This document shows, one piece after another, positions 1 through 64,000 of a DNA stretch of 64,000 bases; the stretch's first letter is position 1, and every line of letters starts with the position of its first letter. This DNA is from Blastocladiella emersonii ATCC 22665. Its lineage: Eukaryota > Fungi > Blastocladiomycota. The stretch lies in the NCBI GenBank assembly GCA_025594325.1, contig JANHCV010000014.1:1-64000 (forward strand), given 5' to 3'. The translations under genes and the position numbers were made by a program. The notes under the pieces were generated by a model. That model was given only the letters and a program-made list of their open reading frames with translations, did not search any database and was not told the DNA's origin.

Positions 1-2450
1 GCCCGTCAATTTTCGCGCAAAAGGAAAAAGGATCCCCCCTCCCTTGCGATTTCCGGCCTGCGCCGGCGTCATCATTACTGCACAAAGCCGCCAACAGTTT
101 TGCGTGTCATCACCCGCCGGCTCGTACACCTCTACACCGAACGATTTTTGCATACTCAACTGGCTGCCGCCAAACAAACACACAGTCACCTATTGGCCGT
201 ACTCCAATTTTCCGGCTGTAGAGAACGGGCTAGTTAGCGGCTGCGACTGGCGCCTGCTCCGGCTCAGGTTTCAGTGTTACACTGTTACATGTATCCTGCC
301 CTCGCTTTGCACAGGTCGGTGTCCATCAACCTCACCCCTTCGAGTAGTCTCGAGTCGGATGCCCTCTACATAGGTGGAATCGACCAAATTTGGACCCCGG
401 GTGACCGCCGAGCAGTGTGCGCACGTCGCGGCCCGCGTGTCCTGCGGGGCTGCCCGACTGGTTGGCGTCCGGTCAGCGGTGGGTCGGCGCCCACCCCCTA
501 CATTTGCTTGGATGCCTCCCATATGAAAATCTAGTTCACTATATACTATACGGGCTACTCGTGGGTGGTACTCTCCCCCGGATTGAGTGAGATCTGATAG
601 AGTTGACCGTGTAAAGTGCGACTCGGACTCCGGTTCTCGGCCTCCCTGTACCACAGTTTTGACCCTACCTCAAAACGGTTGTCATATTCGTGTTCCCCGG
701 GGTCGATTGCATACCTGTATACCGCCAAAAGTGAGATCCGGTATCATGCCATGTCAGGACACGGATCGGTCCGACGGACGCTCTCACTTCTGTACTGACT
801 TGACCCGACCGTGGAGCTTGGCTGGGGACCGATCCCCCACCTCGTCCGATCTTGTCGGGGATGGTCCCATTCTGGTAAAAAGGGGTCGGGGAACATCATG
901 GGCAAAGTTTCAGCACCTGGTGCTATGGGGAAATGTCGAGTAAATCGAGGTCAAAGTTTCGGGGTCGGAGCTCGGAGCGCCCTAGCTCCCTCAGTTTTGG
1001 GTTTCACGCAAAGGGCCCCTTACAACAAATAATGCGTATTAACGGTGCGCACATATTGTATGAACATACCGCGGGCGCCCGCCCAAAACTGCGGGCCGCG
1101 GGACCCGATAACCGTCATCGAGCGCGAGTCGCCGGACCGGTTTTCGGCCCCGTTCTCGATAAAATGTTATAGCACTTTGAAACTGTTCAAGGGGTAAAAG
1201 ATGCGCCCACCCCCAACATATTATCCAACACCGAGAAAAACCGAATCGGACAAGTCTAGAGGGGGGCTCCTGAGTACCCAACTGGTTTCGCGGCCCGAAC
1301 ACCGACCCCGAGATCTCGCCATTTCGCGCTGGCACACCCCACCTTTTATTACATATTCGAATCCGCCGTATTTAACTGGGTAGGACTGCATCAAAAGATC
1401 TTGCGAAAACATGATTCTGGGGGAAAAAGTAATTGCGACGAATTTGTATTCATTGTTCCTTCGCCAGATTAAAAGATTACGTAATCCCGCTTTACGAATA
1501 CACTCCATGTAATATATTTGAATTTATAAAACTATACACAAGACGATTGTGCAGTCAGAACTGCGTAATCCTCATCACGTTCCGCCGTCCATTTCGAAAA
1601 GTGTGTTTGGCGCAGTCATTTCATTGTTTACTGATCTAAGCTCTCTTTTTTTTTTAGTTTCTCCTATCACTCGTACTTATTGCCGTTGTGGTATTACCGA
1701 TTCATGAAGTATCACGCCCATGACATACGCTTCTCATGCAATTCGCAACCAGGTCGTACCACGGCGACCTTTTTCTGCGCAGGTTCTGTTAGTGGACAGT
1801 CATTCGTATATCTTTGCGGGTCTCTTTATGATGATTCGTGTGGATTTGTTCACAATCCTCATTTTCGCTTGAGTCCGCTTGCGCAGCAGCACTCGGTTTG
1901 CCTCAATTAGGTTTAAGTTTCACACTTTTCTCTTCGCCCAGTGCGACTTCTTTTTGATTGCTGGCACCGTGTGGCCATTCTAATTATCCACACTTATCCA
2001 CATTAACTTACTCTCCAACGTATGCTTGCAAAGTTCGATTCTTTCAGCCCCCTTGCATTATATCCGTCATGCGGTCTTGAAGTATTTACAGACTGCCTGC
2101 ACCGCCTTCAAGAGACCCATACTCCTGCTTAAGAGTCTACAGTTTAAAACGCGGGGTGTACAGACGCGCGTGCGTGCAGAACTTTGCAATCACCCTTTGC
2201 TTCGCTTCCACGCGGAAGACCGACCCACGGCTCTCTTATTGCCAAGCGCATTTTTTTTGTGTTTTCTGGCCGCGTTTTGGCTCGTTGATGACGCGCTCCA
2301 TACACACGTAGACTCGCGTTGCGTGTGGGTTTGAGATGCACTTTGACCAGCTCCGATCCCCTTCGTCGTCCCAGGCCACGTCCCACACGTTTTCTGAGGC
2401 ATCAACGCCCCGTTAATACCCCGTATTATAAGTTTCTCTCTTCGCTTTGG
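1..2450. other. Lower-GC, apparently non-coding island (possible decayed TE or regulatory DNA)
   Basis: Visibly more AT-rich than the gene-dense remainder, with T-runs (e.g. ~1645-1655). It has only short ORFs without the host GC3 bias and no recognisable domain. Confidence 0.5.
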
Positions 2451-4949
2451 ATTCTTTTTGCTCCGTGAGCGATTCCGTTACAACAGCTCTCAGAAGCTTA
2501 CAAGTCCAACCGCGACGGCCGCGGGGCGAGGAAAAGCATATCTACACACCTGGCAACGCGGCAAGCAGTTGCGCCACGAAGATCGCGTGGTTGCAACGCA
2601 GTTCTCTATTGACGCGGCGCGACTGACGTGGGGTCAAGTGGCTCTTTGTTGCTTCAGGGCGCACTCGCCGCGCGCTCTGTCCAAATTGCGTCCTATTGGC
2701 GGCGCGACGGCGGACTCACAGTCGCAATCAAGGTAGACAGACGGTCATGGCAGTGGCGCGCGGGTCACGCAATCGGGTGCGCGGGTCGTTCTAGCAGGCG
2801 AGTCATATGCGCGGGCTCACAAGCGCGATAAGTATGTGCGCGCAAGAGCAGCGACACGCCCTCGACCGCGACTGCTGGCGGAGCGATGCCGGCGAGCAAC
2901 GCGGCATCGAACAGCACCGCTGCACCGCCGTCAGCGCTACTCCCGTACGCAACGCGACGAGCACACAGTCCGTCACGCGCTTGGTCGAATCGCGTGCGGG
3001 CGTTGCGCGCACTGATGGGTCAAACGCGGTGGTGAATGGCGCATGCAGGCGGGTGTGACGGGCGCAACGACAGCTGGCGCACGCGGCGGGAAAAGCACAT
3101 GGGCTGGGCGAGCTCGCGTCGCGCGACGGGTGCGCGCGGGAAGATGAACCGCGCGGTCGGTGCGACGGGCACGTGCGCGACAGCGAGCGCGAGCGGGACC
3201 TAGGGCGACGAGAACGTGGTCCTTGTACACGCAACAATGGACCGCGCCCGTGGGCGGTGGAACGAGCGAGCAGGTGGGGCGGACGCGCGGATGGATCGAG
3301 CGCGCAGGCGAACGGGACAAGTGGGCGGGTGAGGCGAGTTCACGGCCGCGATCGCAAGGGACGGCGACGCGACGGGTCCTGGCTGATCGGGTGCAGGGCG
3401 AGCGCGCTTTGTTGCGGCGCAGCGGGCGCGCAACTGCGACCTGCGTGAGCCCCGTCGCGCAGCGCTGTGCGCGCCGCGGGCTCGCACGCCTGGTCGATAT
3501 CAAGCGCGGGCCGCCCGGTCATGGTTGCGTAGACACAGCGGGGAGCGGCAAGAACGAGCGACCCGCCGTCTTGGCGGCGAACGCTGCCACCTTGTCTCAC
3601 GGACGGTTGGCGGATTGCGCCATGTCCCGCACGCGATACTGCCCGCATCCCGCGGTGAGCCGTGTACACGCGGCGACGCACGGTTCCGCCCCGACGCGCA
3701 GGGCCAGCGCCGTGGTCTCATTGGAAGGGCAAAGAAGTTGCAGCAAGAGAGGTCATGTATCATTTGGAACAAGTTGCATGGAGTGTGGTAGCGTTCCAGG
3801 CCAGGGAGGGGGGAGTGGAGAGGGAGAGGGAACGAGGAGCGGCGCGGCCTCGCGTGGCTGCTGATTGAAGTGGCAGGAGCATCTTCGGCTAGTGTTGTGC
3901 GACCCGCTCCCGCCACCGCCTCTCACTGCACCTACTCCAAACCTGTGTGCTCCCTACTCGCCCTCACCTCTCGCAACTTGCTGCAATGCTATCAACCCAG
4001 CATCGCCAACTTGCACTTCGCCCGCACTGTCCTCGCCGCTGCCGCAAGTGAGCCGGCTGCGCCTGGCCCTGACCCCCTCCACCCTCGCTTCTCTCTTCCC
4101 CGAGTCCGCGCCATCACCGCTGGACCGCCACGCCAAGAAGGCCGCCTTCACCGCGCTCACCGCCGTGCTCGCCGACCCGCGTTCACCCGCGCCGTTGTCG
4201 CCGCGTGCCGCCCGCTCGTCCTCGACCTCGTCGCACTCATCGTGCACGCCGCTCCGCAGAACGAGTCGCCCTCCCGCAGCCCCGCCAAGTCAGCTTTCGG
4301 CAAGCGCTACCGGACCGCTCCGCTTTGCGGTGCATCTGAGGATGCCAACGGTACGCTCGCTGCGCGCGCAATCCGCCACATAACTCGTCCCTGACGTCCG
4401 AATTTGGCCCCCTCTCTCTCTAGCCATGGACGTGGATGCCGCGCCGCCGACGGACCTCGTCGCCATGCACCTCCTCGGCAGCGATTCCCCCGGCGCCGTT
4501 GCCCTGTCGCCCGCCGCGCACGCCAACCTCAAAGCCGTCCTCCTCGTCACGCACCGCCTGCTCGCGCACGTCCCCGCGGTCCGCTGCACGCGCTCGTCGA
4601 CTCGCCCGTCCCCATCCTGCGCGCGCGCTGGTTTGTTGCGTACCTCCTCGCCGAGTACTTCGCGGTCGCAGACGCTGAGCATGCGGTGATCGTCTGTGGG
4701 GCGCCCGAAGGCGACGCCTTTTCGCGCTCAAGGACCTCGCCGCCGCTCGTGCCCCACGCGATGCGCATCGCTCCCGCCACCAACCGCCTGGTCGAGCGCT
4801 CCCACATTGCGCAGTGGCGCCCGCTTCTCGCCGCGTGGATGGACTGGCGCGCGTAGAGCCCTGCACTCGCGCCGCTCCGCGTCAGCAGCGACAATCTCGC
4901 GGTGCTCCTCGACCGCATGGTCGCGGCCAATTTGGCCCGCGACAACCAC

Positions 4950-6892
4950 GTGCGTCATCATCACGGCCCGCCGCCGCCTCGAGGAGCGCATTGACGCGCG
5001 CGACGACCAGTTTGAGCACAAGCTGCGCTGTTTCATCGACTCGGCGACGCGGACCAGGCGCGCGCAGGCGACCGGCGACCGCGTCCAGTGCCCCGCCCCG
5101 CCCGACGGCGACGCTGGGGACGGCCCGATCATCACGCGCGAGCCCGACGAGGTCGAGCGCGTCGTCGCCGAGCAGGTCCAGGGCTGGTTCTGCCGGTACG
5201 AGGACTGCGACGGCGGCTGCGACCCCGATGTGCAGCCGCTGCCCGGCCGGTGGCAGGACGCGTTTGCGCCGCTCGAGCACATCAACGACGACGTGTGGGA
5301 CGGGCTCATGGCCGCGCCGACGCACAAGGAGCTCGCCGACGTGCTTGCCGCGTCGGGCAAGGACAAGGCGCCCGGCGGCACCGGGCTCACGGTGCGGCTC
5401 CTCGAGCAGGCCGGCGAGAAGACGCACACGGCGCTGCTCGCCCTGTTCGCGGCGTGCCTGCGCACGCGGTCCGCGCCCGCGTCGTGGAAGACGGGCCTCA
5501 TCTACCTGAACCCCAAGACGAGCGCCGGGTTCACGGGCCTCGCGACCAACTCGCGCCCCATCACGCTGCTCGAGACCGCGTCCAAGGTGCTCATGAAGAT
5601 CCTGCTCGAGCGCATGCACCCGGTCCTGCGCGAGCACGACGTCCTGCAGGGCGCGCGGTACTCGGCGATCCCGGGCACCGACACGACGACGCCAATCGCG
5701 ATCCTGCACGCCGCCGCGCTCAAGGAGCGCAACGAGGACGGTCCGCTCTGGGCCTACTTGGAGGACAAGTCCAAGGCGTTCGACTCGGTGCCGCACGCCC
5801 TGCTCAAGCGCGCCATGCGGCGCATCCGGCTGCCGCCAGAGTTCGTCAACTTCTACTTTGACGGCATGCTGCACGGGCGCACCGCGCGTGCTCACGGCGT
5901 ACGGGCTGTCCGACGAGGTCCGCATCGAGCGCGGGTTCCCGCAGGGCGCCGTCGAGTCGCCGCTGCTGTGGAACCTCTTCTACGACGTGTGCCTGTGCGA
6001 GATCAACCGGCTCACGGTCGAGACGGGCAACGCCGACCACGACGAGGACGCGCGCGGGTTCGGCATCACGCCCGAGGCCGGGTCGGGGCTGCGCCACGTC
6101 GGGCCCAACCGCGGGTTTGCGGCGCCGCCGTTCACGTTTCGCGCGTCGCACCGCCAGCTCGACACGCTCCGCGTCGCCGCCGTCGCCTACATGGACGACG
6201 CCGTCTTCTATGCATCCGACCGCGACCACCTGCAACGCATCGTCGACATTGTGGACGACTTCAACGGGCTCACGCGCATCAACGCGAACCCGGCCAAGGG
6301 TGCGGTCCTCCGCATGCTCTCCAAGTGGGACGACGGCGTGCTCACGGGCGGGCCCAACGACCCGCGGAACGCGCCCATCGTCGTGCGCGGCGTCCCCGTC
6401 CCCTGGGTCGGCAAGTCGTCCCGCTACCTGGGCGTGTTCATTGACCACGCCATGCTCGGCCGCGAAGCAGCCAATACGTGCCTCGCCCTGCTCAAGGACC
6501 GCCGCATCACGGGCAAGGCCGCCGTGTACCTGCTCAACGCCGTCTTCTTCACCGCCGCAGCGTACTGCTCGCTGTTCCGCGTGCCGTCGCTCGCGCAGCT
6601 TGACCGCATTGACCAGTCGGCGCGCGCGCTCGTGCGCCGCAAGTACAAGCTGCCCAACACGTTCCCCACAGCCATGCTGCACGACCGCGACATCATCGGC
6701 CTGCATTCGCTGGCCGACCTGATCACGCAGCAGCACGTCACCGACCTGTGCGTGATGCTCAACGACCCGCGCCCGCACGGCGTGCCTGCGCGCTACGAGC
6801 TTGGCATCCTCCAGTTCCAGACGCAGTGCGCGTTCTCGCCGCTCGAGTGGCCCGACCTCGCGCTCGTGCCCATGTCCAACCAGCTGCCGTGA
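4950..6892 (+). pseudogene. Non-LTR reverse transcriptase domain, frameshifted at ~5888
   Basis: Motifs KAPGGTG, WKTGLIYLNPK, NSRPITLLETASK and DKSKAFDSVPH (ORF 4696..6444 frame); then RGFPQGAVESPLLWNLFYD, AYMDD (6188-6199) and RYLGVF (ORF 5858..6892). Confidence 0.9.
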
Positions 6893-7469
6893 GTGGTTCG
6901 ACAACTAGCTGCTGCTCATGCGGCGGCGCAAGATGTCGATCGTGGACCGCCGCCGCGACTACAACCTCATCGTCGCCGGCAACTGCACGCCCACGGTCCT
7001 CGTCGCGCCTGACATGACGGTGCGCGGCAAGAAGAACCAGGACCGCGTCTGGACCAAGAACCTGATCCGGTGGCTGCCCCTGTACACGCTCGAGACGCTG
7101 CTCGAGTACCCACCCGACAACGACGACGGCCTCATCGGGCGCAAGTACACGCTGCCGATGCTCCGCCGCATGGAGACCAAGGACGTGCGGCAGCTCGTCA
7201 AGGAGTTCCACGTGCCGCTCACGGACAACGGCAACGCGCGCATGAACGCCGACGACCGCCACGTCGCCCAGATCCTGCTCGACGTGGCGAACCGCAACCA
7301 CGCCCGGATCACGGACATCAGCCACGGCCAGGAAATGTACCCGCCCGCGCCGCCCATGGACGACGATCCGCCGCGCCCGCCGGCGCGCCGTCGCTCGTCT
7401 TCCGCCACACCCGCCCCCGCCCCGCCGCCGCGCTCATCGATCCTGTCCGCGCCGTCGGGTTCCTGATCA

Positions 7470-8560
7470 TGCCCACCCCGGGCAACGTCGTCCTCGCGTA
7501 CACGGACGGCTCGTACTACGCGGACCGCCCGGGCCCCGAGGGCGTCGCGCGCGCGGGCTCCGCCGCCGTGTTCCCGCTGCCCGACGACTACGACACGGCC
7601 ACGCGCCACGATGCTGATTGCCGCGCGGCCGCCAACGGCGTCACGGACGACGACGTGGGCCACATCGCCGCCGCCAAGCTGCCGCCCGGCCCGTTCTCGT
7701 TGACGCGCGCCGAGATCCAAGCGTTCGTCCTCGCCATGTCGCAAGTCGCCGCCGGGACCGCGCTGCACATCTACTCGGACTCGCAGGCCGCCATCGAGGC
7801 CGCGCGCACGCAGCTCTCGCCGACGGCGACGGTGCGCCAGCGCGTCCGGTGCGCGTCGAGCGACCTGTGGTCCGCGCTCCGCCTCGCGCTGCGCGACCGC
7901 AACGTCAAGGTCACCTTCTCGTGGGTCCGCGGCCACGCTGACGACCCGACCACGCCCAACAACGCCGCCGACTGCGCCGCCAAGGCCGCGGCGAACCAGC
8001 CGTCCGCCACCGACGCGTACTTTTCGAAACGCACGCGCACCGAGTCGGACCTCCACCACGTTCCAGCCTGTTTCGACCACGAGATTGGCGGCGACTCGCG
8101 CAAGTTCATGCGCGACCTCGCGCAGGCCGACGCGGTGCTCGCCGAGAACGTGGCGCACCTCGCGCTCGCGCAGCCGCCGCCGCCCGAGCCCGTACCCACC
8201 AACGCCGCTGCAGCCGCCGCTGTAGCAGCTGCGAACGCCGCCGCCGCCCAGGCCGAGGAGCTCGACTGGGAGGCGACCGCGCTCGCGCCCCACGGCGGGT
8301 CGCGCCCACTCGTGCGCCGCACCTCGCGCGACCAGAACAAGGAGACGTTGTTCCGCCTGCGCGCGCTCGCCAACAAGCTGCCGTGCCGCGAGTCGCTGCA
8401 CTCGGTCGGCCGCATCGCTGTGCCCACCTGCGGCAGGGCCAAGTGCGCCGCCGAGCCGAACCCCAAGGCCCGCTGCATCCAGTGCTGGGACGCCGACTTC
8501 AAGGCATCTCGGTGCTCGTGCGGCCTGCAGGATACGCCGTTCCACTGGTTCCAGTGCAAG
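7470..8560 (+). pseudogene. RNase H domain plus Cys/His motif of the retroelement
   Basis: AYTDGS (D at 7505), TRAEIQA, IYSDSQAAI, WVRGH and NNAADCAAK give the RNase H acidic residues. LPCRESL...CSCGLQDTPFHWFQC is a typical LINE C-terminal motif. Confidence 0.88.
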
Positions 8561-11500
8561 CTCGTGGACGAGCAGCGCGTCGAGACGCTCAACCAGATCT
8601 CCGAGTCGTGGCTCAGCCAGCTCACGTCTGTCGGCGCGGCCAAGCACGACGCCGCCCTGAACCCCGCCGCCGGCACGCTGATCGACGCGCTGCTCGGCCC
8701 TGACCTGCTGCACGTCATGCACCTCGACGTCAACACGCTGCGCGCCGACCGCGACGCAGCGTTCGCGACCCGCGTCGCGGCGATCCCTGCCTGGGCGATC
8801 GCGCGCCGCGACGTAAAGGAGGCTGGTCTGTCGATCCCGGGCGAGGACGCGCTGCCGCCGCTTCTCGACCTGCCCGATGCCGCCGCAATTCGCCTGTTCT
8901 CCCGCGCCATCACGCGTGGCGCGGTGCACGCGCGCCGCGAGTTCCTGGGCAGCCTGGCCGCCGCCGCCGCCGCGATCGCGCTCCACCCGCTCCCGTCCCC
9001 GCACCACCTCGAGGTCAAGGGTATTCGCGGCCCCGCCCTGCGGAAGCCCATGCTCACCTGGTTCGCCCGCGGCCACGCGGCCCGCGAGTTCATTACAGCC
9101 GCCGTCGCGCCTGCCTGCATGCTCCACCACGGGCTCGACGCCGACGACGCCGACGACGCCGTCATGAGCGGGTTCGCCGCCGTCCCCGCCGAGCTCGTCA
9201 AAGAGGGTCAAGTCGTCCCGCACCCGCCGCTGCTCCTGCACCACTCGTCGTGCCACTGTACCCGCTCCTCGGCGCGCTCGAGGCCGGCATGGCCGCCGCG
9301 ATGCTCGATTCCGCGGTTTTGGGGGACGCCCACGCCGCGCTCCCCGTCCTCCTGTGGGCGTGGTCCATGTGGTCGCAGTGCCTCGTGCAGCACTAGCTCA
9401 ACCTGCAGCTCGACCTCACCGCGCTCTAGCGCGACCTCGTCGCCGCCTGCATGCACCTGCTGCGCAACGTGCCCGCGACGTGCCCACGACGCGGATCGCG
9501 AGCGCGACCGAGATTGTCTCGACCGCGACGTCGAACCTTGAGCAGCTCGGGCTCGCCTGGATCCACCTCGGGCTCGCGTTCATGGAGCCACCACTACATG
9601 CGCCAGCTGCAGGGCACCTCGTGCTCGAGCTGCAGGTGCACCTCGCGCTGCAGATCCGCGACAACGACGTGTCCACCAACCCGACCATCGAGTGGCTCCG
9701 CGCGCGCCTCGCAGCGGTCCCGAGCCGCTGCTGCCCATCATCACCCAGAAGAGCGACGCGCTGTCCCACAACCAGAACACGCCCGACCTCCCCACGCCCA
9801 CCACGTCCGCGTTCGGCCACGCGCTCCACCACTACCCGGAGCCGTGCGCCACGCAGCTCGCCGCCGCGCGCGCGTACCGCGACGCTCGACTCGGCCCGAT
9901 CCTGTCCCGGTTGGTGCAGCTCGCGTGCGTCGCCGAGGTCCCGCTCCCGCTCGCCGAGCTCATGGCGGAGCTCACCATGCACGAGGCGTCGACTCTGCTG
10001 CAGGTGCGCAAGAAGGCGTTGGCCGACCCAAGCACTTCCGCGACATGGGCCTGTCGTGGCGCCACGCACACATCCCCGTGTCCGAGGACGTGGTCGTGCT
10101 GCCGCCCATCGCCGCGCGTCGCCTTCAAGCCGCTCGTCAACGAGGTGACCGTCTACCACCTCCGCTTCGTCGCGCTCATAACGACGACGGCCAAGGTGCT
10201 CAGGAAACGCTCGCACGCCATCCAGCACAACCAGGTCGAACGCGCCGTCGGGTACGCCGCCGACCTGTACAAGCTCGTCGTCACGGAACGCCGCGCGTTC
10301 GCGCCGGTCATCGCCCTCGTCGCGGACCTCGACGCGCTCACGGCCGTCGACGCCCCTTCGGGCCACTGGACCGCGGACCCCGCCATCGTCCGCGAGCTCC
10401 TCGCGCTCAGCTCCATCGTGCTCGTCACCAAGCTCGTCCTCGCGCTCGACCTGCGCACTCCGCGCGCCGCGCCCGCCGTAAACGGCGCTCCGCGACGCCG
10501 GCACCGACTTCCTCGGCCGCTTCCGCGCCGCGTACCCGAGCGATACGGAAGCGGTGTCTGTCCTCAACGCGGCCCTCACGCGCGAGTGGTTCGCGGCCAA
10601 GGCCCCCGCCTGCGCTGAACTCGAGTCGCACGCGCGCATAGCGGCCCCGTTTCTACTTTATGTCGACCGTCCTCGCTTTCTGATCAACTTCGTTGACACG
10701 AGTTGAGCACAAGCCTAAAACTCGGGACAGCGGCAGGTCGTGATCGAAGTTTGGCGGCAGTCTCTTCGCTCGGACGCTCGCTCCCCCCGAGAATCTGACT
10801 ACACCGTACCGTTCGCCGGCGTCCTTCGCGACGCGCTCGATGCCACCGACGCAAAACTCGAGTACCAGTGCGCTACCATGCTCAAGCTCTATGACGACGC
10901 GTTTCCCGTCCCCCACGTCGCACTCTTCTGTCCGCCGCACGCGCATGAGCCAAGCTGCCAGTTCTCGCGCCACCCGTTCACGACCACGGGCCACGCGAAA
11001 CGCCCGCCCGAGCGCATAAATGTCGCCGTTGCCACGATCAAGCCCGTACGGCTCGTCAGGCCGTGCCCGTTCTCCACCCCACGCAGCTACCGTGGCCTTT
11101 TGCTTAAATGCATGCGGTCTTGGGGCAAATATGAGCATTCAGCTTCGTCACGGAACCTACTTGGACACGGGCAGGAGGCAAACCGCGCGAATCCGGCTCG
11201 CCGTCGGCACGCACGCGCGAGGTGAGCGTGAGTACGCTGAGCAACGGACGCATCCTAAGGCCTCGCTCGGGCCGCGCGGCAAAAGCGTGAATCAACAACG
11301 CGGTCCGGCGGGTGCACGCGCACGTCAAGGGCGACGATCCAAGGGGTTCCCGCCGCCGTGGCCGCCAGTTGAGCGAGGCGGCAGCATCCATGCTCTCGCG
11401 AAGCAGCAAGCCGCCCGCCAGCTGGGCTAGGCTACGAAAGCGCGAGGTCATAAAGCAGCAGGTGCGAAAGGCAGCGCGGCAAGGCGCGGCCGACGAGCAG

Positions 11501-11767
11501 CAGCGGATCCCGAAGCGCACCGAGCCGCGGTAGCCGCTCGCGGCGGCGCACCTCGTGCGCACCTCGCGCGCACACCAAACGCTGGCCCCGCTCGTGCGTG
11601 CGCGTGTGGCGACGACTCACCTGGCCCGCCATGAAGTTGCCGAGGCTGTGAGCACGTCCATGTAGGTCGGCTCGAACGGAGGTCGTGCGGCTCGGGAATG
11701 CATGCCAGCGGGGGACGAGCAGGTGGCTGGCGAGGACGACGAAGCGGTCACGGTGGTCGGGTGAGGT

Positions 11768-11836
11768 TCGGCAGTGCAGATCGGCAGTGCAGATCGGCGG
11801 CGTGGGGCGGCGGCGTGGGGCGGCGGCGTGGGGCGG
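11768..11836 (+). repeat. Two abutting 13-bp minisatellites
   Basis: (TCGGCAGTGCAGA)x2 at 11768-11793, then (CGGCGTGGGGCGG)x3 at 11798-11836. Confidence 0.9.
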
Positions 11837-12259
11837 CGACAGGGGGACCGGAACGAGGCGAGCGAGCGAGCGAGGGACGCTGGCTAGCGGGGCCCGCCGC
11901 TGAAGCAAACGTTCGCGCGCGACTAACGTAGGGCAGCACGGCAAGCGGAAGGCGGCGTTCCCGACAACGACGACGGGAAAGGGCGGGAAGCAGTTTGTGC
12001 GTGCGAAAGCCGGCTACAGACGGTGCAAAGGCGTTCCAAGCGTAACTTCGGGTCGAGCACGGGCATCGCTCTGCTCCTGCCTGGATTGCGACGAGAATCG
12101 TGTTATTCCTCCGCATCACGTAGATTGCACCAAGTCACGCGCGTCAATTCATGTGTTTTACATCGAGCGTGGGAGTGTATCGCTTGAGGAGCCGCCGCGT
12201 GCCGGCCTTGAAAGCGTGGCGCCCACCTCGCACCTGGTTCTCTCTCCCACCGCCTCGGC

Positions 12260-14097
12260 GCTTCTATGAATCTGATGAATTGGACGGAACGACCGTCACT
12301 CTCCACATCCCCGAGATCGTTGAGCGCATCCTCGTCTACGCCGTGTGCAAGGACGCGGGCGATCCAACGTCACTCTTGCATTATGCGCGCGTGACGCGCG
12401 CCGACTTGATTCCGCGCGTCCACCGTGCGATCCTCTTCCGCTCGCCTCACTTTGCCGTTGAGCAGGCGATTCGCGGCGGGCGTACGGATATTCTCGACAA
12501 GCGCCTCATCATTGGTCTGCCCGTACACTTTCGTCAAGCCGAGCTCCTTGCGGCCCAGGAGGCCCGTCAGCTACGACCGCTCGAGTGGTTCCGTGACTTT
12601 GGCTCGCGAGTGCACGAAGCTCAGGCTGTTATGACCGTTGCTTTTAGCGAAATTGGTGCTAACCTAAGCCATAGCACCCGTGCTGCGCTTGGCCTCGGCT
12701 GGGGCCTTGTTGCATGCCAAGACGACAATGTGGATCTATCGGTACGCGCGTCAGCCCGTCTTGCTTGAATTGAAGACTTGAGTGCTGACTCGGTTACTCG
12801 TTACCACAAGCAGGCTTTCGACACGCCAATGGCCTTGGACGCTGCAATCGTTGCGGCCGTTCCAGGCATCGCAGCAGGTCGACTCACAGTCCTCCAGCTT
12901 GAAAACCAGGTCATCAGCGACGCGGGAATCCAACGACTCAACGTTGCCCTCGACAGCCCGAACCAGGCTCTCACATCACTCTGGCTCATTGGTTGCACGA
13001 TTGATTTGCCACGCCTTCATGCCCTCAAACTTCCCGCCACGCTGACCGAGCTCAACTTGAAGGCCACTTGGTTTCCATTGGTGTCCGCCTCGGATCGTCG
13101 CCCTCATTCTTGGACGTGGCCACAGCAGCTTCGTTGGATAGGTCTGAGCCTGAACCCGCTTACATGCGAGTCGGTCCCGCTCCTCCTGCACTGTCTTCCG
13201 CCACTCTTGTCAACACTCGATCTCTCATACTGCAGGCTTGACGACGCGGTCGTCGCCGCGGTTCTGCCCTACCTTCCGCCAGCGCTACGCACGCTCAATC
13301 TCTCGTACAACCGGCATACGTATCACGGACTCGCAACCGTTTGCCGTGCGCTTGACGCTCGCCTGGAGCGCCTGCTGCTATCTTGCAACCAGTTTGACCA
13401 GCTCTCGGATGTCAACATGGAGTGGAAGTTTCCGGCGAACCTTCGCGAACTTGACTTGAACTCGTACGGCCTTACGCGATCCACAGTCAGCGAGCTAGCG
13501 CAGCGCGTCCCACCAGCGCTGGAGGTACTTCGCGTCAGCAGGTTTAATTGCAGAGGAACCGTCGCCCGCGAGCTTGCAGAGCGGCTCCCGCCCACGCTCA
13601 AGATTCTCGAACTCGGGTCGCTTGCAATTGATCCAGACGGCCTGCAGACGCTCGTCGTGCACATCCCCGCGAACTTGGAGGAGCTCACGCTCTACACGTC
13701 CTCGTTGACTCAACGGGTCTTTGCCGCCTTGGCGCCGCGCCTACCGCGCACGCTCCGCGCGCTTTCGCTGGGATCATCATCAGTGTTTGGTCTCGGAGGC
13801 ACGCAGCGGCTCGTCGAGCACATGCCGCCAGGTCTCGAGATGCTGGGCCTTGCGGACATAGGGCTCAACGATGAGTGCCTCGAACACCTTGTTCCTGCGC
13901 TCCCATCGACGCTCATAGGCTTGGGTGTGAGCAACAACGAGGGCATCACGGACGCATCTGTGGCGGTCCTTGTGCAGTATTTACCGCCGCAGCTCAAGGG
14001 TCTCTACGTCCACTCCACGTCCATGAGCGAGGCGGGCGTCGCGCGGATCCGCGAGGCGGCGGGTTCGGATCGAGTGCTTGATATGGACGAGTTCTGA
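12260..14097 (+). CDS. RNI-like leucine-rich repeat protein with ankyrin-like/helical N-terminus (2 exons; start unresolved, possibly pseudogene)
   Basis: Repeated LPxxLxxLxLSxN units (e.g. LPPLLSTLDLSYCRL, LPPALRTLNLSYN, LPSTLIGLGVSNN). A phase-0 GTACGC..CAG intron at 12742-12813 joins ORF 12151 to ORF 12778. No in-frame ATG was seen at the 5' end, and GC is lower than in neighbours. Confidence 0.75.
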
Positions 14098-14152
14098 ACT
14101 CAATATAGCACGTTGTCAATCCACCCATGTATTCATTGGTCCCTCGCGCGCA

Positions 14153-15450
14153 TCACCCACGGACAAAGAGCATCTCGGACGGGGTGACGCGGCGGCACAT
14201 GCGCGCGACGAGTCCGGCGAGCTGGATCGGAGACACGACGCCCTCGACGACGCGCATCTGGGTGATGCCGATCTCCTTGACGAAGGTGAGCTTGAGGTAC
14301 TCTGGGAGGGCGATGCGGTACCCCGCGGCCTGCTGCGGCTGGCCGGCGGGGGCGATGGGCGGCGCGTTCTTGACGACGCGGAAGAGGGTGGCGACGACGT
14401 CGAGGGTCGAGTAACCGCGGTCGAGGAGGTCAAGGACGCCGTCGACGGCGGGCTCGACATGGCCGTTGGCGCAGGCGGCGACGACGGCGGCGAGCTTGGC
14501 GGGGGGCGGCACGTCGCAGACGCGGTAGACGGCTTCCTCGTCGACCATGGCGCCGGCGGTTACGGCGCTGGCGGCGGCCTGGAGCTGGTTGACAGCCAGA
14601 CGCAGGTCGCCGTCGGCGGCAAAGGCGATGGCCTCCCATCCGCCGGTGGTGACGCGGACGTGCTCAGCGGCGGCGATGGCGTGGAGGCGGGAGAGGAGCT
14701 GCGAGGTGGTGACGGGGGCGAAGCGGAGGATGGCGCAGCGCGACTGGATGGGCTCGATGAGCTTGGAGGAGATGTTGCAGGCAAGGGCGAAGCGGGTGGT
14801 GGAGGAGTAGAGCTCCATGGTGCGGCGCAGGGCCTGCTGGGCGCCGGCGGTCATGCTGTCGGCCTCGTCGAGGATGACGATCTTGTGGCGGCCGGGCGGG
14901 AGGGTGACCTTTTTCTGGGCGAACATCTTGATGCGGTTGCGGACGACGTCGATACCGCTAGTTATGGGGAGTCAGCACGGCGGCGTGGGGTTATCGGGGT
15001 GTGAGGGGCGCGCGTACCGGTCGTCCGAGGCGTTGAGCTCGAGCACGGCCTCCTTGGCGGCGTCGCCGAGCAGGGCGTTGGCGAGGCACAGGATGCTGGT
15101 GGTCTTGCCGATGCCGGGCGATCCCTGGACGCGATTGGAGTTGTGAGAAGAAGCGAGGTGCGGGTGCGGGTGCGGGGGAGCGAGCGGACGCACGGCCATG
15201 ATGACGTTGGGCATGTTGCCGTCGCGGGCAATGACCTTGAGGCGGTCGACCGTGTCCTCGTTGCCGACCACGTCGGCGAGGATGCGCGGGCGGTACTTTT
15301 CGACCCTAGGCGGCGATCTGGCCGGCGTGAGCGGTCGGCGGCGCAGGGTGCGCGAGCGGCGGGGGCGGCAGACGCGCAGTACCACGGCATCTCGAGGTCG
15401 CCGGCGGCCGACGTGGCGGCGGGTCCCGAGGAGGAGGAGGCGGCTTGCAT
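14153..15450 (-). CDS. RFC4: Replication factor C small subunit (yeast Rfc4 / human RFC2 type), 4 exons
   Basis: [17 protein letters not shown] (Walker A), [26 protein letters not shown] and SRC motifs. GT-AG introns at 15382-15306, 15193-15125 and 15017-14958. Confidence 0.95.
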
Positions 15451-15924
15451 GGTGCTACGTTGCGGCGAGTGCCGGGTGCAGATTCGTGGGATGCGTGTGC
15501 GAAGGGGAAGGGGGAGAGCGAGGACGAGCGCGTGTGATGCGCGTCGGACGGCCGCAGTGACTCGTCGTCGTTGGCGCGCCTGCCGATCGCGGTCACGCCG
15601 GCCCTCCCGCAACTTGCCTCGCGTGTCTCGCACGGCGCGCGTCCCGCCACCGCGACAATCATCGCGCGACCAGCGAGAAGACGCGCGGCGGAAGCAAGCG
15701 AGAGCGGCGCGCGCGCGTGACCTTTCCGCGCCGAAGGCCACGTCGAAGGCGAGCCCTACGCCAGGGACCGCGCCGCGCGCGGCCGCGCTGCCGTTGCGGT
15801 CGTCGCGAACCCATGGCGTGGCGTTGCCCTGCCCTCAATGTCGCACTCTCGCCCACGCTCCGCTCTCTCCCCGCCACAACGACCCATGCATGCAACTTGA
15901 ACTTTGATAGACGACCACCGCGCC

Positions 15925-17034
15925 ATGACCGAACTCTCGCCGCCCGCCTCTGCCGGGGCAACGGCTGCCGTCACGTCGCAGCCCGTCACCTCGCAGCCCG
16001 TCGTGACGCAGCTCCCCGACACCCCGCTCGCGCTCGGCCCCGCGCCCGCCCCGCCCGGCGGCCCCTACTCGGCCGTGATCCACCCGGCGCTGCCGCACCT
16101 GCACCGCCCGACCGCCGTCCCGGACCTCGCCCGCTCCGCCACCCTCCTCCCGCACGAACCTTGTGCCCTGGTCCAGGCACCCGACGGCGGCGCCGCTCCG
16201 CGCCTCGTCCACGCCGCACTGCGCAAGATCCTGCCCCACGCCATCGAGAACACCACCCGCGTGCGCATCTGGATCGCTCACGACGCCGACCACGTCGTCC
16301 GCCTGCACGTCTTCCGCCGCGGCCTGCTGCTGCCCGGCGAGGGCGCCTGCGCGCCCGCCGATGGTGGTAACGATGATGACGACGACCGCGAGCCGCCGCC
16401 GCCCTACGCGACCATTGCGCGCGGCGGGCCCGCCACCCTCGCCCGCTCCACCTCGGCCGCCGCCATCCCCGTCGCCTCCGTGTGGACCCGCGCCGCCGCC
16501 ACCGCCACCCTGTACCGCTCCGCCGACGGCGGCGTCCCCGACGGCAGCGTGCGCCTCGGCGTCGTCGCCTTCCGCCTCGACAAGGACCGCGACGACGGGC
16601 TCGCCATCGACGACGCCGCTCCCGCCCCCGCGTACGGCGAGGACCCGCCGTGCCCCGTCCACGTTGTGCGGCCCGACGACCTCCTGCCGCTGCGCAAGTG
16701 GGTGCGCCGCGTCGTTGGCGGGATCCCGGAGCCCGAGGAGGGCGGGCCTGCGCCGCAGCCAGGCTACCACCGCCACCGACCCCACTCGTCCTCATCGTCG
16801 TGTTCGTCGTGCTGCCTCGACTGCTGCTGCGGCGGCCGCTCCGGCACCGCCTGCACCATCTGGGACTGCCTCTTGTGCGTCGACTGCTGCATCCACCTGC
16901 CCAACTGCCTCCTCGGGTGCTTTGCCATCTTTGCCCAGCTGTGCGAGTTCACCGGCGACTGCATCACGGGCTTCTGCGCCGTGTGCGGCGCCTGTGCCGA
17001 GTGCGGGGCGTGCGACTGCGGCGGCTTTGTCTAG
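15925..17034 (+). CDS. Unknown protein with PPPPY motif and very Cys-rich C-terminal tail
   Basis: Single ORF with host-like GC3 bias; 21 Cys in the last ~75 residues; PY motif (EPPPPY). Confidence 0.75.
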   Translation: MTELSPPASAGATAAVTSQPVTSQPVVTQLPDTPLALGPAPAPPGGPYSAVIHPALPHLHRPTAVPDLARSATLLPHEPCALVQAPDGGAAPRLVHAALRKILPHAIENTTRVRIWIAHDADHVVRLHVFRRGLLLPGEGACAPADGGNDDDDDREPPPPYATIARGGPATLARSTSAAAIPVASVWTRAAATATLYRSADGGVPDGSVRLGVVAFRLDKDRDDGLAIDDAAPAPAYGEDPPCPVHVVRPDDLLPLRKWVRRVVGGIPEPEEGGPAPQPGYHRHRPHSSSSSCSSCCLDCCCGGRSGTACTIWDCLLCVDCCIHLPNCLLGCFAIFAQLCEFTGDCITGFCAVCGACAECGACDCGGFV

Positions 17035-17118
17035 AACCCGTTTAGAACCCACCATTTTTGTGATCCTCTACCCCGACTGACAGCTGTATATATGCTCTTC
17101 CTCCGTCCCCGTGTTTCC

Positions 17119-19337
17119 TCACCTCGTCGTGGTCATGGTTCCGGCGTCCGCGCTCGTGGCACGCACGGGTGGACTCGGCAGCGGTTCGAGGTCGCACCCG
17201 CCGTCCTCGTCCTCCCCATCGTCGTCCTCGGCCGCCGGTGCGAGCGGCAGCGCGTGTACCGCGTCCATGGCCGCCTCGAGCAGCGCCGTATCGAGCGGGC
17301 CCGGGTCGCCTACACTCGCCGTCAGGATCAGCACCCCGCTCTCCCAGTGCGCGAGCAAGTAACGTACCTCGCGTGGCGGCCTCGTCGAGACACGCAGCCA
17401 TCTCGTCGGCGTGCGCGAGCGAGAGCCACTTGGCCGCCGCGCCCGGGTCAGCGACGGCGACCGCGTTGAGCACGAGCTTGCTCCACGCGTCAAGCAGCCG
17501 CTGGTGGCCTTCCTGGACCGCCACCGTGAGAATGTCGACGAGCCTACACTCCCACCGCGAGTCAGCGACCACCACGGTACAGTAACCGCGAATCGAACGC
17601 GTACGAGTCAGCCGGGATCCGCGACACCACGCCCGCCCCGCCGTCCCCGCCCACGAGGTTGATCCACACGCCGCACAGGGGCAGGAGCACGTCGCCGCAC
17701 ACGCTCTCGAGCATGGCGACGAGCAGGTCCATCCAGTCGCGCGACCCGCGCATCGTGTGCTGCACGTGCGGGTCGCGCGCGAGGTTGGCCGCGACGCCGA
17801 GCGCCTCGGCCTGAGCTTCGGCGTGGTCGGACCGCAGCAGCACGTCGGCGAGCGCGGCGAGGAGCGCGGCCTGGTCCGCGTCAGTGCCGGCGGGCGGGCA
17901 GTAGTAGGACAGGTTGTTGAGGAGGAGGAGCGCGTTGAGCTCGAGGTCCTCGCCGTCGCGCGCGAGCACCGCGTCGTTGGCCGGGTGTGAGAGCAGCGGG
18001 ACCAGGACCGCCAGGCGCGCGTCGTGGGCGTGCGCGGCGCCGATGGGGCGCGACTGGAGCAAGTTGGCGAACAGGCGGATTGTCTACGTGGTCGCGCGGG
18101 GGTCAGCGGGACTGCGAGGCGGGGGATCGCGAGCGAGCAAGTGTGCCTTGATGAGAACGCCGACCTGCTGCACCCCGTCGCCGGCGAGGTACGCCTCGGC
18201 CGCGTTTGCGAGCGCGGCAACGACGGGCCCGACGCTGCCTGCGACCGCGTCATGCACGGGTCCCACGTCGACGGACACCTCGCCGAGCGCGTACAGGAGG
18301 CGCTCGGCGACGGCGGGCCGCGTGGCCGGGTGGACGGCAAGGAGGACGGCGCGGTCGAGGTCCGCCGCGTCCCACTGCGCGGCGAGCGACTTGGGGTTGG
18401 CCGAGGCGAGGGCAGCGACGATGCGCGCCGTGTGCAGTGCGAGGGCGTGGTGCGCGTCGCTGGGCGCCGCAGTCTCTGCCGAAATCCATGCGAGCACGAG
18501 GTCGAGGGCGCGGCCGACCATGCGCAGTCCGCCGCGGGCAACGAGGTCGGCGGCGTGGCGCGGGAGCAGGTCGCGCAGCACCAGGGCGCACCGCGCGGCC
18601 TCGTCGAGGTGCGGACCCGCGAGCAGCGGGGAGGCCGAGGTGACGAGCGAGCGCAGGGCGAGGTCAAAGTCGCACATGGTGCGCGGGAGGGACACGTCGC
18701 CGAGATCGCCGGCCGAGGTCGGCAGCGACGACGAGCTGGTGCGCGAGATGGCCGAGTCGGCGCGTGACAGCGGGCGTGACACCGAGGAGGTGCCGCCGGG
18801 CGGGGTCGGGCGGCGCGGCGCGTCGAGGGCGAGCGATGACGACGCGGACCGGGCGAGCGGCGGCGGCGGGCCCTGGCCCGCGGGTCCCACGGTAGCTAGC
18901 GGCGCGAGCTTCCGCGGCGGGGTCGGGGTGGCCGAGAGGGTGCGCAGGGCGGCGGGGGTCAGCGGGCGGGTGCCGCCGAGGAGCGAGCGGGGCGGGGTCG
19001 CCGTGTTGCGCACGGTGGTGCCCGGCGGGCGCGGACCGGTTGGTGGGAGCGGCGGCGGGAGCGGGGCGTGCGGGCCAGTGGAGTCGTTGGGCGAGGAGTG
19101 CAGCAGCAGGTCGCGCCACACGGCGGGGGTGATGGGCCGGATCGGGCGCTTGAGCGAGGGCCGGCCGGCCGGGTCGTCGCGCAGCGGGGAGCGCGCGGGC
19201 GGCGGGCGCGGCGCGTGGAGGGGTCTAGACGCGGACCCGGACCCGTCCAGGCTTGGGAGGAGGGCGGAGGGGCCGGTTGGTGGCGGCGAGTGCGCGGCCG
19301 CGTGGATGGGCGGCAGCATGGTGGACTGCGGGTGCAT
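17119..19337 (-). CDS. ARMC2: Armadillo-repeat protein, ARMC2-like (ciliary), 3 exons
   Basis: LIK|TIRLFANL, LLNNLSYY (17901-17918), ALGVAANLAR and LCGVWINL match recalled ARMC2 motifs. Introns ~18146-18084 and 17604-17544; Pro/Ser-rich N-terminus. Confidence 0.7.
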
Positions 19338-19595
19338 GGCTGGCTGAGCTGGCGGGTATAGGTGATTGGGACGAGGGAGAGAGGATGAAGGGAGGAAGGG
19401 ATGAAGGGAGGAGGGAGGGGCCGACGCGCTCGACGGGAGACACGTCGCGTCGCGCGTCGCAGCGGCGCACGTGCGCGCCCCGCCACGCGCATCGCCTTGG
19501 TCGACCAGCCGCCGATCGCTCGCCCTCGGCCTTCTGCTCTCGCGGCCGACCACGCTCGCTCCCCGCACCACAACCCACCCACACCACGGATCGCC

Positions 19596-20552
19596 ATGGA
19601 TTTCGCGCAGGAGCAGCAGAACGAGGTCGAGATCCTCAAGTCCATCTACTTTGAGGAGTTCATCGACCTGGCCGAGGGGGACGCCGCGGCGCGCCACTAC
19701 GCGCTCGAGCTGTCGCCCGACGAGGACGCCTACGCCGGCTTCTTCCCCGGCGAGGAGGACTACATCCGCAAACACTGGAAGCTCTACCTCACCGTCTCCG
19801 CCCCCGAGGACTACCCGCAGTCGCCGCCCGAGCTCACCCTGTCGCGGACCCGCCCCACCCCCGCCGCGGGCTCCGACGACGACGGCTCGGACGATGACGA
19901 CGAGGACGACTCGGACGACGAGTACTACGGCTCCGACGAGGACTCGGACGACGATGACGAGGAGAACCCGCTGCACATTGCGCCCGTGCTCGCGCAGCTC
20001 GACGCCGTCGTCGCCGACCAGGCCGCCATGCTCGCCGGCGAGATCCTCGTCTTCTCGGTCGTGTCCGCCCTCAAGGAGGAGATGGCCGCCCTCGCCAAGG
20101 ACCGCGTCGCCGCCGCCCGCGCCGCCGACGCCGAGCGCATCCGCCTCGAGGAGGAGGCCGAGGCGAAAAAGTTCCACGGCACCCAGGTCACCGTCGAGCG
20201 CTTCCTCGCCTGGAAGAAGGTCTTCGACGCCGACATGGCCGCCAAGGCCGCCGCCGACCGCGCACGCGAGGAGAAGGCCGCGGGTCTCTCCGCCCGCAAG
20301 ATCCAGCAGAACGCCGCTGCCGCCGCTGCTGCCATGGGCGGCAAGACGGGCCGCGAGCTGTTCGAGGCCGACAAGTCGCTCGCCAGCTCCGACACCAAGT
20401 TCATGGGCGACGACGAGGAGTCCGTCGACACGGCCGCTTTCGAGGCTGCCGACGAGTCCGCGGAAGCCGGCGTCGCCGCGCTCTCGCTCGATGCTGACGA
20501 GGACGACGACTCGGGTGTCGCCGCCATGCTGCTCAAGGACCGGACAGACTAG
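19596..20552 (+). CDS. GIR2: RWD-domain protein (GIR2/RWDD1-like, DRG-binding)
   Basis: EQQNEVEILKSIY, YPQSPPEL, HGTQVTVERFLAWK and KTGRELFE (DFRP C-terminal motif); acidic. Confidence 0.88.
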   Translation: MDFAQEQQNEVEILKSIYFEEFIDLAEGDAAARHYALELSPDEDAYAGFFPGEEDYIRKHWKLYLTVSAPEDYPQSPPELTLSRTRPTPAAGSDDDGSDDDDEDDSDDEYYGSDEDSDDDDEENPLHIAPVLAQLDAVVADQAAMLAGEILVFSVVSALKEEMAALAKDRVAAARAADAERIRLEEEAEAKKFHGTQVTVERFLAWKKVFDADMAAKAAADRAREEKAAGLSARKIQQNAAAAAAAMGGKTGRELFEADKSLASSDTKFMGDDEESVDTAAFEAADESAEAGVAALSLDADEDDDSGVAAMLLKDRTD

Positions 20553-20617
20553 GGCTGGGTTTTGATTCACCACGTAGTATATATCATCCTTCTCACTCAC
20601 CGATACAAATCGCTCCC

Positions 20618-23600
20618 TTACTGCTCGCGCATGCTCGAAAACTTGAGCTTGATCTTCTTGCCCGGCGGCTCGCCACCACCCGTCGGCGCACCCGGCAGCG
20701 CGGGCAGCGGCGGCAGCGCTGAGCCGGACATGGCCGACGACGACGAGCCCGCGCCCGGCGCCTCGTCCTGCGACTTGCGCTTGCCCGGCTTGGCCGTGGC
20801 GACCGGCGGCGCACCCGCCGAGCCCGCGCCTGCGTTCACCGCAACACCAATCGGAAGGCCCTTGGCCTTGCGCACCGTGGGCGCGTGGTCCCAAGACACG
20901 CGCGTCGAGACCCCGACGCGCCCGCACTCGCGCTCAAACGACTTGTGCACGCTGCGGCCCATCTCGAACACGGGGTCGCCCGGCTGGTTGAACGAGTAGC
21001 AGTTCTCGAACACGAGCAGCACGTCCGCGACGAAATCGCCCATGGTCGCGTAGTAGTGGCGCGCCGCGCTCTGCACCCGCTTGTCGATGGTCCCGAAGTC
21101 GAGCGGGTACGGGACCACGTCAAAGTACGTCGGGATCCCGAGCGCGACCGGGTCCACGGGCCGCAGGAACGGCGGCGCGTTCTTGTGCGTCAGCACCTTG
21201 TGCATGAGCTTGCGCGCCGTGAGCGCGTCGAACGGCGCGTTCGGGTCGGGGCCCTCGCTGCCGTCGCCCGCGCCACCGCCCGCGGCCGCTGCCGCCGCCT
21301 GTCGCCGCGCCGCGGACGCGGACCCGGCAATCAGCTCGGCCTCGGTCTTGGACTTGCGGTCGTTGAGCAGCTTGGTCCACTCGGCGTCAAAGTTGCGCAG
21401 CAGGCCCATGGCCGCGACCGAGTACGGGTGGTCGCCGCCGTTGAACGTGACGCAGTTGTTGAAGATGAGCTTCATGTCGTACTCGAACTGCGACAGCGTG
21501 CGGTACTCGCCGCTCGCCACCTTGGACCGCAGCGTGCGGAAGTCCATGGGCTCGCGGATGTAGTCGAGGTACTGCGGCACCCCGTCGCCGATCGGGTCCA
21601 CGGGCCGCAGGAACGGCGTTGCCGCCGGCTGCGCCATGAGCTTACGGATCACCGACTCGCACCGCGACACGTCCCACGTCGTCATGCGGTTCGACAGCGG
21701 CCCCTCGCCCGTTGCCGAACGCGGCGCGGCGGCGGCGGGCGCGGCGGTGTCGTCGAGAGGACGGTGCAGCGGCGCGTGCGGGGTCGAGGTCGCCGACGAC
21801 GACGCGGAGCCGCCCGCCGGCGCCTTCTTGCTGCTCGACGACGGCACGCCCGACCCGATGGTCGTCTTGCCCGCGGCCCCGGTACTCAGCTTGCGCGCCG
21901 CGCCACCCGCGGCACCCTTGGTCGGCCCACCACGGCCCGCGCCGGCAGCGCGGTTCGCCGCGCTCTTGTGCGGCTCGAGCGGCGGGAGGTCCGTGATCCC
22001 GAACGTCTTGCGCCACTCGTCGCAGATCACGTCGTAGAACTTGAACGCCGACACGTAGACGAGCGTGCGCGGCGCGTTGAACGTGATGGCGTTGCGCAGC
22101 ATGAGCCGCAGGTCGCGCAGGAAATCGTCGGCCGACGTGTAGTCCTCGATGCGGTTGCGGATCGTCGTCAGGTCCATGGGCTTCTTGATCACGTCAAAAT
22201 ACGTCGGCAGACCGAGCAGGACCGGGTCGACGGGGAGCTGGAAGTCAAACGACTCTTCGTTCTTCCACAGCCGCTCCCACAGCGCCACGGCCGTGTCATA
22301 GTGCAGCGCCGGCGGGGTCAGCGTCGGCGGCGGGCCGGCAGGCTTCCGCTCGCGCTCGCGCTCGCGATCACGGTCGCGCGGCGGCTGCTCCGTTGGCGGC
22401 CGGTGCGCCGGCGGGTGCGGCGGACGGTCGCGGTCACGGTCACGGTCGCGGTCGCGGTCGCGGTCACGGTCCTCGGCGCGCTCGACGGGGCGCGGCGCGG
22501 AGACTGCGACGCCGCGGAGCGCCGGTTGCTGGCCCTGCGAGATGGCCGAGGGCGGCGCCGACGTCGAGACGGGCGTGCCGCGGAGCGGCGGCTGGAGGGT
22601 GCGCACCGTGGGCGTCGTCGACGCCGAGCTCGACGCGCCGCCGACGGGCGTGCCGCGACCGCGGTTCACGACCGTGACGGCCGGGAGCGGCGGCGGCGGC
22701 GGGCCCGCCGTGAAGCCGAGCGACGACGACGACGAGGACGAGCGCGCGCCCGCCTCGGGCGCGGGCGGCGGCGGCGGGAGCTGCACGTGGATGCGCGGCG
22801 GCGGTGCGTCCGACTTGACCGTGCGGTTGGCCGGGAGCGCGGGCGAGGGCGCGGCGCTCGTGTTCGCGCTGCGCTTCCCGTTCGCGGGCCCGCGGGGCGC
22901 GGGCATCGGCGGCGGCGGGATCGCCATGGTCAGCGTCGACGGGGACGGCGGCGGGATCACCGGGGGCGGGATGCCGGGCGACCCGAGCGGCGGCGGGACG
23001 CGGAGGAGCTGGCGCAGCGGCGCCGAGGTGGGCGACATGACGGGCGTCTGGCTCGCCGAGTTGGGCACGCTGCTGCTGCTCGCGGCGTCGGAATTCACCC
23101 GATGCGGCGCCGGCGCGGACCTCGGCCCGCCGTGCTGCGGCGGCGTCGAGCCGTACGGCAGGGGGACGCCGAACGCCGTGGTCGCGGGCGCTCCGGACGG
23201 CTGCAGCGGTGGCGGGACGCAGTGGGTGGCAGGGAACGGCGTGGGTCCACGCGGCGGGGGCGGCGGCGGCGGCCCGTCCGACTTGGCGGTGAGCGGCTTG
23301 AGCTTGATTGCGACGGGGAACTCGGACGCGATCTCGCGCGTGAACAGGTCGCGCATCCCCTCGCCGAGCTTGTACACCTCGTCGTACGGCTGGTTGAAGC
23401 GGAAGCAGTTGGTGAAGATCTGGTGCACGTCGGCCTCGAACGCGCCGACCGTCGGGTACTCGCGCATCTCGAGCTTGCGGCGGATCGTGGTGAGGTCCAT
23501 GGGCTGGTGGATCACCTCGTAGTACCCGGCAATCTCGCGGACGGGCGACGTGAACCAGCCGGAGCCGTTGTACTCGCGCAGCTTGCGGTGGATGCGCTTG

Positions 23601-26600
23601 CACTTCTTCAGCTCGTCCTCGGACATGGTCGGGGCGCCGAGCGGCCGCGGCGCCGGGACAATGGCGCGCGCCTTGGGCGCGACCTCGGTTTCGAAGAAGG
23701 CGCGCAGCGTGTTGGAGATGCGCGCGATTTCCGAGTGCTCGCTGTTGAAGATGAGGCAGTTGCGGAAGATCTTGCTCACGTCGGCCACCATGTCGTCGAC
23801 CGTCAGGTAGTGCCCGTTCTTGAGCCGCTTCTCGATGCACGACATGTCCATGGGGTCCGTGATGATCTGGTAGTACTGCGGCGTCTCGGGCGGGACCGGG
23901 TGCAGGAACGGCGCCAAGAGGTCGCCCTTGCCGCGGAGCCGCTCGAGAATGTAGATGCCCGCGATCGTCATCGACGGGCTGGTATGGCCGACGCGCTGCG
24001 ACGGCGGGATGCCAATGTACGGCGGCTGCCACCCGCGCGTCGCGGGGCCGAGCGGGATCGGGACCATGGCGTGCACGGCCGCGCCCGCGCCACCGGGACC
24101 CGCAGCAGCGGCAATGGCGCGCTTACTCCCACCGCGGCCGGAGCTGGCGGCGGCCCCGCTGCCCTTGCCCTTCTCGAGCGGCTGGACCGACCACTTGACC
24201 TTGACGCGGGACAGGGGCGCCGTAAGCATCTGGTCGATCCAGTCGACGGCGTGCATCTGCGACTCGCGGAACGCGAGGGGGTCGCCGAGTACGGCGCGGG
24301 CGACGGCGGGCAGCGTCTGCACCGTGAACGTCTTGTACGTGTCGAAGGCGATGGCGCGGCGGGACCCGGGCACGAGCGCGCCCTTGTCGAGGGCGCCGAC
24401 GGCGCGGGCCATGTTGGCAAACTGGTTGGCGATGAGGACGCGGATGGCGGGCGAGGCGTCGCCGGCGAGGCATTCGAGCAGGTACTCGGCGACACCCGGG
24501 ATCAGGTACGCCTGAACGAGGAACAGGCACCGGAACGCCGTGGCGCGGACGAGCGGCGCGTTGCTGACCTCCGTGTACTCGAGGAACAGCGCGGGCCGCA
24601 TCGGGACAAGCCCCGCGAGCATCCACTGGCACAGGCACGACAGGCACGCGCTGGTCACGGCGCCCGTGCTGCTGCTCGACGTGTTGTCGGGGTCGTCGGG
24701 GTCCGCGTCGCCCGCGGCGCCGGCGGCCTGGCTCGCCGGGTCACCGCCCGTAAGCAGCTCCATGGCGCGGATCCGCTCGAGCAGGACGAGCGCGTCCTCG
24801 AGCAGCTCAGGGTCGTCGCCGAAAACGAGCTGGAACCGGCCGATCGGCTTGCCGAGGGCATCGACGGGGTCCGTCTCGGCAGCGGCGACCTTGGCGGTGG
24901 CCGAGTCAGCGGCGGCAGGATCTGAAGCAGCAGCAGCTCCGTCAGCCGCCGCCGGTTTGCCGGACGCGTCGCCGTCGGCAGCGGGCGTCGCGGGCACCGC
25001 GGCGTCGTCGGGGCCAGCGCTCGACTTGGTCTCGGGCACCTCGGACTGCTCGTCCTCGGACAGGAACCCGAAACCCATGTCGATGGTCTCGGTCGCGGCG
25101 AGGTGCGCGACCGTCTCGAGCCCGGGCGCGGCGCCCGTCGCGGCGGCTGGAGCACCCAGCGGCAGGGCCGGGAGCGCGGCGGGCTGCGGGCGCGCGCTGG
25201 CGGACCCACCGCGGCCGCGGCCACGACCACGACCCCGACCACGGCGCGCGGGAGCCGGCGGCGGCGCAGCGACCGGCAGGACGGGCAGCGGCGGAGCGGG
25301 TGCGACGAGGGCGTCGGCGGCGCCGCCCTCGGGCTGCGCGGCCTGCTTGGGCGCGGCGGTCGGGAACACGAGGAAGGCCTCGCACAGGCACCGGATGAGG
25401 AAGGCGACGTGGGTGCGGAAGTCGATGCCGCCGGTCGCGGCCTGCGAGTCCGTGTACTTGAGCATGTGGATGGCGAGGCGCTTGACCTGGTTTGGCGCGT
25501 GGCCGTGCGGGCCCTTGATGGACGAGATGGCGGCGACGGCGGCGCGGAACACAAAGTACTCCTGGAGGTCGGTCCACGCGTGCGGGCGCGGGACGAGGTC
25601 GAGGATGGCGCCCGACGGGCACGGGATCGTGTAGTGGAGGAGCACGTCGGCGAGCATCTCGAGGCCGGCCCAGTCCGTGTCGGCGGTGGCGCAGGGCACG
25701 AGCGCGGCGACCGCGTCCATGCGCAGGCGGTAGAAGACCTTGGGATCGGTGGCGAGCTTGTGCAGGAGCTGCGCGCACTGGACCGACGGGTAGTGGCGGA
25801 GGTGCGAGATGACGTCGAACTGGGCGAGGATGGACGGCGTGTGGTAGACGAGGCGCGCCCACTTGAAGTCGGGCTGCTTGAGCGTGATCGGGCACGGCCA
25901 CTCAATGTCCGGGTCGACCCACACCCACTGGATCCAGCGGTGCTGCTCGGACCCGTTGTCGTCCTTGACTGACGACAGCCACTCCTCCTCCTGGTCGTCC
26001 TTGGCGCCCGCCTCGTTGGTCTTGCCCATCATCTTCTTGTACTTGTAGCGCGAGTTGAACCGCACCTCGAAGTGCTGCTGCGAGCGCGCCACGTCGAGCG
26101 AGTGCGTGTACTACGAGTGATCGAGGTCAGCTATACACACCCCGATACTCGTACGAGAACGGACAAACGCACCACGCAGCCGTCGATCTCGAACACGGTG
26201 ACGTTGATCTGGCCCGTGAACAGGCCGCGGATCCCGGCGTTGGCGTTCCAGATGGACGTGGACTCCTGGGCGAGGTCAAACTCGATGACCTGGCGGCCGT
26301 TGTTCTGCGAGTAGGTGAACTCGATGCGCGGGACGCCGGCGCCGTCGACCCACTGGCTCCAAAAGTCCTTGATGCCGTCGGCGCTGCTCTCGCGGCGGAT
26401 CCAGCGCTGGAAGCCGGACGTGCTGAGGACCATGAGGTTGGCGAGGCCGGCGGGCGTAGCAGCCGCAGCCGCCGCTGCAGCGGCCGACGCGGACGAGGAC
26501 GAGGCCGGGTTGCTCGCGGGCCCGACGAGGAGCATCTTGTGGATGAGGGCGGTCAGGCCGCTGGACGCGGCGACCTTGGACATGCGCTTGTCGAGGGCGT

Positions 26601-28687
26601 AGGTGACGAGCGACGACTTGAGGCACAGGAAGTCCATGGACGTGTGTGGGAGGAAGTGGAGCGGCGGCATGTGGACGTCGAGGACGCCGAGGCGGGCAAT
26701 GTCCTTTTTCAGGCGGTACTGGAACTCGGTCTTTCCAAAGTGGAGGCGGAAGAAGCGCGAGGCCATGAACTGGCCGAGGCCGAGGATGGCCCAGTAGTCG
26801 CCCCAGTTTTTCGGCTGAACGAGGCACCCGAACCACTGGTAGGCGAGGGCGTGCATGAGGGCGCGGCGCTGCTCGAGGGTGCGGTCGACGTCGCCCGGGT
26901 CACACAGCCACGCGCCCGCGTCCATGAGGGTCATGCCGGCGCCGTGGTTGGTCAGGTTGGCGAACACGTCCGAGGTGAAGACGAGGCGGTGGGCGCGGAA
27001 GTCGCCGAACGGGTACATGCCGAACACGTCCGAGTAGTAGTCGATGAGGGCGCCGACAATGTGCGACGCGTGCTCGACGCGGGCGAGCGGGATCGACGGC
27101 GGGTAGTGCACGTGCACGGCGCGCGGCGGGAAGCGGTGGACCTTGGGCGTGGCGGGGGCGGCTGGATTCGCGGTGGGCGGCATGGACACGTCGGTCGCGG
27201 CCTGGGCGGCGGCCGCGTCGTCGTCGGGGATGGGGATATCGAGCGGGATGGTATGCTGGAGGAAGGCGCCGGCGACAATGGAGACGAGCGGGGCGCCAAT
27301 GGGCTCGCTGATGTGGTAGTGCGAGTGGACGAAGCCCGAGTCGTCGTCGGTGCGCGAGGAGACGAGCTGGCCCGAGGCGATGGCGACGGTTTCCTCGTCG
27401 TGGAGAGCGACGCGGCGACGGGAACGGGATGCGAGCGACTGAGCGCCGTCGGCAGCCGCCTCAGCATCGACGTCCATGCCGTCGGCGTCCGCACCGTTGA
27501 GACTCGCGTCGGCATCGGCCTCGTCGTCGTTGGCGTCGAGGTGGTCGGGGACGACGGTGAGAAAGAGGTCCCAGGTAGCGCGCTCGTGGACACGGTCGAC
27601 GCAGGGGACCCAGCAGCGGGCGGATCCGGCGATCGGGTACTCGTTGTGCGAGGCCGAGGCGGGGCGCGGCATGCAGGCGGCGTGGAAGTGGGTGGTGCCG
27701 GGGACGCCGCGCTCGGCGGCGAAGACGACGGTGGGGCTGGCCGACTCGTGCAGCTGGTACTCGATGCGGACGAGGAGCGGCTCGGGCGCGGGCGGCGGTG
27801 GTGGGGGCGCGTCAGGCTCGCCGGGTTCGGCCTTGACCTCTACCGGCGTAGCAGCGGGAGCGTCGGCGGCGGTAGAGTCGGCGGCGGGTGGGGCAGGAGC
27901 AGCAGCGGCATCGTCGGGTGTTGGTTTTGTAGTTTCGGATGTTGGTGCGGATTCGGCGGCGACGTCAGCGGCAGGAGCCGAGGGCGGTTCGGGTTTGGGC
28001 GAGGCGAGCGAGGCGTTGGACGCGGCGGCAGCAGCGGCGAGGGAGGCGAGAGGGACGAGGTGGAGCGGGCCAGTGATGCCGGCGAGAGCCGTGGTGCGCT
28101 CCTTTGGCGCGGGGGGCGGCGGCGGGGGTGGTGGCGGGGCGACGTAGTGCGGGTTGGCGATGACGAGCTCGCCGTCCTCGTACTCGAGGAAGGACTCGGA
28201 GAGGCGTGCACGCAGCTGTGTGCCGCCGATGTGCAGGTCGTCGGTGGCCTGGTCCTCGGTCACGCCCTTGAAGGCGAGGTAGGACCAGTCCTTTTGCTCG
28301 AAGGTGGCGGGGGTGCCGTTGACGGAAACGCGGTCGATGGCTAGACGCGCGGGGGTGACGCGTTAATATACACGGGTGGGAGACACGCGCTATATACGAA
28401 ACGGGAGACGGAGACGCACCGAGGCCGCGCGCATTGAGGCGGATGTGCTCGAGGTGCGGGTCGGCGGGCAGGATGCGCAGCTCGGTGTAGCCGTAGAGCG
28501 AGCGGCGGGGCAGGTCAATGGAGACGCCAACCTCCTGGTGGGCAGTGGAGGCGGAGAGATCCCGGGGATGCGCGCGGGGCGGGGCGACACGGCAGGCAGG
28601 GAAAGCGTTAGCGCGACTGCGGGCGGCGGGCTACGGGGGCGCAGACACGTATAGAGAGAACTTTCGGGCGAGCTGGTCGCGTTGCAT
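20618..28687 (-). CDS. TAF2: TFIID subunit TAF2 (M1-aminopeptidase-like fold) fused to five bromodomains, 4 exons
   Basis: AHQEVGVSIDL..GYTELRI, ARCWVPCVD, CLVQPKNWGDYW, FWSQWVDGAGVP, WIQWVWVDPDIEW and FYRLRMDAV. Five bromodomains of the PVD..Y..I..PMDL..I...N form. Introns 28652-28545 (proposed AT-AC), ~28420-28343 and ~26172-26112. Confidence 0.93.
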
Positions 28688-29053
28688 GGTGTTACATGGA
28701 CGGGTCGCCGGGGGGAGGGGCAGCGGGGGTGCGGGGCTCTTGAGGCGCCGGCGCTGGCCAAGTGCGGTCGAGTCGACCCGGGCGGGAGACGGCTGCAGCG
28801 TCACGCCAGAGCTGACGTGAATGGCAGCGCGCTTCTCGAACGCCGGGCGCACGTGAGGTGGCTGCGCCCAGCGCTTCTCTGCGCCGCCTCCCTGGCTGGC
28901 TCACCCGACCTGACCGAGCACACCGCACTCTGCCCGCGCTCTCGCAACCCTGCGCCCTTCTGCTACGCATCAAACGAACCGCGACGACCGGCGACGCCAA
29001 GATTCGCTGCAACCGCCCTCCCGCACCGAACCGAACCCATCCCTGACGCCGCC

Positions 29054-29399
29054 ATGTGCATCTGTGCGTGTGCACCCATCTCGCCGTGACGTGACGCGAG
29101 GGCTTCCGGCTCATCCACTTCGCCCTCTAGTCTCCGCCACCAAGTCCATGGAGCAGCTTGAGTCGCCGCCGTACTCGTGCCCGCTGTGCCACAACGGCAG
29201 CTCGGTGATCCTGACGCGCACCACCACCACCAACACGCTGTGCTACTGCATCACGGTCAGCACCAAGGTCGGCACCCCCGTGTACCGGTGCCAGGCGCCC
29301 GGCTGCCACTGGGCCGGCCCCGCCCAGCCCGGAGACGCGGCGGCGGCCGCGGCCGCGGGCAGCGGCACCAAGCAGTCCAACACGGCCACGGCCGTCTGA
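29054..29399 (+). CDS. Small zinc-ribbon protein (CxxC...CxxxxC), 2 exons
   Basis: MCIF|SATKSMEQLESPPYSCPLCHN...YRCQAPGCHW. The GTGCGT..TAG intron at ~29064-29130 restores the frame. Confidence 0.7.
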
Positions 29400-30273
29400 G
29401 CCGCCTGTCCGGCTGAGCGCAGTTTTGGTTCCCGGTGTGTTGTGCGCTTTCCCCCTGCCCTGTTCATCCATTGTATAGTTTACCCTTGTCCGCCCCTCTC
29501 TCCCCTTCCCTCTGTCCGCATGGCGCGGAAATACACGGGCCAGTGCCGCCCCGCTTGCACCCTCCCCGATTCTCCGAGCGAGCTGCCGCGGCGCCCATGC
29601 TGGCCTTGAGCCGAGCTGGCCCAACTCCTTGGCGACGCGACCATCGCCGGCGTGGTTGAGCGCTGCTGTACGACCCGCGACGATCGAGCGCGCGTTCGCG
29701 AGCGACCCGAGACGCGTGTCTCCACCTTCCTCGGAACGCTCGACCGGTGCATGGCGCTGCACTCGCCCGATCGATTGCTTCCCACTTGCCGTTGCGTCTT
29801 TGTTCGGCCGGGAACAAAAGGCTGCGGAGCGAGGGAACGGCGTGTCTCGCGTCTCGCGGCCGCCACGTGCGCTGCGCCGCCGCGCGAGACGCGTCGCATG
29901 TCTCCTCGCCGTTCGCGTCGCGCCACACCACGCGGACTTCCACCCTCGCCGCTTGCTTCCCCTACACTTCGCGAATGTCGCGAACACGGACTGCGCCGTG
30001 TGCCTCGACTCCGTCCCCCGCGGGCGCCGACCCCGACCCGCCCTCTCAAGGACCTGTCCTATCCTGAGCTCGAACGACGCGTCTTTCCTGACGCGCGCCG
30101 TGTTGCCCCTGATATCTCCGCGCATCCGACGCGTCTGATCTAATTCCGCGCGTGTCCTCCGCCACCCGACGGCCACGATCCCTCCCTCCCTCACCCTGCT
30201 CGACCCGGCGCGTGTCCCGCGCCCGATCCGTGTCCCGCCGCTCTTTCCTCAACGAGGATCCGCCCGACCGACC

Positions 30274-33200
30274 ATGGACGGCTCCGCGTCGCCGCCCGGC
30301 CCGCCGCTGTCGCCGCGCGAGCAGTTCCGCGTGCGCACCCCGAAGCCGTTCCAGACGTCGCACGCCGAGCTGCCGCTCGCCGGATCCGCCGCCGACGGGG
30401 CCGCCGCCCCCGCCGCCGTCATGCGGTCCGGCAGCGGCGCCCTCTTTGCGCACGCCGGTCCCGGGCCAGGGCCCGCATCATTAGGTGGTGCTCCTCGCCC
30501 GGGAGTCGGCCCGTCGCCGCTGGGGCTGGTGAGTGCTCACGCGCCGTCCTCAACAACCCCTCCCGCGTCGTACGCGACGGGCGCGCACTACCCGCCCCAC
30601 TCGCCGCCCGCCTCGCCGACCCGGCCCTCGCTCTTCTACCAGCAGCAGCGCCCGCCCTCGTCTGCCGCCGTCTACGCCGCCCCGCCACCCGCGTTCCCAC
30701 AACCGCAGCATCAGACTCCGCACGCGCACTTGTCGCGCTCCGCCACCCCCGTCGCCCTGCCGCCGCTCCCGCACTCGCCGCCCCCGCAGTCCGCCATGAA
30801 CAACTTTGCGCATTCGTCCGCCACGGGCCCGCGCGAGCGGTCCGCGTCGCCGAGCGCCCGCGTCCTGCTCGACGCCGGGTCGCCGTCGCCGTCCATGTCC
30901 GCCGCCGGTGCTGCTGCTGCCGCCCACTCGCCGCCGCCCGCAAGCCTGCCCTTTGCCGCCAACAACGGCAGCAACGCCAGCCTCAACCTCTACCCGTCCG
31001 CACCCAACGACGACAGCGACGGTCCCGATGCCGACAACGACGAGTTCCAGGACTACGACAAGCTCATGGGCGGCGCGCGCTCGGGATCGCGCCGGGTACG
31101 AACTGCTCCTCCTCTGCCGCACTCGGATCTGTGCCCTGCTAACCTCATCATCTGCGAGCGTAGGCTGGCCCGCAGCGCATGCTCGGCGCCTTCCGCAAGC
31201 ACTGGGCCCGCAACTGCGTCCTCCTCGCCGTCGGCATCCTCTGCGTCGTCCTGACCGCCGCCGCGTGGCTCTCGGCCGAGGAGCCCGTCCCGTCCGCACC
31301 GGCCGGTACGCTTCGCGCGCTCGCATCGCGTCCCTCGCCGTCACTGACCTGGTTCGCACTCGCGTAGATGCGAGCCCGCTCGCCCCGCTGCCGCCTCCGC
31401 CCTCGAAGCCGCCCGCCGACGGCCGAAAGCCCGTCTCGCTCGACGACATCTTCACCGGCACCCTCTACGCGTCCAAGTCGTCCATTGCGTGGCTTCGCGG
31501 CGGCAAGGACGGCGACTTCGTGCAGTGGGAGCCCGGCACCGGCAACTTGGTCGTGCAGCACGTCGAGGCGGACGGCTCCGGGTCCTCGGTCCTCGTCGAC
31601 GTGTCGCGCGTCGTCGGGCCCGACGGCTCGCCCATCCCCATCAACGAGGACTACGCCGTGTCCGCCGACCGCCAGTACGTGCTGCTGTCGACGCGCAAGG
31701 AAAAGCACTGGCGCCACTCGTACACGGCAGAGTACCTCGTCTACGACGTGGCCCAGCGCCGCGTCTTCCCGCTCACCACCACGGGCCGCCAGGCCAGCGT
31801 GCAGGTCGCGCGGTGGGCGCCCAGCGGGCACAACATTGCCTTTGTGCGCGACAACGACCTGTACATTTCCGTTGGCTGGCGCGAGACGCGGCTCACGTTT
31901 GACGGGTCCGCCGCCGTCATGAACGGCGTACCCGACTGGGTCTACGAGGAGGAGGTGCTGGCCGCCAACCACGCCATGTACTGGTCGCCGACGGGCGACG
32001 CGGTCGCGTGGCTGCGCTTCAACGACTCGAGTGTCCCCATCTACACGTACCCGTACTACTTTGACGCGGCGCAGCGCCGCGACTCGCCGTACCCGACCCA
32101 CATCCCGATCCGCTACCCGAAGCCCGGGTACAGCAACCCGAGCGTCTCGCTGCACCTCTACTCGATCGCCGCCCAGCCGCCCTCGCGCGCCAACCCCGTC
32201 CCGCCCATCCGCTTCCCCGCCGACCTCAACCTCGGAAACTCGCCCGCTGACATGATCTTTGCCGACGTGACCTGGGTCGGCCCGACCATGCTGATCAAGG
32301 TCATGAACCGCATCCAGAACGCCGTCAAGGTCGTCGCCATCGATGCCGCGGTCCCCGGCGCGAACCGGCTCCTCGTCGACATTGTCCGCGAGCACAAGTC
32401 GCCCGACGGCTGGCTCGAGATCTCGCACCAGCTGACGCCCGTCCCGGCCGACGCCTCGGGCACCGCGGCCCGCGGGTACCTCGACCTCGTCGACGTGGAC
32501 GGGTTCACGCACCTGGCGCTGTTCCCGACGGCGCGCGCCAAGGCCCACGTCGTGCTCACGCGTAGCGACAAGTGGGAGGTGGTCGCGATCAAGGGCGTCG
32601 ACACGGACCGCAACGTCGCGTACGTGCTGACGACGCAGCAAGGGTCGACGCTGCGGTCGATTGCCCAGGTGCGCCTCGACGGGTCCGACGCGACGGCCGC
32701 CGACGGGCCCGCGCTCGTCGACGCCACGCTCCCGCCCGGGTTCTACGCGGCGCAGTTTTCGGCGCAGGCCAAGTTCTACTGGGTCGCGTACGACGGACCC
32801 AGCGTGCCGTGGCAGGCCGTGCGCAAGCCGACCGACCCGGCCTTCAACAAGGTGCTCCAGGACAATGCCGCGCTCAACGCTACCGCGCAGCGGTACGCGC
32901 TGCCGACGGCGCAGTACACGACGATCCCAGTGCCCGCGGCTCTCGAGTCGGCGGCCGGTTCCGCCAACGCCAACGCGGCGGCGCCAATTCCCGCGACTGT
33001 CGACCTCAACGCGGCCATCTTCTACCCGCCCGGGTTCAACGCGTCGGAGCGGTACCCCGTGTTCATGCGCGTGTACGGCGGGCCCAACTCGCAGCTGGTG
33101 CAGCAGAAGTTTGACGTGGACCTGCACACGTACCTGTCGTCGGCGAAGCGCGTCGTGTGCGTGGTCGTGGACGGGCGCGGGACCGGGTTCCGCGGGCGCG

Positions 33201-33787
33201 CGTTCCGCAACGCCGTGTACCGCAACCTGGGCGACTACGAGTCGCAGGACCAGGTCAACGCGGCCAAGTGGCTCGCGGCGCAGCCGTGGGTCGACGCGTC
33301 CCGCATCGGGATCTGGGGATGGAGCTACGGCGGGTACACGACGGCCAAGGTCGTGGAGCGCAACGTCGACCGCGACCGCGTGTTCGCGTTCGGGATCTCG
33401 GTCGCGCCCGTGACCGACTGGCGGTTCTACGACTCGGTGTACACGGAGCGGTACATGTCGGTGCCGCAGGACAACGCGGCCGGGTACCGCAAGGCGGCGG
33501 TGGCGAGCATGGCCGGGTTCAAGCGCACGCGGTTCCTGCTGGTGCACGGCACGGGCGACGACAACGTGCACGTGCAGCAGTCCATGGCGCTGGTGCGCAA
33601 GCTGCAGACGTCGCAGGCGCACGCGTACCGGCTGCAGGTGTTCCCGGACTCGGACCACTCCATGAACTTTGGCAACGCGTACCGCGAGCTGTACGCGCTC
33701 ATCGACCGGTTCCTGTCGCACGTCTTCTTTGGCGACGACGAGTACGAGGTGGCGTTGCGGAAGCGCGGCCTTGTCGACGTGCTGTAG
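30274..33787 (+). CDS. DAP2: Dipeptidyl peptidase IV family (S9B; Dap2/Ste13-like type II membrane protease), 3 exons
   Basis: Long cytoplasmic N-terminus and one TM segment (CVLLAVGILCVVLTAAAWL). DWVYEEEV, GWSYGG (Ser at 33323), HGTGDDNVH and DSDHSM complete the catalytic triad. Confidence 0.93.
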
Positions 33788-33945
33788 ATTACCAGCAGTT
33801 TTGGCGTTTCCCCTCCCCTCCCACCTTTGCCGTTGTTCCTCCCCAGCGCGTCACTCGCGTGTATACCTTGTCCGCTTCATACAGACGACGGATGACTTTT
33901 TGACCTTTGGGATCTCGCCTCAGTGTGTATTCACTCGGAATGCGA

Positions 33946-35011
33946 TCACGGCCGCGGCGTCGTCGTGCCCGCGTCGCTGCGAGGGTCGCGTGGCGTGTGC
34001 GAGTCAAAGGTGCGGAAGCCGAGAATGGCCGACTCGTCATCGGCGCCCTCGAGCAGTAGCGGGACGAAAGGCTGGTTGGCAACGACGTCGTCTCCGCCGT
34101 CATACTGGGCGAGCGACGCGGCGCGCGGGTATGAGCTGGGCGACGCGGGCCACACGGTGATGGGCTCGGCCGCCATGGAATCGGTTTCGACCTGCTCGTA
34201 GCCGTCCATCGGCCGTTGATCGACGCTGAGGACGAGGAGCGCGGTGCACATCTAGCGTTCGAGGTGGTCAGCAGCGCGATGGTCGCGGCGGGCACGGCGA
34301 GGTGCGAACCAGAATGCCAGCGACGACGAGCGCCGTGTTCCCGAGCCACTGCTGCATGCTGCGATACGACTCGGACAGGGCCGGGAAGCACGGCGTGCGG
34401 TAGCCAAACTCGCGGCTCTGGATGCAGTCTAGGAGGAGCCGCATGATGGTCAGGTTAACACGGCGAGCTCGGCGCGGCCGAAGGTACCGTCGCGTCGAAG
34501 TCTCGGGATAGCGCGGTCGATCATGGTGCGAAACCCGCAGCATGCGATCTAGCGAGGACACGGCGTGAGGGCAGTTTAGCGAGACCTACAGCGGGGGCGA
34601 GAGTACGCGCGTCTGGACCTCGCGAAGCTGGGCGGGATACCAGTCGTAGCCGCGTTGCCAAGCGCCGTCGAGGATGCCGTCGACGTCGGCAAGCTCGTTC
34701 AGTGCGACCGCGGCCACGACCAGGTTGGCGAGCGCGAGCACCGCTAGCACGGTGGCCGCCGTGCGGTTCCACGCAACGTCGAGTTTCCCGAACGCGGCGA
34801 ACTGGGCGATGCTGGAGACGCTGATGGTGAAGCAACCAAAGACAATCGATGCCCGGGAAAGCGCCCCACTGGTGATGACGGCCGCGTCCGCGGTGCCCGG
34901 CAGCGATGCGGCCACGGCGACCTGGACGGCGCCGGCCACGGTGCATGCGCCGAGTGCCGCGTAGGCTGCGGTGCGCACCACCGATTGCATGGAGTTCCGT
35001 TCAGCGTTCAT
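33946..35011 (-). CDS. Tetraspanin-like protein (paralog A), 4 exons
   Basis: Four hydrophobic segments; after splicing the large loop reads REVQTR|IACCGF...D|CIQSREFGYRTPCFPAL. Confidence 0.7.
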
Positions 35012-35526
35012 GGTCGACGTCGAGTCGCGTGCAGACTGGCTGGTGCGGCCAACCAGAAGCCTTCGCGGCGGCCGCGACCCCCGTTCGAGAGCGCGCAGCT
35101 CACCGGCGCCACACTTCGCTGTTAAACACTCGCCATCATGCCCACATGGGGCTGTGGCGGCGGCTTGCGCACCCCACGCCGGCTGACCCGCGGGCGCCAC
35201 TCGCCGGACCCCCGCTCCGCCTGCGCTGCAGGAAGCTTGCCTTCGTGATGGAAGGATCCTCGTTTGGAGCGCTCGCTCTCCTCCGCTCAATCCCTTATAA
35301 ACGTCACACGCCCCCCGCTCCGCTGCTTGCCGCGCCCTTAGACCGAGAGAACCCTCGCCTGACGACTACACACCATGGAGGGTCCGTTGGCCTCGGCCGC
35401 CGCCGCGCTCGTCTGCTGCGCTCACGCCCTGAGCTGCTCCGTGTAGCCTCGACCGTCACCGTCCCGTCGGACCTGCCGCGCCACTCGAGCGAGATCACGG
35501 CCGCGCACGGCGCGACGCCGCCGACC

Positions 35527-36965
35527 ATGGCGAGCTCGGTCAAGGCCGCGCTCTTCGCGTCCAAGCTCAACGTCCTGCTCGTCTTCGTGCCCATCGGCAT
35601 CATCGCCGGCGAGCTGCACTGGAACGACGTGCTCGTTTTCTGGCTCAACTTCGTGGCCATCATCCCGCTGGCCAAGCTGCTCAGCTTCGCGACCGAGGAG
35701 CTCGCCATGTACACGAACCAGACCATCGGCGGCCTGCTCAACGCCTCGTTTGGTAACGCGACCGAGCTGCTCATGTCCGTGATCGCCCTCACCAAGGGCC
35801 TCGTCCACGTCGTGCAGGCCTCGCTCCTCGGCTCAATCCTGTCCAACCTCCTGCTAGTGCTCGGCGCCTCGTTCCTCGCCGGCGGCATGAAGTACACGGA
35901 GCAGACCTTCAACGCCACCGCCGCCAACACCTCCGCGTCGCTGCTTTCCATCGCCGTCATGGCCCTGCTCATCCCCGCCGCCTTTGTCGGCGCCGCCAAG
36001 ACCGACCTCAAGGAGACCGAGGGCCGCGTTCTCGCGCTGTCGCACTTTACCGCCATTATCCTGCTCGTCGTCTACTTCCTCTACCTCTACTTGTACGTCC
36101 ATTGATCGACGCTTGATCCGGATCTCAAGCTAACCTCTCGATTTCCCTCGTGTGCAGCCAGCTCTCCACCCACTCGCACCTCTACGACGAGAAGGCCAGC
36201 CGTGACCCGAACGCTCCCGAGACCGAGGACGACGAGGAGGCCGAGGTCCCCGTCCTCACCTCTGTCTTCGCCGGCGTGCTGCTCCTTCTCTCGACCGTCT
36301 GCGTTGCGGTACGCTGCGACTCGCTGGTTCGAGACAACCATGCATGCTCACGTCAACCATCGATCGCGTAGCTCAACTCCGAGTTCCTCGTTGGCAGTAT
36401 CGAGGGCGTCTCCAAGCAGTGGGGCATGAGCGAGACCTTTGTTGGTCTCATCCTTCTCCCGTACATGCTCTCCTCTCTACCGTTCAGTCGAACCGTGCTG
36501 ACCACTGAAGCCCTCGTCTAGTCTGGTCGGCAACGCCGCTGAGCACGTCAGTGCCGTGACCTTCGCCATGAAGAACAAGATGGACCTTGCCCTCGGCATC
36601 GCTGTCGGCAGTTCGATGCAGATCGCGCTGCTCGTCACGCCGCTCCTGGTCGTGGTCGGGTGGATCGTCAACCAGCCCATGACGCTCTTCTTCGAGCTCT
36701 TTGACACGGCCATCCTCTTTGTCTCGGTCCTCAGCGTCAACTACATCATCCAGGGTACGCCGTGTGCGCGTCCGCCGATCCCTGGCCTGATCTCATAACT
36801 TCGTCCTTGTCCGCGCGTCTAGATGGTGCCTCGAACTGGCTCGAGGGTGTGCTTCTTCTCTCGGTACGGTTATTGACATTACTTGCGGAAGTTCCTCGAT
36901 CTAACTTGATTCTTGCACCCTAGGCCTACGCCATCATCGCCGCGGCCTTCTTCATCGCGCCCTAA
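35527..36965 (+). CDS. VCX1: Vacuolar Ca2+/H+ exchanger (CAX/Vcx1), 6 exons
   Basis: [36 protein letters not shown] and GSSMQIAL motifs; five canonical GT-AG introns. Confidence 0.95.
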
Positions 36966-37260
36966 GGTGGACGCGGGAAGTTCCCAGGCTCGCAACCTCT
37001 GCACACTTCGCATGTACTCTATCAGGTAGACGTGTTTTTGATCACCCTCCATGATGGGTTTGGTCGTGGTCGCTGGCCAGGTCGCCGGTTCCCCTGCCAG
37101 TTCCCCGCGTAGCGCCACCTCTGCGGGCTGCTGCGCCACGGCGCCGCCGCTTTCGTCAGCCGGGCCGCGCAATTTGCCGTGCCGTTCCCCGCGCTCGTCG
37201 ATCCCCCTCTGCCGTTGCTCGCTCTCTTTGCTCATGTAACTTTTGCCATCTTGCGACACT

Positions 37261-39071
37261 ATGCAAACTTCAGAGAGCAAGCTCCCGGCGACGCCGAGCG
37301 CGTCGAGCGACGAGGCCCTCGCCGTGGACTCCTCCACGCCCGCCGCCGCTCCGCTGGCCGCCGGCGTCCCTGACGGCACCAACGACGTGTCGCCGTTCCC
37401 GTGGAAAGGCGTGCTGTGCCTGAGCATGGTCATGTTCACCAACGCGTTCCTGTTCCTCACGATTCTGCCCTTCATGACCTGGTGCGTGCAAGCGAGCACT
37501 GCTCCGCGTGCTGAGCAGGGAGCTGACAGCGGCGATAAAGGATGGTCGAGGACTTCAAGGTCACCGACGACAAGAACCAGGTCGGCACCTACTCGGGCTG
37601 GCTCACGGCGTGCATGATGATCGGCGGCACCATCTCCAGGTGCGTTATTCACGCATCGTCGGACCCGTGCCCCCGCGCGAACTAACGACTGCGTTGTGCA
37701 GCTATCCGTGGGGAATGGTCAGCGACGCGTACGGCCGCAAGCCTGTACTCATGTTCGGCCTGTTCTCGGCGTCGATCGCGCTGATCCTGTTCGGCTTCTC
37801 GTCGACCTTCACCGAGGCCATCATCTGGCGCACCGTGTCGGGCCTGATGAACGGCGTGGTAGGCACGGCGAAAGCGCAAATGGCCGAGGTGTGCGACAAG
37901 CACCACCTGGCGCGCGGGTTCGCCGTCATGTCCGTGGCGTGGGGCATCGGCGTGGTGTTTGGCCCGATCGCGGGCGGGTTCCTCGCGCGGCCCGCGGTCC
38001 TGTACCCGTCGCTGTTCTCTGAGGGCTCCTTCTTCGCCAAGTGGGCGTACGCGCCGCCCGCGCTGTTCGGCGCGCTCGTCGGGTTCGTCGTCGTCGCGGC
38101 CGTCTGGTTCTACCTCCCCGAGACGCGTCAGAACGTGCGCCCGATCCCAGGATTCACGTGGCTGCAGGAGAATGTGCGCCGGCACGAACCCGTCGCGGCC
38201 AAGAAGCAGGACGACGGCTCGCACGACTCGATGGTCGAGCTGACCGACGCGGGCGCGGCGACGACGGCCGCCAAGACCAGCGAATCGGAGCGGTCGCTCA
38301 CGCTGTGGGAGCTGTGCCGCGACCGGCCGATCCTCATCACGGCGCTACTGTACGGGTGCACGGCCGCGGTCGAGATCTCGTTTGTCGAGTCGCAGGTGCT
38401 GTGGTCGCGGCTGCCGCGCGAGGAGGGCGGGCTTGCGCTGGACTCGTCCGACATTGGCGTGGTCACGTCGTCCAACGGCGCCGTGACGCTCGTGTACCAG
38501 CTGTTCGTGTACCCGTGGCTCATCACCAAGGTGCCGCTGCTCACCATGTTCCGCATCGGCACGGCGCTGCCGCTCGTCGCGCATCAGCTGTTCCCGCGCG
38601 TCCCCGAGATCCTCGGCGTCGGCGTCTCCAAGGGCGTCGGCATGGGCGCGCTCATCGTGCTGCAGGCGATTTCTGGCATCGGGTCGGCCACGGCGTTCAC
38701 CACCATCTTCGTGCTCGTGTCCAACTCGGCCCTCGACAAGGACAAGGGCTCGTCGAACGGACTTGGCCAGACCGTCGCGTCGTTTGCGCGCATCATCTTT
38801 CCCATCCTGGTACGTCCTTGCACTCCGCCGGCGCAACGCGGGCCATGACTGACATCCGCGCCCGTGTCTCCTCCAGTCGGGCAACCTGTTCTCGCTGTCG
38901 CTGTACAACGAGGGCGAGCCGTTCGACTACCACCTCATGTTCTACCTCATCAACTTCATGACGCTGGCCACTCTCGCCGTGACGCTGCTGCTCGACCTCA
39001 CCATCAACCTGCCGCGTGCGGAAGCCGACGCCCACTACAACGCCAAGCGCGGCGAGGTGGTCGTGGCGTAA
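37261..39071 (+). CDS. MFS transporter (ZIFL1/tetracycline-efflux-like), 4 exons
   Basis: WGMVSDAYGRKPVL (MFS motif A), GPIAGGFLARP and GSSNGLGQTVASFARI; multiple TM segments. Confidence 0.9.
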
Positions 39072-39288
39072 CGCCGCAGCGAGTCGGCCACCGTGTATCA
39101 GTGGGCCCAGAGACCTAGATTTATCCATGTATAGACGTTTCCCTACCCGAGTGCAGGCCGGCGGTGAGACACGCGATCGGCGAGCAAGTGGAGCCAAGCG
39201 CGCGCGCGTGGTCGGTCTCTGCGCCATCGCGGCGCGGCGGCCTTCCTCTCTCTCCCGCAACGCTCCAGCACGAGCGAACCGCATTACC

Positions 39289-40398
39289 ATGGATCCGACC
39301 GTGCACACGTATCATCTCGCCGCATCGCACTGGGCGGCCTACACGGGCCTCGCCGCCGCGACTGTCGCGGGCGCAGCGCAGATCGCGACCGCCGTGTCGC
39401 AGCTGACCGTCGCCGACGCGGCCACGCTCACGGGCGGCTCGGTCGCCGCCGCTGCGGCCGTACTCGGCGGCGCCGTCGTCGTGACCACGGGCACCGCGGC
39501 CGCCGCGTCGCTCGGCGCCGTGCGCGTGACGTGGCCGACGACGGCCATCGTGCTCGGGATGCTGGCTGTCAGCAACATCGTGCTCGCCGTCATCGCGCTC
39601 AGCAACGTCGCTGACATCGAGGGCGTCATGGACGACGCGTGGCAGACCGCGTACGAGTCGCACCCGACGCGGATCCGCGAGGTCCAGACGCAGGTACGGG
39701 TTTCGCGCGGCGGGCCGAGCTGGTGCTAACGATGATGCGCGTCCAGGACGAGTGCTGCGGGCTGTGGTTCCCGACCGACCGCGCCCTGCCGCGCGCGGGA
39801 CCTGACGGTGCGTCGTCACGTTCGCGCGGTAGACAGTCGCTGACATCGCCCTCCCCGCTTCAGCGTGCATCAACAGCGCTGAGTTCGGGTACCGCACGCC
39901 GTGCTACCCGGCGCTCGCCGCCTCGTACCGCAGCATGCAGACGTGGCTCGGCAGCGCGTCGATTCTCGTCGCCGGCGTCCTCGTACGTTGCCACGCCGCT
40001 CTGATCCGTTCGCCGCACTCACTCCCTCCGTCAACCCTTAGTCGCTCAACGTCCTCGCCGTCCTGGTCCTCGCCGCCGCGCACTCGCTCGACGTGCTCGC
40101 GTACGGGTACCAGCCGGTCCCGACCGACGCCGTTGGCGGGTGGCCCGCGACCTCGTCGCCGTACACGGCGGCCGCAGGCGCGGCGTGGGACGAGTCGGAC
40201 GAGACGGTCGCCCCGCTCGAGGGCGTCAGCCCGGAGACGTGGCAGGCGATCGGCACCGTGGTCCCGCTGCCGCCCGACACCGAGGCCGGTGGGAGCGGGT
40301 CGCCGACCAACGGCGGCGGCGGCGGCGGCGGCGAGGAGCGCGAGAACCGCGAGCGCGGCGACGATGAGGGAGCGACTGAGGGGACCCCGACGCCGTGA
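39289..40398 (+). CDS. Tetraspanin-like protein (paralog B), 4 exons
   Basis: REVQTQ|DECCGL...|ACINSAEFGYRTPCYPAL. Introns ~39694-39747, 39809-39863 and 39984-40041 lie at the same positions as in paralog A. Confidence 0.72.
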
Positions 40399-40658
40399 TT
40401 GTTTTCTGTCCGAGCCATGTATTTTGTTATCACGTACCGACTAGGGACGGAGAGCAGGGCGGAGAGGTGAAGGGTCCGAGTGCGGGGCTTTGCCCAAGCA
40501 ATCCCTCCGAGGCATAGCGTGCCGAAGCGACGCGTTGTTCATTTGAGCCTCGAGCACGTGGATGATCCGGTGGCGCTGACTCGAACGGGTGGGCCGGCGT
40601 CGGCGCGGAAAAGCTGCCCCGCGGTCCGCCAGTGGTCCTCGCTCTCCCCAACAACTCC

Positions 40659-41954
40659 ATGCATTCAATGAACGACGACTCAACTCCGGCCCCGCCCAAG
40701 GTGACGCTCGACGACCTGCCGCTCGTCGCGCTCGAGAACATCCTGGCGCGGTGCACGCCGCGGGACGTGCTGACCGTGTCGCGCCTGTCGCGCAAGTGGC
40801 ACACGATGCTGTCGAGCGCCGACGAGGAGCTGTGGAACGGTCTCCTTCGCGCGCACGCGTCGCGGTTCGCCCACGTCGTCCTCGCCCGCGCGCGCCGGCT
40901 GCAGCTCGACACCGTGACGCCGCGCGACCTGTACTTTGCGACCGTGTGCCGGGCCGAGATCCACGCGTGGGGCCAGATGGCGTGCGAGGCCGAGTGGCGC
41001 AACCCGGGCCACGTCCCTGTCGCCCTCGACGCGCCCGACGGCGTGCAAGAGCCGATTACGCAGATCGCCATGGGCGGGACCGCGCTGTACGTGGTCTACG
41101 GCGACGGCACGCTCGCGGCGCTCGGGCGCGTCCTCGAGTACGCGGGCCGGCGCCGCGACGAGCTCACGGTCATCCGCCGCGACGTGCGGCGCGTGGTCCC
41201 CGCGCGGTACGGCGTGGCGATCCTGACCAAGGCCGGGAAGTGGGTCCGGTCCGAGGTGCGCAACAACGAGCAGCAGGAGGAGAAGGAGTACCGGCCGCGC
41301 TGGACGGGGCACCAGGAGGAGAGCAGTGACGAGGAAGAGGAGGACGACGAGCTCGGGCCCACGTCGCTCGTTGTCGGGTCCGGCTGGGAGTGGATCGTCA
41401 CGTACGACGCCAAAACCAAGATGCTCGTCGCGTCGCGCAACGGGACCGAGGTCAAGTGCACGTTCCCGCACCCCGGCGTCCGGTTCGTCGGCAACACCGA
41501 GGATGACGTGGTCGTCGCCACGGCGACGCACGTCTACCAGCGCGCGATCCATCCCGCCGCCGAGTCGGACCCGTGGCGCGAGCTGTTCGCCGTCACCACC
41601 ACGGGCCCGCGCGAGGCGATTGTCGAGCTCAACTGCTTTTACCGCACCATCGGGCTCCGCACCACGCGGCGCGCGCTGTTCCTCGAGCCGGGCAACCCGG
41701 TCCCGCGCGAGCTCCCCGCGGGCGTGTGCAGCCTCGCGACGGGCGACTGGCACCACGGGTTCATCACCGACGACGGGTCCGTGCACACGTGGGGCGCGTA
41801 CTCGGACGGCGCCAACGGCTGCGAGCGTGGCGCCGTCCAGGAGCCCGAGCCCATGGCGTGCTTCGAGCAGGACCGCACCAAGGCCGTGATCCACCTCGCT
41901 ATGGGCGGGTGGTCGTCAGTCGCGCTGGTGGTCCCACTGGGCCCGGTTTCTTGA
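40659..41954 (+). CDS. F-box protein with RCC1-like repeats (Saf1-like)
   Basis: LDDLPLVALENILARC..DVLTVSRLSRKW (F-box); ITQIAMGG, CSLATGDWHHGFITDDGSVHTWG and VIHLAMGGWSSVAL (RCC1-like). Confidence 0.82.
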   Translation: MHSMNDDSTPAPPKVTLDDLPLVALENILARCTPRDVLTVSRLSRKWHTMLSSADEELWNGLLRAHASRFAHVVLARARRLQLDTVTPRDLYFATVCRAEIHAWGQMACEAEWRNPGHVPVALDAPDGVQEPITQIAMGGTALYVVYGDGTLAALGRVLEYAGRRRDELTVIRRDVRRVVPARYGVAILTKAGKWVRSEVRNNEQQEEKEYRPRWTGHQEESSDEEEEDDELGPTSLVVGSGWEWIVTYDAKTKMLVASRNGTEVKCTFPHPGVRFVGNTEDDVVVATATHVYQRAIHPAAESDPWRELFAVTTTGPREAIVELNCFYRTIGLRTTRRALFLEPGNPVPRELPAGVCSLATGDWHHGFITDDGSVHTWGAYSDGANGCERGAVQEPEPMACFEQDRTKAVIHLAMGGWSSVALVVPLGPVS

Positions 41955-42087
41955 CGGACGGGCCGGAGAGTGTATAGATGCCAGTTTTGATGGAGCTCGA
42001 CCGACTGAACGGCGTGGGCTCGAAACCGCCGCTGGATCCCGTGCGCGGTCCTCGCTCTCCGAGCGACCACCGCCCAATGCAAATCAC

Positions 42088-42330
42088 ATGCAGACGATAG
42101 AAAACTGCGAGGGGGAAGTGCAACCAGAGCGCGCTGCGACCCTTATAGACCTGCCGCTCGTCGCGCTGGAGAACATCCTCGCGCGGTGCGCACCACGAGA
42201 TGTCCTCGCTGGCGCGCGAAGCTCTCAAGCACCGACGCCGATCTCTGGCACGGCCTGCTTCATGCCCATGCGCCGCGATACGCGCCCGTCGTCCTGAGCC
42301 GCGGGCGCCAGCTCAAACTTCCCTCGCCGC
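42088..42330 (+). pseudogene. Truncated, frameshifted duplicate of the adjacent F-box gene
   Basis: DLPLVALENILARCAPRDVL is nearly identical to the paralog. A ~22-nt deletion follows, then WRAKLSSTDADLWHGLLHAHA..VVLSRGRQLKL in another frame; homology stops at ~42322. Confidence 0.85.
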
Positions 42331-42564
42331 CCGCGAAAACGCGCACAATAGGCAGACCGAGCTCGTCCAGGAGACGCTCGCGGAAGTCAAGCTCGCGCTC
42401 GCCCTCGCCGAGGGCGCCCGCGACGACACCCTGCGCGAGCGCGACGCCGCGCACGAGCAGATCGAGCAGCTCGTCTTGCCGCGGCTCATCGACCTTGCCC
42501 CTGACCTTGCTCGCGACACCTTCCTCACGGCGCAGCCGAACCTTCTACGCGTCGTCACGAAAAG

Positions 42565-44805
42565 ATGTATAAGTCGGTTGCCCGCAAGGGCCACGAGGTC
42601 ACGGTCACATACCGCCTCGCCCAGGTCCTCGCCAGCACGGACCGCGGCCCCGGTAGCCACTACGACCTGATCCGCGACGCCGTGCGGCGCGAGTCCGAGA
42701 TCCTGGCCGAGACTGCGGCCATGGCGCCCTTCTACCTCGACCTCATCAAGGACGAGCCCGACCTCAAGTTCGACCAGGGCGTGATCCGCATCATGTTCAA
42801 CGCCGTGAGCCACTCCAACTCGGTAAGGACCGGGCGGCCGTCCACGGGTCGCGAGGCCGAGTTCGTCAAGCGCGCCTACGAGATCTACGCGGCGTCAGCT
42901 CGCCCAGCCGGTCGGCCCAAGCCGTCGCGCGACCGCCTCGGTCCTGCCCTCGATTTCGCTGCTGCGTCGTACTGGAACTCGGTCCGCCACACGGGCAAGA
43001 AGATGGTGATCAAGTTCATTGGCGACCTGGCCGAGGCGCTGTCTCAGACGCGCGCCGTCAAGGGCATGTCGCAGTCCTCGGTCTCGGGTCTCGGCCGCGG
43101 GTTCAAGAAGAAGTCGGCGCGCAACCGCGACTGGTACATGGAGCTGCAGCAGGTCAAGGCCGACGCCGACGTGTACCGCGACCGCGACGAGCAGCCGTTT
43201 AGGCGCATGCAGCGGCTCGTCGACCTGGCCAAGCGCGACTTTGAGAACGGCCGCACCCTCCACCTCGTCGAGCCGCCGTCGCTCATCCCCATGCTCGGTG
43301 TCCGCCGCCGCACCATCGGCCTCGACATGACGTCGCTGCGCTGCGTCATCCACCTGCCCGAGGTTAAGGCGCCGCCCGAGGAGAAGGCCGCGCGCAGCGC
43401 CCGCATCAGCGCTGCGCACTGGGACCATCCCATCGAGGCCCTCGACGGCGTGCTCAAGCCCAAGATCCTGCGCGACGGCGACGACAAGAACAAGTACCAC
43501 GGCCTCATGTACATGGACGGCTACCTCGCCCGCGTCGTCTACGTCAAGGGTGGTGTGCGCGTCAAGAAGGGCCACGGCAACAAGGCGTCGGCCAACGGCG
43601 GGTCTGACAACGGGGAGGCGTCGGCGGCGACCTCGGCCAAGGGCACCTTCCTGCGCTACAACAACTCGGGCAAGGCCATCTACTCGAAGCCGTCGCGCAA
43701 GCAGTCGTCCAACACGTCGGCCACCACGTTGGCCTCGTCGTTGCCGCCGGCACCGCCCGGCCCGCGCGCCGAGCTCAAGGTCCACTCGCTCAAGACGATC
43801 CACATCCCCGAGGGCAAGTACACGGTCTGGATGGACCCCGGCGAGGACGACATCTTCACGGCGCTCAGCGTCGACCCCGAGCTGTTCGAGGCTCACGCTG
43901 AGCTCATGCGCCTCGTGCTCCAGGCCGCCGAGCTCGAGCAGGAGGCCGAGTCGCTCAAGGCCAAGCTCACCGACGCCGAGCTCAAGCGCAGGTCCAGGTC
44001 GTCGGTGTCGTCGTCGTCGGTCGAGTCGCCCAACGTCAAGATCATGCCCGAGGTCGCAAAGATTGCCCGCGAGGTCGTGTCGTCGGTCGTCCTCGAGAAG
44101 TCGCTGTCCCACTCGGTCTCGTCCAAGACGTACCACCACCAGACGCTGCACGACAAGATGATCGAGCGTCGCGCCATGTGGCGCGAGGAGGCGGGCATGC
44201 CCGAGGAGGACCTCAAGCAGTCGCTCGCCGCTCGTGGCGACCCCAAGAAGTCGACTGGTCGTGACTACATCACCCAGGCCAAGGCGCTCGTCGAGAGCCT
44301 CGACAAGCGTTTCGCCGAGGAGTTCCACGACCGCCTGCCGCGCATGCGGTTCATGGTCGAGGCCCGCGAGCGCAGGTGGTGGTCCGAGCTCGCGTACTCG
44401 CTGCGCGACGCGGTCGTCATGGTCGGGTGCAACCTTCACGGTTTCGGCATGGTCTCGTCCAAGCTGAAAGCGCCCGTCAAGACCATGATCCGCGAGCTGC
44501 GCGCCGCCGGCATCCCCGTGTACCTGGTCGAGGAGAACTACTCGTCCAAGTGGTGCGCGGCGTGCTTCTTCGCCGACCCTACGGCCGACGACGAGACCTT
44601 CAACCTCACGGGCAAGTCGTACAAGACGCGGACGTGCCGCACGTGCGGCGTTCGGGTCCAGCGGGACCGCAACGCCGCGGTCAACATCTTCGGGTTCGCG
44701 CTCGGCCACTACCACTTTGTCCGCGTTGCGCCTCAGCCCAAGTCCACGTCGTCGTCGTCGTCGCTGCCGCAGGTCTCGCCCTCCTCACCGTCGACCTCGT
44801 CCTGA
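42565..44805 (+). CDS. Fanzor1 / TnpB-like RNA-guided endonuclease (746 aa)
   Basis: RuvC-I WMDPGEDDIF (D424, nt 43834), RuvC-II VYLVEENYSSK (E657, nt 44533), zinc finger C664/C667/C691/C694 and RuvC-III RDRNAAVNI (D701, nt 44665). Fanzor1-like WED motifs TIGLDMTSL and MYMDGYLARVVY lie upstream. Confidence 0.9.
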   Translation: MYKSVARKGHEVTVTYRLAQVLASTDRGPGSHYDLIRDAVRRESEILAETAAMAPFYLDLIKDEPDLKFDQGVIRIMFNAVSHSNSVRTGRPSTGREAEFVKRAYEIYAASARPAGRPKPSRDRLGPALDFAAASYWNSVRHTGKKMVIKFIGDLAEALSQTRAVKGMSQSSVSGLGRGFKKKSARNRDWYMELQQVKADADVYRDRDEQPFRRMQRLVDLAKRDFENGRTLHLVEPPSLIPMLGVRRRTIGLDMTSLRCVIHLPEVKAPPEEKAARSARISAAHWDHPIEALDGVLKPKILRDGDDKNKYHGLMYMDGYLARVVYVKGGVRVKKGHGNKASANGGSDNGEASAATSAKGTFLRYNNSGKAIYSKPSRKQSSNTSATTLASSLPPAPPGPRAELKVHSLKTIHIPEGKYTVWMDPGEDDIFTALSVDPELFEAHAELMRLVLQAAELEQEAESLKAKLTDAELKRRSRSSVSSSSVESPNVKIMPEVAKIAREVVSSVVLEKSLSHSVSSKTYHHQTLHDKMIERRAMWREEAGMPEEDLKQSLAARGDPKKSTGRDYITQAKALVESLDKRFAEEFHDRLPRMRFMVEARERRWWSELAYSLRDAVVMVGCNLHGFGMVSSKLKAPVKTMIRELRAAGIPVYLVEENYSSKWCAACFFADPTADDETFNLTGKSYKTRTCRTCGVRVQRDRNAAVNIFGFALGHYHFVRVAPQPKSTSSSSSLPQVSPSSPSTSS

Positions 44806-44829
44806 TCTGCCGCCGCCACCACCACCATC

Positions 44830-45030
44830 ACCACCGTCTCTACGGTTTCTTCACGCGCACGTATCCGCAATCGATGCAGCGCGTACGGTCTCGGGTGCGC
44901 CAAGTCCCCCATGTGTGGAAAGCGCCCGCGACGCAAGGGCCTTTTGAGGCCGCGCGTCCTGACCACCGGGTGTGGTCGCCTCGCACCCAACGCGGTGTCT
45001 GGCGTCCGCTCGTCTGTTCACTTCTTTAAG
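44830..45030 (+). ncRNA. Candidate Fanzor omegaRNA scaffold / element right end
   Basis: Stacked hairpins at 44833-44846, 44853-44884, 44930-44958 and 44961-44977, plus a long-range GGGTGCG(44893-99)/CGCACCC(44982-88) stem, directly 3' of the Fanzor stop. The ends are uncertain. Confidence 0.55.
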
Positions 45031-45099
45031 GAGTTGAGTATTGTGTTCTGTGTGTTGTTCATACTTGGAATACGAAAAGATGTATTATACTTATCCATC

Positions 45100-48000
45100 T
45101 TATCCATATCCACCGCTGATGGGCGCGGCGACGGCGGCGTGTGGTGGCGACGTCTCGCGCGACCTGCTGGCCGCCGCGCCGGCATCGTCAAAGACAAACG
45201 CCTCGAGCTGCTCGATGACCTGGGCGTACATGGGCGATGCGGGCCTGCGCTTAGCGAGTGCGGCGGCCGCGAGGCCCGGGACCGCGGCTGGCTTGGTGCC
45301 GGGCGGGGGCGACGGGAGCGGGATGTACGGCGGTGCCTGGTCCCTGACGCGGGCGAGGACGCGGTAGACGGCCGCGGCCGTGTCGGGTCCGGGGGCGACG
45401 TGGTACAGCGCGCCGAGGGCCTTGCTGGTGACCATGGCGAGGGTATCGACGACGTCGTGGTGGAGGACGCCGGGCCGGGCGAGCGCAGGGCAGAACCGTG
45501 CGATGCGCGCGGCCGTGACGAGCAGCGACTCGAGGCGCGGCGACACGGACTCGGCGCGGGCCTCGGCGACTTGCGCAGCGGCCGCCGCGATGCGCGGGAG
45601 CACGCGCTGGCGGACGTGCCGCGACAGCGACTCGGCAAAGTCGAACCCCTGGTACGTCGCGACCATCTCGGCCGCCGCGTACAGGTACTCGTCCCACGCG
45701 CCGAGCCGCTCGAGCGCGTACAGGTACGTCCGCAGCACCGTCGCCGACACGCTGCGCACGCCGCGCAGCAGGTCCGCGATCTTGGTCGCGCGCTGCAGCG
45801 GGTCCAGGGTCTCGTCGCCGTCGTCGTCAGCCGAGGTGCCAATGACGAGCTGGACATGCAGCGCGGTGCGCAGCATCGGGACCACGAGCGCCGGGTTGCC
45901 GAGCAGCGACGCGCTCGCGGCCTGCGCGCGCGCCTTGGCGTCCGACACGGCGCGGCGCGCGTCGTCGACCGACTTCCACCGCGGCATTACGGGCGGGTGG
46001 AGTTTCTGGTCGGTCTCGGGCAGCGTGACGGCCGAGTCTTCCTTGCGCGGCGACGCGGACGCCGAGTGCCGCCGCCCGCCATCAAACGACTTGCGGCGGA
46101 CGAGGTGCGACACGGCGTTGGCGGCCTTCTCCATGGCCGACCCGGCGCGCTCCTGCAGGGCGTGCTGGCGCGCGGACAGCGCCTCAATGCCGGTCCCGAG
46201 CGCGCCGCTGATACTCGGTTTTCCGCGGCGGTGCCCGCTCGCGCTGCCCGTGGGCGACGGCGACTTGGCGGCGGGTCCCGCATCCACGAGCGCGCGGATC
46301 TCGCGGCGTCGTTCCTCGTCGAGCGCCGGGTCCTCGTCGTAGACGGTCGGGAACAGGAGCCAGTGGACGAGCGTGGTCCACTCGCCGTGCAGGGGCTCGC
46401 CGGCGTGTCTCGCGCGCGCCGCCTGCCACTCGACGAGGTGCAGGCCGAGCTCGAGGCCCTCCGTGTACTGGTGCTTGAGGACCAGCAGGCACAGGTTGCG
46501 CAGCGCGGCCGGCGACGGCTGGAACAGGTCGAGGTCGAGCGCGAGCAGCAGCGGCGGCACCACGCGGCGGGCTTGGACTGCGTCGCGCAGCTCGAGGACC
46601 CGCGCCAGCTCGTGCTCGACGTCGCCCACGGGGATCGGCGGTGCGGGCTCTTCTTCAGGTTCCTCGTCGACTTGCTCTGGGATAGACGGCGCGACCGAGG
46701 CCCCGCCCGCCGACGTGCACGACACGGCCGACGCGGACCGCGACCGGCGGCCGCCGAGCTGCTGCTCGAGGACGGACCCGAGCGGCGTCGCGACGTTGAG
46801 CGACCCCCACCGCCCGCGCGACCCGCCCGCAAGCCCGAGGAACCGGCACGTTGACATGGGCAGCGTGAGGGTGCGCGCGGTACCGGACGCCAGGACCACT
46901 TCGACAGCGGGGCTCGCGACCGCGCTGTCCTGGCTGAGCATCGACGACGCGCCGGTGGTGCTCGCGTGCGCAGCGCCGTTCCCGCCGAGCGCGGTCGTGG
47001 TCGCGAACAGCCGCGTGACGGTTGCCGGCGGCCGCCGCGACCCGCTCGACCCCATAGCTGACGCCGCGAGACTCCCACACGGGACGGCGCCGTCGGGCCC
47101 GACCGCCGTGACATGCACCGCCGTGTAATCCGCCGTCGCGACGAGTCCCGGCGCGAGCAGCGCGACGTGCGCGACACGGTGCGTGTGCGGCGGGCTAAAC
47201 TCAACGACCGGGTGGGTGGGCGCGCGGAGGTCCCACTCGGCGACTGCGTCGCCGCCCGTCCATAGCGTGTGCGAGGATGCGGACCACAGCAGCGTCTCGA
47301 CGGCGTCGCCGCTGCGACCAATGGACGGCGCGGACACGTCGTCGTACCGCGACGGCGCGCGCGTACGCGGGTCCCACAGCCGGACGACGGGCGCGCCGCA
47401 CGTGTCGAGCGCGCGCGCCGTGTACGCGAACACGGCCGACGCGGGGTGCATCGCCGACGCGCCCGCGGCGTTCGGGAGCGTCCATCGGCGCCGCTGGCGT
47501 GTGAGGTCCCACGCGTCGAGGGCGCGCGATGATGGGATGTACACCGTGGCGAGGGCCAGGTTGTCGGGCATGACGGTCGGCGAGACGAGGCGGGTTTCCT
47601 CGTACTACACGCCGTAGTCGTTAGCGCGGCATGCGAGTTTGCGGCATCGGAAAGCGTACCGTGTCGTCGGGCAACACGGCCGTGTACTCGCCCGCCGCCT
47701 CGCCCTCGACCACGATGCGGTACACCTGCCCGCGTCCCGTCACGAGCACCTCGCTCGCGCCGACGGCCGCGACGCCGAACGAGGGCGACGGGAGCGTGAT
47801 CGCCGTCTGCGCCATGGCCAGCGACCCATTCCCACTACTGCTGCTCGCCTCGTCGCTCTGCGCCGCTGGCCGCGACATGACGTACACGTTATGCCGGAGC
47901 GAGGCGCACGTCGCGACACGGGTCGTTCCCAAAACGCACGCGTCGGTGATCCACGCGGCGGGATCGTCCCACGACCCGTGCACGCTCCACGCGGTGCCCG

Positions 48001-48395
48001 CAGACGAGGTCCCGACGAGCAGCGGCTCGAGGCCACCGTAGAAGGAGAAGCGGTGGCTACACGGTGGTTGGTGTTACGAGCGGTTGAGAGAGGGGGTCAA
48101 GTGGCGCGTACCGCTTCATGGCCGACGCCTGCAGCAGGTGCCGCGACGCGGCGGCCCACCGCCACGCGCTGGGTCCGGCGCCCGGCGGGCCGAACAGGAC
48201 ATTGCTGGCATCATGCGCTGCATCTGCTGCCGCAGTTGCTGTTGTGCTCGTGGAAGCCGCGGTCCCATTACGGTGCCGGCGCGGGGCACGGCGGTCGCCA
48301 CCCTCAACAGCAGCAGGCGGCCCGGGAGGGTCGGTCACGGCGATCGTGTCGCGGTACGACTTGAGCGAGTGCATTTCAGTCTTTGGTCGATTCAT
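45100..48395 (-). CDS. WD40-repeat protein with helical C-terminal region, 3 exons, function unknown
   Basis: ALDAWDL, VVRLWDPR and AVAEWDLR WD-like ends. The GTACGC-donor introns ~48111-48057 and ~47660-47605 join ORFs 48057..48395, 47621..47983 and 45100..47571. Confidence 0.7.
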
Positions 48396-48620
48396 GGTTG
48401 CTTGAGAGGCAGGCGAGGGAGGGGAGGAGGAGGCGTGGGAAGGCGTTGCCGTTGCGATCGACGCGCGACGCGTCCGCGGTCACGCGTGCTGCGCGCGTCG
48501 CGCCGCGTCTCCCACTGCCCGCGAGACAAACTTGGGAAGATTGCAGGCAAATGGGTTTTTCGGATTGATATGCTAGTAGTAGTAGTTGGTGGGGTGATAA
48601 AAACTCTCGCTCTCTCGCGG

Positions 48621-51079
48621 CTACGTCATGACCGCGGCGCCAGCACCGACCAACGCCATGCCCGCGAACGTGCGCATGAGGAGGCCGAACGTCGGGTCGG
48701 CGGCGATCTGGCCAGCGAAGAAGGACGGGACCACGGCGAGGGTCCCGTTGACGCAGCACGTCACGACGCCGTACGCCGTCGACAGCGTGGTCGGGTCGCG
48801 CACCAGGACCGGCAGCAGCGGCCACAGGAACTACGCGAGCGCGGGTGGGCGGGAAGGTGAGCGCGGAGCGTGACAGCAGGGACAAGACCAAAAAGTACCG
48901 ATGCGCCGACGGCGTACGCGGTGCCGAGGCCCATGAGCGCGAGGTACAGGAACCACTCGGACTCGGGCCCGACGGCGCTGAGGCCGTAGAATGCGCCGGC
49001 GAGCCCGACGGCGTTGGCGACCACGACGGCGCGTTGCCCGCGCCGCGGCAGCCGCTCGAACAGGTACCCCGACAGCGGGACGACGGTGGTCGCCATGATG
49101 TCCATGAGCGACACAAGGTGGCCGGCGCGCGTGCTCGACACGCCGTACCGCGTCTGCAGGAAATCGGACGAGATGCTCGTGAACGTGTTGCACGACACGT
49201 AGAGCGACACCATGGCCACGCAGAGCATCCAGAACGCCAACGGGAACGTGAACAGGACGAACCGCGCGCCGCCTGGTTTCGGTCGGCCGTTCAGGCCGGT
49301 GCCCGCCATGCGCTCGAGCGTTGCGAGCGTCGACTGCCGGCGCATCATGGACGTGGACATGAGCGAGGCCGTGGTCGATACGCGGCGCATGCGAGGCGGC
49401 GGGTATCCGGTATGTTGGTTCGAGTAAATGGACATGCTCGACGCGTGGATGTGCGGGGCGAGCGGCTCCTTGGTCAGCAGCAGGGCCTCGTCGGCGAGCG
49501 CCGTGTACGACGCGGTGCGGGCGAGCTGGGCCGTGGTCGAGGTAATGGCGGCGTACGACTCGACGACGGGCGGGTTGAGGAACAGCGGCGTGGTCTCGCT
49601 GGCGATGAGGAGCGGCGCGTCCGGGATCATCATGCCCGCGTCCGTCGTCGCGGCAGCGGCCACGGCGCTCTCGATGGCGTCGGCCGGGTTGCGGCGCTGG
49701 TCGATGAGGCACGCGGCGCTGCCGAAGAGCAGCGAGGCGGTGCACACGGCGAGGGCGGCGAGCGAGGCCATGGTGGCGTTGTGGCGGGCCTCGATCTCGG
49801 CCGTGAACAGGTCGTTGAGCACGGACCCGAGGCGGGCAAAGGCGAGGTGGAACCCGAGCGCGAACCCGAGCTCGGACTCGAGGTACCAGTCGCAGGTGAT
49901 GCGTGCCTGGGCGACGGCGAGCGACTCGCCGCCGACGCCGAGCAGGAAGCGGCCGAGGAGCAGCAGCGGGAAGTTGACGACGCGGATGCCGCAGGTGATG
50001 AGGGTCTGGCCGAGCACGACGAAGCCGAGGAGCGCCATGAGCACGGTACGCGGGCCGTGGTGGTCGATGAGGCGGCCGGCAATGAAGGGCATCAGGATGT
50101 TGGGGGTCGCGTAGAGCGCGTACGACTGGGCGAGCCCCTGCTGCCACGCGTCGTCGTCGAACCCAAACCGCTTGCCTAGCGGGAGGTTGAGCTGCGCGGG
50201 CAGGTCAAAGGCCCAGAAGCTGCCGGTCAGCGAGAGGGCGAGGGTGAGGAGCAGCCAGGGGCGCCATCCCGAGCGCTTGGCGGTGGCGCCGAGCAGCGGG
50301 TCGGTGCTGGCAGGGAGGGCGGCGGCGGGGTGCTCGAAGGCGTGGGCGAGGTGGCCCTCGGCGAGGAACACGGTGCTCTGGTTGACGGGCGGGAGGTGCA
50401 GGGCCGCGGCGAGGTCGTCCGTGTCCGAGTCGTGGAAGTAGTCGCGCTCGTCGTCCTCGATCATGAGGACCGAGCCGCCGTCGGGGCACTCGCCGCAGCC
50501 GCACGCGCGGGCGTCGGCGGTGTCGAGGAGGTCGTCGGACGGGGTGGCGAGGCCGTGGCGGAGGCAGAAGGTGCGGCGCAGCGGGCGCGGCGGGACGGCG
50601 TGTGCGTGGTGAAGGTGATCGGGCCAGTGATACGGGAAGGTCGAGACGGAGGCGGAGGCGACGGCGGTGGCCTCGTCGTCGCTGGCGCCGCTGACGGGCG
50701 AAGCGGCGACGGGGCTGAGCCGCGAGCGCCAGGTGTCGAAGCCGTCGGCGTGGTGGAGGTCCGAGGGAAGCGGGCAAGCCGCGGGGGCCGACGGCGGGTG
50801 CGGGGCGGGCGGCGCCGTGTTCACCTGGAGCAGCGGGCGGGCCGTGGGCTCCTCTGCCTCGCCCAGGTCGGGAGCGATGCGCAACGAGTCAAACTCGCCG
50901 GCGGCCGAGGCGGCGTCGGGTGCCGGCAGCCGGGCGTGTGCAAGTGCATGGTGGTGGTGGTGGTGGTGGTGATACAGCGGGCGATCGGGCGCATCGGCCG
51001 GCAGGCGACCCGCGGGCAGCGACGGGGCGTGTGCCGCAGCAGCGGGGGGAGGGGCGTGGCCGAGGTCGCCGTCCGCCAT
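48621..51079 (-). CDS. MFSD1: MFS transporter, MFSD1 (lysosomal/vacuolar)-like, 2 exons
   Basis: GSFWAFDLPAQL, YALYATPNILMPFIAGRLID, GRFLLGVGGESLAVAQ and LAFARLGSVLN; long disordered N-terminus with His8. Confidence 0.85.
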
Positions 51080-51569
51080 GCACCACGGGCGGACGGGCAG
51101 CGGTTGGCGGTCAGGGCGGGGAGGTGGGACAAGCCCGAGCGTGGAGCGTGGGATCCGGGGGCGGGTGGGGCGGCGCGCGGGGGAGCGAGTGCACCAAGTG
51201 CGGCGGGCGGGCGGGTCGATGCGTTGCGGGATCGCTGTGGGGAATGGGAGCGAGGGGAAGGGAAAGAGAGCGGCGGCCAAAGGGAGCGGCCGCATCCGAG
51301 GAGGGAGACGCAGCGCAACGCTCGGCGTGGCGCACGGGGTCGCTGCACACGGGATCCCCCGACACGGCGGACTCACCTCCGCGCGATCGCGCTCTCCAGC
51401 TTCTTGACTTCCTCCCCCTCCCTGTTCGTCGAGCAGCATGGATCACGGCAACATGCAACTTAGTAAATGAGTCAATGCACTGCACCGTGGGCCCGAGCCG
51501 CGTCCGCCGGGCCGATGAAGAACCACGGCCTCGCTTGGTCGCACCGCGGCGTGGCCTTGCGCTGATGCG

Positions 51570-53150
51570 TTGAAGTCCCCCACCCTTGCCCATCACGACC
51601 ACGACCGAGAGCATAAACTGGTACAGGTCCTGCGTCGGGTCCTTGGCCAGCGCCTCGTTGGACCGGCCAATCGTATCGTTGAACTTGGCCGCCGTGTTGC
51701 AGTACTCGTACGGGATGTCGGACGAAGAGCCCTGGAACAGCGGCTCTGCGGTGCCAATGTTGCTGTACTCGTCCATCTCCTCCGAACCGTTGAGCAGCGA
51801 TACGACCTTGCCGCCCTTGGCAGGACGTAGCTGGCGCAGATGCGGATGGTGTTGCCCGCCTCGAGCTGCGCGACGAGGATGCGGATCAGCTCGCGCGCGA
51901 TGGCCGCGAGTGCCGCCGGGGCTCCGTCTGCGAACATGACCCTACACGATAAGGCTGCGTGTGAGATCGGCGAGTGCGCGGGGTGTTTCTCGATCTTCAC
52001 GTACTGCACGTCGGCCGCGCTCACACCAGTGATGACAATCGCTTGGGACTCGAGACCGTCAGGCACTTGGCGGACGGGAACCTGGTCGTAACAATGGCGT
52101 GAGCTCGCTTCCCTCGTACTCAAGGGACCAGTGGCGGCACGTGTACCTCGTAGAAGATACGCGGAACTTGGCCCTCGGCCCCGTCGCCGGTACCAGCGTT
52201 GGCGGGCACGGTCGAAACGCTGTTGAGAAGAAGGGTCACGCTGTTGGGAACGCAGGCGACACCGTGGCTGTTGAGCTGCAGCCCGTCGTCGTCTTGGACT
52301 GCCACGGCCGGCGGCTCGTTGGTGGTTTAGTCCCGACTCGTAGAGCCACCACTTCGACCGTGTCCACTGGCTTCATCAAGAGCTCGCGTCGTGTAGCGCA
52401 CGTAGCCTGGGAGAAGACGGCACCACCATCGTAGAACGTTGATGTGGCCTTGCACGCTGGTCCCATCCAACAAGGATGGCAGATAGAGCGACCACTTGCC
52501 CAGCGCCTTCGCGAGATCCGTGACTCGCTTTGCTTCGACCTGCAACCGCTTCAGATTGACAGCACCGTTCAAGTCAAGGCACTGCGGGAACTGAAGCTTC
52601 AGCCAGACGTTGAGCAAGTCGTCGCGCCCGTTGCGGCTGGCAACCGTGGCAAGGTCGTTTTGGTCGAAGCGCGGATGCGGATGGCAAAGAAAGTACTTGA
52701 ACATGGCGGAGGGGCCAGGTTTACAGAAACCACGCAGAAATTCGTCGCGGGGGAAGTACATGATCAACTTGGCCGGGCTCTTGCGGCGTGCAAGAAACAG
52801 GAGTCTGTCGAGTCGGTCCTCGGCAACGACAGAGTCATGCCGGGAGTATATTTGGCTACAAACGCTTGTAGTCGGCCCAAACTACTAGCCGGGGCCACGT
52901 TCAAGTATCGGTGCAATTCTTTCCCAAGCTGTGCTTGTCCCGCCCACGTAGGACACCGCTTTCGCGAGTAAAATTCGTCCAAGTAATGCGAGCGCTGCGG
53001 ACGAAAGTAACCGATTTCTGTGAGGCACATGCATTTGCGGTTGTGGGGAGAGTCGGGCCAAAGTGCACGTGGGAAGCAGGCAAGACGGGAGGCTGCGAGA
53101 AGGATGTTCTTAATCAAGTCGATTGGTAGCGAGAGCATTGGTTCATTCAT
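51570..53150 (-). pseudogene. Multiply frameshifted ankyrin-like repeat family gene with F-box-like start
   Basis: MLSLPIDLIKNILLAA start; ASRNGRDDLL, TSVQGHINVLRWW, YTTRALDEASGHG and (shifted) KWWLYESGL. At least three frame changes; lower GC than neighbours. Confidence 0.65.
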
Positions 53151-53663
53151 GATATAATTTTGTGTGGAGCTCGTCGGGAGAAATTTGTACGAAAGCGAGC
53201 GTAAAGAGGCGGGCGGAGCGGCTCCAGCTGCCACGGACCGATGCACTCAACGACCAGAGCGCATGCATTCAACGACCGAGGAGGCTTGGAACTTGATGAA
53301 TCAGACGCACGAGCTTATCTTTGAGTTAATCTCGAGGACTGAACGCGCGGCTTAGTTCGAGTTCGCTCGTTGACACCCTGGTCGCTCATGCCTTGCTCGC
53401 TCCGCGGAGCAGCACAGGTACGACGAAGCCGTTTCAGAAAGTTGTTAAACTGGCCATTGTGCGCTGTTCTTTGCAGCGGTAATGATCAGCGACACATCCG
53501 CGAGCAACTGGCTGGGCGCGTGAGACGCGTCGCGCCACCCACGTGACGTGAGCCATCACGTGCCGAACCGGAGACATTTTTTCGAACGCTTGCCTCTGAC
53601 GGCTTCGCGCTTACGTGATCTCAGATAACCGATTATTCACACAATAGTACGCCCGGTTTGCTT

Positions 53664-56600
53664 TCACGCCAACCCGAACCACTTCATCACGGCGCGCCAG
53701 CACCCGCAGCGCCGCCGCTTGCCCGCCTTGTCCTCGAACTCGGCAACGCCGCCCGGCTGCGTCCACGCGCACCAGAGTCCGGCGGGGCATCCGCGCGGGA
53801 CCCAGTCGTCGGGCGCGGGCGCGTCCGCGTCGTTGCCGACGGCCTCGCCGCGGACCTGCAGCCGGACGGTGCGCTGGACGCGCGGCCAGCCCGTGAGCGC
53901 ATCGGCGACGGCGCCGCACCCGCTGCAGACGCGCGGCGACTCGGTGGCGGCCCCGTCGTGCACGGGCGCGCCGTGGACCCAGTACAGCGTCTGGCGCGCA
54001 AAGTCGACCACGGCGCCGCCGGCCGAGACCGCGACCGTGGTGTGCGCGGGCCCGCGGAAGTGGAGCCACGGCAGGTACACCTCGGAGACGCGCGACGCCG
54101 GGAGCGAGGTGAGGTCCGACACGGGCGGCGCGTCGATCCACGGCCGCGGCGGCGGCTGCTCCTGGGTCCCACTTGCAGGGCTGCAGCAGCAGTCGGGACA
54201 CATCGGCTCGGTGCGGAGCAGCGTCGCGTCGAACACGCGGCGGTGCATGTCAAAGGCCGTGTGCATGACGTCGTCGGCGGCGGCGGCGCGGAAGACGGGG
54301 CGGAGCAGGGCGCGCGCGGGCCGCGGGTTGCCTTGGAACCCGACGCTGAGGTCTTCGCCGTTCCACCCGTCGCCGGCGGCGCGCGAGTTGTCGGCGCAGT
54401 AGTTCCAGATGGTCGCGTGGAGCCGGTGCGCGTCGAGTGCCGCGAGGTTGGCGTCCATGGCGCGCGCGGCGAGCGGCGACGGCGACTCGCGCGCGGGCGG
54501 GTCCATGTCAAAGGGGATCCCGATCTCGCCGATCAGCACGGGCACGTTGGGCCCGAGGTGCGACGCGCCCTCCTCGGCAATCAGCCCGAGCGACGCCGCC
54601 ATGCCGCGCCGCACGCCCGCGTACCCGACGCGCAGACCCGTCACCCAGTTCTTGCGCCCGCGCAAGATGTGCAGAAAGTCCACGTTGTACGGCCAGTGGT
54701 GCTTGGTGATGAGCGTCAGCCCGTCGTACCAGTGCGGCGCGTACACGAGGTCGCGCGCGAACGCGGGGTCGGCGCGGAACTCGCGCTCGCCCTTGGGTGT
54801 TGGTGGTGGGGAGACGTGGAGGTGCGTCGCCGACGTGATCCCGCTCATCGAGACGGACGGGAGCGGCAGCGGCGGGCCCGTGCCCATGGACCGCGTACCG
54901 GCGGGCTTCTCATCGAGATCAGCGTCAACGAGCTCGGGCGCGCTGCGTTTCGACGCCCACGTTGGTGGTGGCGGCGGGAGCGGTTCGGCACCCGCAAGCT
55001 TGCCACCACCGTACCCGCCGTGCAGCGTCAGCGCGTGCTGCAGGTTCGGCGGCTCCTCGTTGACGGGCGGGTCGAGGAACACGAGTGTGGCGGGGTCGAC
55101 GGACCGCAGCGCGGCGCCGAACCGCTCGACAAACGGCCACCAGTAGTGCTCGGTGAAGGCCTCGGGCGTGATGGCGAACCCGTGCTTCGGGTCGCGCGCA
55201 AAGTAGTCGGCGCGGACAGCGCCGCGCGGGGACGCCGCGTCGTACACGCCGTGGGCGGCCCAGATGCACCCGCCCGCGGGGACTGCGTCGCCGGCGGCCC
55301 CCGATGCGGGCGCAAACATGGACCCGATGCGGGCGCCGAGCCGCTCGATGCGGCGTCCCGCGGCCTTGGCGGCAGCGACGCCCTCGGCGCGCAGCTCGGC
55401 GGGGGACCGGCGGCGGTCGAGCCACGCTGTGCGGCCGGCCGGGTTGAGCGTGGTGGATCCGTCGGGCACGGGCCCGCACCACGCGATGCGGAACTGCGCG
55501 ACGCCCGTGACCGTGTACCCGGCGCCGGCGCGCAGGGCCTGGATGGGCGTCGGGGTCGCGCCGTTGCGCAGCGACTGCCACGGCAGCAGCGCCGACAGGT
55601 CCGGGCACCCGATCCAGCCCTGGTTCGGCTCGTTGAACGTGTCCCAGCCGAGGACCGCGGGCAGCAGCTGGGTCGGCGGGGCCGAGGCGAGGTTGGTGAG
55701 CCCCGCGGCGTGCACGCGGCGCGCGACAAACAGCATGGCGTGGATGAAGTGGAACTGGAGGAACGCCTGGACCGAGTACCGCTCGCCATCCCCATCGTCG
55801 ACGGTGAGGCGCGGGGCGAAGGCGTCGCCGCCAAAAAAGAGCGTGAACATGGTGGCGGCGGCCAGCTTGTAGTAGTTGGTCTGCCAGATCATCTTCGGGT
55901 ACGCGCTCGGGTCGCCATTGGCCTCGGGGTGGCGTGCCATCCACTCGGCGTGGCACATGGCGGCGCCCGCGTCGTACAGGGCCTCGGCGTTGAGGCCGAC
56001 GAGGCGCAGGGTCCAGTTGGGCGCACCGCTGCCGCCGCAGTGGCGGCTCCACACGTCCTGGTGCGGGTCGAGGATACACGTCAGGCCGTGGTGCGCGGCA
56101 CGGCGGACGACCGCGACCAGGTAGTCGGCGTACTCGGCGTCGTAGATGCCCGGCCCGTAGTGCTCGACGGCCTCCCACGTCAGGCACAGGCGCAGCACGT
56201 TGAACCCCCACGACCGCAGCAGCGCGAGGTGGTGGTCGGCCTCGGCGAGCGGGAACGGGCGGCCGACGAAGCTCACGTCCAGGTCGCGGAAGAAGCCCTC
56301 GGCGACGTGCGACGGCATCAGCGGCTCGAACGGCGACTTGGCGTTGCCCGACAGGTTGACGCCGCGCAGCAGCAGGCGCCGGCCGTGCCGGTCGACGAAC
56401 CAGCGGCCCGAGATGTACGGCGACGTGTTGGGCAGCGGGGCCGGGCCCGGCGAGACCTGGTGCAGGGTCCCGCTCGACCGCGCCGGCGTCGCATGCAGCG
56501 GGCGCGACTGGGTTGGTGGCGGCGACGCGGGCAGCGGTGGCGGTGGCGATCCGGGCTTGGAGACGGGGCTGCTTGCGCTCCCGACGTAGGTCGCCGGGTC

Positions 56601-56837
56601 ATCGTCATCATCATCGTCGTCATCCTCGCCCTCGTCGCCCGTGACGATGGTGCAGTCGCCCGACGAGGCAAGCGAGTCGCCGCCGAGCGTTGGGTGCGGC
56701 GATCCGATGAGGGCACCGACGGGTGGCGACAGGGGCGCGACCGGCGCGGGCGACGTGGCCGGGTCGTCGGCGGGGTCGACGAGGCTCGCCGACTGCCGCT
56801 TGCGCAGCGACGACGGGTGCTGCTGCGACGAGTCCAT
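53664..56837 (-). CDS. Glycoside hydrolase family 5, endoglycoceramidase-related / steryl-beta-glucosidase (EGCrP/Egh1-like)
   Basis: FVDRHGRRLLLRGVNLSG, SFVGRPFPL, LTWEAVEH, DPHQDVWSR, FNEP (acid/base) and IGEIGIP (nucleophile). Confidence 0.93.
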   Translation of the reverse strand: MDSSQQHPSSLRKRQSASLVDPADDPATSPAPVAPLSPPVGALIGSPHPTLGGDSLASSGDCTIVTGDEGEDDDDDDDDDPATYVGSASSPVSKPGSPPPPLPASPPPTQSRPLHATPARSSGTLHQVSPGPAPLPNTSPYISGRWFVDRHGRRLLLRGVNLSGNAKSPFEPLMPSHVAEGFFRDLDVSFVGRPFPLAEADHHLALLRSWGFNVLRLCLTWEAVEHYGPGIYDAEYADYLVAVVRRAAHHGLTCILDPHQDVWSRHCGGSGAPNWTLRLVGLNAEALYDAGAAMCHAEWMARHPEANGDPSAYPKMIWQTNYYKLAAATMFTLFFGGDAFAPRLTVDDGDGERYSVQAFLQFHFIHAMLFVARRVHAAGLTNLASAPPTQLLPAVLGWDTFNEPNQGWIGCPDLSALLPWQSLRNGATPTPIQALRAGAGYTVTGVAQFRIAWCGPVPDGSTTLNPAGRTAWLDRRRSPAELRAEGVAAAKAAGRRIERLGARIGSMFAPASGAAGDAVPAGGCIWAAHGVYDAASPRGAVRADYFARDPKHGFAITPEAFTEHYWWPFVERFGAALRSVDPATLVFLDPPVNEEPPNLQHALTLHGGYGGGKLAGAEPLPPPPPTWASKRSAPELVDADLDEKPAGTRSMGTGPPLPLPSVSMSGITSATHLHVSPPPTPKGEREFRADPAFARDLVYAPHWYDGLTLITKHHWPYNVDFLHILRGRKNWVTGLRVGYAGVRRGMAASLGLIAEEGASHLGPNVPVLIGEIGIPFDMDPPARESPSPLAARAMDANLAALDAHRLHATIWNYCADNSRAAGDGWNGEDLSVGFQGNPRPARALLRPVFRAAAADDVMHTAFDMHRRVFDATLLRTEPMCPDCCCSPASGTQEQPPPRPWIDAPPVSDLTSLPASRVSEVYLPWLHFRGPAHTTVAVSAGGAVVDFARQTLYWVHGAPVHDGAATESPRVCSGCGAVADALTGWPRVQRTVRLQVRGEAVGNDADAPAPDDWVPRGCPAGLWCAWTQPGGVAEFEDKAGKRRRCGCWRAVMKWFGLA

Positions 56838-57260
56838 GGGCTACTCAGTGGTGCGCGCCGGTGAGTACGGGCGGGAGACTCGGGGCAGGAGCCGTCGTAC
56901 GAGTGCGCGCGCCGGATTCGATTCGATGATGGGTTTCTAGTGTACAGATGGCGGAGGCGGAGCGCGGAAGCAGCGGATGCGTGGATCGGGCCGGGACCTG
57001 CGGCCAGTGTTACATGGGAGTGTGATATTGCGCGCTGTAGTACAGGGAGCGGGACGGCGGAGGGAGAGCGGGCGGAGGGAGAAGGGCGCGCGGGCAAGGG
57101 AGACGCGCCGCGGACTTTGGCGCTGCGCGGTCAGCCCCACTGTGGCGCAACGTTCGCGAACGGCCTCCTGCAGGCTGAAAACAGCCCGCGTCCGATCCAG
57201 CCCTCTCCAAGTCGCAGATGGGAATAAATAATTCGCGCCCGAGTGTATGGATCCAGATCA

Positions 57261-59014
57261 TCACGTCCGCGCGCGCTTCGCGGCCGGATCGCCGCCCCCG
57301 CCGTCCGAGTCGCCGTCGTCGTGCGGGTCGCGCACGCGCTTGCCGAGCAGCGAGTCGGCGTCGTCGTCAATGGCAAAGGACGCGTCGGGCGGGTGCAGCT
57401 GGTCGGGCTCGTCGTCGGGGAACCCGAGGAACGACGTGTCGGCGATGCTGGTGCCGCCCATGAGGTGGTCCGGGCCGTAGTGGTCCTCCTCGTCCTCCTC
57501 TTCTTCTTCGTCGTCGTCGTCGTCCTCGTCCGACCGCGCAGGTTGTGGTACTGGTGGCGGGACATGCTGCAGCGGCTCGACGACGGGCATGGGGTCGTCC
57601 GACTCTTCCGACTCGTCCGAGTCGTAGGCGTCGGCGGCCGCGTCCTCGACCTCGCCGTGCTCAATGTCCTCCTCGACGTCCTGGTCCTACATGTCGGAGG
57701 CGGATCGAGAGTGAGCTGGCGAGCCGGCGGCGCGAGCGGCGGAAGCGAGCGTACCTGCTCCATCGAGTCCTCGTCCTCGTCGTCCTCTTCCTCGTCGTCG
57801 TCCTCGGACTGGACCGTGGCGGGCGCCGATCGTGGTGGGGCAGCGGGTGGCGGCTGCGGCGGGGCGAAGCTGCCGAGGTCGGACCCCTCGTCCGAGTCGG
57901 AATCCGAGTCCGAGACAAAGACGCGTTCGGGTTGCCGCTGCGGCGCGGCGGGTTGTGGTGGTGGTGGCGGGTCGTTGTCGTCCTCTTCTTCTTCCTCCTC
58001 CTCGATGGACTCGTCCTCCTCGTCGTCGTCCGAGTCGGAGATGACGTGGGTCTCGACGACGCGCGCCGGCTCGGCGGGTGACGGGTCGACGGCGAGGATC
58101 TGGTCCTCCTCCTCCTCGTCGTCGACGTCCCCGCCGTGCGAGTCGAGGCGCGAGTCGGGGTCCGAGTCCTCCTCCTCGTCGCCGGCCGACGACGACGACG
58201 TGGCGTGGCCTGGCGACGACGCGCCCTTGCCCGCGGCGTAACCGCGCGGCGGGCCCTTGCCCTTGAACCCCTTGCGCGGGACGCCCTTGGACACGGTCCC
58301 GCGCGGCGCGCCCTTGGATTTGGCCGTGGAAGAGGACGACGAGGCGGTAGTGGCGCGGAACCCCTTGCCGCGGCCGAGGCCCTTGCCGCCCGTGGACCGG
58401 CGCGGCTCCTCGTCGTCGTTGTCGGAGCTGGCGTCCTCCTCGCTGCTGCTCGCGTCGCTGCCCGACGCATCGTCGTCGTCCTCGTCGTCGCTATCGTCGT
58501 CGTAGCCGACAAAGTTACCCGCGCGGTCGACGCCGTCGACGGCCGCGAGCGACGGGCACGCGGCAAAGAGGGCGTCGCGGTACGCGTCGCGGGTGGCGAG
58601 CGGGGTGGCGAGCACGTTGACGGTGCGCAGGGCGGGGAGGGCGGCGAGGTCGTGGATGGCGGCGGGGGCGTCGATCCGCGTGTTGGCGGCGTCGAGCCAC
58701 GCGAGGTTCGGGCACTTTGCGCCGACGCCCGCGAGCGAGGTCAGCGCCGGGTTGTCGGCGACGGCGAGGCGGCGCAGCGCGGGCAGCACGGGCAGGAGGA
58801 GCGGGAGCACGGGCGCCGACAGCTGGCACCGGATCAGCGACAGGCGCGATAGCGCCGTGAAGCGCGCGAGCGAGGCGGCGAGCACGGGCGCGGCAGACGC
58901 GGAGATGGGCAGGTTGTCGAGCGTCAGGGCCTCGGTGGCGGCCGCGTCGGCGGCGGACGGCGCCACGACGAGCGCGTGCAGCCCCGCGTCGAGGGCGGCG
59001 CCGGGCGGGTCCAT
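57261..59014 (-). CDS. ANP32-like acidic leucine-rich nuclear protein, 2 exons
   Basis: Short LRRs plus LRRcap (YRDALFAACPSLAAVDG), long Asp/Glu tracts and terminal basic NLS-like KRVR/KRAR; GTACGC..TAG intron ~57752-57688. Confidence 0.78.
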
Positions 59015-59313
59015 GGCGCTGCGCGTGTGGGGTGGGGTTGTTGCACGCAGTGGCGGGGCGGAATTCGGTGGGGAAGGAATCAAGAGAGGGGGAGGGGCGA
59101 ACGCGTCGGCCGGCGGCCGTCAGCCCGGGCCACGTGTGCGCGCGCGGCCGCCCGTCGTCATCGCCGCGGCCGCACGCGTCGCTCACCTCGCTGCGCGTGT
59201 GCCGCCTTGGCCGGGGAGGGCCATCGCACCCTCCTCGCACCCCCCACCAAAGACGCCGAGCGCGCACCTCACTCGCTGCAACGTAACTGAACCCCCACGC
59301 ACCGACACCCGCC

Positions 59314-60695
59314 ATGCCGCCCAAGCAGGACTGGGAGAAATGTAACGCCCGTCTCGTCACCCGGAACCGCCGTCACCGCCCGCCCTGACGCCCCACCACC
59401 CGCCCTACCGCCTAGACTCCAAGGCGCAGATCGAGGGCAAGGAGAACGAGAAGATCCAGGCCCTCGACGAGAACGACATTGCCCTGCTCAAGACGTACGG
59501 CCGCGGGCCCTACGCGCTGCGCCTCAAGAAGATCGAGGCCGACATCAAGGAGGCCCAGAAGCGCGTCAACGACAAGCTCGGCGTCAAGGAGTCGGACACG
59601 GGCCTCGCCCCGCCCAACATGTGGGACATCAACGCCGACCGCCAGCGCCTGCACGAGGAGCAGCCGCTGCAGGTCGCCCAGTGCACCAAGATCATGCGCA
59701 CCGAGGGCGACGACACGGACAAGTACGTGATCAACATCAAACAGATTGCCAAGTTCGTCGTCGGCCTCGGCGACCGCGTCTCGCCCACCGACGTCGAGGA
59801 GGGCATGCGCGTCGGCGTCGACCGCCAAAAGTACCAGATCCAGGTCCCGCTGCCCCCGAAGATCGACGCCTCCGTCACCATGATGCAGGTCGAGGAGAAG
59901 CCCGACGTGACCTACGCCGACGTCGGCGGGTGCAAGGAGCAGATCGAGAAGCTGCGCGAGGTCGTCGAGCTGCCCCTGCTCCACCCGGAGCGCTACATTG
60001 CCCTCGGCATCGACCCGCCCAAGGGCGTCCTCTGCTACGGCCCGCCCGGCACGGGCAAGACCCTGTGCGCCCGCGCCGTGGCCAACCGCACCGACGCCAC
60101 CTTCATCCGCGTCATCGGGTCCGAGCTCGTCCAAAAGTACGTGGGCGAGGGCGCGCGCATGGTGCGCGAGCTGTTCGAGATGGCGCGCTCGCGCAAGGCG
60201 TGCATCATCTTCTTTGACGAGGTGGACGCGATCGGCGGCGCGCGCCACGACGACGGCGCCGGCGGCGACAACGAGGTGCAGCGCACCATGCTCGAGCTCA
60301 TCAACCAGCTCGACGGCTTCGACGCCCGCGGCAACATCAAGGTGCTCATGGCCACCAACCGCCCCGACACGCTCGACCCCGCCCTGCTCCGCCCCGGCCG
60401 CCTCGACCGCAAGGTCGAGTTTGGCCTGCCCGACCTCGAGGGCCGCGCCCACATTCTCAAGATCCACGCAAAGTCCATGTCGGTCGACCGCGACATCCGC
60501 TACGAGCTGATTGCCCGCCTGTGCCCCAACGCCACGGGCGCCGAGCTCCGCTCCGTGTGCACCGAGGCCGGCATGTTCGCCATCCGCGCCCGCCGCAAGA
60601 TCGCCACCGAAAAGGACTTCCTCGACGCGGTCGCCAAGGTCATCAAGGGCTACGCCAAGTTCTCGTCCACGGCAAAGTACATGCAGTACAACTGA
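59314..60695 (+). CDS. RPT1: 26S proteasome regulatory AAA-ATPase subunit 7, 2 exons
   Basis: MPPKQDWEK|[46 protein letters not shown] and C-terminal YMQYN. Confidence 0.97.
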
Positions 60696-60763
60696 GCGCG
60701 CCGTGTTCGCGTTCGAGAGTTGGGATCGTACAATACATATTTTTCATTCGATACGCACGCCAT

Positions 60764-62497
60764 TCACGAGAGCAGGAACGCGCAGTTCTCGTAGTACATG
60801 AGCATCGGGTTCTCGCCCGACTTGGTCGTGGTGGCGCGCAGGTCGCCGTGCGCCTCGAGGAACCCGCGATGCGTCGCCACGCTCGCCGCGCCCTCTGCCT
60901 TGGGCGACTCGCGCAGCCACTGCGGGACTTCACGCTTGCCGCTGCCCGTCTGGATCGCGCGCATCCCCGCCTCCATCGCCGCGTCGACGTGGTACGCCGG
61001 GTGCATGACGGCGTCGTGCATGCGCTTGGCCAGCGCGAAATCGGTCGGGAAAAAGATATCAAAGAGCCCGGGCTGCACCAGGTACGTCGACACGGGCACC
61101 ATCGAGTTGCGGAACCGCGTCTGCACCACGGGCGCGTACCGGTCGCGCGCGCTCGTCGTGTCGGGCAGCGACGAAAAGTCGCTCAACACCGCGCGGTGGT
61201 TGGGGAGTGCTGCGCGCAGCGACTCGAACAGGGCGAGCAGGTTCGAAGGGACGAACGCGCGGCGCGACAGGTTCGGCGCGCCCGGGATCGTGGCCAGCAG
61301 CGCGGACCGCGCGAGCGTGGGCAGCGGGGAGGTCGCGAGCCACCACGGGTCGCGCGCGCCGGGCCCGCCGACGGACCCCGCGTCGTGCACGGACATCATG
61401 TGCAGGGCGCGCGCGAGCAGCGGGTCGGCCACGGGGAAGTACTCCTCGGCGTGGTCGTTGTAGTCGTCGGTGGCGACGACGCCGCGCAGCGGCGCGCGCG
61501 AGACCAGGTCCCACCGGACCACGTCGTGCGAGAGGTTGTCGATGACCTCGAGCGCCAGCACGAAGCACGGGTCCGGGTCGACGACGCCGTCCTTCCCGAG
61601 ATCGAGTGCGCTGGCGTTGACGATCGACACGCGGTCGGCGTGGCCGTGCTGCGCGGCGGTCGACCGCTGGATCGACGCCAGGTTGGCCGAGATCTCGACA
61701 ATGTGGTACTGCGCGGTGCGGTACACGTCCGGGTGGGTGTCGCGCACGTAGTCGAGCACGTTGGCCATGAGGGTGCCGTTACCGCCGCCGACCTCGTAGA
61801 TGACGAGCGGGCGGTTTGAGGAAGACTTGAGGTGCGCGCTGACGACGTGCTTGGCGATGGCGGCGCCGTACCACGGCTTGAACAGCTCGGTGGGCGTGTG
61901 CCAGATCTGGCGCGTCACATCGTCGACGACGGCGGCGCGCGCCTCGAGGTCGCGCTCAATCGCGTCGTACTGCTCGCCGACCGCGTTCATGAAGTCGAGC
62001 GTCGAGCTGAGCTGCGTGCAGTCGATGGGCCGCAGCATCTGGAAGATGCGTGCCTGTTTCGAGAAGTACCCGTAGTGCGGGTTGTACAGCGAGTTGTGGA
62101 TAAAGTCGCGCGACGACATGACGCTGCACACGGGCGGGGACGCCGTCGCCATGACCGAGTCCAGCGTGTGCTGCGTGTACTCGGCGCGCGGCGTCCGCGC
62201 CACGTCGCCCGGGCTCCCCGGCGGCACGTCGAAGCGCGTCAGCCGCGGCGGGTCGGCCGTCGCGGGGGATCGGGTGGTGGCGGTGGTGGGCGCTCGCTTC
62301 GGCTTCTTGGGCGGCGCGGCGCCCGCCTTGGTCGCGTAGCCGGCAGTCGAGGCGATCAGGGCGCGCCGGGCCGTTGCATGGTGTCGCGCGCCGAGGCGCA
62401 GGAGTGGGGCAGCTAACATTGCGAGTTTGTGGGGTGCGTGGAGGGAGGGCGGATCGGCGCGCGGGCGTTGCGAGGCAAACTTGTCTCCGCCGCTCAT
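60764..62497 (-). CDS. NDUFAF7: Mitochondrial SAM-dependent methyltransferase, MidA/NDUFAF7 family
   Basis: RDFIHNSLYNPHYGYF, WHTPTELFKPWY, IYEVGGGNGTL, ALEVIDNL and DIFFPTDF; presequence-like N-terminus. The start may be 62497 or 62419. Confidence 0.85.
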   Translation of the reverse strand: MSGGDKFASQRPRADPPSLHAPHKLAMLAAPLLRLGARHHATARRALIASTAGYATKAGAAPPKKPKRAPTTATTRSPATADPPRLTRFDVPPGSPGDVARTPRAEYTQHTLDSVMATASPPVCSVMSSRDFIHNSLYNPHYGYFSKQARIFQMLRPIDCTQLSSTLDFMNAVGEQYDAIERDLEARAAVVDDVTRQIWHTPTELFKPWYGAAIAKHVVSAHLKSSSNRPLVIYEVGGGNGTLMANVLDYVRDTHPDVYRTAQYHIVEISANLASIQRSTAAQHGHADRVSIVNASALDLGKDGVVDPDPCFVLALEVIDNLSHDVVRWDLVSRAPLRGVVATDDYNDHAEEYFPVADPLLARALHMMSVHDAGSVGGPGARDPWWLATSPLPTLARSALLATIPGAPNLSRRAFVPSNLLALFESLRAALPNHRAVLSDFSSLPDTTSARDRYAPVVQTRFRNSMVPVSTYLVQPGLFDIFFPTDFALAKRMHDAVMHPAYHVDAAMEAGMRAIQTGSGKREVPQWLRESPKAEGAASVATHRGFLEAHGDLRATTTKSGENPMLMYYENCAFLLS

Positions 62498-62613
62498 GTG
62501 ATGCTGTTGCTCAAGTCGGCGCGGCCCTCGCGCGCTCGGTCCTCGCGGTTCTCTCTCTCTCGCTCCCGAGATGCATGGAATGAATGAACATACGTCTATG
62601 TACACCTAGCGCT

Positions 62614-63423
62614 TCACGTCTGCTTCGCACCACTGGGCGCCGCCGCCGCGGCCCCGAGCACCGCGGCGGGATCGACGGCAATATCGTCCGTCTTGAGCTG
62701 GCGGTTAGCCTTCTTGCGGGGCTTGGGCGCGCTCTCGTTCTCGCGGAGATAGAACTGGCGCAGCATGAGGATCGCCTCGTCGCGCAGAAACCCGGACGCG
62801 CACTTGAGCTCGGGTAGCTGCCCGTCGGGCCCCGCCCCGCCGCCCGTCGGCATCGAGTGGACGGGGACCACGGACCCGCACCCGCCGAACCGGTCGTTGC
62901 CGCACCCAAAGTAGACGCGGCGCACGCCGAGCTGCCGCAGCGCCGACGCGCACATGACGCACGGCTCGACCGTCACGTACAGGTCGGTCGCCGCGAGGAG
63001 GGCGGCCAGGGCGGCGGCGGGGCCGGCGTGCGCTGGGTCGGCGCTCTTGGACCACTCCCACGACGGGCGCAGGCCGACGCGCTGCGCGATCTGGTCGAGC
63101 GCTACGAGCTCGGCGTGGCGCGAGGCCTACGCGGGACGACGGGGGTGTGTGAGTGGTGGGCACCGCGCGGGCACGCAAGGGTAGGACGCACGTTGGAGAA
63201 CTCGTTGGTGTAGTTGCGTCCGCGGCCGATCACCTCGCCGGCGTGCACAAAGACGCATCCGACGGGCACCTCGCCGACGTCGAGCGCCTCCTGCGCCTAC
63301 ACACACCGCCTAAACGCGTGAGCACGTGGGCCGCGAACTGACGCGTTCCCGCGCACACGGTGAGCGTACCAGGCGCAGCGCCTCGCGCATCCACTGCTCG
63401 TCGTACTCGGATTCGATCGCCAT
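62614..63423 (-). CDS. TAD2: tRNA adenosine-34 deaminase catalytic subunit, 3 exons
   Basis: WMREAL, EVPVGCVFV, RHAE, YVTVEPCVMC and FGCGNDRFGGCGSV; two canonical introns. Confidence 0.93.
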
Positions 63424-63958
63424 GTCACTACCCGCAATGGAACCGCCGCCGGTGCAACCGTCAGCTACAACCGCCCCTTCGCGCCCGCCGCCGCCCGCCG
63501 CGCACGTGTGCCCGATCCACGGCCCGCGCGCTTCGCGCTCCGAAGGCACCTCGCTGCGCCGCGCGCTCGCCGTGTGGGGCGCAGGGCTGTGTCTCGCCGC
63601 CGGCGTTTCCGCCGCCGGGTCGCCGCGGGCCACAGCAATTGCAGGCCGCGCGCTCGCCCCGCTCCTCCCCGCGGCGCGCAGCTGGTTCGCGCTCGGCAGC
63701 ATGACTGCGGGCGTCGCGGCGGTCCCGCTCCGGCTCGGCACGCTGTTCCGCGTCGCCGCGCAGTCGTGTGCGCGCGGCGCGGGCAAGCTCGCGTGGGTCC
63801 TGGTCGCGGCGCAGGCGGCGGTCGCGGACTACGACGCCGGCGAGTACCAGCTGTACCTCGACGAGTTGCAGGAGGAGTGGGATAACGCTGGGAACGAGGT
63901 GGAAGATGGGGACAGCGAGGATGAGAGCGGCGACGGCGATGGCGACGACGACGGGTGA
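63422..63958 (+). CDS. Small unknown protein with hydrophobic core and acidic tail
   Basis: Open frame with strong GC3 bias, hydrophobic segments (ALAVWGAGLCLAAGV; WFALGSMTAGVAAVPL) and a D/E-rich C-terminus. Confidence 0.55.
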   Translation: MSLPAMEPPPVQPSATTAPSRPPPPAAHVCPIHGPRASRSEGTSLRRALAVWGAGLCLAAGVSAAGSPRATAIAGRALAPLLPAARSWFALGSMTAGVAAVPLRLGTLFRVAAQSCARGAGKLAWVLVAAQAAVADYDAGEYQLYLDELQEEWDNAGNEVEDGDSEDESGDGDGDDDG

Positions 63959-64000
63959 GACGACTGTGCGCCGCCTCATCACATGATCCGTCGCCACCAT

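Follow-up and report, generated by a model that had tools for sequence, protein, structure and literature searches.

A Fanzor1-type nuclease reading frame in Blastocladiella emersonii, probably carried by a decaying copy of a mobile element

Main finding

We report a Fanzor1-type open reading frame (ORF) of 746 codons in the window, the whole stretch of 64,000 nucleotides from contig JANHCV010000014.1 of Blastocladiella emersonii that was analysed. Domain, motif and fold evidence supports its assignment to the Fanzor1-type nucleases. We consider it likely that the ORF does not represent a domesticated host gene but lies on a mobile element, approximately 2.5 kb long, non-autonomous and without terminal inverted repeats (TIR), which exists in several decaying copies and of which this one is preserved best. 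With this finding the known range of Fanzor1 is extended by a radiation that is very divergent and restricted to one lineage. After Chlamydomonas, it is a second independent case of Fanzor1 elements whose multiplication leaves the 3' end fixed, the 5' end truncated and the target-site duplications variable, and this pattern bears on the open question of how Fanzor-only, transposase-less elements move.

The reading frame and its product

The positions of the ORF and of the residues discussed below are:

42565..44805, + strand: Fanzor1-type ORF, open, 746 codons; codons 1-2 belong to the target-site duplication, codons 3-746 to the element
43513..43515, + strand: codon 317, ATG (Met), in a WED-domain motif; private T317M change of the hallmark TDG
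43834..43836, + strand: RuvC-I catalytic Asp D424 in the DPG motif (WMDPG, 422-426)
44497..44688, + strand: Cas12f1-like TNB / zinc-ribbon domain, aa 645-708 (Pfam PF07282), with CxxC...CxxC (C664, C667, C691, C694) and the RuvC-III Asp
44533..44535, + strand: alternative (relocated) RuvC-II Glu E657, 36 residues past G621
44665-44667, + strand: RuvC-III Asp D701

The reading-frame check confirmed the single uninterrupted ORF that the initial annotation had described; it contains no intron, and its frame is closed upstream by an in-frame TGA at 42502-42504. The GC3 value of 0.93 is indeed host-like, as the two neighbouring genes show values of 0.94 and 0.91. These neighbours are an F-box/RCC1-like gene and a gene for an 823-aa protein without Pfam match. 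Neither a transposase nor a serine recombinase was seen in the Fanzor1 loci examined, the neighbourhood of the ORF included, and the boundary check found no TIR at the element ends, so that their claimed absence holds. The 746-aa protein is absent among the database proteins of the B. emersonii genome.

Pfam PF07282 (Cas12f1-like TNB) matches residues 645-708 with an E-value of 4.5e-10 and 40 bits, compared to a gathering score of 26.3. Weak matches to the C-terminus were obtained with the NCBIfam models guided_TnpB and Cas12f2. Residue conservation was scored in an alignment of 14 family members. Here E657 in VEENYSSK, positioned just before YSSK-CxxC, is invariant, while D424, the four cysteines, D701 and N703 (RDRNAAVNI) as well as G621 are nearly invariant. 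The strand on which canonical TnpBs have their Glu terminates with G621 here, and from its position in the motif we infer that this Gly occupies the canonical RuvC-II Glu position. The catalytic and zinc-finger residues named in the initial annotation are thus present and conserved across the family, and the spacings it gave were found again: between the MDG motif (aa 317-319) and D424 there are some 105 residues, a Ser/Gly-rich stretch among them, and 233 residues separate D424 from E657.

The D-E-D triad, the four cysteines and the TNB domain, together with fold Z-scores of 9-14 to Fanzor, Cas12 and TnpB structures, place the protein in the TnpB/Fanzor/Cas12 RuvC superfamily. Both the DPG signature, described for Fanzor and pro-Fanzor proteins together with the TDG motif of Fanzor1 (PMC10711439), and the rearranged RuvC-II Glu of Fanzors (PMC10530073) are found in it. 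With regard to TDG, the family consensus is TDGY; two further copies, L001 and L002, encode TDG with ACG (Thr) at codon 317, and the window copy encodes MDG owing to a C>T change at 43514.

The structural comparison points in the same direction. Foldseek with the predicted model returned Fanzor1 structures as its best seven matches, SpuFz1 being first (E 3.9e-6), and the best five matches of VIA-align were likewise all Fanzor1; across both programs the Fanzor1 matches are SpuFz1, PpFz1 and GtFz1. The VIA-align Z-score was 13.8 to SpuFz1 (model residues 247-718), 10.1 to Fanzor2 (9b0l) and 9.7 to TnpB, which means that the fold is nearer to Fanzor1 than to Fanzor2 or TnpB. Among PDB sequences the family profile matches chains of TnpB, Cas12f, SpuFz1 and PpFz1; phmmer with the single protein gave no meaningful match to PDB sequences, and only the family profile reached TnpB/Cas12f/Fanzor. 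These results, obtained by the profile and structure searches that the initial annotation had suggested, support its Fanzor1 call. Fanzor2 proteins are compact and TnpB-like, with about 500 aa, and mostly belong to IS607-type elements that have a TnpA serine recombinase. A Fanzor2 assignment agrees neither with the length of 746 aa nor with the lack of a recombinase gene nearby and the lower rank of the Fanzor2 fold. The element is multi-copy, its window copy is flanked by a duplication, and no recombinase was seen in the loci examined, in line with carriage by a eukaryotic non-IS607 transposon.

In the predicted model, long paired helices follow RuvC-I at residues 438-476 and 493-510. The N-terminal approximately 300 residues, including the N-terminal REC, are poorly modelled (pLDDT <50), and the completeness of WED and REC is therefore judged from motif spacing and not from the fold. 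A chance ORF in GC-rich DNA was considered separately and is ruled out by the domain and fold matches.

The inserted element and its copies

The element is bounded by a direct repeat:

42557..42570, + strand: 5' target-site duplication ACGAAAAGATGTAT, containing the ATG of the ORF (42565-42567); the exact 14-mer also occurs at 45072-45085
42571..45073, + strand: element body of about 2.5 kb without TIR; 3' end ...CATACTTGGAATAC
45072..45085, + strand: 3' target-site duplication, the first two bases (AC) of which coincide with the shared terminal AC of the element

Because the first AC of the 3' repeat coincides with the terminal AC of the element, the length of the duplication is given as 12-14 bp. 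Random pairs of 65-nt zones in the window share a match of at least 12 nt in just 0.24% of cases. The target is not T-rich, and the duplication starts with an A-rich stretch (GAAAAG). Since the 5' repeat includes the ATG, it is the target DNA that supplies the start codon; the native start and promoter are missing from the window copy. The initial annotation had overlooked this position of the ATG, and also the private nature of the MDG motif and the 30 nt that are missing relative to two other copies.

At least three further copies (L001, L002 and L003) exist in B. emersonii, with 92-96% DNA identity to the window copy. In window coordinates their 5' starts lie at approximately 42659, 43166 and 44017, respectively, which gives a nested 5' truncation with the window copy as the longest member. 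The 3' end ...CATACTTGGAATAC is common to L001 and L003, and the flanks beyond it diverge completely; the flanks of the copies are mutually unrelated. Unitig depth, a rough proxy for copy number, rises from 5' to 3' and drops after 45067, and more break points were found among loose ends. A clear target-site duplication was seen only in the window copy and not in L001, L002 or L003. Apparent similarities upstream of the truncated copies (CGTGA and GTTGTTCATA) were at background level and were rejected as a shared 5' flank or tail.

Neither a full-length master copy nor an autonomous partner was found, and the surroundings of the copies examined revealed no TnpA gene. Beside the distant paralogs, the search for transposases gave only a weak Plavaka match approximately 2.5 kb upstream of one of them; the others lie among ordinary genes. 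An exhaustive phmmer search of 1.84 billion representatives returned 18 relatives, all but one from B. emersonii and the exception being metagenomic, and a profile search of a set of 5.8 billion proteins returned only two close paralogs. Blastocladiella is absent from those parts of the text and supplements of published catalogues that were searched.

In the sequence of events that we consider likely, the 3' flank of a host gene was the site of insertion, and the 12-14-bp duplication was made there by the element. The window copy would be the longest survivor, having lost only the native start and the 5' leader, and would have gained its in-frame ATG by accident from the duplicated target. Of the two readings offered by the initial annotation, the one of a recent non-autonomous copy is close to this. 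The other, a stationary or domesticated nuclease, is contradicted by the 14-nt duplication, the 5'-truncated and frameshifted copies with a common 3' end, and the neutral substitutions described below.

Possible routes of mobilization

The family may spread, or may once have spread, by a one-ended mechanism in which the 3' end is always copied and the 5' stop is variable. In its 5' truncation, its fixed 3' end and its duplication of 12-14 bp the element agrees with the Fanzor1 elements that Helitron2 carries in Chlamydomonas (Bao & Jurka 2013), and LINE-type retroposition fits equally well. It is quite possible that the element is mobilized in trans by a Helitron2-type rolling-circle transposase in the one-ended manner proposed for the CRe-1, 2 and 3 elements of Chlamydomonas reinhardtii. 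Most copies of these lack part of the 5' side, have a complete 3' end and are flanked by duplications of 7-19 bp, and they share with our family the lack of TIR (PMC3627910). The subterminal and terminal hairpins at the 3' end of our element could be regarded as a further argument for this route. Non-autonomous Helitron2 elements are characterized by a 3' hairpin, by asymmetric terminal inverted repeats and by termini in common with a Helitron that encodes RepHel. However, its target is not T-rich, unlike CRe targets, its 3' tail is not common to other, distant Fanzor subfamilies, and its terminal hairpin relies on G-U pairs, which suit RNA better than DNA.

Truncation at the 5' side combined with an unchanging 3' end and a duplication of 12-14 bp is the classical signature of target-primed reverse transcription. 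The machinery of non-LTR retrotransposons could accordingly reverse-transcribe transcripts of the element at nicked targets and leave 5'-truncated, duplication-flanked, intron-less retrocopies, a route that we put forward tentatively and hold to be somewhat doubtful. Beyond the signature itself, the 2-nt microhomology (AC) between target and element end, the A-rich beginning of the duplication and the intron-less ORF speak for it, and the Fanzor1c clade is reportedly associated with LINEs (PMC10530073). Against it stand the absence of a poly(A) or simple-repeat tail at the 3' end of any copy, the observation of one duplication only, and the fact that no LINE with the same tail was identified.

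That the Blastocladiella family as a whole spreads through an RNA intermediate, with a transcript that would also carry the omegaRNA being copied by a non-LTR reverse transcriptase, appears rather unlikely to us. If true, it would explain why the copies are 5'-truncated and duplication-flanked and have neither inverted repeats nor introns. It would also describe a retro-mobilized RNA-guided nuclease, each new copy of which would automatically gain a guide from its new flank.

Decay of the window copy

The window copy carries a deletion:

43372..43373, + strand: point at which 30 nt (10 codons, frame kept) that L001 and L002 possess are deleted

The changes private to the window copy comprise 7 synonymous and 18 non-synonymous ones over 397 and 1238 sites, respectively, corresponding to a dN/dS of approximately 0.8, a value for which the polarization rests on only three to four copies. 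A dN/dS of 0.2 would predict approximately 62% synonymous changes, compared to the 28% observed. The differences to L001 are evenly distributed over the codon positions (28/32/31). Judged from these sequence comparisons, the own substitutions of the window copy look neutral. The dN/dS calculation that had been recommended initially speaks against domestication.

An open frame is not at variance with such drift: 3.6% of the possible substitutions create a stop, and at approximately 34 private changes the frame is expected to stay open in about 30% of cases. The other copies are broken, L001 by a stop and a frameshift, and L002 by a Cys-to-Tyr change in the zinc finger and a frameshift. The window copy has probably drifted neutrally since its insertion, and its open frame and its D424, E657 and D701 most likely reflect youth and luck instead of selection. 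A practical warning is that, where a genome has 70% GC, the length and cleanness of an ORF and the integrity of its catalytic residues say little about selection.

The description of the ORF as intact can be kept in part. It applies to the open frame and the catalytic residues; it does not apply to the target-derived ATG, the missing native 5' end and the private T317M in TDG. Within its subfamily, the window copy offers tool mining the best template, yet with its accidental N-terminus, T317M and the 10-codon deletion it cannot pass for wild type.

The 3' tail and a potential activity

Downstream of the ORF the following parts can be distinguished:

44806..45073, + strand: non-coding 3' tail, candidate omegaRNA scaffold (putative function)
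44925-45073, + strand: terminal 149 nt with four stem-loops predicted by folding
45043-45073, + strand: last predicted hairpin, ending at the final base of the element
45074..45090, + strand: flank past the right end, putative guide position by analogy with SpuFz1

The identity of the tail among the copies is 95-97% and equals that of the coding part. Folding of the whole tail was no better than that of shuffled sequences (z -0.73). The terminal 149 nt reached a z of -2.35, with 4 out of 200 shuffles being as good, which is modest support for the candidate omegaRNA. A search of the tail against Rfam gave only sub-threshold chance matches. In SpuFz1 the omegaRNA is made up of a scaffold of 75 nt and, at the right end, a guide of 15 nt (PMC10432273), and by analogy 45074..45090 might be the position at which a guide is read. 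Provided that the ORF is transcribed, one would expect its protein to bind the RNA of the 3' tail, take its guide from the adjoining flank and cut TAM-adjacent DNA as SpuFz1 does.

It is nevertheless improbable that the window copy is still functional, i.e. that protein and 3' RNA are expressed as an active RNA-guided nuclease which, for example, cuts the unoccupied target and promotes homing. The intact triad and zinc finger, in which it differs from the broken copies, and the better than shuffled folding of the terminal 149 nt with a hairpin at the very end would be in agreement with activity. Moreover, only some nine codons of element-derived coding sequence precede the first predicted WED strand (VTVTYRL), a spacing similar to that at the N-terminus of the metagenomic relative P0012; this comparison rests on MAFFT placement and spacing, the N-terminal similarity in BLASTP not being significant. 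On the other hand, the native start and promoter are lost and the ATG is accidental, the sequence drifts neutrally, a conserved WED motif carries T317M, 10 codons are deleted, and the tail as a whole is not unusually stable. In addition, a Helitron2-borne Fanzor1 of Chlamydomonas gave no detectable cleavage in vitro (PMC10530073).

A domesticated or stationary host nuclease, meaning a single functional host gene that is under selection and no longer mobile, might be suggested by the 746-codon open frame, the intact catalytic residues, the host-like GC3 and the lack of a transposase or TIR nearby, but it is highly improbable given a start codon supplied by a flanking target-site duplication, at least three nested, 5'-truncated paralogous copies in place of a single locus, a dN/dS and a share of synonymous changes that do not indicate purifying selection, the private TDG change and 10-codon deletion, and the absence of the protein from the database proteins of the genome.

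Comparison with known systems

The best structural match over WED-RuvC-NUC is SpuFz1 of Spizellomyces punctatus (PDB 8GKH, 9CEY), which like our protein comes from an early-diverging fungus. Both show the same order of an N-terminal WED strand, REC, WED, RuvC-I, a helical insertion, the relocated RuvC-II Glu, a CCCC zinc finger and RuvC-III, and the D/E/D residues of the window protein correspond to D383/E541/D606 of SpuFz1. Their sequence identity is only about 11-17%. The window protein is longer (746 aa compared to approximately 630), has 233 instead of 158 residues between RuvC-I and RuvC-II, and contains low-complexity inserts rich in Ser. Conserved inverted repeats are present at both termini of SpuFz1 elements; the window element lacks them, and its copies are truncated at the 5' side.

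With ISDra2 TnpB and Cas12f the window protein has the RuvC and zinc-ribbon (TNB) core in common, at a fold Z of 9-10. Their canonical RuvC-II Glu is Gly in the window protein, where the Glu is relocated. The REC/WED part is much larger than in these proteins, the host is a eukaryote, and there is no TnpA near the copies examined.

CRe-1, 2 and 3 / CrFNuc of Chlamydomonas are likewise non-autonomous Fanzor1-only elements with a conserved 3' non-coding region (PMC3627910, PMC10530073). Differences are found in gene structure, target and abundance: CRe genes have 5-10 introns and the window ORF none, CRe targets follow TTTT and the window target does not, and CRe families occupy 35-150 loci, far more copies than the Blastocladiella family has. 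Moreover, for CRe a match of the termini to bona fide Helitrons has been shown; the window element resembles CRe in its syndrome of truncation and duplication.

Within the same phylum, Blastocladiomycota, three Fanzor1 families (AMa) of Allomyces macrogynus were reported in 2013 (PMC3627910). As a metagenomic protein is the only relative from outside B. emersonii that phmmer returned, the Blastocladiella clade is at least very divergent from AMa. What is new here is the Blastocladiella member of a type of nuclease that was already known in this phylum from Allomyces.

Fanzor1-type protein and its relatives

The 746-codon reading frame at 42565-44805 (+ strand) lies in a window of ~70% GC, and its GC3 is 0.93 compared to 0.94 and 0.91 in the neighboring genes. 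The sole Pfam domain of its product is PF07282 (Cas12f1-like TNB) at residues 645-708 (E 4.5e-10, 40 bits, gathering score 26.3), and the NCBIfam families guided_TnpB, Cas12f2, IS607_TnpB and IS200_TnpB match weakly at the C-terminus. When the product was aligned with 13 relatives E657 was invariant, and D424, G621, V655, C664, C667, C691, C694, D701 and N703 were nearly so.

The family profile matches chains of TnpB, Cas12f, LaTranC, SpuFz1 (the Fanzor1 of Spizellomyces punctatus), PpFz1 and mimivirus Fanzor2 with E-values from 4e-6 to 1e-3, the longest match being to SpuFz1. An AlphaFold2 model, computed from a shallow alignment of 14 sequences, reaches a pLDDT of 75-92 for residues ~395-720 and is poor over most of the first ~390 residues. 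In a Foldseek search of the PDB, ranks 1-7 were all Fanzor1 structures (SpuFz1 with E 3.9e-6, PpFz1, GtFz1), with Cas12f, TnpB and Fanzor2 below. VIA-align gave Z-scores of 13.8 for SpuFz1 (model 247-718 against chain 271-623), 12.1 for PpFz1, 10.1 for Fanzor2 and 9.7 for ISDra2 TnpB. AlphaFold DB clusters of the same fold contain uncharacterized eukaryotic proteins, several of them annotated with TNB.

The Fanzor signatures, namely a DPG motif, an inert residue at the canonical RuvC-II position and a relocated glutamate, were defined earlier (PMC10530073 and PMC10711439). DPG is present at RuvC-I as WMDPG, and E657 is the relocated glutamate, adjoining YSSK-CxxC 36 residues downstream of G621, a glycine that we infer to be the inert residue at the canonical position. 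The family consensus at the Fanzor1 hallmark site is TDG. SpuFz1 has N-terminal WED residues near 21-25, REC at 96-270, WED at 291-345 and the catalytic residues D383, E541 and D606 (PMC10432273); its domain order and catalytic residues parallel those of our product. From the profile matches, the fold ranking, these signatures and the SpuFz1-like domain order we conclude that the product is a Fanzor1-type protein. The initial annotation had made the same assignment, which the profile and fold searches and the published motifs support; the uninterrupted frame was found precisely where it had been placed, with the host-like GC3 it had described, and the family alignment bears out the residues and spacings it had named.

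By language-model features, the N-terminal 400 residues (42565-43764) most resemble clusters of DUF8286 (PF26935) found in Nucleocytoviricota and Mucoromycota, with 153 features in common and a score of 0.93. DUF8286 was absent from the local Pfam scan of the product; the signal may represent the Fanzor1 N-terminal region.

Closest to the product are hypothetical proteins encoded by Blastocladiella emersonii ATCC 22665. When 1.84 billion cluster representatives were searched exhaustively with phmmer, 18 relatives in total were returned, 17 from B. emersonii and one metagenomic, at 28-96% identity over the matched stretches; the 746-residue product itself was not found among the database proteins searched. 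The relatives comprise the subfamily of the product and several others at 28-46% identity, and PF07282 scored above its gathering score in 9 of 10 tested. This origin and range of identity therefore indicate a lineage-restricted, very divergent radiation. At a further locus, L004 (4301-5527, 8157-9422, 16577-17473), two divergent Fanzor-like genes are oppositely oriented; their identity to the window protein is 40% and 34%, and a gene with a weak Pfam match to Plavaka (a KDZ/CACTA-type transposase) occurs ~2.5 kb upstream of the first.

Insertion and copies of the element

DNA comparison revealed a single repeated unit common to the window and three other loci.

Features of the window around the element
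40632-41954: gene with F-box and RCC1-like domains
42149-42314: partial, frame-broken duplicate of its F-box N-terminus
42557-42570 and 45072-45085: exact 14-nt direct repeat ACGAAAAGATGTAT at both element junctions
45100-47571, minus strand: convergent gene of an 823-residue protein

Copies of the window element at other loci
L001: matches window 42658-45073, 93% DNA identity
L002: matches window 43166-44930, 92% DNA identity
L003: matches window 44017-45073, 96% DNA identity

The window copy, L001 and L003 agree through ...CATACTTGGAATAC (window ~45073) and diverge completely beyond it, the 5' ends differ in every copy, and the flanks are mutually unrelated. Within the window, a match of at least 12 nt between random pairs of zones has a chance of 0.24%. 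As the 3' repeat opens with the shared terminal AC of the element, the target-site duplication measures 12-14 bp. The ATG at 42565 falls within the 5' repeat, and the frame is closed 60 nt upstream by an in-frame TGA; therefore codons 1-2 are target DNA, the element begins at codon 3, and it lacks its native start, leader and promoter. The reading frame is part of an inserted element and not a resident gene.

Both junctions are spanned by unitigs from three DNA runs. The summed unitig depth in one of them, X1, is ~25 before 42646, 36-57 to 43251, 73-149 over 43373-44582, 159-295 over 44583-45066 and 14-23 after 45067, and loose unitig ends mark further break points, e.g. 44619. This shape agrees with nested 5' truncation, although depth tracks copy number only roughly. 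Positions 9037-9080 of L003, together with loose ends at window 45073, indicate at least one further copy with an L003-like 3' flank (AACTAACCCAAGCG...TATCCGTATCCG). This points to a segmentally duplicated L003 locus or else to a repeated target that was hit more than once. The frameshifted copy of L001 (7939-10400, on JANHCV010000011.1) sits between the two arms of an inverted duplication (6011-12823), in a spacer of 3.15 kb; the arms are 1.85 kb long and 97.5% identical, carry one Peptidase_S8 gene each, and have boundaries that do not match the ends of the copy.

Regarding the flanks, the F-box duplicate is ~70% identical to its source gene and lies upstream of the insertion, outside the element. 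The junction is an insertion boundary, and a loss of the N-terminus by a -1 frameshift into this duplicate is not supported. At the 3' end of the source gene (41806-41942) unitig depth is 4-5 times that of the flanks, with loose ends on both sides, pointing to a short repeat, or to a family domain that is conserved and occurs in several copies. The convergent gene ends in a stop codon at 45100-45102 (minus strand), and the element went in only ~15 nt past it, presumably in the 3' UTR of that gene, so that transcripts of the gene would now extend into the Fanzor tail in antisense.

Selection and decay

Differences of the window copy are evenly distributed over codon positions (28/32/31 compared to L001, 42/26/25 compared to L002). 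Changes polarized with 3-4 copies over 43170-44802 gave 7 synonymous changes at 397 sites and 18 non-synonymous changes at 1238 sites private to the window copy (dS 0.018, dN 0.015, ratio about 0.8). The synonymous share is 28%, compared to about 62% predicted for a ratio of 0.2, and these substitutions are at the neutral expectation. Only 3.6% of the possible substitutions create a stop in this GC-rich frame; the whole ORF is expected to have taken up about 34 private changes, at which number it stays open ~30% of the time. In addition, the window copy carries T317M (ACG to ATG at 43514) in its TDG motif, a position at which Thr is retained in L001, L002 and most distant paralogs, and compared to L001 and L002 it lacks 30 nt at 43372 without loss of frame. 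The other copies, among them L001 (a 1-nt deletion, two stops, a change in the zinc-finger region) and L002 (a 2-nt deletion, C667Y), are plainly dead. Transitions dominate the differences (24 of 30 window-private, 56 of 67 L002-private), which fits a decay of the deamination type in this GC-rich genome.

The initial annotation had seen neither a transposase nor terminal inverted repeats nearby, and both points hold: no inverted repeats were found at the element ends, and the neighbors are the F-box/RCC1-like gene and the 823-residue protein, which has no Pfam match. Its suggestion of a stationary or domesticated nuclease is rejected by the insertion with target-site duplication, the truncated copies and the dN/dS of about 0.8. 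The other suggestion, a recent non-autonomous copy, is essentially right, except that the window copy is 5'-incomplete and drifting.

The non-coding 3' tail

The tail of 268 nt is 95-97% identical among copies, the same as the coding region, and so gives no sign of extra constraint. As a whole, it does not fold more stably than its shuffles (z -0.73). The terminal 149 nt reach z -2.35 (4 of 200 shuffles were equally good) with four predicted stem-loops, the last closing at the final base of the element. In this terminal hairpin two of three substitutions of L001 are compatible with pairing (U-A or U-G) and the third breaks a pair; the single substitution of L003 is compatible (U-A or U-G). Rfam gave no match to the tail. 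By analogy with Fanzor biology, the tail can reasonably be read as a candidate omegaRNA.

Mobilization of the family

The family combines a fixed 3' end with 5' ends truncated to variable extents and a 12-14-bp duplication, without inverted repeats. The same features are found in CRe-1, 2 and 3, the Fanzor1-only elements of Chlamydomonas, which Bao and Jurka assigned to non-autonomous Helitron2 with one-ended transposition (PMC3627910), and Jiang et al. confirmed the Helitron2 association of Chlamydomonas Fanzor1 (PMC10530073). On this likeness we tentatively favor a Helitron2-like mobilization of the Blastocladiella family, at somewhat below even chances. Target-primed reverse transcription classically leaves this set of features as well. 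Such a retroposition would fit the microhomology at AC and the A-rich bases with which the duplication starts; a poly(A) tail, however, was not found at the 3' end of the copies, and we rate retroposition as somewhat less likely than the Helitron2-like mode. Mobilization by something else takes the remaining share of probability.

The searched Fanzor papers and supplements contain no mention of Blastocladiella; three Fanzor1 families have already been reported from Allomyces macrogynus of the same phylum (PMC3627910). The product is a new, very divergent protein of the well-known Fanzor1 kind, and the behavior of its element has published precedent.
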